A stretch of DNA of 64,000 bases from Chiloscyllium plagiosum (GCF_004010195.1 NC_057757.1:9425636-9489635), one strand, 5' to 3'; numbered from the stretch's first letter, positions 1 through 64,000 are shown. The notes: a model not told the origin generated them from the sequence alone. Numbers and translations are program-made.

Positions 1-1254
1 CCTCTATCCCCCCCCTCCTCCTCCATCCCCACGGTCTGGGCGACGCGTGACAAAGTTATCGAGTTTCAGGGAAGGGTGACCCTATCCCTCAGCCTCCTGG
101 ACCGCTCTCGCCAAGAAGACCCTCCCCCCCCTCCTCCTCCTCCCTCCCCCCAAAGCCGTCAGCGGCAACCCAACCCAGGGGACGTCCGCCCGAATAAACG
201 CTGTCGTTGTCCTTCCCTCGAGCGTCGTTGTCCACCTACTGCGCCGACGCGGGAGGGTTTAAGGGGGGGGAGGGGCTTCCCGCCAGTCGGCGGCCTCCCC
301 TGACTGACCCGGGGGACGCCATTTTGTTTCAGCCGGCCCCGCCCACGCAGCTTCGCGGGGCGCGTACGCGCGCGCGCGCGCGCTGCGGCCGTTTATTTCT
401 CCCGCGCCTCCGAGGATAAGTCTGCCAACGTTGACGGGCTCCCGCTCGGAAAAGCGTTCCGCGGGTGAAACGCAACTTCCGGTAACGGTTCGGGCCTCCT
501 CCGTGAGAGAGGTGGGCGGGAATAGAAACCCACTGCGATTGGTCAGTTCAGAGGGGGAACAGGCTCCCCGAATTGTCACGTGTGTCCTGTGTGTGTGTGT
601 GTTTTTTTTTAAACTTTAACGTCCACTTGGTTGGTGTCGGGTCCGTTTTTATTCGAGTCCGCCGCTCACCCTACCCCCCCACCTTCCCGCGCCCACCTTT
701 TTTTGTCAGTGGGAAAGAAACGGAGGGGATACGTGCTGTACAAAAGAGCTCAGCTCTGAGGTAATGCGGCCCGTCGTCGAAACCCATTTCCTCGGCGGCG
801 GCGGCGGCGGCGGGAAAAAAAAACCACTCCGAAATTAAACAGAAAGAAACGATCAGAGGTTCAAACCGTCGAGTTCAACACTCCAAACCGCCGCGTTTTT
901 TCAACAAGGATCGATTGGGGCTTATCCCATTGAATGGTCACGGGACCGCAGGAAGGCCGGGGCCTCCCGTTTCCTCGACAAGTGTTTTGGAAGATTCCTC
1001 AGAGACATCGCGCGGGAGGTGGTGGGGGGGGGGAGGGTTTGCCTCGCCCTCTTTTTCCCCACCCCCCCCCCCCTCAAAAAAAGTGTGTCATGTGGGTGGA
1101 AAAATATTGTAATTATTCAGCTCAAACGCTTCACGTTCCGAAAGGTTGTCGGATCCAGTCGAACCTCGGCCTAGCGTGTCCTCGAGGGTGGGGGCCCCCA
1201 GGTGTGGATCTGTCTCCCCTGGCGACGCGGCCGGAGGCTGTGCCCGGCTCCGGA
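1..1254 (-). other. Probable NLGN2 3' UTR and downstream region; CpG-island-like
   Basis: Directly follows the stop codon and is very CpG-rich, with a (GGC)n tract at about 793-812 and a (CG)n run at about 359-383. Minus-strand AATAAA candidates at 648-653 and 392-397. The true transcript end cannot be determined from sequence. Confidence 0.55.
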
Positions 1255-2077
1255 CTATACCCGGGTGGTGGAGTGTGGGTGCGGCAGCGTGTTGTTGTGC
1301 CCGGCCGGGTAGGTGTTGAACGAGTGGAGGGGCTGCATGCCGCCGATCGTACTGGGGATCATGGTGATGGTGCTGGGGGTCATCAGGGGGACGTCGTCGG
1401 GCGCCCTGCGCAGCGCCAGGGTGTAGTCGGGCGGGCAGGCCGGCCGCAGGATCTCGTGGGGCCGCAGAGGCTCCAGGTCGTGCCCCTCGTGGTCGCTGTG
1501 CTTGATCTGAAGCGACATGATCTCCTCCTCCTGGGCGTGCGCCAGCTCATTGCTGGGGTTGCGCTGGGGACTGAGCCGGCGGTGGAGCTCATGCCTCTTG
1601 TCCCGTTTGTAGTAGAGGGCGGCGAATGCCAGGATGTTGAGGAAGAGCAGCGAGGCCCCCACCGCCACGGTCACGCTCAGCTCCGTGGAGTAGTCCCGCG
1701 AGTCCTTGGGCAGGCGGGCGTAGTTGGGCGGGTGGTCGGTGTGCTCCTGCTCGGGGGGCGAGGTGACAAACGGCCGTTTGGTGGTGACCGTCCAGCCTTT
1801 GCCGTGGGCCCGCTTGGTCATGAAGGGCTCTTCCAGAGGGCTCCTGGTAGTGGTGGAGGTGTACTGGAGGAGCTCGTGCAGGTTGTGGAGGTGGGGGACC
1901 AGCTCCAGCCAGAATGCCACTTTGTTGGCACGGTAATGCTCCCGGATCCGCGGCTTCAGGCCGATGTGGAGGTAGGGCTTCTCCTTGGAGTTGAACTTGG
2001 TCCAGGCGACCTCCTCGAAGCGGTTGGGCTTGGTGTGGATGAACTTGGTGTCTTGGGGGACCGGCTTGTTGGGGTCT
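1255..2077 (-). CDS. NLGN2: Neuroligin-2, terminal coding exon (end of cholinesterase-like domain, stalk, transmembrane helix, cytoplasmic tail)
   Basis: Translates as [43 protein letters not shown]...[33 protein letters not shown]...[17 protein letters not shown]...HPHSTTRV*. Acceptor tgtttccccgcag| lies at 2080-2078 and the phase matches the upstream exon (GG|A = Gly). Stop TAG at 1257-1255. KFNSKEK and [10 protein letters not shown] are NLGN2-type residues. Confidence 0.93.
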
Positions 2078-2235
2078 CTGCGGGGAAACAGAGGCAATGA
2101 AAGACCCAATCAAATCACTCAGGTCTTGTCTTCCCGAAACGAGGGTGACCTGAGGGAACGTGACTTCACACGACGCGCGTCTCAGGAATGCACCACCCGG
2201 AAATGTGGGGGAGGGGTTCAAGAGGGCGTTTGGAC

Positions 2236-2590
2236 GGTGGCGTGGGGTTAGCTCAGTTCGCTGGACAGCTAGCTTGCAATGTGGAGTGATGCCAACGCGT
2301 ATGGGTCCGACCCCTATCATAGGTGAGGTTACCACAAAAGACCACCACAAAGGGGCGTGGAATGTAACAGGAGTGGACTCGCCAACTTTAAGGGCATTTC
2401 AATGGTCATTGGATATACATGTGGATGAGAATGGAATAGGGCAGGTTAGACGGGCTTCAGATTGGTTCCACAGGTTGGCACAGCATGGAGGGCCAAAGGA
2501 CCTGTACTGCGCTGGAATGTTATCTGACTCTCCTTGTCTGAGCCATGGAGACTCTCAGGTTAAACTCTGTGTGTGTCTCTCTCTCTCTCG
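2236..2590 (+). mobile_element. tRNA-derived SINE relic interrupted by a CR1 3' fragment (about 2350-2520)
   Basis: A-box-like GGTTAGCTCAGTTCG and degenerate B-box GGGTCCGACCCC, followed by an inserted CR1-type 3' tail. Confidence 0.5.
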
Positions 2591-3304
2591 TCGGGGTTTA
2601 GTTTGAATGTAAATGGTATGCACAGGTATGAAGAATAGGGCGTGCTCTTGGCCCACTGTAGCACCGAAACAAGAAGGTTTTAAAGGGTATTTTAAATCGT
2701 TTATTCATCCATTTACTGGCAATGGGCAGCACTTACCCGGCCCAGCATTCAAACTCCATCCCTAATTACTCAAAGAACGGTCAAGAGTCATCCACATTGT
2801 TGTGGATGTGGAGTTAAATGTAAGCCTAGACTGGGTCAGGACAGCAGATTTCCTTCCCTGAAGGATAATGGTGAACCGTGATGGGTTTTCCAACGATCAG
2901 GCTGTGGGGGCCAGGTCAGTGAATATATTTAAGAATGAGATGGATCGATAGGTTCCTGAGTATCACGGGGATCCAGGGTTACAGGGAGGAAGCAGGAGAA
3001 TGGGATTGAGAAACCTATCAGCCATGACTGAATGGCAGAGCAGGCTTGATGGACTGAATGGCCTAACTCCTATGTCTGATGGTCTTACAATCCAATGGCC
3101 ATGCCAGGAGGGGTTGGGGGTGTTATGGAAGCATGCTGGGATTTCAGAGAGGGGCCTCACCAATGCCCCGCCTCCCCACACCCTTCGACCCCTATCCAAT
3201 CCCGGGCTCCGAACCCGGTGACCTTACACTCCCACCCCCTACCCCGGGGATAGTCGGTTACCCCACTCCACCCCCGAGGATGGCACATTTGCTCGCTCAC
3301 TCAC

Positions 3305-4094
3305 CCGGTCTTGGCAAAGTTGGTCCAGTAGGTCATCACCACGGCACTGAGCATGACATCGTTCTTGGAGAAGTTACAGGGGAAGAGCTCAGTGACACCG
3401 ATCATGGGGATCCCGAAGACGTACGGGATCTCGTCGCCGTGCGCAGCATCAGCCCACACCGCCTTCATCTCGCTCTGGCAGTGGTGGTAGAAGGTGTAGA
3501 AATAGGTGGGGGACTGGTACTCGGCGTGGAGCCGGGCGGTAGCGATGGCCGGCGCCACCCACTGGTGGTCGGTGAACAACGCCAGCAGGGTCTTGCGACG
3601 CATCTCGCCATTGTCACGGTCTGCCCAGTCGGTGTACATGAACTTGATGGTCTCCCGCAGGATGTCCTTGCCCTCTGGGTACCCGTACAGGTTGTCCACG
3701 AAGTTGGACACGGCAAAGTCGAAGTAGCTGGCTGAGATGCCGTCTTCGTTGTCCACCAGGGACTCCACAAACTTGAAGCCCTCGCCCTGGTTCACCCCCA
3801 GCAGGATGTCGTAGTTGAGGAACTCGCCCTGCTCCATCAGGATCTCGGGGTCATCCGGGAGCACGTCGCCGTCGACGACAGGCCCGAAGGCGATGTGGTA
3901 CCGGGTGGGTTGGATGTCCTGGTCGACCAGCTCACGGTAAGACTTCCGCCGCAAGCACTCCACCACGTCAACGGTCTCCGGGAAATTGCAGCCCACCTTC
4001 TTGGCCAGGATACGGGTGTACTTGGCTGGTTGGTAGTTGACCGACCAGCTGGAGATGGCGGTGCCACTCTGAGCAATGGCGCGCTGAAACAGAC
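3305..4094 (-). CDS. NLGN2: Neuroligin-2, penultimate 790-bp coding exon (cholinesterase-like domain)
   Basis: Acceptor ccaccgcag| at 4097-4095 and donor GG|gtgagt at 3304. Reads [36 protein letters not shown]...GVNQGEG...[27 protein letters not shown]...[12 protein letters not shown]...[20 protein letters not shown] and [16 protein letters not shown] match NLGN2 rather than NLGN1/3/4 as I recall those sequences. Confidence 0.93.
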
Positions 4095-4647
4095 CTGCGG
4101 TGGGGGTGGGGGGGAGAGACGGAAACCTCAGGCATGAGGGGCTTTCACTGCGGTCGCCATTTCACCCTCGTCATGTACCACCGCGTACCATCGAAAACGA
4201 CACACAGACATAACAATGGAGCAAAACAGACCCAAAATACTCAGCCGATGTCGTCTTTCCCCCTTGACCTTCCCACCCGGTAATTCCGAACCCTCCCTGA
4301 GTACAGGAGCAGCCCATTTGGTCCACTCTGCTGTTTTAATGCCCTTTCCCTCTCCTCGCTCCCTCGTCCACTCTCTCTGGTCTCTGTACTGCTGGGCCTG
4401 TGCTGTAATGTTCTATAAGAGCCCTGTACTGCGCTGTAAATTTATCCATATATAAAAGACAAGAGTGTTGGAAAACGGTTGGCTCACTCAAGGACAAAAG
4501 AAGGAATCTGAAGGCAGAAGAGTTGGTGAGGTCCTAAATGAATACTTTGGGCCTGTCTAAACCAAGAACACCCAGAATGCCTCAGCAGTGACCACTCACA
4601 GACCAGGGAGTACACTTCCCAAGACAACTAACAATAAGCTTCCTGGA

Positions 4648-4833
4648 AAGGGTGGTGTTTGTCACTGGCCACCCGGGTGTTTTCCTATCTTCCTGGTGGT
4701 GGAATTAGAATAAAGATTCGTGCACTTTGTGTCTTTCACTGTGTCTCACACCTGCACACACACACCATGGGTGCTGGGGAAAAGATAAGCACTACCGCAG
4801 TTAGGCGGTAGTGTGGGGGTTAAATTTAAAAAA
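4648..4833 (+). mobile_element. 5'-truncated non-LTR retroelement 3' end with A-tail and 18-bp target-site duplication
   Basis: AACAATAAGCTTCCTGGA occurs at both 4630-4647 and 4834-4851. The insert contains AATAAA and a 9-bp-stem hairpin (4790-4813) and ends in an A run. Confidence 0.8.
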
Positions 4834-5459
4834 AACAATAAGCTTCCTGGACCCGATCAACACAGCTGTCCTAAAGACCTAAGGGCAGTGTCATACCCTA
4901 GAGATACCAAAGGACAGGTCAGACGGAGAGGCACCAGCATACCTCGCTCACAGGCGAGCAACAATGGAGACACCTTACTGTCAGGAAAAGGGACACTCCC
5001 ACCTCCCTGGGAAGAGAGCTGGAATCTCCTGATTCCATTAGGAATTGATCAGTGCTGCCAGGATTCCTCACTTTATCGATATTCAGGCCATTCTTCTGAT
5101 AACTGCTTTTATTATCAAATACATTGTATTTTCCCTGTTGTTAATTAACAGCATTTTACACAACACCAATAAAACCTCGCTTGATTTTCAGCTAGAGGAA
5201 GAGAGTTGATTCTCCTGTTCCTTGGATGCTGCCTGACCTGCTGCGCTTTTCCAGCAACACATTTTCAGCTCTGATCTCCAGCATCTGCAGCCCTCACTTT
5301 CTCCTAGAGGAAGAGAGTTCCACCTATCTGGGCAGACTGTCTGTGCTGTTTCAGCTTGGTCAGTTTCTCTTCCGCGATATCGCCGTGTTCATAAACGATT
5401 TGTTAATTTCACTTTGAGCTGTGTTTTGTAATCTCTGTTTTACTGGGCTAATTTCTCCG

Positions 5460-6045
5460 ACAGAAAGGACACTGAGTACAAGGAGAGGCAAGTTACGCTA
5501 CAGCTTTCCCGAACTTTAGTTAGGCCACACTTGGAATATTGCGTACGGTTCTGGTCACCACACTTCCAGAAGGATGTGAATGCTTTGGAGAGGGTACAGA
5601 AAGGGTTTACTGGGATGATGCCTGGTATAGGGGATTTTAGCGATGAAGGAAGGTTGGGTATGTTTTCGCTGGAACGCAGGAGGTTAAGGGGTCACCTGAT
5701 GGAAGGTTATAAGATTGTGAATGGCATAGGTAGAGTGGACAAGTATGAGACTTTTCCCCAGGGTAGGGAGTCAATACTAGGGGACACAGGTTCAAGGTGC
5801 AGGGGGTGGAGTTTAAGAGAGATGTGTGAGGCCACAGGGGTGGTGAGTACCAGGAACGTGCTGCCAGAGGATGTGGTGCAAGCAAACACAACAGCAGCGT
5901 TCAAGAAACGCCTGGACAACTACATGGATAGGAAGGGAATAGAGGGATATAGGCCCTGTCAGTGAAGACAGTTTTAGTATGGAAGGGCAAAATGGGTCAG
6001 TGCAGGCTTGGCAGGCCGAAGGGCCTGTTTCTGTGCTGCTTTGGT
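5460..6045 (+). mobile_element. CR1/HER1-like LINE 3' fragment
   Basis: [29 protein letters not shown] is the C-terminus of CR1 ORF2, followed by the typical ggccgaagggcctgtt 3' tail. Confidence 0.85.
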
Positions 6046-6229
6046 CTTTGTTCTCATACAGGTGAAACATGACTTCCCAACTTCTATACTCAGTGCCCCG
6101 ACCAATGAAGGTGAATATACCACTTGCCTCCTTTATTACCTGATCCATTTGTATTGCCACTTTCAGGGAACCAGTGACTTGGACCCAAAGATTCTTCTGT
6201 ATATCAATGCTCCTCAGAGTCTTGGCGTC

Positions 6230-6425
6230 AGTGAAGACTGCAGATGCTGGAGATCAGAGATGAGAGAGTATGGTGCTGGAAAAGCACAGCAGGTCAGGCA
6301 GCATCCGAGGAGCAGGAAAATCAACCTTTAGGACAGAAGCCCCTCATCAGCAATTTAATCAGGAATCATTCCTGATGAAGGGCTTATGCCCGACACGTCG
6401 ATTCTCCTGCTCTTCGGATGCTGCC
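6230..6425. mobile_element. Penelope-like element terminal repeats in inverted arrangement
   Basis: A minus-strand copy (6230-6352) faces a plus-strand copy containing CCTGATGAAGGGCTTATGCCCGACACGTC, a degenerate hammerhead-like core. Confidence 0.6.
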
Positions 6426-8620
6426 TTCTTGTACTGCTGCAATCCCACCTGCTGTGGGTTGACCCACAATGCCCTTAGGGAGGGAATTCCAGGATTCTGA
6501 CCCAGTGACCGTGAAGGAATGCCGATATAGTTCCATGTCAGGATGGTGAGTGGTTTGGAGGGGAACTTGAAGGTAGTGGTGTTCCCGTGTATCTCTACCA
6601 TTGTCCTTCTAGATGGAGGTGGTTGTGGCTTTGGAAGGTGCTGCCTGAGGATCTTTGGTGAAATTCTGCAGGACATCTTGTAGATGGTACACATTGCTGC
6701 TACTGAGTGCTGGTGGGGAAGGGAGGGAATGTTTGCAAATGTGCCAATCAAGGGGCTGCTTTGTCCTGGGTGGTGTCGAGCTTCTTGAGTGTTGTTGGAG
6801 CTGCCCTCATCCAGGTAAGTGGGGAGTATTCCCTCACCCTCCTGACTTGTGCCTTGTAGATGTTGGACAGGATTTAGGGAGTCAGGCTAGATTCCCAGCC
6901 TCTGACCTGCTCTTGTAGCTACTGTGTTTATGTGGTGAGTTCAGTTGAGTTTCTGGTCAATGATAACTCCCAGGATGTTGACCATAGGGGATTTAGTGAT
7001 GGTATCACCATTGAATGTCAAAGGGCGATGGTTAGATTGTCACTTATTGGCGATCGTCAGAACCTGGTATTTGTGTGGAGCGAATGTCGCTTGCCACTTG
7101 TCAGCCCAAGCCTGGATATTGTCCAGATCTTGTTGCATTTGAACATGGGACTGATTTAGTATCTGAGGAGTGGTGAATGTTGCTCAACACTGTGCAATCA
7201 TCGGTGAACATTCCCACTTCGGACCTTCTGATGGAGGGAAGGTCATTGATGAAGCAGCTGAAGATGGTTGGGCCTGGGACACACCCCTGAGGATACTGAT
7301 AAATGATAGTAAACTGAGGGGCAATAATTGGCTGGGTTGTATTTGTCCTTTTTTTTATATACAGGACATACCTGGACAATTTTCAACATTGTTGGGTAGG
7401 CGCCAGTGTAACTGGAACAGCTTGGCTAGGGGAGCGGCATGTTCTGGAACAAACATCTTCAGTATTATTACCGGAATGTTATCAGGGCCCACTGCCTTTG
7501 CAGTATCCAGTGTCTCCAACCGTTTCTCGATATCACATGGAGGGAATAGAGTGTGGCTGAAGACTGGTCTCTGTGACGCTGCGGACTACTGGAGGCGGCC
7601 GAGATGGATCATCCACTCGGCACTTCTGGCTGAAGAAGGCTGTGAAACCTTCAGCCTTATATTTCTCCCGATGCTCTGGGCTCTTCCATCATTGAGGATG
7701 AGGATATTTGTGGAGCCTCCTCCTCCAGTGAGTTGATGAATTGTCCACAGCCATTCCCGACGGGATGTGACAGGACTGCAGAGCTACGCTCTGATCCATT
7801 GGCTGTGGAATCACTTTGCTCTGTCACCGGCTGCTTATGCTGCTTGGCAAGTCGTCCTGTTTGGGGGCTTCACCAGGTTGTCACCTCATCTTCAGGTATG
7901 CCTGGTGATGCTCCTGGCGTGCCTTCCTGCCCTCTCCATTGAACCAGGGCTGATCCAGTAGGGGATATGCTGGCCCATGGGGTTACAGTTTGTGCTGGAG
8001 TACAATTCTGCTGCTGTTAATTGCCCACAGTATCTCATGGATGCCCAGTCTCGATTTGCTTTGAAGTCTGTTCCATTGAGCACGGTGATAGTGCCACACA
8101 ATATGATGGAAATTATTCTCAATGTGAAGGTGAGACTGTATCTCCACCAGGTCTTAGTGATACTGCCATGGACAGATGCATCTCCACCCGGCAGGTTGGT
8201 GAGGATGAGATTGAGTATGTTTTTCCCCCATGTTGGTTCCCCCCACCACTTGCCGCAGACCCCAGTCTAGCAGCAACGTCCTGGAGGACCCGACCAGCTC
8301 CATCAGTAATGCTGCTGCCCGACCCACTTCTGGTGGTGGGACAATGAAATCCCCCACTCAGAGTCCATTTTGCTCCCTAGTCACCCTCAGTGCTTCCTTG
8401 AAATGTCGATTAGGGTACCGATTCATCGGCTGAGGGAGGACGGAGCGTGGTCACCAGCCGGAGGTATCCTTGCCCAAATTTAACCTGAAGCCGCAAAACC
8501 TCATGGGGTCCGGAGTCAATGTTGAGGACTCCCAAGATAACTGTATCCCGCTGTACCGCTCCCTCTGCTGGATCTGTCCTGCCGGTGGTACAGGGCATAT
8601 CCAGGGATGGTGATGGTCAA
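6425..8620 (-). mobile_element. Degenerate non-LTR retrotransposon (CR1/L2-group) RT fragment
   Basis: PQGCVPGPTIFSCFINDLPSIRRSEVGMFTDDCTV carries the RT PQG and F(A)DD motifs, with many frameshifts. A related copy lies at 47230-49050 (+). Confidence 0.75.
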
Positions 8621-9159
8621 AGCGGTCATGTTTTAGAAGTGACCTGTATAATGAAGGGGGAGTGGTCAGCTCTCTGGCTGGGCTGAGGCAGTTTACTTAA
8701 TCCAGAACTGGCTGTGAGTTCAACTGTGAGCTATGTGGAAACTCTCCCTCTTTCTCTCCTGTATTCTATTTGTACTGGTTTTTAAGGGAGTTTGCTTATT
8801 GGGACTGTTGTGTTTATTTGGAACAGCATAATTAAGTCTACTTTGGATAGACTGAGTTCTGTAAGGGTTCTTTATTGTGTTCTTTGTGAATAAGTTTTTG
8901 TCTGTTTTAAAACCTGGTAGCCAACCTCACTAAATTACTCCGGGTAATTTTCACTCTACACTTACTGAGACAAATTGCAAAGTTATCATGTGGACTGCCT
9001 GCTTCAGAATGTTTTGAGTGGCCTGGTTTAGTCCATACACTGTCCTCATCAAATACTTCAAGGACAGAGACAGCATGGGTTTAGGAACAGAGTAAAAACT
9101 TCTTCTATACTGTCCTCATCAAATACTCCCAGGACAGGCTCAGCACAGAGCTGGAGAAA

Positions 9160-9356
9160 ACTTGCTCCACAGAGACTGGAGTTCTGTCACAAAGTCCCCC
9201 TTCATTTCCACATGGAACGTCCTTGATATTGACCCAGTGCTTTCAGCGCCGGCTCACAGAGTCAGCAGAACCTCTGACACCCCTGTTTAGGGGAGTCACC
9301 GGGCTCTCTGCTTGGACTGAGTTAACAGCCCAATTAGAGAACTCGTATCCCATGAG
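9160..9356 (-). mobile_element. Degenerate solo LTR, same family as 55724-55955
   Basis: Shares segments with the TSD-flanked LTR at 55724-55955 (gtcac..ttcatt..catg, ccagc, cctgttt, aacagcccaat). Confidence 0.45.
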
Positions 9357-9989
9357 AAATGAAACCAGAAATTGCTGGAAAAGCTCAGCAGGTCTGGCAG
9401 CATCTATGGAGAGAAATCAGAGTTAACGTTTCGGGTCAGGTGACCCTCAGAACTGTTCAGAAGATATTCTTTGAGGTCCATTGGCTGACCTCATTACAAT
9501 CACTTACATCCCCACTGATTCAAGTAAAGCATCTTCTTACAATGTCCCCATCTCGCACTCCTGTGACAGGGACCGCACGGGGTGAGATACGTAGTAAGGA
9601 CGTCTTTACTCTTTAACCTTAAACTAAAGCTCCCTCTACTCTCTTAGACTGAAAGCAAACAGAAAATAAAGCTCCATTGATACCATCCATCAAATACTCC
9701 CAGGGCAGGTACAGTCTGGGGTTAACTATTGAGTAAATCTCCCCTAGGAAAGTCCCCCATCAAACACTCTCAGGACATGGGTTTGCTACAGAGTTACACT
9801 CCCTCTACTCCTTTAAACAGAAAGAAAAATCTACTCCACCTCTAACACTCACTGGACAGGAATCACATAGGGTTAGATGCAGAGGAAAGCTTGCTCTACT
9901 GGTTTACACTGGAGGTAAACTGGACGACAGGAGTGAAACAGCACGGGGGTTGGCCATTCAGCCCAACCAGTTCATGCACCCAAAGACAT

Positions 9990-10560
9990 CCAGTGAGTTT
10001 TGAGAAGATTTGTAGCTTAGGTTGAAGTTTTGGATGTAGGTTTGCTTGCTGAGCTGGAAGGTTTATTTCCAGATGTTTCATCACCCTACTAGGTAACATC
10101 TTCAGTGGGCCTCAGGCGAAGTAATGCTGAAAATTCCTGGTTTCTTTGGGCGTGTGATGTCATTTCCTGTGGTGATGTTATTTCCTGTGGTGAAGTACCC
10201 TACTAGGTGACATCTTCAGTGGGCCTCAGGCGAAGTAATGCTGAAAATTCCTGCTTTCTATTTATATGTTTGGGTTTCTTTGGGCGTGTGATGTCATTTC
10301 CTGCGGTGATGTTATTTCCTGTGGTGAAGTCACTTCCTGCTCCTTTTCTCAGGGGGTGGCAGATGGGGTCTAACTTGATGTGTTTGTTGATAGAGCTCAG
10401 GTTGGAATGCCATGCTTCTAGGAATTCTTGTGTATGTCTTTGTTTGGCTTGTCCTAGGATGGATGTGTTGTCCCAGTCGAAGTGGTGTCCTTCCTTACCC
10501 GTACGTGAGGATACTAGTTTGTGGCTAGTTGGTATTCATGTATCCTGGTGTCCTTTCTAA
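9990..10560 (-). mobile_element. Penelope-like element 3' portion with internal tandem duplication
   Basis: Minus strand contains CACTGAAGATGTTACCTAGTAGGGTGATGAAACATCTG (hammerhead-like, 10070-10107). The block ccctactaggt(a/g)acatcttcagtgggcctcaggcgaag is repeated at about 10084 and 10198. Confidence 0.6.
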
Positions 10561-10799
10561 TCCCATGTTCTGCACATGGCCCATATCCCTGCGTCTTATA
10601 GCACTTAAAATGTACCTGGATCTGCATATTAATAGAGCTTAAGGATCTCTGCTCCACCATCAACCCAGGTAGTGAATTCCACACCCCCACCACCCACATC
10701 TATTCTTTCTGCTGCTGAGTTTGAATCTATGAAACCTGGCTTTTGAACCATCTGCCAAGGTTACTCCTGCCTACTCCCATCTCTACTTCCCACAATCTT

Positions 10800-11497
10800 G
10801 TCTATGTTGTGAAACTTGAAAGGGTTCAGAAAAGATTTACAAGAATGTTGCCAAGGTTGGAGGATTTGAGCTACAGGGAGAAGTTGAATGGGCTGCGGCT
10901 GTTTTCCCTGCAGATTCTGAGGCTGAGGGATGACCTTGTAGAGGTTTATAAAATCATGAGGGGCATGGACAAAGTCTTTTCCCTGGGTTCGGGGAGTCCA
11001 GAACTAGAGGACATAGGTTTAGGGTGAGATGGGAAAGATATAAATGTTGCCAAGGTTGGAGGATTTGAGCTATAGGGAGAAGTTGAATAGGCTGGGGCTG
11101 TTTTCCCTGCAGATTCTGAGGCTGAGCGATGACCTTGTAGAGGTTTATAAAATCATGAGGGGCATGGAAAAAGTCTTTTCCCTGGGGTCGAGGAGTCCAG
11201 AACTAGAGGACATAGGTTTAGGGTGAGATGGGAAAGATATAAAAGAGACCTGAGGGGCAACCTTTTCACGCAGAGAGCGGTACATGTATGGAATGAGCTG
11301 CCAGAGGAAGTGGTGGAGGCTGGTACAATTGCAACATTTAAGAGGCATTTGGATGGGTATATGAATAGGAAGAGTTTGGAGGGATATGGGCCGTGTGCTG
11401 GCAGGTGGGACTAGATTGGGTTGGGATATTTGGTGGGCATGAACGAGTTGGACTGAAGGGTCTGTTTCCATGCTGTACAGCTCTATGACTCTATGAC
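10800..11497 (+). mobile_element. CR1 LINE 3' end with a 199-bp internal tandem duplication
   Basis: MLPRLEDLSYREKLN...EVYKIMRGM occurs twice (starts at 10845 and 11044). Ends in a (ctatga)n tail. Confidence 0.85.
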
Positions 11498-12239
11498 CTC
11501 AAACATGTCGCCCCAGTTTTCTCTGTTAGAAAGGAAATAACATCAACGTTTCCGACCTCTCCTTGTAGCTACAACTCTCCAGCCCTGGCAATATTCTGAT
11601 AAATTGTCTCTGCACTTTCTCCAGAGCAGTTGCGTTGTTCCTGTAACGTGGTGACCAGAACTGCCCACAATATTCCCCTCGTGGTCTCACCTGTATCTTA
11701 TACAGTTTCATCATTATATCCCTACTTTTGTGCTCTATTCCTCTGCTAGTGGAGAACATTCCGCAGAGCTGCCTAACAACCTTATCTACTTGCACTTGCA
11801 AACTGAAATCTCTCACTTCATCTCCCTCTCTCAGTATATTCCCGTTTACTGTGTATTCCCTTTTACTGTTGCATTACCTAATACTTATCAGAGTTGAACT
11901 CCACCTGCCACTTTCCTGTCCACTCAACCAACCCATCTATATCAATTTGAGCTTACAGCTATCTAATACATAACCCACTATACACTGTCCATTTCTGTGT
12001 TTCTTGCTGATTTCCCAGTTGTGCCCAGCCCATTCAAGTTCAAATTGTTAGTGTATTAAATAAACAGCAGGGGGTCCCAACACTGTGGGACAGCATTGAC
12101 ACAGCTTTCCACTCGCAAAGGCCGCTATCTTTATGTCCTGTTACGAAGCCACCTTTAGATTCAGTTCAATTCCAGTGTGCTAGTGCAGTCTTAAGCTGCC
12201 TGAGGAAATCGTGTGTTCGAGAACAACAATATCAGATCC

Positions 12240-12660
12240 GACACTCTGGTTTACAGAGCTGTGGTGGTTCCCGCCCCCACCCCCCTCCCCATAAACCTCT
12301 GAGATATGGACTGTCTCCAGCAGGGACTTCGATGTGCTGGAGCAGTCTCACCAACGCTGTCTGCGCAAGATCCTGCCAATCCACTGGGAAGACAGACGCA
12401 CCAACGTCCTCAACCAGGTATCGAGGTTCTGACCGTCCTTGATTGGCTGCAATGGGTTGGGCACGTCGTCCCCATGAGACTCCCCCGCAGTAGGTGCTTT
12501 CTACTCCCAGCTCCAGAATGGCAGACGGGCCCCAGGTGGACATAGCAAGTGCCTCACGGATACACTCACTGGCAAAATGCAGCATTCCCACTGACACCTG
12601 GGAATCACTGGCCCAAGATCATCCAACATGGAGGAGGAGCATCTGGGAACGTAAGAACCA
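12240..12660 (+). mobile_element. RTE-clade LINE fragment
   Basis: LEQSHQRCLRKILPIHWEDRRTNV...LQWVGHVV resembles the C-terminus of RTE/BovB ORF2. Confidence 0.65.
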
Positions 12661-12661
12661 T

Positions 12662-13058
12662 GGGGCGGCATAGTGCCTCAGTAGTTAGCACTGCTGCCTC
12701 ACAGTACCAGGGACCTGGGTTTGATCCCAGCCTTGGGCGACTGTCTGTGTGCAGTTTGGACAATCTCCCTGTTTCTGTGTGGGTTTCCTCCCACACTCCA
12801 AAGAAGTGCAAGTTAGGGCGAATTGGCCATGCTAAATTGCCCATAGTGCCCAGGGGATGTGCAGGTTAGGGTGAACTGGCAAGGCTAAATTGCCCATAGT
12901 GTTCACAAATGTGTAGGTTGGGTGCATAAGTCAGGGGTAAGTACAGGATTTTCAGATAGGGGAATGGGTCTAGGTGAGTTACTCTTAGGAGGTTCGCTGT
13001 AGACTTGTTGGGCCGAAGGGCTTGTTTCCATACTGTAGGGATTCTATGAGTCTATCTA
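12662..13058 (+). mobile_element. HE1-type (V-SINE) shark SINE
   Basis: gggcggcatagtg...gttagcactgctgcctcacag head, V-domain gtgggtttcctcc and CR1-derived tail. Confidence 0.85.
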
Positions 13059-13864
13059 ACCCCATACAGTCCCTGTCCTGAGAGAGTGTTGATGGGGACA
13101 GTGTCAGATTTAACATGAACAATTGATCCAGCATCCACTGCTGTTTGTGGAAGAGAGTTCCAAACCTCTCCCACCTTCAACATCCGAGTGAACAATCCAT
13201 TCGGCCCCGGCGAATTTCAATGATTCCAACTCCTCTAACACGTTCCCTCTCAATATTTCACATTGCTCCTCTTGGATTACTATATTCACATCATCCTGTT
13301 CGTTTGTGAATCCAGAGTCAAAAAATTCATTAAAAATTGTTCCCGCATTCTCTCCATCTTCAGACAAGGGGAACTTCATCTGTGGTAGGTTCCACATTTT
13401 CTTAAATTATCCGTTTGCTCTTTACACACTGGTAAAACATCTTTGGCTTTTCCCTTATCTTGCTTGCTAATATTTTTTGTCATGTCCTCTCCTTGATTTC
13501 ATTATTTCTATTTCCACATGATCCCTGGTGCTTTCTAAACTCATCTATGCTATCTACAGTGTTGAGTTTTTTTGTGATTATCCTAAGTTTTATTTTACTG
13601 TTTAATCTTCCCCTTGTTTTTCAAAACAGCCAAGGGGATCTAGATTTGGCAGGACCATTCCGAGAGCGGACATGTCTGCTTTGTGCCCTAAGGTTCTCAC
13701 TATTTAGCGCCTCCCACTGGTTTTCCACTGATTTATCCTTTAGCAGTCCTGTCCAATCCATGACAGCCAAATCACTACTCAGTTTTGTAAAATTTGCCTT
13801 CCCCCAGTTAAATACTTTTGCTCCTGATTTATCTCTGCCCACTTCTACAACATTATTAAATCTG

Positions 13865-14100
13865 TGGGTGGCACGGTGGCTAGCACTGCTGCCTCACAGC
13901 ACCAGGGTCCCAGGTTCAATCCCAGCCTCGGGCGACTGTCTGTGTGGAGTTTGCACATTCTCCCTGTGTCTGTGTGGATTTCCTCCCACAATCTAAAGAT
14001 CTGTAGGTTAGGGTGGATTGGCCATGCTAAATTGCCCATATTGTTCAGGGATGTGTAGGTTAGGTGCGTTAGTCAGGGGGAAATGTAGAGTAGTAGGGGC
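13865..14100 (+). mobile_element. HE1-type SINE, 3'-truncated, adjacent to a minus-strand CR1 fragment (13110-13860)
   Basis: Same head and V-domain. The neighbouring minus strand reads VFNWGKANF...WEAL (CR1 ORF2). Confidence 0.8.
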
Positions 14101-14719
14101 GAAGTTTCCACACTAAAACAAGAAACTGTGGTCACTATCTCCGATACGGTTACCCACTTGCCCATCTCCATTTCGTGAAACTAAACCCAGAGTTGTGTCA
14201 CGCATTGGTTCAGAAGAATTTCCTGGCCATGGTACAAGCCCTTCTTCCAGAACACGATAGTTGTGTTCCTGTGTGACCCTGCACTTTTTAAAAATCATGC
14301 AATACAAACAGCACTTAAAGTGTTTGCAGTCTAATCGTATTATAGCCAACACGTACTTTAAAAGAAACAGCATTACCTATTCACCCACTGACGTTATAGC
14401 CAATTTGCATTAACGAGGGACTCATTACAGAACTACCTGTACGTGATTGTTTTTCATCCTCCTACTGTTACTGCCCTCTTATTCCCCGAGACAGAAGTTA
14501 GTCTCCATTTCTGTTCTTCTATCTCCCTCGTGCTGTTTGGAGTCTGTGATAAACTCCTCATAGTGGGACTGTCACTGTTTTATTCCTAAACTCAGCCTAG
14601 AGAGTCTCATCTGTTAACTCATTTAATATATCGTGCCTTCTCAGAATTGTAATTGGTCTTTAACCAATATTGCTAATCCCCTCCTTTTTGGTCACCCACT
14701 CTACCCTGCCTGAAAACTC

Positions 14720-15243
14720 TGTATCCTTTGTGGATTGTTTCTGGGACACCCACACCCACCTCCCCGTGGCTTTAACACTTCAACTTCCCCTCCCACTCCG
14801 GCAACGACATGCAGATCCTGGGCCTCCTCCATCACCAAACCCTCTCCACCTGACGCCTGGAGGAAGAATACCTCACCTTCCACCTTGGGACCCTCCAACC
14901 GCACGGGATAAATGTGAATTTCACCAGCTTCCTCATTTCCCCTCCCCCTACATTATCCCAATCCCAACTCTCCAACCTCGGCACCACCCTCCTGACCTGT
15001 CCATCACCTTTCCCATCTATCCTCTCCACCCTCCTCTCCGACCTATCACCTCCTCCCTCACCTTCACCTACCTATGGCATTTCCAGCTACCTTCCTCCCA
15101 ACCCCAAACCCCTCCCATTTATCTCTCAGACCCCTTAACCCACAAGCCTCATTCCTGATGAAGGACATGCCCGAAACGTCGATTCTCCTGCTCCTCGGAT
15201 GCTGCCTGACCTGCTGTGCTTTTCCAGCACCACTCTCTCGACT
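14720..15243 (+). mobile_element. Penelope-like element 3' end
   Basis: GIY-YIG C-terminal motif LEEEYLTFHLGTLQPHGINVNF, a C-rich 3' region, then CCTGATGAAGGACATGCCCGAAACGTC. Confidence 0.75.
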
Positions 15244-15372
15244 GAAAACTCTGTGCTCAGGATTTCTGAGCTGCCAGTTTTGCCCATCCTTTTATAAGCT
15301 CTCCATCACAGCAACCAAGATCACACTGCCACGTGTTACCTGTGCCCTTCGTTCATCTCCCTTAATTCTAAG

Positions 15373-15572
15373 ACAGTAGAACCCCCCCCACCCTGTATCC
15401 ACGGATTTGTTTTCCCCGGTTTCAGTTATCTGCAGTTTGCCGGATGTTGCATGGAACATTTCAGAAGTAATTCCAGGGGGCTACGGGGAGGTACGTTTCT
15501 CTCCTAAATGCAGTTCTAGGCATCCTTGGTAGGTCTTGGAACGTATCACCCGCGGATGCAGGGGTCACCTGT
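15373..15572. mobile_element. Putative Tigger/pogo-like MITE
   Basis: Imperfect terminal inverted repeats acagtagaacccc..tatccacggat and atcacccgcggatgcaggggtcacctgt. Confidence 0.45.
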
Positions 15573-15672
15573 GTACGTTGAAGTGTGAACAGTTCAATCC
15601 CATCAATTTCCTTTGCTTTTGGGTCCGTGTGCCTCCTGTCCTTCTGAGTCGCTGACTACATCACCAGCTAAT

Positions 15673-15990
15673 GGGCGGCACGGTGGCACTGTGGTTAGCA
15701 CTGCTGCCTCACAGCGCTAGAGACCCGGGTTCAATTCCCGCCTCAGGCGACTGACTGTGTGGAGTTTGCACATTCTCCCCGTGTCTGCGTGGGTTTCCTC
15801 CGGGTGCTCCGGTTTCCTCCCACAGTCCAAAGATGTGCAGGTCAGGTGAATTGGCCATGCTAAATTGCCCGTAGTGTTAGGTAAGGGGTAGATGTAGGGG
15901 TATGGGTGTATTGCGCTTCGGCGGGTCAGTGTGGACTTGTTGGGCCGAAGGGCCTGTTTCCACACTGTAAGTAATCTAATCTAATCTAAT
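15673..15990 (+). mobile_element. Full-length young HE1-type SINE
   Basis: Near-identical to 31849-32172. Has a tRNA-like head with B-box GGTTCAATTCCC and an (aatct)n tail. Confidence 0.92.
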
Positions 15991-16945
15991 ATTCTGCCTC
16001 CTGCCTGCTGATCTGAGTCTGACCCACCCAAGCCTACGCTTCAGTTCCCATTCCCCTGACAGGTTCGTGTAAATTCTCACCAACGGAACTCGTGAAACAA
16101 CCACCGAGGATATTTGTCCCAGCTCTGCCCGGGTGCAACTTGCACAGATACCACATTCCCCAGAAATGGTCCCAATGCCCCATGACTAACACCCCCCCAT
16201 GTTTCTGGGCAGTGCATTCCAGACCCTAACCACTCGCTGGGAGGAGAGGATTTTCCCTCCCCTCACCCTTGCACATGACTTCGACTCCACCACAAACTCC
16301 GTGGACCCCTAACTCCATGGAAGTCATTCCTGGGCTGTTGATAACAGACACCACCTCCACCCCCTCCAGTGCTGGCTATTGGAGTGGACGAGGGATGCTG
16401 TTGGAGCTACAATGGAAACACAGTTAACCGATGCTAATGCAAAGCTCCCACAGCGAACAATGCACCATTACCTTCGAGGTGCTCATTACTCAGAAATATC
16501 GAATTTTGACCCATGATGCTTTTCTCTTTCTCTCCTTTTTTTTTGGTTTTGACAATTTTGGATCATGCATGCAAGAACAGTAAAATATTCCAAGCGTGAG
16601 ATATGGCTCCCATCTGTCAGTTAGACCAACACTACCCGTCTCTCAGGGACGGTTAAAATCTCGCGTTGCTTCTGGACCTATTGAGCTCAGGCAATGCTTT
16701 GGTCTCCCTCCTTGGTCCTCTAGTTCTCTGCCTCACTCTCCCTTGGGGAGCAAGACTGTGCCCCGTACAAACACCAAGTGGGTTCTTTGAGTAGAGTTGG
16801 AAAGTGGGTGACCTGATCGCAGAGTCTTTACAATCACGGAGGGTATTCGATAAAATGGATGTCGACAAGAACTTAGAGACAATCTCTAATCAATCTCATA
16901 TGGAACTCAGGAGAAACATATTCACCTACAGATTTGGGAGACTGT

Positions 16946-17135
16946 GGGACTTACTCCCATAGGGAGTGGGGTAGAATATGGGACTCACTCCCACAGGGAG
17001 TGGGGGAGAATATGTGACTTACTCCTACAGTGAAGTGGAGGAATATGCCACTTGTTGCCAAGGGAAAGAGGGGAGAGTATGGGATTGGCTCCCACAAGAA
17101 AGAGGGAGTATGTGGGACTCGCTCCCATAGAGATA
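16946..17135. repeat. Degenerate 34-bp minisatellite, about 5-6 copies
   Basis: Unit gggact(t/c)actccca(t/c)agggagtgggg(t/g)agaatat; starts at 16946 and 16980. Confidence 0.7.
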
Positions 17136-17149
17136 GGGCCAGGAAAATA

Positions 17150-19070
17150 GTAACAATATTAAATGGGCTTAGTCACAGGAGACAGAGGGTAGTGGTGGGA
17201 GGGAACGGAGGGTTGTGACGAGTGGTGTTCCACTGGATCAGTGCTGGGACCTGCTGTTCATGGTCTGTGTAAATGATTTGGAGGAAAATGGGGCTGGTCT
17301 AATTAGTAAGTTTGTGAATGATACTGAGATTGGTGGAGTTGTGGATAGTGAGGAGGATTGTCCACGGATGCAGTAGGATATAGATCGGTTGGAGACATGG
17401 GCAGAAAAAAGGCAGATGGAGTTTAATCCAGACACGTGTGAGGTGATGCATTTTCGTCGGTCAAATAGAGGTGGAAATTACAGAGTGAATGGCAGAACCC
17501 TTCAGTGTATTGAAATGCAGAGGGATCTGGATGTGCAGGTGCACAGTTCACTGAAGGTGACAGCGCAGGTAGATAAGGGAGTAAAAAAGGCCTATAGCAT
17601 GCTTGCCTTCTTTGGAAGGGGCAGTGAGGACAAGGAGAGGCAAGTTATGCTGCAGATTTACAGAACTTTAGTTCGGCCACACTTGGAATACTGCGTATAG
17701 TTCTGGTCACCACACTTCCAGAGGGATGTGGATGCTTTGGAGAGGGTAGAGAATGGGTTTACCAGGATGTTGCCTGGTATGGGGGATTTTAGCAATGAAG
17801 GAAGGTGGGATAGGCCGGGTTTGTTTTCACTGGAACGCAGGAGGCATCACCTGATAGAAGGTTATAAGATTGTGAATGGCATAGGTAGGGTGGACAGTAT
17901 GAGGCTCTTCCCCAGGGTAGGGGGTCAATACTAGGGGACACAGATTCATGGTGCAGAGGGTGGATTTTAAGAGAGATGTATGAGGCAAGTTTTTCACACA
18001 CACAGGGGTGGTGAGTGCCTGGAACGTGCTGCCAGAGGATGTGTGGAAGCAAACACAATAGCAGCGTTCAAGAAACACCTGGACAACTACATGGATAGGA
18101 AGGGAATAGAGGGATATGGGTCCTGTCAGTGAAGACAGTTTCACTATGGGGGGGGCGGCAAAATGGGTCAGCGCAGGCCTGGAGGGCCGAAGGGCCTGTT
18201 CCCGTGCTGTACTGTCCCTTTTTAATATTGATTTTGGGGTTGGAAGTGAGGGAGACAGGACGAGGAGGATATGCTGATAGGGGAATAAAGAGGAGGTGGG
18301 AAGGGGTCTGTGAAGGTGAAGCATCAGCTGATCTCCAAATGGCCTGTAGCTAGAAGATTCTCTGTAAATTCCATGTCAATGATTGAACAAAGAGACCTTG
18401 GAGTGCAGATTCATAGCTCCTTTAAAGTAGAGTCGCAGGTAGATAGGATAGTGAAGAAGGCGTTTGGTATGCTTTCCAATATTGGTCAGTCTATTGAGTA
18501 CAGGAGTTGGGAGGTCATGTTGCGGCTGTACAGGACATTGGTTAGGCCAATGTTGGAATATTGTGTGCAATTCTGGTCTCCTTTCTATCGAAAAAATGTT
18601 GTGACACTTGAAAGGGTTCTAAAAAGATTTACAAGGGTTGGAGGATTTGAGCTATCAGGAGAGGCTGAATAGGCTGGTGCTGTTTTCCCTGGAGCGTTGG
18701 AGGTTGAGGGGTGATCTGATGGATTTTATAAAGTCATGAGGGGTGTGGATAGACAGAGTCTTTTCCCTGGGGAGTCCAGAACTAGCGGGCATAGGTTTAC
18801 GGTGAGAGGGGAAAGATATAAAAAAGACCTAAGGGGCAACTTTGTCACATAAAGGGTGGTATGTGTATGGAATGAGCTGCCAGAGGATGTGGTGGAGACT
18901 GGTACAATTGCAACATTTAAGAGGCATTTGGATGGGTATATGAATAGGAAGGGTTTGGAGGGATATGGGCTGAGTGCTGGCAGGTGGGACTAGATTGGGT
19001 TGGGATATCTGGTCGGCATGGACGGGTTGGACCGAAGGGTCTGTTTCCATGCTGTACATCTCTATGACTG
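17150..19070 (+). mobile_element. Two CR1 LINE RT/3' fragments (17150-18220 and 18370-19070)
   Basis: WAEKRQMEFNPDTCEVMHF...[10 protein letters not shown] and QRDLGVQIHSSFKVESQVDRIVKKA...[10 protein letters not shown]. Confidence 0.85.
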
Positions 19071-19099
19071 TGATTTTGAGCGGAGGGTGAAGGGCAATA

Positions 19100-19470
19100 A
19101 CAACACACATTCCTGACACACAATTCTCTCTCTCATACACACACAAACACACACACTCTCACTCAACAAACACACTCTCATTCACACAAACACACTCACT
19201 CATACAAACACATGCACACACACTCACACATTCACACTCACACACCCAGTCTCTCTATCTCTCTCACACACACAGTCTCTCTATCTCTCACACACACACC
19301 CTCTCTCACACACATACAGTTTCTCTCTCACACATGCACACTCTCTCACACACACAGTCTCTCTATCTCCCACACACTCATCCAGTTTCTCTCTCACACA
19401 TGCACACTCTCTCACACATACACATACAGACACACACACACAAGACACAGCGACACTTCCACACACTCAA
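19100..19470. repeat. (CA)n/(CT)n compound microsatellite
   Basis: Seen directly in the sequence. Confidence 0.9.
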
Positions 19471-19899
19471 TCACGTGTGTAAACACCAAGCAGCTCATCA
19501 CAGGTCACGATGGAGACACAGCTGTCACGATGGAGAGAGCACACAGTGAATTCCTGCAGCAGCCACAAAGGCAGTGGAGATGGGAATGCGCAAGCAATGG
19601 GCCGAAGGGTCTCTTCTGTACTATATGACACCACAACTCCAAGGAATGAGAATGTCTGAGATCTTAGAGAGGATCAGTCAGAGGTTAATCCCAGAATGAT
19701 CCACGTTACTGACCCACACAAGGGCAATGTTGATCACGAGCATGAACATAACCCAGAGATGGCAGACACAAAGCTGGTGAAGTGATCAGCAGCTTTGTCT
19801 GCTCCTGGAAAGACAGGGAGCCAGGATTTCAAAAGGTGACAGCCAATACTCTAGAACTCACAGAAGTTGGGATTCACGTGACCACCCTAAAAACTGACT

Positions 19900-22800
19900 A
19901 GCAAGGAATCCTGTAAACACTGACACACGCACCCACCCACCAAGGAACCCCGTGGAAATACTGACACACTCCCCACTCTGGAAGCGCCATGGAATAACTG
20001 ACATCTCCTGCAGGGACTGTCTGTAAATCCGAGGAAATTCTGAAGCCAGCAGGCGTCCCCGGAAAGTCTGAGGAAATCCACCCCAGGGCACCCCTGGAAA
20101 TACTGACTCAAACCCACACTGCCTCTCATTCCGAGCCGCCCAAACCAGGGATTCCCCGTACATACTCATACATTCTACACAAAGACCCCTGTAAATACTG
20201 ACACTTCCTCCGCAGGCTCTCCTGAAAACAGTGACATATTCCCACTGGGTACCACCTGTAAATACGGACACATTCCGACTGGGCACCCCTTGTATATACT
20301 GACACATTCCCACTGGGACCCCCCTGTAAATACGGACACATTCCCACTGGGGACCCCTGTAAAAACTGACACACTCCCACTGGGAATCCCTGTAAATACT
20401 GTTACACTCTCCCCAGGGACCCTCTGTAAACACTGTGACACTCTCCCCGGGGAAACCCTGTAAATACTGTCACATTCTCCCCGGGTCCCTCTGTAAATAC
20501 TGTGACACTATCCCCAGGGACCATCTGTAAATACTGTCACAATCTCCCCAGGGACCCTCTATAAATAATGTTACACACTCCCCAGGGACCATCTGTAAAT
20601 AATGACTCATCCACCCCAAGGTCCCTCTGTAAATACTGTCACACTCCCCCCGGGTCCCTCTGTATATACTGTCACACTCTCCCCAGGGACCCTCTGTAAA
20701 TACTGTCACAGTCTCCCCAGTGACCCTCTGTAAATACTGTCACACTCTCCCCAGGGACCCTCTGCATATACTGACACACTCTCCCTTGGGACTCTGTAAA
20801 TAATGTCTCACTGTCCCCAGGGATCTCCTGCAATAACTGTCACACTTGCCCCAGGGATCCTCTGCAAATACTGTTACTCTCTCCCCAGTGACCCTCTGTA
20901 AATACCATTACACTCTCCGTAGGGTCCCTCTAAATACAGTCACACTCTCCCCAGGGACCCTCAGTAAATACTGACACACACTTCCCAGGGACCCCCTGTA
21001 AATACTGTCACACTCCCCAGGGACCCTCCAAAAATACTGTCACACTCTCCCAGGCACCATTTGTAAATAATGACCCACACTCCCCAGGGATCCTCTGTAA
21101 ATACTGTCAAACAATCCCAGTGACCCCCCTGTAAATAGTGACACACTCTCCCCAGCGACCCTCTGTAAATACTGTCACACTCTCCTCAGGGCCCCTCCGT
21201 AAATAATGTCATACTGTCCCAGAGACCATTTGTAAGTAATGACTCACTATCCCCAAGGGACCCTCTGTAAATACTGACACATTCCCACTGGGGACCCCTA
21301 TTAATATGGACACATTTGCACTGGGTTTACCCTGTAAATATCGACACATTCCCACTGGGGACCCCCTGTTAATATGGACACATTTGCACTGGGTTTACCC
21401 TGTAAATATCGACACATTCCCACTGGGGACCCCCTGTTAATATGGAAACATTTGCACTGGGCATCCCTTGTAAATACTGACATTCCCACTGTGGAACCTC
21501 TGTAAATACTGACACATTCCCACTGGGGACTCCCTGCAAATACTGACACATTTCCACTGGGAATCCCTGTAAATATGACACATTCCCCCTGGGGACCGGC
21601 TGAACATACTGTCACACTGACCCCAGGGATCCTCTGTAAATACTGTTACACTCTCCCAGGGACCCTCTGTAAATAATGACTCGCTGTCGCCAGGGACCCT
21701 CTGTAAATACTGTCATACTCTCCCCGGGGAAACCCTGTAAATACTGTCACATTCGCCCCGGGTCCCTCTGTAAATACTGTGACATTCTCCCCAGGGATCA
21801 TCTGTAAATACTGTCACAATTTCCCTAGGGACCCTCTGTAAATACTGTTACATACTCCCTAGGGACCATCTGTAAATAATGACTCACTCTCCCCAAGGTC
21901 CCTCTGTTAATACTGTCACACTCTGCACGGGTCCCTTTGTATATACTGTCACAGTCTCCCCAGGGACCCTCTGCAAACACTGTCCCCAGTGACCCTGTGT
22001 AAATACTGTTGCTCTCTCCCCAGTGACCCCCTGTAATACTGTCACTCTGCCCAGTGACCCTCTGTAAATATGGTCACACACTCCCCAGGGACCCTCTGTA
22101 AATACTGACATACTCTCCCCAGGGACCTTCTGCAAATAGTGTTACACTCTCCCCAGGGACCTTCTGCAAGTACTGTCACACTCTCCCAGAGACCATCTGT
22201 AAATGATGACTCACTCTCTGTAGGGTCCCTCTGTAAATACTGTCACACTCTCCCCAGGGATCCTCTGTAAATAATGACTCACTCTCCCCAGGGACCCTCT
22301 GTAAAAACTGTCACATTCCCACTGGGAACGCCTGCAAATCCTGACACATTGCCACTGGTCACCCCTTGTAAATACTGACACACTCCCACTGGGACCCCCT
22401 GTAAACACTGACACATTTGCACTGGGCATCCCCTGTAAATACTGACACGTTCCCACTGGGGACACCCAGCAACTACTGGCACATTTCCATTGGGCACCCC
22501 TTATAAATACTGACACATTTCCACTGGGACACCCTGTAAAACCTGACAAATTCGCACTGGGGAGTTCCTGTAAATACTGACAGATTCCCACTGGGAACCC
22601 CTGTAAATACTGACACAATCCCACTAGGGAGTCACTGTAAATACTGACACATTCCCACTGGGGACCCCTGTGTAAATACTGACACATTTCCACTGGGGAC
22701 ACACTGTAAATACTGACACATTCCCACTGGGGACTCCCTGTAAATACTGACACATTCCCATTGGGGACTCCCTGTAAATACTGACACATTCCCACTGGGG

Positions 22801-25800
22801 ACTCCCTGTAAATACTGACACATTCCCACTGGGGACACACTGTAAATACTGACACTTTCCCACTGGGGACACCCTGAAAGTAATGACACATTCCCATTGG
22901 GGACTCCCTGTAAATACTGATACATTCCCACTGGGAACCTCCTGTAAATACTGACACATTTCCACTGGGGACTCCTGTAAAAACTGACACATTCCCACTG
23001 GGGACCCCCTGTAAATACTGACTCATTCCCATTGGGGACCCCCACTAAATACTGACACATTCCCATTGGGGACACCCTGAAAGTAATGACACATTCCCAC
23101 TGGGGACCCCCAGTAAATACTGACACAGTCCCACTGGTGACACCCTGTAAATACTGACACAATCCCCCCGGGGACCCCTGTAAACACTGCTCCACCCTCC
23201 CCACAGACGCCCTGTAAATACTGTCACACTCTCCCCGCGTACCTCTGTATATACTGTCACACTCTCCCCGGGGACCCTCTGTAAATAATGTCACACTGTC
23301 CCCAGGGACCCTCTGCAAACACTGTCACACTCTCCCCAAGGACCCTCAGTAAATACTGTTGCTCTCTTCCCAGTGACTCTCTGTAAATACTGACACACTC
23401 TCCCCAGGGACCATCAGCAAATACTGTCACACTCTCACAGGGACCATCTGTAAATAAGGACACATTCTCCGCAGGGTCCCTCTGTATATACTGTCACACT
23501 CTCCCTAGGGACCCTCTGTAATACTGTCACAGTCTCCCTAGGGACCCCCAGTAAATACTGTTACACACTCCCCAGGGGCCCTCTGTAAACACTGCTACAC
23601 TCTCCCCAGGGACCCTCTGTAAATACTGTCACACACTCCCCAGGGAACATCTGTAAATACTGTCACACACTCCCCAGGGACCCTCTGTAAATACAGTCAC
23701 ACTCTCCCCAGGGACCTCCTGTAAATACTGTCACACTCTCCCTGGGGACCCTTTATAAATATTGTCACACTCTCCCCAGGGACACTCTGTAAATACTGTC
23801 ACACTATCCCCAGGGACACTCTGTAAATAATGTCAAACACACCCCAGGGACCCTCTGTAAATACTGTCACACTCTCCCCGGGAACCCCCCGTAAATACTA
23901 ACACACTCTTCCCGGGGAGCCTTTGTAAATACCGTCACACTCTCCCCAGGGACCCTCTAAATAATGTCACACTGTCCCCAGGACCCTCTGCTAACACTGT
24001 CAAACTCTCTCCAGGGATCCTCAGTAAATACTGTTGCTGTCTTCCCAGGGACCCTCTGTAAATACAGTTACACTCTCCCCAGGGACCCTCTATAAATCTT
24101 GTTACACTCTCCCCAGCGACCGTCTGTCAATACAGACACACTCTCCCCAGGGACCCTCTGTAAATACTGCCACACTCTCCCAGGGACCATTTGTAAATAA
24201 TGCCTCACACTCCCCAGGGACCCTCGGTAAATACTGACACACTCTCCCCAGGGACCCTCTGCAAATACTGTTACACTATCTCCAGGGAGCCCTTGTAAAT
24301 GCTGTCATACTCACCGCAGGGACACTCTGTAAATACTGTCACACTCTCCCCAGGGACCCTCTGTAAATATTGTTGCTCTCTCCCCAGTGACCCCTTGTAG
24401 TACTGTCACACTCTCCCCAGGAACCCTCTGTAAATACTGTGACACTCTCCCCAAGGACCCTCTGCAAATACTGTCACACTCTCCCCAGGGACCCTCTGTA
24501 AATACTGTTACAATCTCCTCAGGGACCATTTGTAAATAATGCCTCACACTCCCCAGGGACCCTCTGTAAATAATGTCACACTGTCCCCAGGGACCCTCTG
24601 CAAACACGGTCACACTCTCCCCAGGGACCCTCAGTAAATATTGTTGCTCTCTCCCCAGTGACCCCTTGTAGTACTGTCACACTCTCCCCAGGAACCCTCT
24701 GTAAATACTGTGACACTCTCCCCAAGGACCCTCTGCAAATACTGTCACACTCTCCCCAGGGACCCTCAGTAAATACTGTTTGTCCACCCCAGTGACCCCT
24801 TGTAGTACTGTCACACTCTGCCCAAGGACCCTCTGCAAGTACTGTCACACTCTCCACAGGAATCCCCTGCAAATACTGATCCACTCTCCCCAGGGACCCT
24901 CTGTAAATATTGTCACACTCTCCCCAGAGACCCCCTGTAAATACTTCCATGCTCTTCCCATGACCCCCTGTAAATACTGTCTCACTCTCCCCAGGTAGTC
25001 TCTGTAAATACTGGCACACTGTCCCCAGGGACCCTCGGGTAAATACTGTCACACTCTCCCCAGGGACACTCCTGTAAATACTGTCATACATTCCACCAGG
25101 GACACTTTGTAAATACTGTCAGATGTTCACCAGGGATTCTCTGTAAATACTGTTACAATCTCCCCAGAGACCCCTGTAAATACAGTCACACACTCCCCAT
25201 GGACCCTCTGTAAATACGTCTCACTCTCCCCAGGGATCCCCTGTAAATACTGTTACAATCTCCCCAGAGACCCCTGTAAATACAGTCACACACTCCCCAT
25301 GGACCCTCTGTAAATACGTCTCACTCTCCCCAGGGACCCCCTGTATATACTGTTACACTCTCCCCAGGGACCCTCTGTAAATACTGTCATACATTCCCCC
25401 TGGGACGCCTTGTAGGTACTGTCAGATGTTCGCCAGGGATTCTCTGTAAATACTGTTACAATCCTCCCAGAGACCCCCTGTATATACTGTCACACTCTCC
25501 CCATGGACCCTCTGAAAATACTGTTACACACTCCCCAGGGACCCCCTGTAAATAATGTCACACTCTCCCGGGGACCCTTTGTAAATACTGTCACACTGTC
25601 CTCAGGGACCGTCTGTAAATACTGTTACACACTCCCCAGGGGCCCTCTGCAAACACTGCTACACTCTCCCCAGGGACCCTCTGTAAATACTGTCACACAC
25701 TCCCCACGGAACATCTGTAAATACTGTCACACTCTCCCCATGGACCCCCTGTAATTACTGTCTCACTCTCCCCAGGTACTCTCTGTAAATACTGTCACAC

Positions 25801-28800
25801 TCTCCCCAGGGACCCTCCTGTAAATAGTGTCACACTCTCCCCAGGAACCCTCCTGTAAATACTGTCATACATTCCCCCAGGGACGCCTTGTAGGTACTGT
25901 CAGATGTTCGCCAGGGATTCTCTGTAAATACTGTTAAAATCTTCCCAGTGACCCCCTGTATATACTGTCACACTCTCCCCATGGACCCTCTGAAAATAGT
26001 TCACACTCCCCAGGGATCCCCTGTAAATAATTTCACACTCTCCCCGGGGACCCTTTGTAAATACTGTCACACTGTCCCCAGGGACCGTCTGTAAATACTG
26101 TTACACACTCCCCAGGAGCCCTCTGTGAACACTGCTACACTCTCCCTAGGGACCCTCTGTAAATACTGTCACACACTCCCCAGGGACCATCTGTAAATAC
26201 TGTCACACCCTCCCCAGGGACCCTCTGTGAACACTGCTACACTCTCCCTAGGGACCCTCTGTAAATACTGTCACACACTCCCCAGGGAACATCTGTAAAT
26301 ACTGTCACACCCTCCCCAGGGACCCTCTGTAAATACAGTCACACTCTCCCCAGGGACCCCCTGTAAATACTGTCACACTCTCCCTGGGGACCCTTTGTAA
26401 ATACTGTCACACTCTCCCCAGGGACTCGCTGTAAATAATGTCAAACACTCCCCAGGGACCCTCTGTAAATACTGTCACACTCTCCCCAGGGACCCTCTGT
26501 AAATACTGTCATACATTCCCCCAGGGACGCTTTGTAGGTACTGTCAGATGTTCGCCAGGGATTCTCTGTAAATACTGTTACAATCCTCCCAGAGACCCCC
26601 TGTATATACTGTCACACTCTCCCCATGGACCCTCTGAAAATACTGTTACACACTCCCCAGGGACCCCCTGTAAATAATGTCACACTCTCCCGGGGACCCT
26701 TTGTAAATACTGTCATACTGTCCACAGGGACCGTCTGTAAATACTGTTACACACTCCCCAGGGGCCCTCTGTAAATACGGTCACACTGTCCCCAGGGACC
26801 CTCTGCAAACACGGTCACACTCTCCCCAGGGACCCTCAGTAAATACTGTTGCTCTCTCCCCAGTGACCCCTTGTAGTACTGTCACACTCTGCCCAGTGAC
26901 CCTCTGTAAATACTGTCTCACTCTCCCCAGTTAGTCTCTGTAAATACTGGCACACTGTCCCCAGGGACCCTCGGGTAAATACTGTCACACTCTCCCCAGG
27001 GACCCTCCTGTAAATACTGTCATACATTCCACCAGGGACACTTTGTAAATACTGTCAGATGTTTACCAGGGATTCTCTGTAAATACTGTTACAATCTTCC
27101 CAGAGACCCCTGTAAATACAGTCACACACTCCCCATGGACCCTCTGTAAATACGTCTCACTCTCCCCAGGGACCCGCTGTATATACTGTCACACTCTCCC
27201 CATGGACCCTCTGTAAATACTGTTACACACTCCCCAGGGACCCCCTGTAAATACTGTCACGTTCCTTCTGGGGCCCCTTGTAAATACTGACACATTCCCC
27301 CTGGGGACCCCATGTAAATATTGACACATTCCCACTGGGGTCCCCTTGTAAATACTTACACATTGCCACTGGGTCACCCTGTAAATACTTACACAGTCCC
27401 ACTGGGGTGCCCTTGTAAATACTGACACATTCCCACTGGGGTCCCCTTGTAAATACTGACACATTCCCTCCGGGGACACCCGGGAAATACTGACACATTC
27501 CCACTGGGGACTTCCCGTAAATACTGACACATTCCCACTGGGGACACACTGTAAATACTGACATATTCCCACTGGGGACCCATTGTAAATACTGACACAT
27601 TCCCAATGGGGACCCCTGTAAATACTGACATATTCCCACTGGGGACCCATTGTAAATACTGACACATTCCCAATGGGGACCCCTGTAAATACTGACACAT
27701 TCCCCTGGGGAACCCCTGTAAATACTGACACATTCCCACTGGGGACCCATTGTAAATACTGACACATTCCCACTCAGGACCCCAGTAAATACTGACACAT
27801 TCCCACTGGGGAACCCCTGTAAATACTGACGCATTCCCACTGGGGAACCCCTGTAAATACTGGTACATTCCCACTCGGGACCCCAGTAAATACTGACACA
27901 TTCCCACTGGGGATCCCAGTAAATACTGACACATTCCCACTGGGCACCCACTGTAAATACTGACACATTCCCACTGGGGATCCCAGTAAATACTGACACA
28001 TTCGCACTGGGCATCCCCTGTAAATACTGAAATATTTCCACTAGGGACCCCCTGTAAATACTAACACATTCCCACTGGGGACCACCCGTAAATACTGACA
28101 CTATCCCACTGGGGTTTCCCAGTAAATACTGACACATTCCCCCTGGGATCCACAGTAAATACTGACACATTCCCGCTGGGAACCCCCTGTAAATACTGTA
28201 CCACGCTCCCCAGGCACCCTCTGTAAATAGTTTCGGACTCTTCTCAGTGACCCTCTGTAAATACTGTCACACTCACCACAGCGACTTTCTGTAAATACTG
28301 TCACACTCTCCCCAGGGACCCTCTGTAAATACTGTCACAATCTCCCCAGGGACTCTCTGTAAATACTGTCACACTCTCCACAGGGACTTTCTGTAAATAC
28401 TGTTACACTCTCCCCAGTGACCCTCTGTAAATACTGTCACACTCTCCCCAGGGACTCTCTGTAAATACTGTCACACTCTCCCTATGGAACCTCTTTAAAT
28501 ACTGTCACAGTGTCCACAGGGACCCTCTTTAAATACTTTCACACTCTCCACAGGGGCCCTCTGTAAATAATGGCACACTCAACCCAGGGACCCTTTGTAA
28601 ACACTGTCACACTGTCCCCAGGCACACTCTGTAAATACTGGAACACAGTCCCAAGGGACCCTCTGTAAACACTGCTACACTCTCCCTAGTGACCCTTTGT
28701 AAATACTGTCACACTCTCCCCAAGGACCCTCTGTAAATACTGTCACATTCCCACTGGAGACACCACTATAACAATGGACACATTCTCACTGGGAACCCCC

Positions 28801-31436
28801 CCCCCCGGGGCCTCCCTGTAAATACTGACACATTCCCACTGGGGACCCCCTGTAAATACTGACACATTCCCACAGAGGCCTCCCTGTAAATACTGACACA
28901 TTCCCACTGGGGCCTCCCTGTAAATACTGACACATTCCCACTGGGGACCCCCTGTAAATACTGACACATTCCCACAGGGCCTTCCTGTAAATTCTGACAC
29001 ATTCCCACTGGGGTCACTGGGGACACCCTGTAAATACTGACACATTCACACTGGGAACCCCCTGTAAATACTGACACATTCCCACTGGGGCCTCCCTGTA
29101 AATACTGATACATTCCCTTTGGGCACCCGCTGTAAATACTGGCACATTCCCACTGGGGACCCACTGAATATACTGACATATTCCCTCTGGGGACCCCCTG
29201 TAAATACTGATACATTCCCTCTGGGAACCCTCTATAAATACTAACAAATTCCCAATGGGCACCCTTTTAAATACTGAAATATTCCCACTGGGTACTCCCT
29301 GTAAATACTGTCACATTTTCACTGGGGACACCCTGTAAATACTGACACATTCACACTGGGAACTCCCTGTAAATACTGACACATTCCCACTGGGGTTTCC
29401 CTGTCAATAATGACATAATCCGACTAGGGAACACCCTGTAACTACTGACACACTCCCACTGGAGACCACCTGTAAATACTGACACAATCCCACTGGGTCC
29501 CCCTGTAAATACTGACACATTCCCACTGGATCCTCCTGTAAATACTGACACATTCCCACTGGATCCTCCTGTAAATACTGACACATTCCTTCTGGGGACA
29601 CTCTGTAAATACTGACACATTCCCACTGGATCCTCCTGTAAATACTGACACATTCCTTCTGTGGACCCCCTGTAAATACTGACACATTCCCACTGGGGAC
29701 CCCCTGTAAACACTGACACATTCTAACTGGGGCCTCCCTGAAAATAATGACATATTCCCACTGGGGACTCCCTGTAAATACTGACACATTCCCACTGGGG
29801 ACCGACTGCAAATATGGACAGATTTGCACTGGGGACCCCCTGTAAATACTGACACATTCGCACAGGGCATCCCCTGTAAATACTGAAATATTCCCACTGG
29901 AGACCACCTGTAAATACTGACACATTCCCACTGGGGTTCACCAGTAAATACTGACACATTCCCACTGGAGACCACCTGTAAATACTGGCACATTCCGACT
30001 GGGGACCCCCTGTAAATACTGACACATTCCCCCTGCGGAACCCAGAAAATATTGGCACATTCCCACAGGGGACCCCCTGTAAAAACTGTTCCACTCTCGC
30101 CAGGGACCCTCTGTAATAGTTTCAGACTCTTTCCAGCAATCCTCTGTAAATACTGTCACACTCTCCCCAGTGATCCTCTGTAAATACTGTCACACTCTCC
30201 CCAGTGACCTTCTGTAAATACTGTCACACTCTCCCCAGGGACCCTCTGTAAATACTGTTACACTCACATTCCCACCGGAGACCACCTGTAAATACTGACA
30301 CATTCCCACTGGGGTTTCCCAGTAAATACTTGCACATTCCCACCGGAGACCACCTGTAAATACTGACACATTCCCACTGGGGTTTCCCAGTAAATACTTG
30401 CACATTCCCACCGGAGACCACCTGTAAATACTGACACATTCCCACTGGGGACACGCTGTAAATACTGACACGTTCCCTCTGGGGCCCCCCAGTAAATACT
30501 GACACATTCCCAATGGGGGCCCCCTAGTAAATACTGACACATTCCAAATGGGTGCCCCCTGTAAATGCTGACACATTCCCACTGGGGTCCCCTTGTAAAT
30601 ACTAAGACATTCCCTCTTGGGACACCCTGGAAATACTGAAACATTCCCCTGGGGACCCCATGTAAATACTGACACAGTCCCACTGGTGTCCCCTTGTAAA
30701 TACTGACACATTCCCACTGGGGTCCCCATGTTAATACTGACACATTTCCCACTGGTGTCCCCTTGTAAATACTGACACATTCCCACTGGGGACTCCCTGT
30801 AAATACTGACACATTCCCACTGGGGACTCCCTGTAAATACTGACACATTCCCACTGGGGACTCCCTGTAAATACTGACACATTCCCACTGGGGACTCCCT
30901 GTAAATACTGACACATTCCCACTGGGGTCTCACTGTAAATACTGACACATTCCCACTGGGGACCCCCTGTGAATACTGACACATTCCCACTGGGACTCCC
31001 TATAAATACTGGTACATTCCCACTGGGGACCCCAGTAAATACTGACACATTCACACTGGCATCCCCTGTAAATACTGAAATATTCCCACTAGGGACCCCC
31101 TGTAAATACTAACACATTCCCACTCGGGACCACCCGCAAATACTGACACATTCCCACTGGGGTTTCCCAGTAAATACTTGCACATTCCCACCGGAGACCA
31201 CCTGTAAATACTGACACATTCCCACTGGGGACCCCCTGTAAATACTGATACATTCCCCCTGTGATCCACAGTAAATACTGGCACATTCCCGCTGGGAACC
31301 TCCTGTAAATACTCTACCACTCTCCCCAGGCACCCTCTGTAAATAGTTTCTGACTCTTTTCAGTGACCCTCTGTAAATACTGTCACACTCTCCACAGGGG
31401 CCCTCTGTAAATACTTTCACGGTCTCCCCAGGGACC
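19900..31436. repeat. About 11.5-kb tandem satellite, 34-bp unit, two subtypes
   Basis: Type A is TGTAAATACTGTCACACTCTCCCCAGGGACCCTC and type B is TGTAAATACTGACACATTCCCACTGGGGAC(T/C)CCC. The 34-bp period is exact at 30781-30920. The left edge is degenerate. Confidence 0.97.
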
Positions 31437-31848
31437 ATCGAGGAATATGGATTCAGCAGCCTAGGGCTGGGCACAGTACATGGCAATCATGAGGACATTT
31501 CCTTGCCCATCTGATGCCATGAGACTATGTGGAATCTGGAATCAATGGTGAGCAGTCACAGGAAAGCTCCCTTCTGACAGTATACCACTATGCTGCCAGT
31601 GAGACAGACATGCCCAGAGCTGGTGATAGTTGCATCTAGAACATTGTGAGGTATGATTCTGAGTGTATGAATCAATTAGGCTGTTGCTTGACTGACTGAG
31701 TTACTTTCCCAATTTTGGCAACAACTTCCAGATAAAGAAGACTTTGCAGGGTTAATGGGGCTAAGTTTATAGTTTGGTTTCTGATTTCCAGTATCCAGAG
31801 TTCTTTATTTTGTTGCTGAGTTTGTTGTTTCTCTTCTCTCCTTAAAGT

Positions 31849-32172
31849 GGGCGGCACGGTGGCACAGTGGTTAGCACTGCTGCCTCACAGTGCTAGAGAC
31901 CCGGGTTCAATTCCCGCCTCAGGCGACTGACTATGTGGAGTTTGTACATTCTCCCCGTGTCTGCGTGGGTTTCCTCCGGGTGCTCCGGTTTCCTCCCACA
32001 GTCCAAAGATGTGCAGGTCAGGTGAATTGGCCATGCTAAATTGCCCGTAGTGTTAGGTAAGGGGTAAATGTAGGGGTATGGGTGGGTTGCGCTTCGGCGG
32101 GGCTGTGTGGACTTGTTGGGCCGAAGGGCCTGTTTCCACACTGTAAGTAATCTAATCTAATATAATCTAATC
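31849..32172 (+). mobile_element. Full-length young HE1-type SINE
   Basis: Near-identical to 15673-15990. Confidence 0.92.
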
Positions 32173-32239
32173 AAACAAAAATAATTTGGAGAACTCCAAT
32201 CAGAATGTTATGAATGAATTTTCCCAGATGTCCCCAATA

Positions 32240-32865
32240 GAGCATAAAACATTACAGTGCAGTACAGGCCCTTCAGCCCTTGACGTTGCGCTGTGGAGCC
32301 AATCTGAAGCCCATCTAACCTATACTATTTCATTTTCATCCATATATTTATCCAATGCCTATTTAAATGCCCTTAAAGTTGGCGAGTCTACTACTGTTGC
32401 AGGCAGTGCGTTCCACAGCCCTACTACTCTGAGTAAAGAAACTACCTCTGACATCTGTCCTATATCTATCACCCCTCAATTTAAAGCTATGTCCCCTTGT
32501 GCTAGCCATCACCATCTGAGCAAAAGGGCTCTCACAGTCCACTCTATCTAACCCTCTGATTATCTTATATGTCTCAATTAAGTCACCTCTCAACCTTCTT
32601 CTCTCTAAAAAAGGCAGCCTCGAGTCCCTCAGCCTTTCCTCATAAGACCTTCCCTCCATACCAGGCAACATCCTAGTAAATCTCTTCTGAACCCTTTCCA
32701 AAGCTTCCACATCCTTCCTATAATGCAGTGACCAGAACTGTACGCAATACTCCAAGTGCGGCCGCACCAGGGTTTTGTACAGCTGCAGCATGACCTCCTG
32801 GCTGAAACTCAATCCCTCTACCAATAAAAGCTAGCACACCTTATGCTGCCTTAACAACTCTATCT
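32240..32865 (-). mobile_element. CR1 LINE 3' fragment
   Basis: [41 protein letters not shown]...RGHSFKLRG. Confidence 0.9.
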
Positions 32866-34429
32866 GAACCATACTGAAGCAATACAAACACAAGCCGCTA
32901 CCAATGTAAAATAGTCCCAACTTTATTAGGAACAAAGTTACAACAATCTTTAATACTAAACATACTATCTCTAATCCTATTTAGCCCCTTAATGTTACAG
33001 TATTTCATCAGTCTCTTGTAAATCTATGTAGTTACTCTCTCTCTGCCTCTGTGAAGCCTCCTTCCTCTCTCTCTGGATGGAGAGCTAGCCTCCTTGGAAG
33101 ATCTCAGATGATTCCAACAGCACAGTTTTGCAGGTGAACTCTGTTTTTAATACCTGAGATGGTTTTCCAGAACTTTCTATAGTTCTGACCAATCAGGGAG
33201 ATCATTTTATAGTTTGAAACAGTTAATCATTTGGATGGCTTGCTGCGGTTAGTTCCTTTGTGTAGCAGGATCCAATGTCTTTGTTTTGGCCCTCCTTTGT
33301 TTAGTGGATAAGTTGTGGGGGTACGTCCACCCAGGATAACTGCTGCCGTTTACATTATGCTGATGTCATCACCCAGTTGCTGTGTTTGCACTTTGCCTGG
33401 GGTGTGTGTTACTACAACTGACTGGCTTACTCAGTCCAAGTGACCCTAGACAAAGAACTATCCCCTATTTACCCCCTGATTTTCAGGTAAAGATCCTCGG
33501 AATGCTACAAATCACAAAAATGTAGGACAAAGGATTTTTATCTCACACCCTGAGCACTGAACTACAGGATCTCAATCAATCTGCAAAAAGCCAAAGACCT
33601 GATGAAGGAGCGTCGCTCCGAAAGCTAGTGTGCTTTCAACTAAACCTGTTGGACTATAACCTGGTGTTGTGTGATTTTTAAGTTTGTACAACCCAGTCCA
33701 ACACTGGCATCTCCAAATCATTTTTTGAAATCAATTGTGTTACTAACTCTTCTCACTTTAGTAATTAATAAACTCACTTCATTCACAGAAGCCTAGTTAA
33801 TTCGGCACCTTGTTTAAAAAAAAAGCATATCTGTACCCATGAGGGAAGGTGTTCTGTTTAAATTATCCATCTTGTGTTCAACTGAGGGAATAGCTGAATA
33901 GATAAGGGAAGTCAATTCATCCTGCTTCACTTCAGGCTTTAATGTACTGGGAAACAGCCTGTCTCAGAATGACAGTGGAACAGCAATGGCAGGAGTTTGT
34001 GGGAGGGTAGGGGGTGGGGGGAGATAGGTTTGGGGGGAGGGATGGNNNNNNNNNNNNNNNNNNNNNNNNNNNNNNNNNNNNNNNNNNNNNNNNNNNNNNN
34101 NNNNNNNNNNNNNNNNNNNNNNNNNNNNNNTGGCATTGGCGGTGGCAGGAGTGGAGGGCGGTATTGGACGGGGTTGGGGGTGAGCATGGGGTCAATGATT
34201 GATGGGATTGGGGGCAGGTGGGGACGGGAGTGGGGGCGATGTTGGACAGGTTTGTGGGGTGGATGGGTGGGTGGGAGCTCGCGTGCAGTGTCCTGCTGCC
34301 TTGACTCCTGAGCGGTGAGTGGACAACAGGAAACTCTGAGCTCCAGAGGAAAGGGATTGAATCAATTAACCGAATAATCAATTATACGAATGAAATGTCC
34401 TTCGGGTAATCGAGGTTCCTCTGTATTTG

Positions 34430-36030
34430 GAAGTATATGGTAAAATAGGACAAAGTCAGCATGGTTTCATCAAGGGGAGGTCGTGGCTGACAAATCCGTT
34501 AGAATTCTTCGACGAAGCAATGAGCAGGTTAAACCAAGAAGAGCTCAGGGATGTTATCTACCTGGACTTCAAGAAGCCTTTGACAAGGTGCCGCACATGA
34601 GGCTGCTGGGTCCATGGCGCTAGCATGGAGAGAAGATTGGTTGTCTGACAGAAAGCAGAAAGTGGGGATAAAAAGGTCTTTCTCAGGATGGCAGCTGGTA
34701 TCAAGTGGTGTTCTGCAAGGCTCAGTGTTGGGACCATAACTCTTCACTTTATACATTAATGATCTAGATGAAGGAACTGAGGACATTCTGGCTATGGTTG
34801 CAGACATTACAAAGATAGGTGGAGGGACAGGTATCATTGAGGAGGCAGGAAAGCTGCAGAAGTATTTAGACAGGTTAGGAGAATGGGCAAAGAATTTGGT
34901 AACGTCATGGATTATTTTGTAAATGGTGAGAATATTCAGAAGTCTGAATTGCATAGGGACTTGGGAGTTTTAGTCCAGGATTCTCTCAAAGTAAGTTTGC
35001 AGGTTGAGTCAGTAGTTAGGAAGGGAAATGCAATGTTGGATTTATTTTGAGAGGACTTTTATATACAAGCATAATATACCTGAGGCTTAAAAGACTCTGG
35101 TTAGACCACATTTGGAGAATTGTGCACAGTTTTGGGCCCCATATCTCTGGAAGGATGTACTGACCCTGGCATGTGTTCAGAGGAGGTTCACAAGAATGGT
35201 CCCTGGAATGAAAAGCTAAACAATTGAGGAATGTTTGAGGACTCTGGGTCTATACACAGTGGAGTTTAGAAGAATGAGGGGGGATCTAATTGAAACATAA
35301 AGAATACTGAGTGGCCTGGACAGAGTGGATGTTGGGAAGATGTTTCCATTGGTAGGAGAGTCTAGGACCCAAAGGCACAGCCTTAGACTAAAGGGAAGAC
35401 CTTTTAGAATGGAGATAAGGAGAAATGTTGCAGTTGTAAAGGACTCTGGTGCGGCCGCATCTGGAGTATTGTGTGCAGTTTTGGTCGCCATACTATAGGA
35501 AGGATGTGGAGGCACTGGAACGGATGCAGAGGAGGTTTACCAGGATGTTGCCTGGTATGGTAGAAAGATCGTATGAGGAAAGGCTGAGGCACTTGGGGTT
35601 GTTTTCATTGGAGAAAAGAAGATTTAGGGGTGACTTGATAGAGGTGTACAAGATGATTACGGGTTTAGATAGGGTCGAGGGCATTTAAGCAGGCATTGGA
35701 TAGGCATATGGAGGATAGTGGGCTAGTGTAGGTTCGGTGGGCATAGATCGGCGCAACATCGAGGGCCGAAGGGTCTGTACTGCGCTGTATTCTTCTATGT
35801 TCTATGTTCTATGTCTTCAGCCAGAGAGTGGTGAATCTATGAAATTCATTGCAACAGAAAGCTGTGGAGGCCAGGTCATTGAATAGATCTAAGATGGAGA
35901 CAGATAGGTTCTTGAATATGAAGAGGATCAAGAATTACAGGCAGAAAGTGGGAGAATGGGGTTGAGAAATTTATCAGCCATGATTGAGTGGTGGAGCAGA
36001 CTTGATGGGTTGAATGGTCTAACTTCTTGG
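34430..36030 (+). mobile_element. Older CR1 RT fragment with a younger CR1 3' fragment nested at about 35425-35815
   Basis: Outer element has QHGFIKGRS, DFKK.FDKVPH and (F)ADITKIGG motifs. The inner element has [18 protein letters not shown] and a (ttctatg)n tail, and it interrupts ggagaaat|cttcagccagagag. Confidence 0.8.
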
Positions 36031-36833
36031 ACTTATAGTGGGAACCTTACTGGGGTTCTGGTCATAATAGGTCACAACATTGAGAATGCCTGCTATATTT
36101 ACTATGGTAAGCACTACAACCCTTTTCACAAAAATTGGGTGGACAATAAGCAGATATTTTGCTTACAAAGAGCAAGGTCTGTGAAGTAAGTAAATCATAC
36201 CGTGAGCCCAATTAAATGTTAAATTAGTTTGTGGTGTCTCTCTTATAGCACTGTTAGGATTATTTGCTTCATGTTGTCAATATCTGCTATTTGATTCTGC
36301 TTTTGATGTTCAGAGATACACAAGCAAAGGCTGCCTGTGTTGAAAAGTAACGCCCTGATGCCTGCTACAGTCAAAGGGATCACCTGTTTGCTATCATCTA
36401 TCACTCTGGCAGCAGGTGATGTGGGCTAGAGCCTTGACCTCATTGGCACAACCTCACCCCATTAGTCTGGTAGGCAGCAGTATAGATAACAGCTGTTGTC
36501 ATTTACTTAAGGTAAAGGCTCATCCTACAGAACTGCAGCTAGATCAGAGACACATTCAGCATGAAAACCATCGTCATTATGTACAATGACAGGGAACGTT
36601 TAGCATGCTGGTATAACCAAACGGCAGATCAAATGAGGACACCAACTTAATGGCCTATATCCAGAACATCCTTTGATTCAGGATGTCGTTAGGGGAATGA
36701 CCTGGCTCAGAAACTCTGCATACTGTTAAGACTGGCATTCCATGAGTTGCTATCTTCCATGATGGAAGTTCATATGATTAAAGGTCAGCCACAGGTGGAG
36801 AAGCTATTTGAAAAGGCAGGCTTTTAAGGGTGC

Positions 36834-36999
36834 TCCATGTAAGGAGGGACATGCAGGGTGAACAGGAAGGGATTCCATGTAATGGAGAGACATGCAGGGT
36901 GAACAGGAAGGGATTCCATGTAATGGAGGGACATGCAGGGTGAACAGGAAGGGCCATGTAATGGAGGGACATGCAGGGTGAACAGGAAGGGATTCCATG
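36834..36999. repeat. About 41-bp tandem repeat, 4 copies
   Basis: Unit tccatgtaatggagggacatgcagggtgaacaggaagggat. Confidence 0.9.
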
Positions 37000-39526
37000 A
37001 AGGATAGCAAAGATTAAAAACTTCTGGCAGAGAGTGTTTACAGTTACATTCAGGGATGGTGCATGTATGGAATAAGCTGCCATAGACTGGTACAGTTGCA
37101 TTTAAAAGGCATCTGGATGGATACATGAATAGAAACGGTTGAGGGGAATAAGCGCCTAGATTTATCTAGGATATCTAGCTGGCATGGACTAATTGGACCA
37201 AAGGGTCTGTTTCTGTGCTGTATCCTTGACAGATAGAAGCACTGCATAAATCCCTAGGTTTTTCAAATTTAAACATTTAAATTGCAACAAAAAGTAGGAT
37301 GAACTGATCACAAAATGAAGTGGGAAATGGTAACCATATTGGGACTCCATACAGGTACGTAACACTAAGGGTAAAGTTGGAAGCTTGACATGAGTAGTTG
37401 CTTTGGCAGTTCAAAACCAGGATGGATATATAATTATGTAATAAAGACATAATTAGAGGGTCTATGTGCACCACACCCATAGTAACCTTGCAGTCAGGTG
37501 GAGCATAAAGGAAGACTGAGCACTTCACAACAGACTGAATGATAATCACTGGTGACCTTATTCTATACCAAGCCTAGAAAGCAGCATGAGTAATGATGGC
37601 CTAACTGGAGTCCTTAGAATAGCTTTGGATTAACTTCCTAGACTAAGGATGCTCTGAAAAGTAGAGAGCAGGCTGTGTAGTAGACCTGGCAAGCAGCCAT
37701 AAGGCAAGGTCAATCATATGAATTCAGCCTCTCCTCAGTAGGCAGTTATAGAATTACTGAGGGGTGGGAGTGGTCAAAGATTAGCATCAAGCTCAAGGGC
37801 AATTGAGGGCATAGAAGCCAAGTTAGCAAATTAAGGGGTAGGTCAATAAAATGCTGTGGCAGACATTATCTCAGTGATCCATCCATTCCAGAATGGAAAA
37901 TTACCAAATATTGGATCCCTGGTTTGGAAAGGGAAGATGGAGAAGGAGGGTTGTGCAAAGGTAAACAGCAATCAAGTTTGGGAAAGTTGAGATTAAACGG
38001 TACCAGAAAAATGATAACACCAATAGCCACACGTTTCATAAGTCTTCCCTTAGAAAGTGTTGTACCTCATCATGAATGATCCAAATATTGGGTGATATGG
38101 GTATTTTGTAGTTCTCACTGAGAATACAATGTAACATCCCAGAATTGGTTCTAAACTAGGAAGTGGTAGTGAAGAGAAGCAAATTAATACTAAATAAACA
38201 GTTGGGGCTACAGGCTGAGAAGGATCAAGGTCCCGAGAGCATTCATCCTTTGGAAAGATACTGGATACATTTGGGAGAGGGACTGAAAGAGAAATGCAAT
38301 CAATTAAAGAAACTACAGGCTGGAGGAGTGACTAAGACATATCTAGGTACTCTATGTAGTGAAGTACATTAGTGTAGTTGGGAGATTTGAGATCAAACTG
38401 TGAAATGGAGGAATGCTATTGAATGAGGAAAGGCTGGACATGCATCTGAAGAGCAAGTTGTCTCAATCAAGTTGAGAGGGTGGGCTGTGTCTAGTTAGAT
38501 GTCAGCACATTTCCTCTTGGGTGGGTGGGAGGAAGGATTTCATATTAAGGATTAGTCATTTAAACTAAAAAATTCAAATAAAAACCTTGGAACGTTCTCT
38601 GAAGAGGTAGAAGTAGAGTCCTTCAATGTTGAAGGCAGATGTGGATAGATTCAAAGTAAGCAATGGGTGAAAGGTTCAGGGTAGACAGGAAGGGTATTCA
38701 AGGTTTATTAATAATCAGTTTTGTATTCAGTGTTAAAGCAGGCCTGACTGCACTAGATTAGATTCTCTACAGTGTGGAAACAGGCCCTTCGGCCCAACTA
38801 ATCCACACCGACCCTCCGAAGAGTAACCCACCCAGACCCATTCCCCCTGACTAATGCACTAACTCTATGGGCAATTTAGCTTTACTAATTCACCGAACCT
38901 AATTTCACTACTCATTGTGCAAACCAATGTAAAACATGAAATTGGGTGCAATTGCTTTGCAAAATTCTGATAGTTCAAATAACTGATTGAAACTGACTGA
39001 TGTTTGGTGGATTATGGATTAGAATGTTGCTATACCTAACAGCATAGATTCAGATTTCACCCATCTCTCATTACCAACAGGATTTGCTGATCTTGCTTTG
39101 ACAGTTCCTCAAGGACTCATCACACATTTCCCCATCTGATATATGTCTGTTCAGAGCTTACAATTCACCACATGGAATAACAGCAGCAGTTCTTGGTCTC
39201 TTCATGTACACTGCAACCATCACTACCAGCAGGGATAGAGACACCATCTGGAGGCCAATGACTGTTCCATGCAGAACCCAAGGGGTCCCAGCAACATCTT
39301 TGGGGGGAGAGAGAGATCAGAGGATGGTTTCTTTAGCTGGAGATCACAGGTGACCTATTACAGAGGCTTCACTCACCATTTGCTTCAAGTTGTTTCTTTG
39401 CAGTGTAACTGCTCCCTCCCAGGAGGATTGGGCCAGGTGCACTCACCACTGTCCCCTCATGGGGATGGGTACTCCTGCGCTGCCCTGTTGGAGACAAAGA
39501 TTAGATAGTTTGACCCAATCCAGGAG

Positions 39527-39828
39527 TTAGATTAGATTACTTACAATGTGGAAACAGGCCCTTCGGCTCAACAAGTCCACACCGACCATCCGAAGAGCAA
39601 CCCAACCGGACGCATTCCCCTAACACTTTGGGCAATTTAGCGTGACCAATTCACCTAACCTGCACATTTTTGGACTGTGGGAGGAAACCGGAGCACCAGG
39701 AGGAAACCCACACAGCCACGGGGAGATTGTGCAAACTCCACACAGTCAGTTGCCTGAGGCAGGAATTGAACCCGGGTCTCTGGCACTGTGAGGCAGCAGT
39801 GCTAACCACTGTGCCAACGTGCCGCCCA
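39527..39828 (-). mobile_element. HE1-type SINE
   Basis: Reverse complement of the HE1 head, V-domain and tail. Confidence 0.88.
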
Positions 39829-41024
39829 CTAGTTAGTGCTAGAGCTTGCCCCAAGATCAGAAATGTTACTATGTGGAGAACCATCTGTACTTCATCCAGC
39901 TCTGCAACAGGTAGCAGTTAGCAAATGCTTACCTACCCCCTCCTAATCTGATGTTTTAGTGAAGAACTGAAACCTTGATACTTGTGGGTAGTCACCGCTT
40001 TCACGAAGGAAGCACTGGATCCCAAACAAGAAACTCAAACCACTGAAGTTGGAGAGAACACCTTTTATGCAATGGCATTGTGTCACTTGTCAGTGACAGG
40101 TGATAAAGAAAGAGAACATATATTGTTAACTCAACATTGATGTGTTTGGGGGATGCCAAGTGTCTGGAATGAAGCTCAATATCAACCAATGTGTTGTTCT
40201 AGCTCTTAGCGTTTAGAGAATGCAAAGTGAGCTTAATTCACAATTCCACGCTGGGAACTTGTTAAATTCTGTTACATAAAGTTGTGCAAGTTCTTGCCAC
40301 AGACTCTGGCATCTTCAATAATGTTCTTCAGCTCAATGGCAAGCATTCCTATTTCTGTGGCCATTAAGTCTAGGCCTGTATAGTTATGGGCATTGAGGGG
40401 GACAAATCAGTCAGTTCTTCAGACATGGACTTGTAGTTCCCATTGATGTAAAAACCCCTTTCACAGTCTGTATAAAAGGGATCAAGCCTCAGACACAGGA
40501 CAACAGAAATTCCTTCAACAAGCAAGTTACTTCAAATCCAAATCTGAAGCAGACAGCTTCCCAAGTCAGAGAGAGAGAGAGTGAACAGGAGGACATTCAG
40601 CCCCTCAACGTATTCTACCATTTGGCAACTTGGCTGATCAGATTGGGATCTCGACTCCTCTTGATTCACTTGTGGGACATGGACATTGCTGGCTGGGCCT
40701 CCGTTTATTGCCCATCCCTAGGTGTCTGAAGGTGGCAGTGGGCTGCCTTCTTGAACTGCTGCAGTACATGTGTCTACCACCCCCGCCCCCCCCCCCCCCC
40801 CCCCAATCTATCTGCAGTCCTGGGGAAACTCTACAGCCTGAGAACTCATTGTTCAACTGAGCCTAGCTCCATTCTGGAGACCATCCTTTAGCAACAACCT
40901 TATCAGAACCCCCCCGCCTCCCTCAGCCTGGGACTCACTATGATCACCTCATTCTAACCTTTCAGAAGTGGCTCAACTGTTCAGTAACCCACCATTCCAG
41001 GAGTCAGCATCTGAATGGGTTTCT

Positions 41025-42178
41025 ATAGAACAAAGAAAAATACAGCACAGTACAGGCCCTTTGGCCCTCGATGTTGTGCCGATCCAAGCCCACCTAACCT
41101 ACACTAGCCCACTATCCTCCATATGCCTATCCCACGCCCGTTTAAATGCCCATAAAGAGGGAGAGTCCACCACTGCTACTGGCAGGGCATTCCATGAACT
41201 CACGACTCGCTGAGTAAAGAATCTACCCCTAACATCTGTCCTATACCTACCACCCCTTAATTTAAAGCTATGCCCCCTCGTAATAGCTGACTCCATATGT
41301 GGAAAAAGGNNNNNNNNNNNNNNNNNNNNNNNNNNNNNNNNNNNNNNNNNNNNNNNNNNNNNNNNNNNNNNNNNNNNNNNNNNNNNNNNNNNNNNNNNNN
41401 NNNNNNNNNNNNNNNNNNNNNNNNNNNNNNNNNNNNNNNNNNNNNNNNNNNNNNNNNNNNNNNNNNNNNNNNNNNNNNNNNNNNNNNNNNNNNNNNNNNN
41501 NNNNNNNNNNNNNNNNNNNNNNNNNNNNNNNNNNNNNNNNNNNNNNNNNNNNNNNNNNNNNNNNNNNNNNNNNNNNNNNNNNNNNNNNNNNNNNNNNNNN
41601 NNNNNNNNNNNNNNNNNNNNNNNNNNNNNNNNNNNNNNNNNNNNNNNNNNNNNNNNNNNNNNNNNNNNNNNNNNNNNNNNNNNNNNNNNNNNNNNNNNNN
41701 NNNNNNNNNNNNNNNNNNNNNNNNNNNNNNNNNNNNNNNNNNNNNNNNNNNNNNNNNNNNNNNNNNNNNTTGCCATCACCTACTACCCTCTGTCTTCTTC
41801 CATCCAGCCAATTCCTAATCCAAACCTCCAACTCACCCTCAGTGCCATACCTCCGTATTTTCTGCAGTTGTCTACCATGGGGAACCTTATCAAACGCCTT
41901 ACTAAAATCCATATACACCACATCTACCGCTTTACCCTCGTCTACCTCCTTAGTCACCTTCTCAAAGAATTCAATAAGGTTTGTGAGGCACGACCTGCCC
42001 TTCACAAAACCATGCTGACTATCCTTGATCACATTATTCCTATCCAGATGTTCATAAATCCTATCCCTTACAATTCTCTAAGACTTTGCCCACAACAGAA
42101 GTGAGACTCACCGGCCTATAGTTACTAGGGTTATCCCTACTCCCCTTCTTGAACAAGGGAACCACAGTTGCTATCCTC
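41025..42178 (-). mobile_element. CR1 LINE spanning an N gap
   Basis: IKDSQHGFVKGRSCLTNLIEFFEKVT...VDVVYMDFSKAFDKVPH lies on one side of the gap and the CR1 3' end on the other. Confidence 0.9.
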
Positions 42179-43020
42179 TGTGCAATGTTGTAGAAAGATA
42201 GTGACCCAGACTAAAAGATTTAGAATGGAATCCCACTGGTGTTTTGAGGAACTGTTGGGAAACCTCTTGCTGCACACTTTGTTCCCAAGTGATTGCTGCA
42301 CCTGCAAACTAACTATGTTCCATAAATTGAGAGACGAGCCTTTCTCTGCCATTATTTCCCTGAAGAATGTTGTTCTGTTCTTCCTGCCAAAGTGGAAGAG
42401 CTCATTTTGTCATCAAGTTCTACCAAAAGTTGTTGCTGACTTGACATTACATCCCTTCATTCACAGGAGGCCCAGCAGTGGTTCTGGAGTCAAAAGCAGC
42501 AAGAATAGAAGACTTCCTGAGGGAGAGGAGAATTTTAATAAAAACTTTGACAGCAGTTACATGGTAACTATTTAAACAGCTTTTTATTCTACGTTTCTGG
42601 AATTCAAATTTCAGCACCTGCTGTGGAGAGATTTGAACCAAATCCCAGGAACACTAGCCTGGAATTCTGGATTGCTAGTCCAGGCACACCACCCATCCTT
42701 TCTCTCTTCACGCCTTTTACCTATCTGCAATCAAATTTAGCTATTGGAAATTGACATGAATGAAGGAACCATAAAAAGAGATCTAATGAATAGAATCCCA
42801 GCATTACTTTCCCGGTTTGGATGACCCATTCATGGCTTCTGTTTTACATTACCAACAGAATCCTTTCTTCATGTTACACCCCTGCACTGCAAAGTTCTTT
42901 TGTAATCTGGGGCACTTTCAAGAAAACGGCCATCTGCCAATTCTCCTTTATTCACATGGTTCATTACATTCTTGAAGGCCATTTAAACACCATTTGTCTT
43001 CCACAAAACAAGGAACTCAC

Positions 43021-43093
43021 TTGGACCAAACATGGGCGTACAGTCATCCTGAGCAGAGGGAGAGCAAACCTCAGCACTGCGGTGCAAGTAAAC
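43021..43093 (-). pseudogene. Degenerate ZP-C domain exon of a ZP4/ZPB-like gene
   Basis: Acceptor ccttctttctag| and donor A|gtgagt flank a 73-bp exon reading VYLHRSAEVCSPSAQDDCTPMFGP. This matches the ZP1/ZP4 motif VYLHCS..VC.P.....C...C, with two Cys replaced (R and F). Confidence 0.7.
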
Positions 43094-43965
43094 CTAGAAA
43101 GAAGGAGAGATGTTAGGAGAGCTTCCCATAGATCAATAGCCCAGTTTGTAGCACACAGACAGCAAGAGGATTTCATGAACTTGGCTTCATTCCTTCCATT
43201 TGGTTACCTGTCCAGAGAGGGGCTGCTCAGGTAAGATAGCTGGGAATGTGATAGGAAGATGAAGGTGGGGTTGAAGGTGATAGGTCTGAACGGAGGCAGG
43301 AAGATAGACAGGTAGGACAGTTCAAGAGGGCAGTGTGGAGTTAGAAATTTGGATCTGGGATAAGGTGGCGGGAGATCAAACAAGAAAGCTGCTGAAATCC
43401 ACATTGATCTCGTGTGGTGAATTGTCCATGCTAATTGCCCATAGTGTTCAGGGCTGTGTAGGTTAGGTGCATTAGTTAGGGGTAAATGTAGAGTAATAGG
43501 ATAGGGCAATGTGTCTGGCTGGGTTACTCTTTGGAAGGTTTGTGTGGACTTGTTGGGCTTAAGGGCCTGTTTCCATGCTGTAGTGATTCTATGATTCATG
43601 TTATGTGGCTGTATGGAGTCCAATGCATCACTATGTGGTCCCCATTTCCAACTCCATTTTGTAATCTGTTCATCCTACACTCTTTGCAGTTTAGGTTTAT
43701 AAACGTAGGAATTTATGCAGTGCCTCAGGCCTGGAGATATACAGCATAAAAACAGACCCTTCAGTCCGACTCATCCATGACAACCAGATATTCCAATTTA
43801 ATCCCATTTGGCCCATTACCCTCCAAACCTACCTATTTATGTACCCATCCAGATAACTTTTAAATGTCATTTGTACCAACCTCCACTACTTCCTCTGGCA
43901 GGTCATTTCCATACATTCAGAGGGTGGTGTACATAACTCGTCAAATTGCAGTGGCTATAAAAACA

Positions 43966-44187
43966 AAGTTAAAAATCACACAACACCAGGTTATAGTTCA
44001 ACAGGTTTAATTGGAAGCACACTAGCTTTCGGAGCGACGCTCCTTCATCAGGTGATTGTGGACAATCCGAAAGCTAGTGTCGCTCCGAAAGCTAGTGTGC
44101 TTCCAATTAAACCTGTTGGACTATAACCTGGTGTTGTGTGATTTTTAACTTTGTACACCCCAGTCCAACACCACCATCTCCGAATCA
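43966..44187. mobile_element. Palindromic Penelope-derived mini-element with 14-bp TSD and an intact minimal hammerhead motif
   Basis: TGGCTATAAAAACA at 43952-43965 and 44188-44201. Inverted arms at about 43964-44040 and 44079-44153. Minus strand 44020-44054 reads CAC CTGATGA A GGAGC GTC GCTCC GAAA GC TA GTG. Confidence 0.8.
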
Positions 44188-44329
44188 TGGCTATAAAAAC
44201 AGGCAACCTACCCGGGTTAAGTTACTTCCTCAATAGACAATTCATAGGACGGACTAGAAGAGGACATTTCTAGGGAAGTTTCTCTACCCATTCTTTGTTC
44301 TACAATAGGGACAGCAACAAATCTTAAAC

Positions 44330-45190
44330 TTTTTGTCCACCATCTCAGGCAACTCCAGCAGGACACCAAGCAAGTCTTTCCCCTCCCTCACCCCGTCCGC
44401 ATTTCACAGGGATTGTTCCGTCTGGGACACCCGAGTCTATTCCACAGCCACCAACGCCACTGCCCACATTGAACTGCAGAAAGTACGGCACCTGCCCCCT
44501 CTCCTCCCTGCTCACCATTCAAGGACCTAAACAGTCTTTCCAGGTGAAGCTGCACTTCCAATTGTGTATTGTATTCACTGCACCCAACATGGTGCATTCT
44601 ACATTGGAGAAACCAACGACTGGGTGACCACTTTGCAGACCACCTCTGGTCTGTGTGCAGCAGGACTCCAACCTTCCTATCACTGGTCATTTTAACATAG
44701 TGTCCTGCTCACATGCCTGTCCTCAGCGTGTTGCATTGTTCCAGTGAAACACACAAACTGATCAACATCTCATCTTCCATACTGTAGGGTTTCTATGACT
44801 TTATGATTCAGACAAGGCACTTTACAGCCTTCTGGACTTAATATTGAGTTCAACACCTTCAAACTGAACTAGTTCTTCCCTTTATTTTAGCTTGTTACAT
44901 TCTGTTATCATGACCTTTCTGCCCTATCCTAGTGAGAGGGTCTGTCCTTTCAAGACTAGCAGGAGACACCATTGCTCTGCCACTCAGATTCCAATCACTT
45001 CATTAGAACTAACATCTCTCCTCCACCAGCACCCATTACCCCCAAACGGTAGCACATCCACACTTCAGTTCGGAGGGAGAATAACCACGAATTAAAACAT
45101 TATTTTTGCTCTCTCCGTGGATGCTGTCTGACCAAATGATCACCAACATTTGTTGTTTTCAGTACAGATTCCAGCATCTGTAGTAAGTTG
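44330..45190 (+). mobile_element. Degenerate Penelope-like element (GIY-YIG region)
   Basis: YCIHCTQHGAFYIGETN-like motif at about 44565-44620, followed by the GLNIEFN C-terminus. Confidence 0.6.
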
Positions 45191-45883
45191 CCCTGACATT
45201 TAGCCATTGAAAAGGAAGTTACCTGTCCAGGTTCCCTTGAGAAACAGTTCTGTAGCAGTTGACGTTCTTCTGTTCAGAACAGGCGCCCAGACATAAGTCT
45301 CAGATATGACTTTATTGTTAGATGTATTGTGACAAAGTACTGTTCTAAATGCTAATCAGACAAACCATTCCTTACACAAGGACATCAGGGTAATGGAACC
45401 AAATATAAAATAATATTATATCCAGAGAAAAGTCAATTTTAACAATAAGGGGCCTGTTCAAAGATCAAATTAAGAGACACTTCCAGCCTTCTCCATGCCC
45501 TTTGAAAAAGCAGGGTTCAAAGTTAAACGAGACAACACTACAACTAAAAGTTAATACGAAACTAAAAATCACACTAACTTTTACAACAGTCATTATGTCA
45601 GGACAGAATGTGAATATCAACACGACTCCACATTTTGTTATTAAATAACAAAACTAAAAACAAAAATCCCTGGGTTATTTCCTCACCTACAGAAAAGAAG
45701 TCTTTCTCTCTCTCTCTCTCTACCTCCCACTGACTCCCACAAACAGCCCTTCACCATTGTACAAGGAAACACCAATAAGTCCCGGGTTATTTCCTCAGTG
45801 CCAGCCTGGGGTGGTCCTCATGCTTCCTTCCCCCCCCCCCATTCGGGGTGGGCTCCGCTCCGGGAGGAGGCTGGGCTGCTTAC

Positions 45884-46088
45884 CTGGGCTGTCTCTCAGG
45901 TTGTAGAAACAGGATTGCCCACTGAGACTCGGGGACTGAAAGCAGCAGCCCTGCTTGATGCACTCAGTGCTGTTGATAGTGGCCAGGCCACACGGCAGCC
46001 TCCAGCCCGGCTCCGGAGGACACACAGCAGAGACCAGGAAGGGCCGAGCGGCCCAAAGGTACAGACACCAAACCAACCAATGTCCCAT
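45884..46088 (-). CDS. First coding exon: signal peptide plus trefoil (P-type) domain, ZP4/ZPB-like
   Basis: ATG at 46088 in good context (gcgATGG). Reads MGHWLVWCLYLWAARPFLVSAV CPPEPGWRLPCGLATINSTECIKQGCCFQSPSLSGQSCFYNLRDSP, i.e. C-x9-C-x9-C-x4-CC-x10-C. Donor CAG|gtaagc at 45883 (phase 1). Confidence 0.8.
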
Positions 46089-46130
46089 CGCGCTGCCTGA
46101 ATCTGTGCCCGCCCCTGAGCACCAACCCGC

Positions 46131-46154
46131 TTTATAGCCGCTAATTAGCACCTG
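46131..46154 (-). promoter_or_regulatory. Candidate core promoter: TATAAA, homeodomain palindrome GCTAATTAGC and E-box CAGGTG
   Basis: TATAAA at 46136-46131, about 43 nt upstream of the ATG. TAATTA at 46142-46147. CACCTG/CAGGTG at 46149-46154. Confidence 0.6.
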
Positions 46155-46519
46155 GCCACGGGTTTCTCGTGTTGAAGAGGCTTTAACTGTCACTGATCCT
46201 CATTAAGGATTAGGGCGAGATTCCAGCTACAATTACATCTTCACAACTGACGCTGCGTTCCACTGAGCCCAAGATTGTATTTTGTTCCAGAATCGGTTCT
46301 GCGTGGATATGGAAGTAGGAAACAAGAGTCAGAGAATTATGACGGTGCAGAGGAGGACATTCGGCCCATCAGCAGTCCTGTTCTCCAGTACTAACCTGCT
46401 GCCTCTCCCCACACACTATTTCCATCCAGATAACCCCCAAAGTCCCTCCTGAATGCCTGAACTGAATCTGCCTCCCCCACGTTTCCAGGCAGTACATACC
46501 CTCCCCTAACTACTGACTG

Positions 46520-47042
46520 GGTGAAAGACCTTTTCCCATCATATCAGGCAACAGTCCAGCAAATTTCCTCTGAACCCTTTCCAAAGCTTCCACATCCTTC
46601 CTATAAGGCGGCGACCAGAACTGCACACAGTACTCCAAATGTGGCCTAACCAAAGTCCTGTACTGCTGTAACATCACTTCACGACTCTTGAATTCAGTCC
46701 CTCTGCTAATGAACGCTAATACACTATAGGCCTTCTTACAAGCTCTATCCACCTGTGTGGCAACTTTCAAAGATCTATGAACATAGACCCCAAGATCCCT
46801 TTGTTCCTCCACCTCACTAAGAACCCTACCGTTAACCCTGTATTCCGCATTCTTATTTGTCTTTCTAAAATGGACAACCTCACACTTGGCAGGGTTGAAC
46901 TCCATCTGCCACTCCTCAGCCCAGCTCTGCATCATATCTAAGTCTCTTTGCAGCCGACAACAGCCCTCCTCACTATCCACAACTCCACCAATCTTCGTAT
47001 CATCTGCAAATTTACTGACCCACCCTTCGACTCCCTCATCCA
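46520..47042 (-). mobile_element. CR1 LINE RT fragment
   Basis: VSKFADDTKIGGVVDSEEGCCRLQRDLD...[15 protein letters not shown]. Confidence 0.9.
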
Positions 47043-47229
47043 TAGGTTGTTCTTTAAACTTGCTTTTTCAGATAATGGATACTTTAATTTAGGTTTTCAA
47101 CTCTTGGTCTAACGGTTCGGACTTTATCAGTGGGCAGCTAATTGCAAATAAAGATGAGGGAAATGGGTCCATTTTGGACGGTCCCTCTTCAGAAGTTTTG
47201 CTTTGGTATGGAGCTAATGTTTCCTCATG

Positions 47230-49050
47230 CTAGTCTTCCACCAGGACCACTCAGCTCCTGACCTTATTACAGCCTTGGTTCGAACATGGACAAAAGAACT
47301 GAATTCCAGAGGGGAGGGGAGAGTGATAGCCCTTGACATTAAGGCTGCATTTGACTGAGTGTACTATCAAGGTTGCAGTTGAAATGGATTGGACATAGGA
47401 AAATTGCCCATAGTGTCCAGGGATGTGCAGGCTGTGTGGATTCACCATCAGAAATGCAGGCTAAGAACGATAGGCTAGGGGTTGGACCTAGGTTCAATGC
47501 TCTTAGGAGTCATGATTTGGAGATGCCGGTGTTGGACTGGGGTGTATAAAGTTAAAAATCACACAACACCAGGTTATAGTCCAATAGGTTTAATTGGAAA
47601 CACATGAGTTTTCGGAGAGCAACTGATCAAGGACAACCACTTGATGAAGAAGCAGCGGTCCAAAAGCTACTGTTTCCAATTAAACCTGTTGGACTATAAC
47701 CTGGTGTTGTGTGATTTTTAACTTTGCTCTTAGGAGGATTGGTGTGGACTTGAATGGTTAAATGCACTGCTTCCACACTGTAGGGATTCTCTGATTCTAT
47801 GAAGGGGACCATGCAAAACTGCAGTCAATGGGAATCCAGAGGCAATCTCTCTACTGGTTGGAGTTATACCTGGCACATAGGGATTTAGTTGTTGTTGTTA
47901 GAGATCAGTCATGTCAGCTCTAGGGCATCTCTACAGGAGCCCCTCAGGGTAGTGCCCTGGACTCAAACATCCTCAGATGCTTCAACAATGACCTTCCCTC
48001 CATCATAAGATCAGAAGTGGGGATGATTGCCAACTACCTTATGATTGCACATTGTTCACATTAGTGACAAACAACATGATTACAGCTGTCAAGCATGATT
48101 AGTGGCATGCAACATGAATGTCACTGATGTGCCAGGCAATGACCATTTCCAACAAGAAAGGATATTCAATGGTATTATTGTTGCTAAACTCACATTCTGT
48201 TCTACTCCATTTAGCATACTTACAGTGTGGAAACAGGCCATTAGGTCCAAGAAGTCCACACTGACCCTCCGAACAGTCACCCGCACACACCCATTCCCCT
48301 ACTACACTATATTTACCACTAACCTACATATCCCTGAACACTATGAGCAATATGGCACGGACAATTCACCTAAACTGCACATCCTTGGATTGTGAGAGGA
48401 AACCCATGCAGACACGGGGAGAATGTGCAAACTCCACACAGACAGTCACCCAAGGCTGGAATTGAACCCAGGTCCCTGGTGCTGTGAGGCAGCTAACCAC
48501 TGAGCCACCGTGCCACCTACATTTGCATCTGGGGTATGCCTTGACCAAAACCTGAACTGGATTAGTCATATAAATACAGCTGCTACAAGAACAGTTCAGA
48601 CTCTAGGAATGCTTCAGGAAGTAACTCATCTCCTGACTCCCCAGAGCCTGTCCACCTTCTACAAGGCACAAGTGGGAGTGTGATGGAATACTCCTCACTT
48701 GTCTGGATTGGTGCAGCTCCAACAACACACAAAAAGCTTCACTCCATGCAGGACAAAGCAGTTCTGCTTGTTTGGGTCCACATCCATTCCCTCCATCACC
48801 AGCGCTCAGATGCTGCAGGGTGTACTATCTGCAAGATGAGCTGCAGAAATTCACCAAAGATCCTTAGGCAGCACCTTCCAATCCCACAACCACTTCCACC
48901 CAGAAGGACAAGGGCAGCAGATACATGGGAAAGCTACCACTTGAGGGTTCCTTTCCAAGTGGCATACTATGTGACTTGGAAATGTGTCACCATTCATTTA
49001 CTGTTGCAGGGTCAAAGTCCTGGAACTCCCTCCCTGTTGCAGGGTCAAAG
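47230..49050 (+). mobile_element. CR1/L2-group LINE fragment with nested HE1 SINEs (about 47375-47800 +, 48215-48517 -) and a nested palindromic mini-element (47510-47724)
   Basis: ALDIKAAFD, PQGSALDSNI..FNNDLPS and MEYSSLVW motifs. The mini-element is flanked by TGCTCTTAGGAG at 47498-47509 and 47725-47736. Confidence 0.75.
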
Positions 49051-49884
49051 TCTGGTGAAATGTCTGACCAGTACTGGACAGCTCAAGCTGCATAGACCCT
49101 GAATCTGGAAGATGCACAAACAAGGAGCATGAGTAGGCCAATCAGCCCTTTACGTCTGCTCTGTCATTCAGTAACATGATGGCTGATCTGAGTTTGACCT
49201 CAATTTGCCTTTTGCATTGCCCGATAGTCTCTCATCCCTTTGGTACTCAAGAATGAATCCACCTTTGCCATAAAACTATTTAAAGATTCTGCACACGCTG
49301 CCTTTGAGGAAGGGAATTCCAATGGCTCGTGGAGTCAGACAGTACAGAAGCATCCCCTTCAGTCCAGCCAGTCCACGCCAACCATGTACCCAAACTGAAT
49401 GAGTCCCACCTGCCTGCAATTGACCCATAACCCTCTAATTCTCGTGCCTGTCCAAATTTTAACGTTGTAACTGTACCCGCATCCACCACTTCTTCTGCAA
49501 GTTGATTCTGCACACGAACCACTCTGAGTAAAAACGCTGGCCCTCATGTTGTTTCTCCTCTCAGCTTGAAAATGTGCTCCCTGGTTTTGAAATCCCACAT
49601 CCGAGGGAAAAGACCATCGCTATTCACTCTGACTATGCCTTTCTTGATTTTATAAACCTCAATCCCCTCTTCCCTGGTGAAAAAAGTCCAAGCCTATCCA
49701 ACCTATTTTTTTAACTCAAGCCTTTCATTGCTGACAACATCCTTACAACCTTCTGAAGGGAAAATATATTTTCTCATCTCTGTCTTAGATGGGTGATCCG
49801 TTATTTTAAGACAGTGATTCTCCTAGTTCTAGATTTGTCCACAAGGGGAAGCATCATTACCACATCCACCCAGTCAAGTCCCAT

Positions 49885-50680
49885 TAGGATCTTACATCAC
49901 TTCTGAAAATAAGAGACAGATTACTAACCGAATGTCTGTACATTGGGAGGGGGAGTGTGCAGTGGCACCTGGGTATCCCTTGTGCACCAGTCACTGAAGG
50001 TGATGCAGATGCAGCAGGCAGTAAAAAAGGCAAATGTACTTTGGCCTTCATTGCCCGAGGCTTCGAGTACAGGAGCAGGGATGTGTTCTTGTAGTTATAC
50101 ATGGCCTTGGTGAGGCCGCACTTAGAATATTGTGCGCAGTTTTGGTCTCCTTTTCTGAGGAAGGATGCTCTTACTCCAGTAGGAGTACAGTGAACGTTTA
50201 CCAGGCTGATCCCGGGGATGGCAGGACTAACTTATGAGGAGAGATTGACTAGGTTAGGATTATTTTCACTGGAGTTCAGAGAAATGAGGGGGGATCTCTT
50301 AGAGATTTATAAAATTCTAACAGGACTAGGCAGGGTAGATTGCAGGGGGATGTTCCTGATGATGGGTGTATCCATAACCAGGGGTCACAGTCTGAGGATT
50401 TAGGGTGGACCATTTAGGACAGAGATGAGGAGACATTTCTTCACCGAAAGAGTGGTGAGCCTGTGGAATTCATTACCTCAGGAAGTAGTTGATGCCAAAA
50501 CATTGAATATATTCAAGAGGTGGCTAGATACAGCACTTGGGGTAAATGGGGTCAAAGGTTATGGGGAGAAAGCAGGATTAGGCTATTGAGTTTCGTGAAC
50601 AGCTATGATCACGATGAATGGTGGGGCAGGCTCAAAGGGCTGAATAGCCTTCTCCTGCTCCTCTCTTCTATGTTTCTAAA
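49885..50680 (+). mobile_element. CR1 LINE 3' fragment
   Basis: [15 protein letters not shown] and GLTYEERLTRLGLFSLEFREMRGDLLEIYKIL. Confidence 0.85.
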
Positions 50681-50996
50681 CTCCAGAGGATATAGGCCTT
50701 GCTTTATAATGCAATCCACTCAGGTCCAGTAAACCTTCACTGAACTGCTTCCAATGCATCAACATCCTTCTGTAAGTAGGTGTACGCAGTGGTGTACACA
50801 GAGCCTACACTTGCATTCAATTTCCCTCACAATAAAACATAACATTCAATTAGTCTTCTTATACTAAAGTGCACAAAATTAAAACAAATCGCGTGACTCC
50901 AGGTTATAGTCCAACAGGTTTATTTGAAAGTACAAGCTTTTGGAGCGCTGCTCCTTCATCAGACAGCTAGAGTGCTAAAATGGGAAAATTAAATCA

Positions 50997-51123
50997 TGAT
51001 TTGGAGATGCCGGTGTTGGACTGGGGTGTACAAAGTTAAAAATCACACAACACCAGGTTATAGTCCAACAGGTTTACTTCCAATTAAACCTGTTGGACTA
51101 TAACCTGGTGTTGTGTGATTTTT
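50997..51123. mobile_element. Palindromic Penelope-derived mini-element with 12-bp TSD
   Basis: AAAATTAAATCA at 50985-50996 and 51124-51135. Inverted arms aaaaatcacacaacaccaggttatagtccaacaggttt and aaacctgttggactataacctggtgttgtgtgattttt. Confidence 0.8.
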
Positions 51124-53654
51124 AAAATTAAATCAGGCGTAGTTCTATCCAGAGTGGAGAAACCTGCTGTCCAGATCCAGGATCTTATTGTCGGGTAAAG
51201 AATGTTGTGTTCAATTCTTAGTCCTTCCTGGGTGAATTATTTCAAGAGTACTCAGAGCACATGATAGAAACATAGGTGGAGATCATTCAGTCCTTGAACC
51301 TGCTATGCCATTCTGGATCACAGCTGCTCATCTACCTCAATACCATATTCCTGCCCTATCTCCATATTCCTTGATGTCATTCATAGCTAGAAATGTATCA
51401 ATCTTTGTCTTAAACTTAATGAGCTCCAAGAGCTGGGATAGAGAATTTCACAGATTCACCACCCACTCGGTAAAGAGGCTTTTCCTCATCTCAAACCCGA
51501 ATTGCCTGCCTTTTAATCTGAAGACTGTCTACCTGGCAGCACCCTCTGTTAGCTGTGCAGTTATGCTGCCACTCCAAGGGTCCAGGCACACCAATTGGCA
51601 TGGCGATGCCATACCCAGCCTGGATTTCCAGTTTCAGAGGTTACTGCCATGCACAGACTTTGGTGGTCTGGCAGAAGAAAACAAATTAATGAGAAATAGT
51701 CCTTTGGTTGTCCTTTTAATGAATTTTGTAAAGAAGTGAAGGCTTCAGAATGATGAATGGGTTTGGGGAAATTAATCAGTGTATGAGAGTCAGGTCTCAT
51801 TCTTCTCCTGGGGATTAGTTTAATACACTTTTTGTTTTCTGTCAACTGCTGGCATCCAGTCATTTTTTACAATGACAATACTCCAGCTGAGATGGTACAA
51901 CTATCAGGAAAGCTGGAAATAGACTAGGGCTCTCACTGTAGGAAATAGAGATTGAGCGGTGACTTGAAGATCTTTGCAATTATGAAAGGCTTTGATAAGG
52001 TGGAAGTCACGTGGGTGTACAGTACTAAATACAAAACAAATCCAACTGTAGCATTTGCAATATTTTGCCTTGACATTGGTATTATTTCATGGGCCAGAAC
52101 TCCTAAAGTGGAAGTTGGGACCCAAAATGGAATCATGAGCTAAAATTGCTTCCTCCCCTTCCACTGGCCTTCTCCCTCCACAACACTCAACAAGGAATTG
52201 GAACAACGTTTATTGGAAATGAGGTCATAGTAGGAAGAGATTTGGGAAGCATTGATGTCAGCACTGGTTGTCTTACTTGAGCCTGTGAGAGACTGCGTTG
52301 TCTCCTTTTGGGATGTCCCATTGAGCATGAAGTGCCAAATCAGGTTAAAAATGCTGGTGACCAATCAGAGGCCGGCAGCAGGGTGTTGCCTCAGGAGATG
52401 GCCTGGGGCATGAGATTCCACCTGATGTTTCCATTTGTAGGAGAATCCAAAGTGGTGAGTGGGGGGGTAGGAGGAGCATGAATACAAAATAGTCACCGAC
52501 CAATCAAGCAGGGAACTCTGGAGAAACATCTTTACACAGAGATAGTGAAATTGTGGAATTGGCTACTAGATGGACTGATTGATAGGCATAAGACAGAGGC
52601 ATTCAAAAGGAAGTTAGGGAAAGAAAGAGAAACGAATGGAGGTGACACCGATGAAGCAGAATAGAAAGAAACTCAAGAGGAGCATAAATGCTAGCACAGG
52701 GCAGATGTACCAAAAGGCCAGTTTTATGATGTACATGCATATATATATATATGTATGTGTGTGCATGCACACAAGTCAAAATATGTGGTGCTGGAAAAGC
52801 ACAGCTGGTCAGGCAGCATCCGAGAAGCAGGAAAGTCGGCATTTCAAGCAAGAGCTCTTCATCAGGAATGATGATGAATCCTGATGAAAAGCTTATGCTC
52901 GAAACACTGACTCTCCTGTTCCTCTGATGCTACCTGACCTGTTGTGCTTTTCCAGCACTACACTCTTGCCTCTGATCTCCAGCATCTGCAGTCCTCACAA
53001 ACTGCCTGTATGCACATAATTACGGGTATAGTTGTAATCAGCAACTTCTGCTACATGTGGCAGTGAGTTCAGAAGAGCTTCCAACTAACAGCCAGGTTCA
53101 GAAATCTTTCAATCCTTAGGCATTGTGAAGATTACACCCCATTGCTTTCCCAAACCAATCTTTCCCATTGGTTAAAATATTAACTTGTAATGAAATGTGT
53201 GAAGAGATAAAAAGTTTATAGGTGTGTGAAAGATAACGTAATCATATCACAGTGGCGAGTTTTCCTGTGAATCTGTGCCAGTAGTTGTCCGTTTTTTCTT
53301 CATCTGTGGGAGATTGCATCACTGACTGGGCCCAGCATTGATTGTCTGTCCCTAGTTGCCTCTTGAGAAGGTGGTGGTGAGTTGCATTGTTGAACTGCTG
53401 CAGTCCCTGTGCTGTAGGTTGACTCACAATGCCCCAAGGGAGGGAATTCCAGGATTTTGACCCAGTGACACTGAAGGAACTGAAGGTGATATATTTCTAA
53501 GTGAGGATATGACTGGCTTGGAGGGGAATTTGCAGGTGGTGGTGTTCCTATGTACCTGTTGCCCTTGTCCTTCTAGATGGAAGTGGTCGTGGTTTGGAAG
53601 GTGCTGTAAGAGGATCTTTGGTGAATTTCTGTAGTGCGTCTTATGAATAATAAT

Positions 53655-54720
53655 AATCACATGACACCAGGTTATAGTTCAACAGGTTTATTTGAAAACA
53701 CAAGCTTTCGGAGTGTCACTCCTTCTTCAGGTAGTTAGTGGGAGAGGATGCGTCGGAAACAGAATTTATTAGTAAAAGATCAAAGACTCGTGCAACTGAT
53801 GTGAATGTAACAAGCAAACCCAAGTGGTTGTTAAATCTTTAATCAGATGGAATGGAGAGGCAGTTTTCAATTGATTAATGTGTAACTCTCAGAATTTGTT
53901 TCAAGTCACAGCCCCGAGATAATTTAAGGTTTTATCAGTATAAAAGAGTGACGTCTCAGATCAGACAATGCATTTAATGTCTGAGGCCTTGATTAGAGTC
54001 TATCTGTGTCTTAACCTGGAGTTAGACTGGTTTTATTTCCAACATAGGAATTTATAAAATGCCATTTTGACTGACTGTCTACACATTGTATGCTTTTTGA
54101 ACAATATAGCATGTACCTGCAAATACAAATTCACCACAGAGATTTATGTGCATGTGTGTGTGTGTGTGTGTGAGACAGAGAGTAGTGTGTGAGTGCTTGA
54201 GAGAGAGTGTATGTGCATGTGAGGAAGTATGTGTGTGAGGGAGTGTGCATAAGCGTATGTGTGAGTGTGTGTGTATATGTGAGAGTATGTGTGTAAGTGT
54301 ATAGTGTGGTGTGACATGAACCCAAGATCCCGTTGAGTCCGTCCTCATGGGTACTGAACTTGGCTATCAGCCTCTGCTCTACGTTGTTGTGTATCCCAAA
54401 GTCCACCATAGAGAACGTTTATCCAAAGATCCGAGGCCGAGTGTCCTTGACCGCTGAAGTGATTTCCCCACTGGGAGGGAACACCCCTGTTAGTTGATTG
54501 TTGCACGGTGTCCATTCATCCATTGTTGTAGCGTCTGCTTGGTCTCGCCAATGTACCATGCCTCTGGTCATCTTTGCCTGCAGCACATGAGATAGATGAC
54601 GTTGGCCAAGTCACCTGCTGTGTACATGGTGGGTGGTATCCTCACATATAAAGGTAGTATCTATGTCAATGCTCTGACGTATCTTGCAGTGATTTCCATG
54701 ACAGGGTTGTATGGTGAAGT
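53655..54720 (-). mobile_element. Penelope-like element 3' part (GIY-YIG endonuclease) ending in a minimal hammerhead motif
   Basis: Minus strand reads NVIYLMCCRQR.PEAWYIGETKQTLQQWMNGHRATIN, followed by a (CA)n 3' region. 53699-53733 (-) reads TAC CTGAAGA A GGAGT GAC ACTCC GAAA GC TT GTG. Confidence 0.8.
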
Positions 54721-55723
54721 TGATGTTGAGGCCATTGGGCTGTAAGGTTACCAGGCATCCTCCACTGTCAGAGTGACGTCAAACAGAAACTGGAAGAAGA
54801 GCACCTTATACTTCGCCTGGGAAGCTTACAGCCTAATGGCCTCAACATCAACCTCACCAGCTTCAAGGTCCCTCCTCCCACAATGTTATCCTATATCTAG
54901 CCCCACCCCTCTTCCCCGCCTCCTTGACCTGACTTCACCTGTCCACCTTCATACTCACCTATCTGCTCCACCCTTCCCACTGATCAATCACAATAATCCC
55001 CTACCTGTATCCACCTACCACCATCCTACCTACCCTTCCCCTAGCCCTGCCCCCTCCTTCAATTTACTTCCTGGCTCCCCTTCCCCTTCCCAGTCCTGAC
55101 GAAGGGTTTTGCCCTGAAGCATTGACTTTGCTGCTCCTCGGATGCTGTCTGACCTGCTGTGCCTGTCCAGATTCACACCTATTGACTCATTCATCCCCAT
55201 GACTTGGCCCCATGTTCCAACTATTCATTGACAAACTCATCCATTGATGTGACATACCTGCTTTCCTGCTTCAAATGCAAAACAGAAAAAATCAGTATCC
55301 ATTTGGATGACACTTGGTCAAACAGAAACTTTACTCTCATTTCCAATATTTTTATATCTGTTCAGGAGAAATGTTCAAAGAGAATGGAAACACTTCTCTT
55401 GTTTTGGGGTAGTTTAATGGGGCTCAGGCAAGCCCTCCATTAATTTATTCAATGGCAGGAAACAAAATAAAAACAATGATCTGATGTTGTTGGAAATCTG
55501 AAACAAAAACTAGAAACAGCATCTCATTTTCCGCTTGGGGACCCTGAAGCCTTCAGGACTCAATATCGAGTTCAATAATGTTAGGCCCTGAGCACCTTCT
55601 CCCATGTCCTTACCCCAAAGCCCACACCCTGTCATCACAGAGGCTGCTTTCATCCACCCAAGGTCCCTAATAGTAGTTTTTCTTTCTCCCTGGCTCACCA
55701 TCATCCATTAGCCATTTCTTGCC

Positions 55724-55955
55724 TGAAATGACAGCACAGAGGCTGGTATCCCTTCACCAAGTCACTCTTCATTAACATGTGCACTGTACATGGGCTCTGA
55801 CCAGCCAGCTCAGAGCCAGTTCCTAACCTAAGTATCTTGCTGAATCCCTTGTTTATGTCTGTCAGCCAGGGTTCCCTGATTGGCCCAAGCTAACAACCCC
55901 AATCAAGGATTTCATCATCGATGAGATCAACCTGACCCTTGTTCCAATCACTACA
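55724..55955 (-). mobile_element. Solo LTR (232 bp)
   Basis: TG...CA termini (minus strand TGTAGTGATTGG...GTCATTTCA) with near-perfect 5-bp flanks ttgcc and ctgcc. Confidence 0.7.
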
Positions 55956-56221
55956 CTGCCCAGTTGCCTTTTTCTCTCTCTTTGGGCTCCATTTCCACCC
56001 ATCATTTACTGCTCTGCCTAGCCCACCCCAACCCCTTGTCTTCAGCATTTATACCAATCTTTTCCACAGGTCCAGTCAGTTCTGAAGGGTCATTGGACCC
56101 AAAACAATAACTCTGCTGATGCAGTCAGGTCTCCAGCTATTGCGACTTTTGTCACTGAATGGTAGTGTAAGGTCAAAGGGCACAGTACCCTGCACTTGTT
56201 CCCGATTTGTATATTCAATGA

Positions 56222-56829
56222 TGATAATGTGGCTCTAAGAGGTATATTTTGTCTTTTTTTTGAAGAGAGGTTTTAAGGCCAAGGTGCAAAGCTGTCTATT
56301 GAAAGCCTGTTAAGCTTGTGAGGCATTGGTTTTTTAAAAAAAGTTGGAACAATAGAAGCAGTCTGAATGGGCGGGATCAAACTCCCACAGAACCAGGATT
56401 TTTAGTTTTAGTTTTTCAGTCGCAGTGATTTTAGCTGGGTCTTGAAGTTGGGTGGAAGCTGCAGTACATCTCTCCCTGCTATTCTCTCTCTCTCATAGTT
56501 ATCACTTGATGTTTTTCTTCCTGGCCTGTGAGACAGTCCATTTTACTGAACTTGCCTTTTGTCAAGGGGGTGTTTATGGATTGTTTCTAAATTGGAACAG
56601 TTACTGGCTAGTACTGAAATGTTCTATTATTCTGTTAAGTTTTCCAATAGAATTGAGTTACTCCAATTTCTCTTTCTTGTGTTGTATTTTAACTATACTG
56701 TATAAATAAAGTGTGTTTTGAGTAGTGCATCTGGAATTCAACACCTCACACACCTTTAAAACAAGAAGAAGTTAAGACGTGGACTATTTTCTGAATATAT
56801 TTTAAGAGGGTTTGGTCTGGTCCACAGCA
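56222..56829 (+). mobile_element. Putative solo LTR
   Basis: AT-rich block with AATAAA (about 56704) ending tttggtctggtccacagca. A similar ending occurs in the block at 8625-9040. Confidence 0.4.
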
Positions 56830-56849
56830 GCTCATAGAATGTCACATCA

Positions 56850-57005
56850 CAATATCACTGCTGAATATGGGAGCTTGCTGTGCACAAATTGGCTACTATA
56901 TTTCCAACTTTATAACAATGAATGTGCTTCTGAAGTATTTCACTGACTATTAAATGCTTTGTGTTGTGAAAGATGCTATACAAATGCAAATTCTTTCTTT
57001 TTTCC
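56850..57005 (+). mobile_element. DeuSINE/SacSINE1-like 3' fragment
   Basis: gggagcttgctgtgcacaaattggct...gaaagatgctatacaaatgcaa resembles the DeuSINE 3' tail as I recall it. Confidence 0.5.
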
Positions 57006-57258
57006 TTTGTTGTTTCATACTGCATGTAGCTCCAAAGTTGTCCCAAGTTCTGGTTGATTCTTTTTAAGGCCACCTTTTGGGATGGAAGGGGTAATCAGGA
57101 GTATATTTAGCATGAGGGATGTGAGGACTGCAGTACCAGCATCTTTGAGGGTTATGGATCTTGCTGATGAGTTTGATTGTGGAGAATTACTTTAAGCTGC
57201 ATGGAGCTTTGAGAAAAAGAACAGTTGGTCAATTTTTAAACATTTCTTTGTACCGGGA

Positions 57259-57427
57259 CTACACAATGAGAGCCATGGTGCCAATTGTATTCAGTGATCT
57301 GGGGTACGAATAAGGAGGATGCATTGACTGTGATGATGATTGAGCAGCCACTGTAGCTGTGTTCTGTACCATCCACCCACACAGCAAGTTCCTCTGACAG
57401 ACTCTCGCAAACCTGTGCTCTCCGCCA
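57259..57427 (-). CDS. Candidate terminal exon of an unidentified gene
   Basis: Strong acceptor cctttctttctag| in non-repetitive sequence. Frame-compatible with the candidate exon at 58923-59036. Confidence 0.25.
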
Positions 57428-58922
57428 CTAGAAAGAAAGGCTTCGAAAGCAGGCAAATACCATCATTCATACCACACTCACTTCCACATCACCATTCATT
57501 CACTATCACTGGGTCAATAGTCCAGAAAGCCGTACTCAACAACACTGCAGGAATACTTACACCACAATTGTTCAAACTTTCTCCCCACCCCTTCTCAAGC
57601 ATATCCAAGATGGGTAAAGCGCTGCCAGTGATAGCCGTTGGAATGAATAAAAAGTATTAATACTGTAATGGATGCAAGGGCCCAGTTTTGCTCTCAATTT
57701 ACAAATAAATAAACTCTGATGAAGCAAAATATGGTGACAGGAGAGGAACTGAAATTAAAGCTGAAACTGCAGTGTTTTGAACTGCCCAGTCTAGAAACTG
57801 ACCCTTCAGACACAGGCTGAGAGTTAGAGCCAGTAATAGGAATTGGATTGGCTCTAGCCCTGTCAGGACAATCATAGCTGTTGGACAGTCAATGAACAGC
57901 CGTAAAAGCAATCAACTCTTCCAGTTCCGAAGAAGGGTCACTGGACTCTTAACACGGTTTCTCTCTCTGCACGATATAGCAATTTCTGTTTCTGTAACTC
58001 TGCCAGGTTATTACCCAGGCAGGGAACTTAAAAGTGATACTAATCATTGACCTTTGTGTTTGAATGTTATCACTGTGTTCTGGTGGCCCTCTCTCTCTGT
58101 GTCTCAGTCCTGGTTGTGGTGGTGACCTGTGTGCTGACAGTGAGCAGTATTTAAGGAGCATTAATAATAAACCCTTCATTTGGTTGGCACTGTATCTGAA
58201 ACTTCAAAACCTTGCAATTACACACCACACACCAGGATTGCAAAACACTTTATTTGAATGACTCAGCAACTTAATTTCTCAGCAAAATTATATTTAAGCC
58301 CGATGCAGTGATCCATTTATATGTTTAATGATTGTTCTGCTTTTCACAGGTTTTCTGGGATTGAGCTAATTACTGATTCACACCAGATGTCAGTGGGATG
58401 CTGTATACACGTTCTCATCCTTAAGGCAGTGTCAGCTCTGAGTCAGATACTGGTAGGTTTCATGCGTGCACTAAAATGACTTTTTGATGCCAGATTGAGG
58501 CATTGACTCATTGTAACAATGGTTAGCTTTCAGTGAGACATTATTCCCGAGATCTTTCTGTTTTCAGTGGTTTCTGGTATCTCCTTATACAGTCAGTTCG
58601 CAGAGTGTCCTGACCAGCAATATTCATTGCCAATCCATCACTCTGAGACTCAGTTCTGCAAAGTGGATCACAATGTGGAATGACAGTGCATTCAATGCTG
58701 TTCATATTATATCAAATGTTTGGAGATGTTTGTGAGAAAGAGAATGGTGTGATAAGTGTTTTGTAAGTTCAATTCTTGTTTTGACATTTTTGATCGCCCA
58801 ATGATGGGGGCATTAATGGTCTAATTTCATTTTAGTGGCTAATCCAGCATGATCCCATTGAAGGCAGATCTCCTCTCTTGCCTGGGGGTTGAGCGGGTGC
58901 CTGGTCACAGTGAGGTGCTCAC

Positions 58923-59036
58923 CAGATTGTGCTCCCACGTACCCGGGGTGCTGGAGGCAGCCATGCTAATGCTTTCTCTGAGGCCTCAGTACTTTCATCC
59001 TCAGAGATCAAGGAGGTGTCTTCTTTCCCTGCGGAG
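58923..59036 (-). CDS. Candidate internal exon of an unidentified gene
   Basis: Acceptor tttaacag| and donor TG|gtgagc flank 114 bp with one open frame, SAGKEDTSLISEDESTEASEKALAWLPPAPRVRGSTI. No family recognised. Confidence 0.3.
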
Positions 59037-59124
59037 CTGTTAAATCAGCTTTGAGTACCAATTGGAAAAAGCACTGAGGGTGGCAGTATATCCCAGCATC
59101 ACGAATGACAGTCTTCAGCCAATT

Positions 59125-60615
59125 CAGTATTGTGTTCTGTTTTGGTCACCTTGCTGTAGGAAGGCTGTTATTAAACTGGAAAGAGTGCAGAAGAAATGTA
59201 CAAGGATTTTGCCAGGACTCAAGGGACTGAATTATAAGGAGAGGTTGGACAGGATAGAACCTTTTTCTTTAGAGCACAGGAGAGAAATTCTAAATTGGAG
59301 AAAGGCTAATTTTGACGGTATTAGGCAAGAACTTTCAAAAACTGATTGGGGGCAGATATTCACAGGTATAGGGATGACTGGAAAATGGGAAGCCTTTAGG
59401 AATGAGATAACGAGAATCCAGAGAAAGTATATTCCTGTTAGGGTGAAAGGAAAGGCTGAGAGGTATAGGGAATGCTGGATGACTGAAGAAATTGAGGGCT
59501 TGGTTAAGAAAAAGAAGGAAGCATATGTAAGGTATATGCGGGATAGATTAAGTGAATCCTTAGAAGAGTATAAAGGAAGTAGGAGTATACTTAAGGGGGA
59601 GATCAGGAGGGCAAAAAGGGGACATGAAATAGCTTTGGCAAATAGACTTAAGGAAAATCCAAAGGGTTTTTACAAATACACTAAGGACAAAAGGGTAACT
59701 AGGGAGAAAATAGGGTCCCTCAAAGATCAACAAGGCGGCCTTTGTGTGGAGCCGCAGAAAATGGGGGAGATACTAAACGAGTATTTTGCATCAGTATTTA
59801 CTGTGGAAAAGGATATGGAAAGTACAGACTGTAGGGAAATAGATGTTGACAGTTTGCAAAACATCTATATTACAGAGGAGGAAGTGCTGTATGTCTTGAA
59901 ATGCGTAAAGGTGGATAAATCCCCAGGACCTGATCCTGTGTACCCGAGAACTCTGTGGGACACTAGAGAAGTGATTGCTGGGCCAGAGCGGTAGATGTGA
60001 TCTATATGGACTTCAGTAAGTCTTTCGACAAGTTTCCCCATGGGAGATTGGTAGCAAGGTTAGATCTCATGGAATTCAGGGAGAACTAGCCACTTGGATA
60101 CAGATCTGGCTCAAAGGTAGAATATAGAGGGTGGTGGTGGAGGGTTGTTTTTCAGACTGGAGGCCTGTGATGGCAAGGATTGGTGCTGGGTCCACTATGT
60201 TTTGTCTTTAAAGATATAAAAAGGCAGAGGGAACCCAAAGTGAGCCTAGGTGCCTTAGGGAATGAAGTTGGAGAAATAATAACGGGGAACAAGGAAATTC
60301 CAGAGGAGTTGAATAAATATTTTGCATCAGTCTGAAATTCCAAATTTGGAAATTGCTACTTAGTCAAGGGGCAAATGAAGGAGAAGAAATAAACATAATA
60401 ACTATCACTGGAGAAAAGGTGTTGGGAAACTAATGGGGATAAAGACCGACAATCCCCCTGGACCTGATGGGATACATGCTGAAATAATGAAAATAGTAGC
60501 CACAGAGATAATGGATGCACTTCCAAGAATCCTTAACTCTAGAAAATTTCCAGAGGATTGGAAAACTACCAATTTATCACATTATTTGCAAAGAGATGGA
60601 GACAAAAACAGGTAA
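59125..60615 (+). mobile_element. Chimeric cluster of CR1 fragments
   Basis: An RT C-terminal piece (QYCVLFWSP..LERVQ) is fused to an upstream ORF2 piece (LNWRKANF...ENPKGFYKY..LNEYFASVFT..DKSPGPD). A further fragment reads DNPPGPDGIH. Confidence 0.85.
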
Positions 60616-60782
60616 CTATACTCAAAATGTTAGTTTGCTTTCTCTCCATGGATGCTGTCTGACCTGCTGTGATCTCCAGCATTTTTTATTTTCAGGTAAC
60701 TATAGGTTAGTTAGCTGTATTCATTGGAATTTAGAAGAGTGAGAGGCAACCTTACTGAAATATACAAGATACTTAGAAGAAT

Positions 60783-61145
60783 CCAAAGATGCGCAGGTTA
60801 GGTGAATTGGCCATGCTAAATTGCATAGTGTTCATGGATGTGTAGGTTAGGTGAATTGGCCATGCTAAATTGCCCTTGGTGTTCACAGATGTGTAGGTTA
60901 GGTGAACTGGCCGTGCTAAATTGCCCATAGTGTTCATGGATGTGTAGGTTAGGTGAATTGGACGTGCTAAATTGCCCATAGTGTTCACAGATGTGTAGGT
61001 TAAGTGAATTGGCCGTCCTAAATTGCCCACAGTGTTCAGGAATATGTAGGTTAGGTGCATTAGTCAGAGGCAAATGTGAGTAATAGGGTAGGGGAATGGG
61101 TCTGGGAGGATTACTCTTCCAACAAGGGTTGGTGTGGACTTGTTG
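60783..61145 (+). mobile_element. 5'-truncated HE1 SINE with a 51-bp internal segment amplified about 5 times
   Basis: gatgtgtaggttaggtgaattggccatgctaaattgcccatagtgttca is repeated in tandem. Confidence 0.85.
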
Positions 61146-61185
61146 GGGTGTTGGTTTGGTTGGTTGAAACAGTGCTCAGATAGCA

Positions 61186-63960
61186 ATGGCTCTTTCAGTC
61201 ATCAAGGGGTTTCTGGAGGTGGAAGAAGTGATCTTGGGGTTTTTTTTACAAAAGACAAATAAGACCAAGCTGTGGGAATTAATAGACAAGCTGGATTTAA
61301 ATTTACCTCCCAACATGAGGAAAGATGAGATGGTTACAGCAATAGCTCAGCATTTAAATTTGCTGGAAACATAATCTGGATCTGTCGAGATGGCTAAAAT
61401 TCAATTGCAAATGGCATAGCTTTGATTGGCGGGGAGAGATGAGGAAAGGGCAGCAGAAATGGAACAGTTCGAGTTATGCTTACAATCACAAGACAGAGAA
61501 AAAGATCAAAGGGCTCCAGCAGAAGAGAAAGAAAAAGAGAGAGAGTTTGAACTTCAGAAATTAGCACTTAAAAAGGGAAGTCAGCTTAAAAGGCTGGAGA
61601 TAATGGCTGAGGGTAAGCTTAGTGAGGAAGAGAGTTCCCCTGGTAGTTAGAAGCCTGGTGAGAAATTGTTTAAGTATATTCAAGCATTGCCTAAATTTGA
61701 TGAGAAGGACGTGGACGCCTTTTACATCTTATTTGAAAAGGTGGCTAAACAAATGCAGTAGCCAGTGACCATGTAAGTTATGTTGATCCAAACCAAACTT
61801 GTAGATAGGGCTAGTGAGGTATTCACATCACTTATCAGATGAGGTATCTGGGGAGTGTGAGGAGGGGGAGAAAACCATCTTAAGTCCATATGAGCTTGTA
61901 CCAGAAGCCTGCAGACCATGTTTCAGGAATCTCAGGAGGGATCCTGGTCAAACCCACATTGAGCTTGAAGGGATCAAACAGTACTTTTGATAGATGGATA
62001 AGAGCTTTAAAAATACAGCAAACGATTATTTTGGAGGAGTTCAAAAACTCACTGCCTGACATACTGTGAATTCATGTGGAAGAGCAGAGAGTTAAAACAG
62101 CAAGGTTAGCAGCTGAAATGGCTGATGATTATGAGCTGATCCATAAAACATAGTTTGGCTTCCAGAATCAATTTCAATCCATGAGGGATAGAAGTTGTGG
62201 AAAAGAGAAATCCTCATATAGAAAGGGAATGATAGGTCTCAGTGAAGAACTTACAGGGGGTAATAAGGAAACCCTTGAAGGGGGTCAAAGAAGGTAAAAA
62301 GCTCCAATATTTTCATTATAATAAAGCAGGCTGCATGAAATCACAGTGCTGATGGGCTAGGTGAAGCACTGGGAAACCAGATGTAGGAAGACAAAATCAG
62401 CTTGGGAGGTTTGTTGGCATGGTAACAAAAAGCACAGTGGAGGCTGGATAGCTGCACCAGAATGTACAAGCTGATTGGAGGTTGGTTAAGGAGAAAGTGC
62501 TAGATCTGCTTAACACATATACATCCAAGGGTAAAGTTTATTCACACAGGCCAGCAGTAGCAGGTAAAGAGATTACAATATTAAGGGACACAGGATCCGT
62601 TCAGTCTGTGATACTGAAGAATGAGGTGATATGTACTCCTGAAGGACTATTGCCAGAAAAGGTATTGGTAATGGGAATTCACAGAGAGACCAAAAACACT
62701 CAATTATGTAAAGTGAGGTTAGAGTGTCCAGAGAGGAGTGGAGAATTTGTGGTAGGATTACTGGACAAACTATCAGCTCCAGGAATACAATCAGTCCTTG
62801 CAAATGATATAGCTGATTCACCAGTAGGCATGCTGCCTACTGTAGTTGAAAAGCCAGTAGAGACTCAAGCAACTGAAGCAATGCAGGATTCTTATCTGGG
62901 AATCTTCCCTGACTGTGTAGTAATGAGGTCACAGAGTCAACAGCTGAAGGAGGAGAGATCAAAGGGTACAGATAAGGAAACTGAAGTAGCTTTAGCAGAG
63001 ACAGTGTTCAATCAGTTAGTTGAGATAAATAAACAACCATACAAATATCTTTACCTCTGCAAAGTTCATTGAGTTGCAGTAGAAAGATGAAAATTTAGAG
63101 TTGCATCAAAAGACATACACAGAGAAAGAGTCTGAATATATCCCTGTGTGTTATTACCTGAGAAATGGTGTCTTATTGAGGAACTGGTGACCATCACATA
63201 TTCAAGCAGATAAGAAATGGGTAGAAATTCATCAAATTATCTTGTCAGTCGGGTATAACAAGGAGGTGCTGCGAGTGGCACATGAGCTATCACTTGGAAG
63301 TCATTGAGGGGGGAGGAAAACACAGGCTAAAATACAAAGACACTTTTACTGGCCTGGACTACACAAGGATGTACAGAGGAGCCTTGATTATCCAAAAGAC
63401 AAGGGCGGGCAGTATTTTGTTCGGATCATCGAATTCCGGATAGTTAAATGCTGGATAACATCATTTAGCTGAGCATCAGGACCTTGTGATTTTGCCAGAT
63501 AATCTGATATTCGGATAATCGAATGCTGGATAATTGAGGTTCCTCTGTAGTTGAATTTTGCCAGATGGGCAGGTGGGACTAGATTGGGTTGGGATATCTG
63601 GTCAGCATGGATGTGTTGGACCGAAGGATCTGTTTCTGTGCTGTACATCTCTATGATTCTATAATTGGAAAACAACAGGCAGTAATAAAACCTGCACCTT
63701 TAATACCTATGCCAGCACTTCAGGAACCTTTCACAAGAATCTTAATTGATTGTGTAGGTCCCCTGCCTCAAGCAAAAAGTGGGAATCAGTACTTGTTAAC
63801 AATAATGGATGTATTGACGAGATTTCCAGAGGCTGTTCCATTACACAATATCACAGCTCAAAGGATTGTAGAGGGATTAATCAAATTTTTTACAACATAT
63901 GGACCAGAGGTAGTCAGGTCAAAGGTCAAACTTTACATCCAAACTATTCAAGGAAGTTTT
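61186..63960 (+). mobile_element. Decayed Gmr1-like Ty3/Gypsy LTR retrotransposon internal region (gag, protease, integrase)
   Basis: gag LPKFDEKDVDAFYILFEKVAKQM; protease ITILRDTGSVQSVIL; integrase zinc-finger AHE...KTQAKIQRHFYWPGLHKDV; integrase core PFTRILIDCVGPLPQAKSGNQYLLTIMDVLTRFPEAVPL. Contains many stops. Confidence 0.85.
63374..63547. mobile_element. Tc1/mariner-pogo-type MITE inserted in the integrase gene
   Basis: Terminal inverted repeats cagaggagccttgattatcc and ggataattgaggttcctctg, with TA duplicated on both sides. It splits the codons of KDV|VEFCQ. A related TIR end lies at about 34405-34425. Confidence 0.8.
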
Positions 63961-64000
63961 TTTTTAGATTAGATTACTTACAGTGTGGAAACAGGCCCTT

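Follow-up and report, generated by a model that had tools for sequence, protein, structure and literature searches.

Gene structure and surroundings

The DNA analysed here, referred to as the window, is a stretch of 64,000 nucleotides from the bamboo shark Chiloscyllium plagiosum (GCF_004010195.1 NC_057757.1:9425636-9489635). On its minus strand lies a zona pellucida 4-like (ZP4-like, ZPB) gene, of which four exons were found in the window, namely exon 1 and three 3' exons, all bounded by AG/GT. The coding part of exon 1 (46088-45884, 205 nt) begins with the ATG at 46088, has its donor after 45884, is left in phase 1 and encodes a putative signal peptide and a ZP-type trefoil domain, which was recognised by the Pfam Trefoil model PF00088 at residues 23-63 (E 4.6e-08, 33.2 bits, cut-off 21). 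A putative TATA box (TATAAA, 46136-46131) is located 43-48 nt upstream of the ATG. The promoter region, exon 1 and the start of intron 1 form a multi-copy block (45850-46528), here called the head, that is common to other ZP4-like copies.

Exon 1 is followed by a fused intron remnant of 2790 nt without any N (43094-45883) and by the last ZP-C exon (43093-43021, 73 nt), which has kept its AG/GT sites, is entered in phase 0 and left in phase 1, and carries Arg at codon 5 and Phe at codon 22 in place of the Cys found in all 19 paralog exons compared. Inside the intron 3' of this exon lies an assembly gap of 460 N (41310-41769), across which the gene is joined to an exon with the furin site and the external hydrophobic patch (EHP; 39484-39377, phase 1-1) and an exon with the transmembrane segment, tail and stop codon (39297-39158). 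Both are open and free of premature stops and frameshifts. If a substitution is called private when the residue was seen in no examined paralog, the furin/EHP exon has one (Asp>Pro) and the transmembrane exon five, including a Leu>Gln in the helix; the best 19-residue hydropathy of the latter is 2.33, compared with 2.47-2.74 in eight paralogs of the same type.

According to PMC6262864, the ZP1/4 subfamily is defined by a trefoil that precedes the ZP module. The locus has both a putative signal peptide and a trefoil in this position, as judged by Pfam and by an N-terminus equal to that of intact ZP4-like models. The C-terminal furin site, EHP and transmembrane exon of the same subfamily are also present, across the N gap. 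The full ZP-N and ZP-C module of a functional ZP4 subunit is not, since five of its blocks are absent from the window, and the conserved ZP-C Cys residues and the single open frame have been lost through the two Cys changes and a shift from phase 1 to phase 0.

A preliminary description of the locus had proposed a ZP4/ZPB-like gene with an intact promoter, a trefoil-bearing exon 1 and a late ZP-C exon devoid of two conserved Cys. The identity was borne out by the closest matches, which are named ZP4-like in Chiloscyllium and Hemiscyllium, and exon 1 by the Pfam scan that the description had itself suggested; both Cys changes are present in the window sequence. Its exon inventory was right for exon 1 and the late ZP-C exon and overlooked the two in-frame ZP4 exons beyond the gap, as well as the fact that exon 1 exists in many copies. 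As to the promoter, its intactness is borne out as near-identity to other copies, with a putative TATA box.

The nearest gene is of the neuroligin-2 type, with its last two exons at 4101-3304 and 2076-1258 (minus strand); exons for the first 290 residues are not in the 64-kb window. A neuroligin exon differs from that of C. punctatum at 11 of 274 positions. In all five shark species for which a comparison could be made, the sequence with this neuroligin and the one with the annotated ZP4-like genes differ in length. Therefore, either the window copy is a dispersed one, which may sit within a long intron of the neuroligin gene, or the gap 34046-34130 marks a wrong join of the scaffold. The window also contains an 11-kb satellite (20233-31436) of about 328 copies of a 34-nt unit, with a higher period of 102 nt and a strong GC skew, and tandem arrays at 60787-61061 (51-nt units, SINE-internal) and 36834-37004 (41-nt units).

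Relation to other ZP4-like genes

Exon 1 matched proteins named ZP4-like in C. plagiosum, C. punctatum and Hemiscyllium ocellatum. The family comprises 33 members in four clusters, 23 of which were covered by the comparison. Among these 23 bamboo-shark models, exon 1 was identical over all 68 residues in 13, matched at least 65 of 68 in 20 and was absent in three. RefSeq annotates the members as zona pellucida sperm-binding protein 4-like, and one of them (XP_043542102.1, here P0013) has an exon 1 identical to that of the window copy. The 3' exons of the two differ, with 20 of 24 residues identical in the last ZP-C exon, 31 of 35 in the furin/EHP exon and 35 of 45 in the transmembrane exon. 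Four of the 20 bamboo-shark models that bear exon 1 also lack internal blocks (P0002, P0004, P0026 and P0027), as do ZP4-like models of whale shark and horn shark; judged from their protein sequences, such internally shortened models may reflect real deletions or annotation artefacts. Many ZP4-like copies are carried by catsharks as well, in clusters of 16 and 4.

Behind a near-identical exon 1 and ZP modules, the bamboo-shark copies have two types of 3' end with different furin/EHP and transmembrane exons, seen when P0013-P0025 were compared with P0002 and P0015; in this respect the window copy goes with P0013. A stretch just upstream of the window copy (46213-46299, minus strand) is annotated as the C-terminus of the RefSeq models P0003, P0012, P0022 and P0026, and the P0011 model extends into the promoter of the next copy. 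On sequence grounds, these odd C-termini and the P0011 overrun are signs of head-to-tail arrays and mis-spliced gene models. A profile match to the last exon at 46299-46213 was discarded as circular, because the aligned P0012 ends in a mis-spliced piece of the same region, and by tblastn no upstream ZP4 copy was found at 46.3-64 kb of the window.

Tandem duplications and pseudogenes of ZP genes have been reported across vertebrates (PMC6262864; PMC13704971), and the whale shark genome paper, in the portion available, treats ZP domains in general terms only (PMC8455134). Although the copies are annotated in RefSeq, no description of a shark ZP4 array was found in the literature covered, which comprised main texts and few subscription journals.

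Probable loss of the central exons

In relation to the full-length model P0013, the window copy is missing residues 69-318, about 250 codons that comprise all of ZP-N, the linker and most of ZP-C. Searches by tblastn with 27 ZP4-like proteins (E up to 0.01) identified no middle exon in the window. Profile HMMs of the five missing blocks, with block limits chosen by the analyst on P0013, scored at most 2.9 bits in the interval 43094-45883 and at most 10.5 bits anywhere in the window, compared with 51-107 bits for the four retained exons by the same approach. A simple screen of the interval found no cryptic phase 1-0 exon that would restore the frame. Repeats elsewhere in the window match 1006 of the 2790 nt, and 8 of 11 depth bins over 42972-45908 have a summed contig depth above 1000 in the two DNA runs of the same organism. 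The preliminary description had characterised this interval as gap-free, mostly repetitive and without recognisable ZP-N/ZP-C exons, and all of this holds.

Two places in the interval were considered as the site of the break. A palindromic repeat element (43953-44201) is flanked at both ends by a 13-nt direct repeat; since these direct repeats are intact, the flanks belong to one site and the element is a plain insertion. The candidate breakpoint region is 43233-43597, where two different repeats meet at 43416-43418 with a 3-nt overlap. We take the upper one to be a tRNA-derived SINE and the lower one a Penelope-like fragment. Both are cut short relative to other copies in the window, and the lower repeat does not resume past the upper one. 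The flanks of the junction share no word longer than 5 nt, so that a duplication of 6 nt or more is absent. This configuration, judged against the other repeat copies of the window, would suit end-joining or a recombination of two copies of the SINE, and an assembler jump inside the SINE would look similar. An internal deletion at the locus is thus likely.

Sequencing runs and the age of head and body

Of 24 sequencing runs listed, four were compared with the window, one of them an RNA run (X21) and three of them DNA runs, X1 and X5 from the same organism and X9 from a sister organism; X1 may be the source of the assembly itself, and X5 comes from another sample and study. Over the head, the X1 contig (45850-46488) has a depth of 142 with two differences in 639 nt, the X5 contig (45878-46528) a depth of 121.7 with three differences in 651 nt, and the X9 contig (45875-46082) a depth of 117.6, compared with depths of 4-17 for the other contigs listed in these runs. 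In X1 this amounts to an excess of roughly 7-16 fold, the lower figure holding for a single-copy depth of about 20 and the higher for about 10. In all three runs, single-copy depth was seen for parts of the interval and of the downstream introns, and five such pieces of X9 show 116 mismatches to the window in 2237 letters. The body of the window copy is therefore single-copy and predates the separation of the two organisms.

The head behaves differently. Under neutral drift in one lineage about 17 differences would be expected, and the two (X1) and three (X5) that were seen have probabilities of about 1e-5 and 4e-5. At sites that differ between the organisms, the window head sides with the copies of its own species, with at most one of about nine sites against (P 0.02), and non-coding DNA makes up about 400 nt of the near-identical sequence. 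In the simplest interpretation of these sequence comparisons, the head was recently copied or gene-converted from other copies, or it is an assembly consensus. Either way, the intactness of exon 1 counts for little as evidence of selection on the window copy, since many intact copies have exactly the same exon. Within the interval, an X5 contig departs from the window below 44881 (124 loose letters), where an X1 contig matches, and an X9 contig departs at 44196, where the palindromic element ends; both may be insertion polymorphisms.

The 3' exons present another picture. Private substitutions amount to 0 of 68 codons in exon 1 and 8 of 104 in the three 3' exons (Fisher p=0.023), and eight intact paralogs scored in the same way have 0-5 each over all four exons. 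Two of the eight changes hit Cys residues that are invariant in 19 paralog exons, and one puts Gln into the membrane helix. At the protein level, signs of relaxed selection are seen in the 3' exons and not in exon 1, and these changes point to decay of the 3' exons, as far as their sequence goes. The contrast can be read in two ways, as it is predicted by conversion of the head and equally by selection on a trefoil-only product. The Cys>Phe state was also found on a 924-nt X1 contig (42144-43067) without any difference. Cys>Arg was not reproduced, since all seven contigs at 43081 in the three DNA runs carry the Cys codon, contigs being prone to drop rare variants. For Asp>Pro, X1 and X5 agree with the window and X9 has the ancestral letters.

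A single-cell RNA run (X21; tissue not given, about 2 in 100 reads sampled) had zero depth over 45375-46442. The bins that hold the next exons had depths of 0.13 and 0.4, and the one read among the differences listed there has five other differences. The zero depth carries no weight on the window copy, because exon 1 of the intact copies is absent from this run too.

Predicted products and likeness to trefoil factors

As the preliminary description had stated, splicing of the phase 1 exon 1 directly onto the phase 0 ZP-C exon shifts the frame and yields 75 residues, with seven Cys after residue 21. The seventh Cys and the stop arise from off-frame reading of three unchanged codons of the ZP frame (Ser-Ala-Glu), for which no alternative letter is among the differences listed for the multi-copy contigs. 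Since Cys and stop come from these ancestral codons, any copy that lost the same exons would probably end likewise. When all four exons are spliced, 158 nt separate the stop from the last exon junction downstream of it. By the 50-55 nt rule of nonsense-mediated decay, such a transcript is therefore a likely target of this pathway.

The description had left the choice between a ZP pseudogene and a ZP-derived peptide resembling the trefoil factors TFF1 and TFF3, made by internal deletion. The internal deletion and the pseudogene branch are upheld. The peptide branch is not, as exon 1 is common to intact copies, the stop precedes the last exon junction by 158 nt, the seventh Cys is off-frame, and lectin residues and an acidic flank are lacking. 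The six-Cys trefoil domain of TFF1 and TFF3 is present, and a seventh Cys outside the domain exists only in the predicted frame-shifted product. TFF1 and TFF3 bind sugar via an Asn/Asp and a Trp (PMC7221086). The window copy has Pro and Ser at the positions before Cys II and Cys VI; the absence of the Trp before the last Cys had already been noticed correctly in the description. Both sugar-binding residues are also missing from fish ZP1 (10.1101/2023.06.21.544075). Acidic residues that flank the free Cys of TFF1 were proposed to permit exit from the endoplasmic reticulum (ER) and secretion with a free thiol (PMC7350206), and the seven-residue tail of the predicted product has none. With respect to descent, the domain sides with the ZP trefoils and not with the TFF clade, as it is 100% identical to ZP4-like trefoils and reaches 20-26 bits against TFFs, a measure of similarity and not of a tree.

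In a word-limited search of a 90% database, no relative of 37-119 residues was found. Among 50% representatives there were 96 matches, of which the three closest new ones (272, 128 and 309 residues) are whale-shark ZP4-like models that contain ZP sequence, and none of these three is a trefoil-only protein. Metagenome matches at three loci, two of 11 residues and one of 31%, were set aside as irrelevant. Within main texts and few subscription journals, nothing was found in the literature on a ZP-derived stand-alone trefoil or on the evolution of shark TFFs. The resemblance to a trefoil factor looks like an accident of the break and not like a new gene.

Origin of the locus

Taken together, the locus is probably an internally deleted, decaying pseudogene of the amplified bamboo-shark ZP4-like (ZPB) family. 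It combines a disabling lesion with retained introns and intact paralogs elsewhere, as a duplicated pseudogene does. In this reading, a true internal deletion removed the central part of the ZP module from a duplicated ZP4-like gene, with the break at or within the truncated repeats at 43233-43597, presumably through recombination of repeat copies or end-joining with the 3-nt overlap. Promoter and exon 1 would look new owing to recent copying or conversion from family members, or partly to consensus assembly. An oocyte transcript that splices all remaining exons would run into the premature stop and probably undergo nonsense-mediated decay. The copy would be unable to make a filament-forming ZP subunit, and intact copies elsewhere would supply ZP4. 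There are counterpoints to this pseudogene reading: selection on exon 1 would also give the contrast in private substitutions, no splice site is damaged, the last two exons have kept their frames, Cys>Arg did not recur in the other runs, and the interval is spanned by no listed contig.

That the deletion is an artefact, with the middle exons actually present or head and tail taken from different copies after the assembler jumped a repeat, is unlikely. It would agree with a gapped scaffold (N runs 34046-34130 and 41310-41769), with a near-identical multi-copy family whose C. plagiosum models sit on contigs of 1-89 kb, and with the fact that no listed contig spans the whole interval, 43416-43597 being bridged by no listed piece. 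However, the 3' exons are decayed whatever stands between them and exon 1, Cys>Phe and Asp>Pro were both found again outside the assembly, in other runs, and the palindromic repeat has kept its matching direct repeats. Further, an X5 contig with distances to its end of 68 and 67 at 43381-43382 would end near 43449, which fits a crossing of 43416.

It is more doubtful still that the deletion is real and that promoter and exon 1 are under selection to make a stand-alone ZP-type trefoil, be it secreted or membrane-tethered. A secreted 75-residue peptide with a free seventh Cys, acting like TFF1 or TFF3, is very improbable. The intact head and splice sites, the seven Cys and the lack of private changes in exon 1 would suit it, and a transcript that ended at the AATAAA at 42952, 69 nt beyond the ZP-C exon, might in principle avoid decay. 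However, this is one of six such words in 36-47 kb and stands behind an intact donor, and the early stop, the origin of Cys and stop in off-frame Ser-Ala-Glu codons, a last Cys devoid of the flank proposed for ER exit of TFF1 (PMC7350206) and the failure of the word-limited database search to find a relative of 37-119 residues all speak against such a product. Equally remote is an oocyte-surface trefoil tethered to the membrane, in which the ZP-C exon is skipped and decay escaped. Exon 1 joined to the last two exons gives 150 residues in frame, and exon 1 joined to the last exon 114, two forms that the preliminary description did not contain. Both joins are phase 1-1, the frame stays open until the last exon's natural stop, neither of the last two exons has a stop or frameshift, and the hydrophobic helix is kept (2.33). 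On the other hand, an exon with intact acceptor and donor would have to be skipped, the last exon has five private changes with Leu>Gln in the helix among them, the join deletes the first Arg of the furin motif, and the exon link crosses the N gap. The phase compatibility itself is inherited gene structure and not new.

Implications and known parallels

As a pseudogene, the locus merely adds another broken copy to an amplified family of egg-coat genes and matters little in itself. It draws attention to the many ZP4-like copies of sharks, with near-identical promoter and exon 1 and copy-specific introns, for which RefSeq annotation exists and no publication was found. If the assembly is right, the locus illustrates concerted evolution on a small scale, with a young head on an old single-copy body. 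A stable trefoil-only product, if true, would illustrate the route from a shuffled trefoil module to a free peptide, and, if the selection reading were true, an egg-coat gene would recently and independently have given rise to a gene of the trefoil-factor kind. Such a product would offer a natural means to study what the ZP trefoil does and raise the question of its ligands, which were called unclear in PMC7221086.

Three known systems can be set beside the locus. Compared with the ZP4-like gene P0013, residues 69-318 are gone, two ZP-C Cys are changed and the frame is broken. TFF1 and TFF3 resemble it in the six-Cys spacing, in the predicted product with one domain and an outside seventh Cys, and in matches to PDB entries with E 0.003-0.005, whereas the window copy has a ZP-type trefoil without the Asn/Asp and Trp, no acidic flank, a ZP4 promoter and a premature stop. 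The third system is the amplified ZP3/ZP4 arrays of catfish, in which, as here, broken copies occur among many tandem or segmental duplicates; the catfish pseudogenes listed have zero expression (PMC13704971). In the window copy, the loss takes the form of one large internal deletion behind a near-pristine head.
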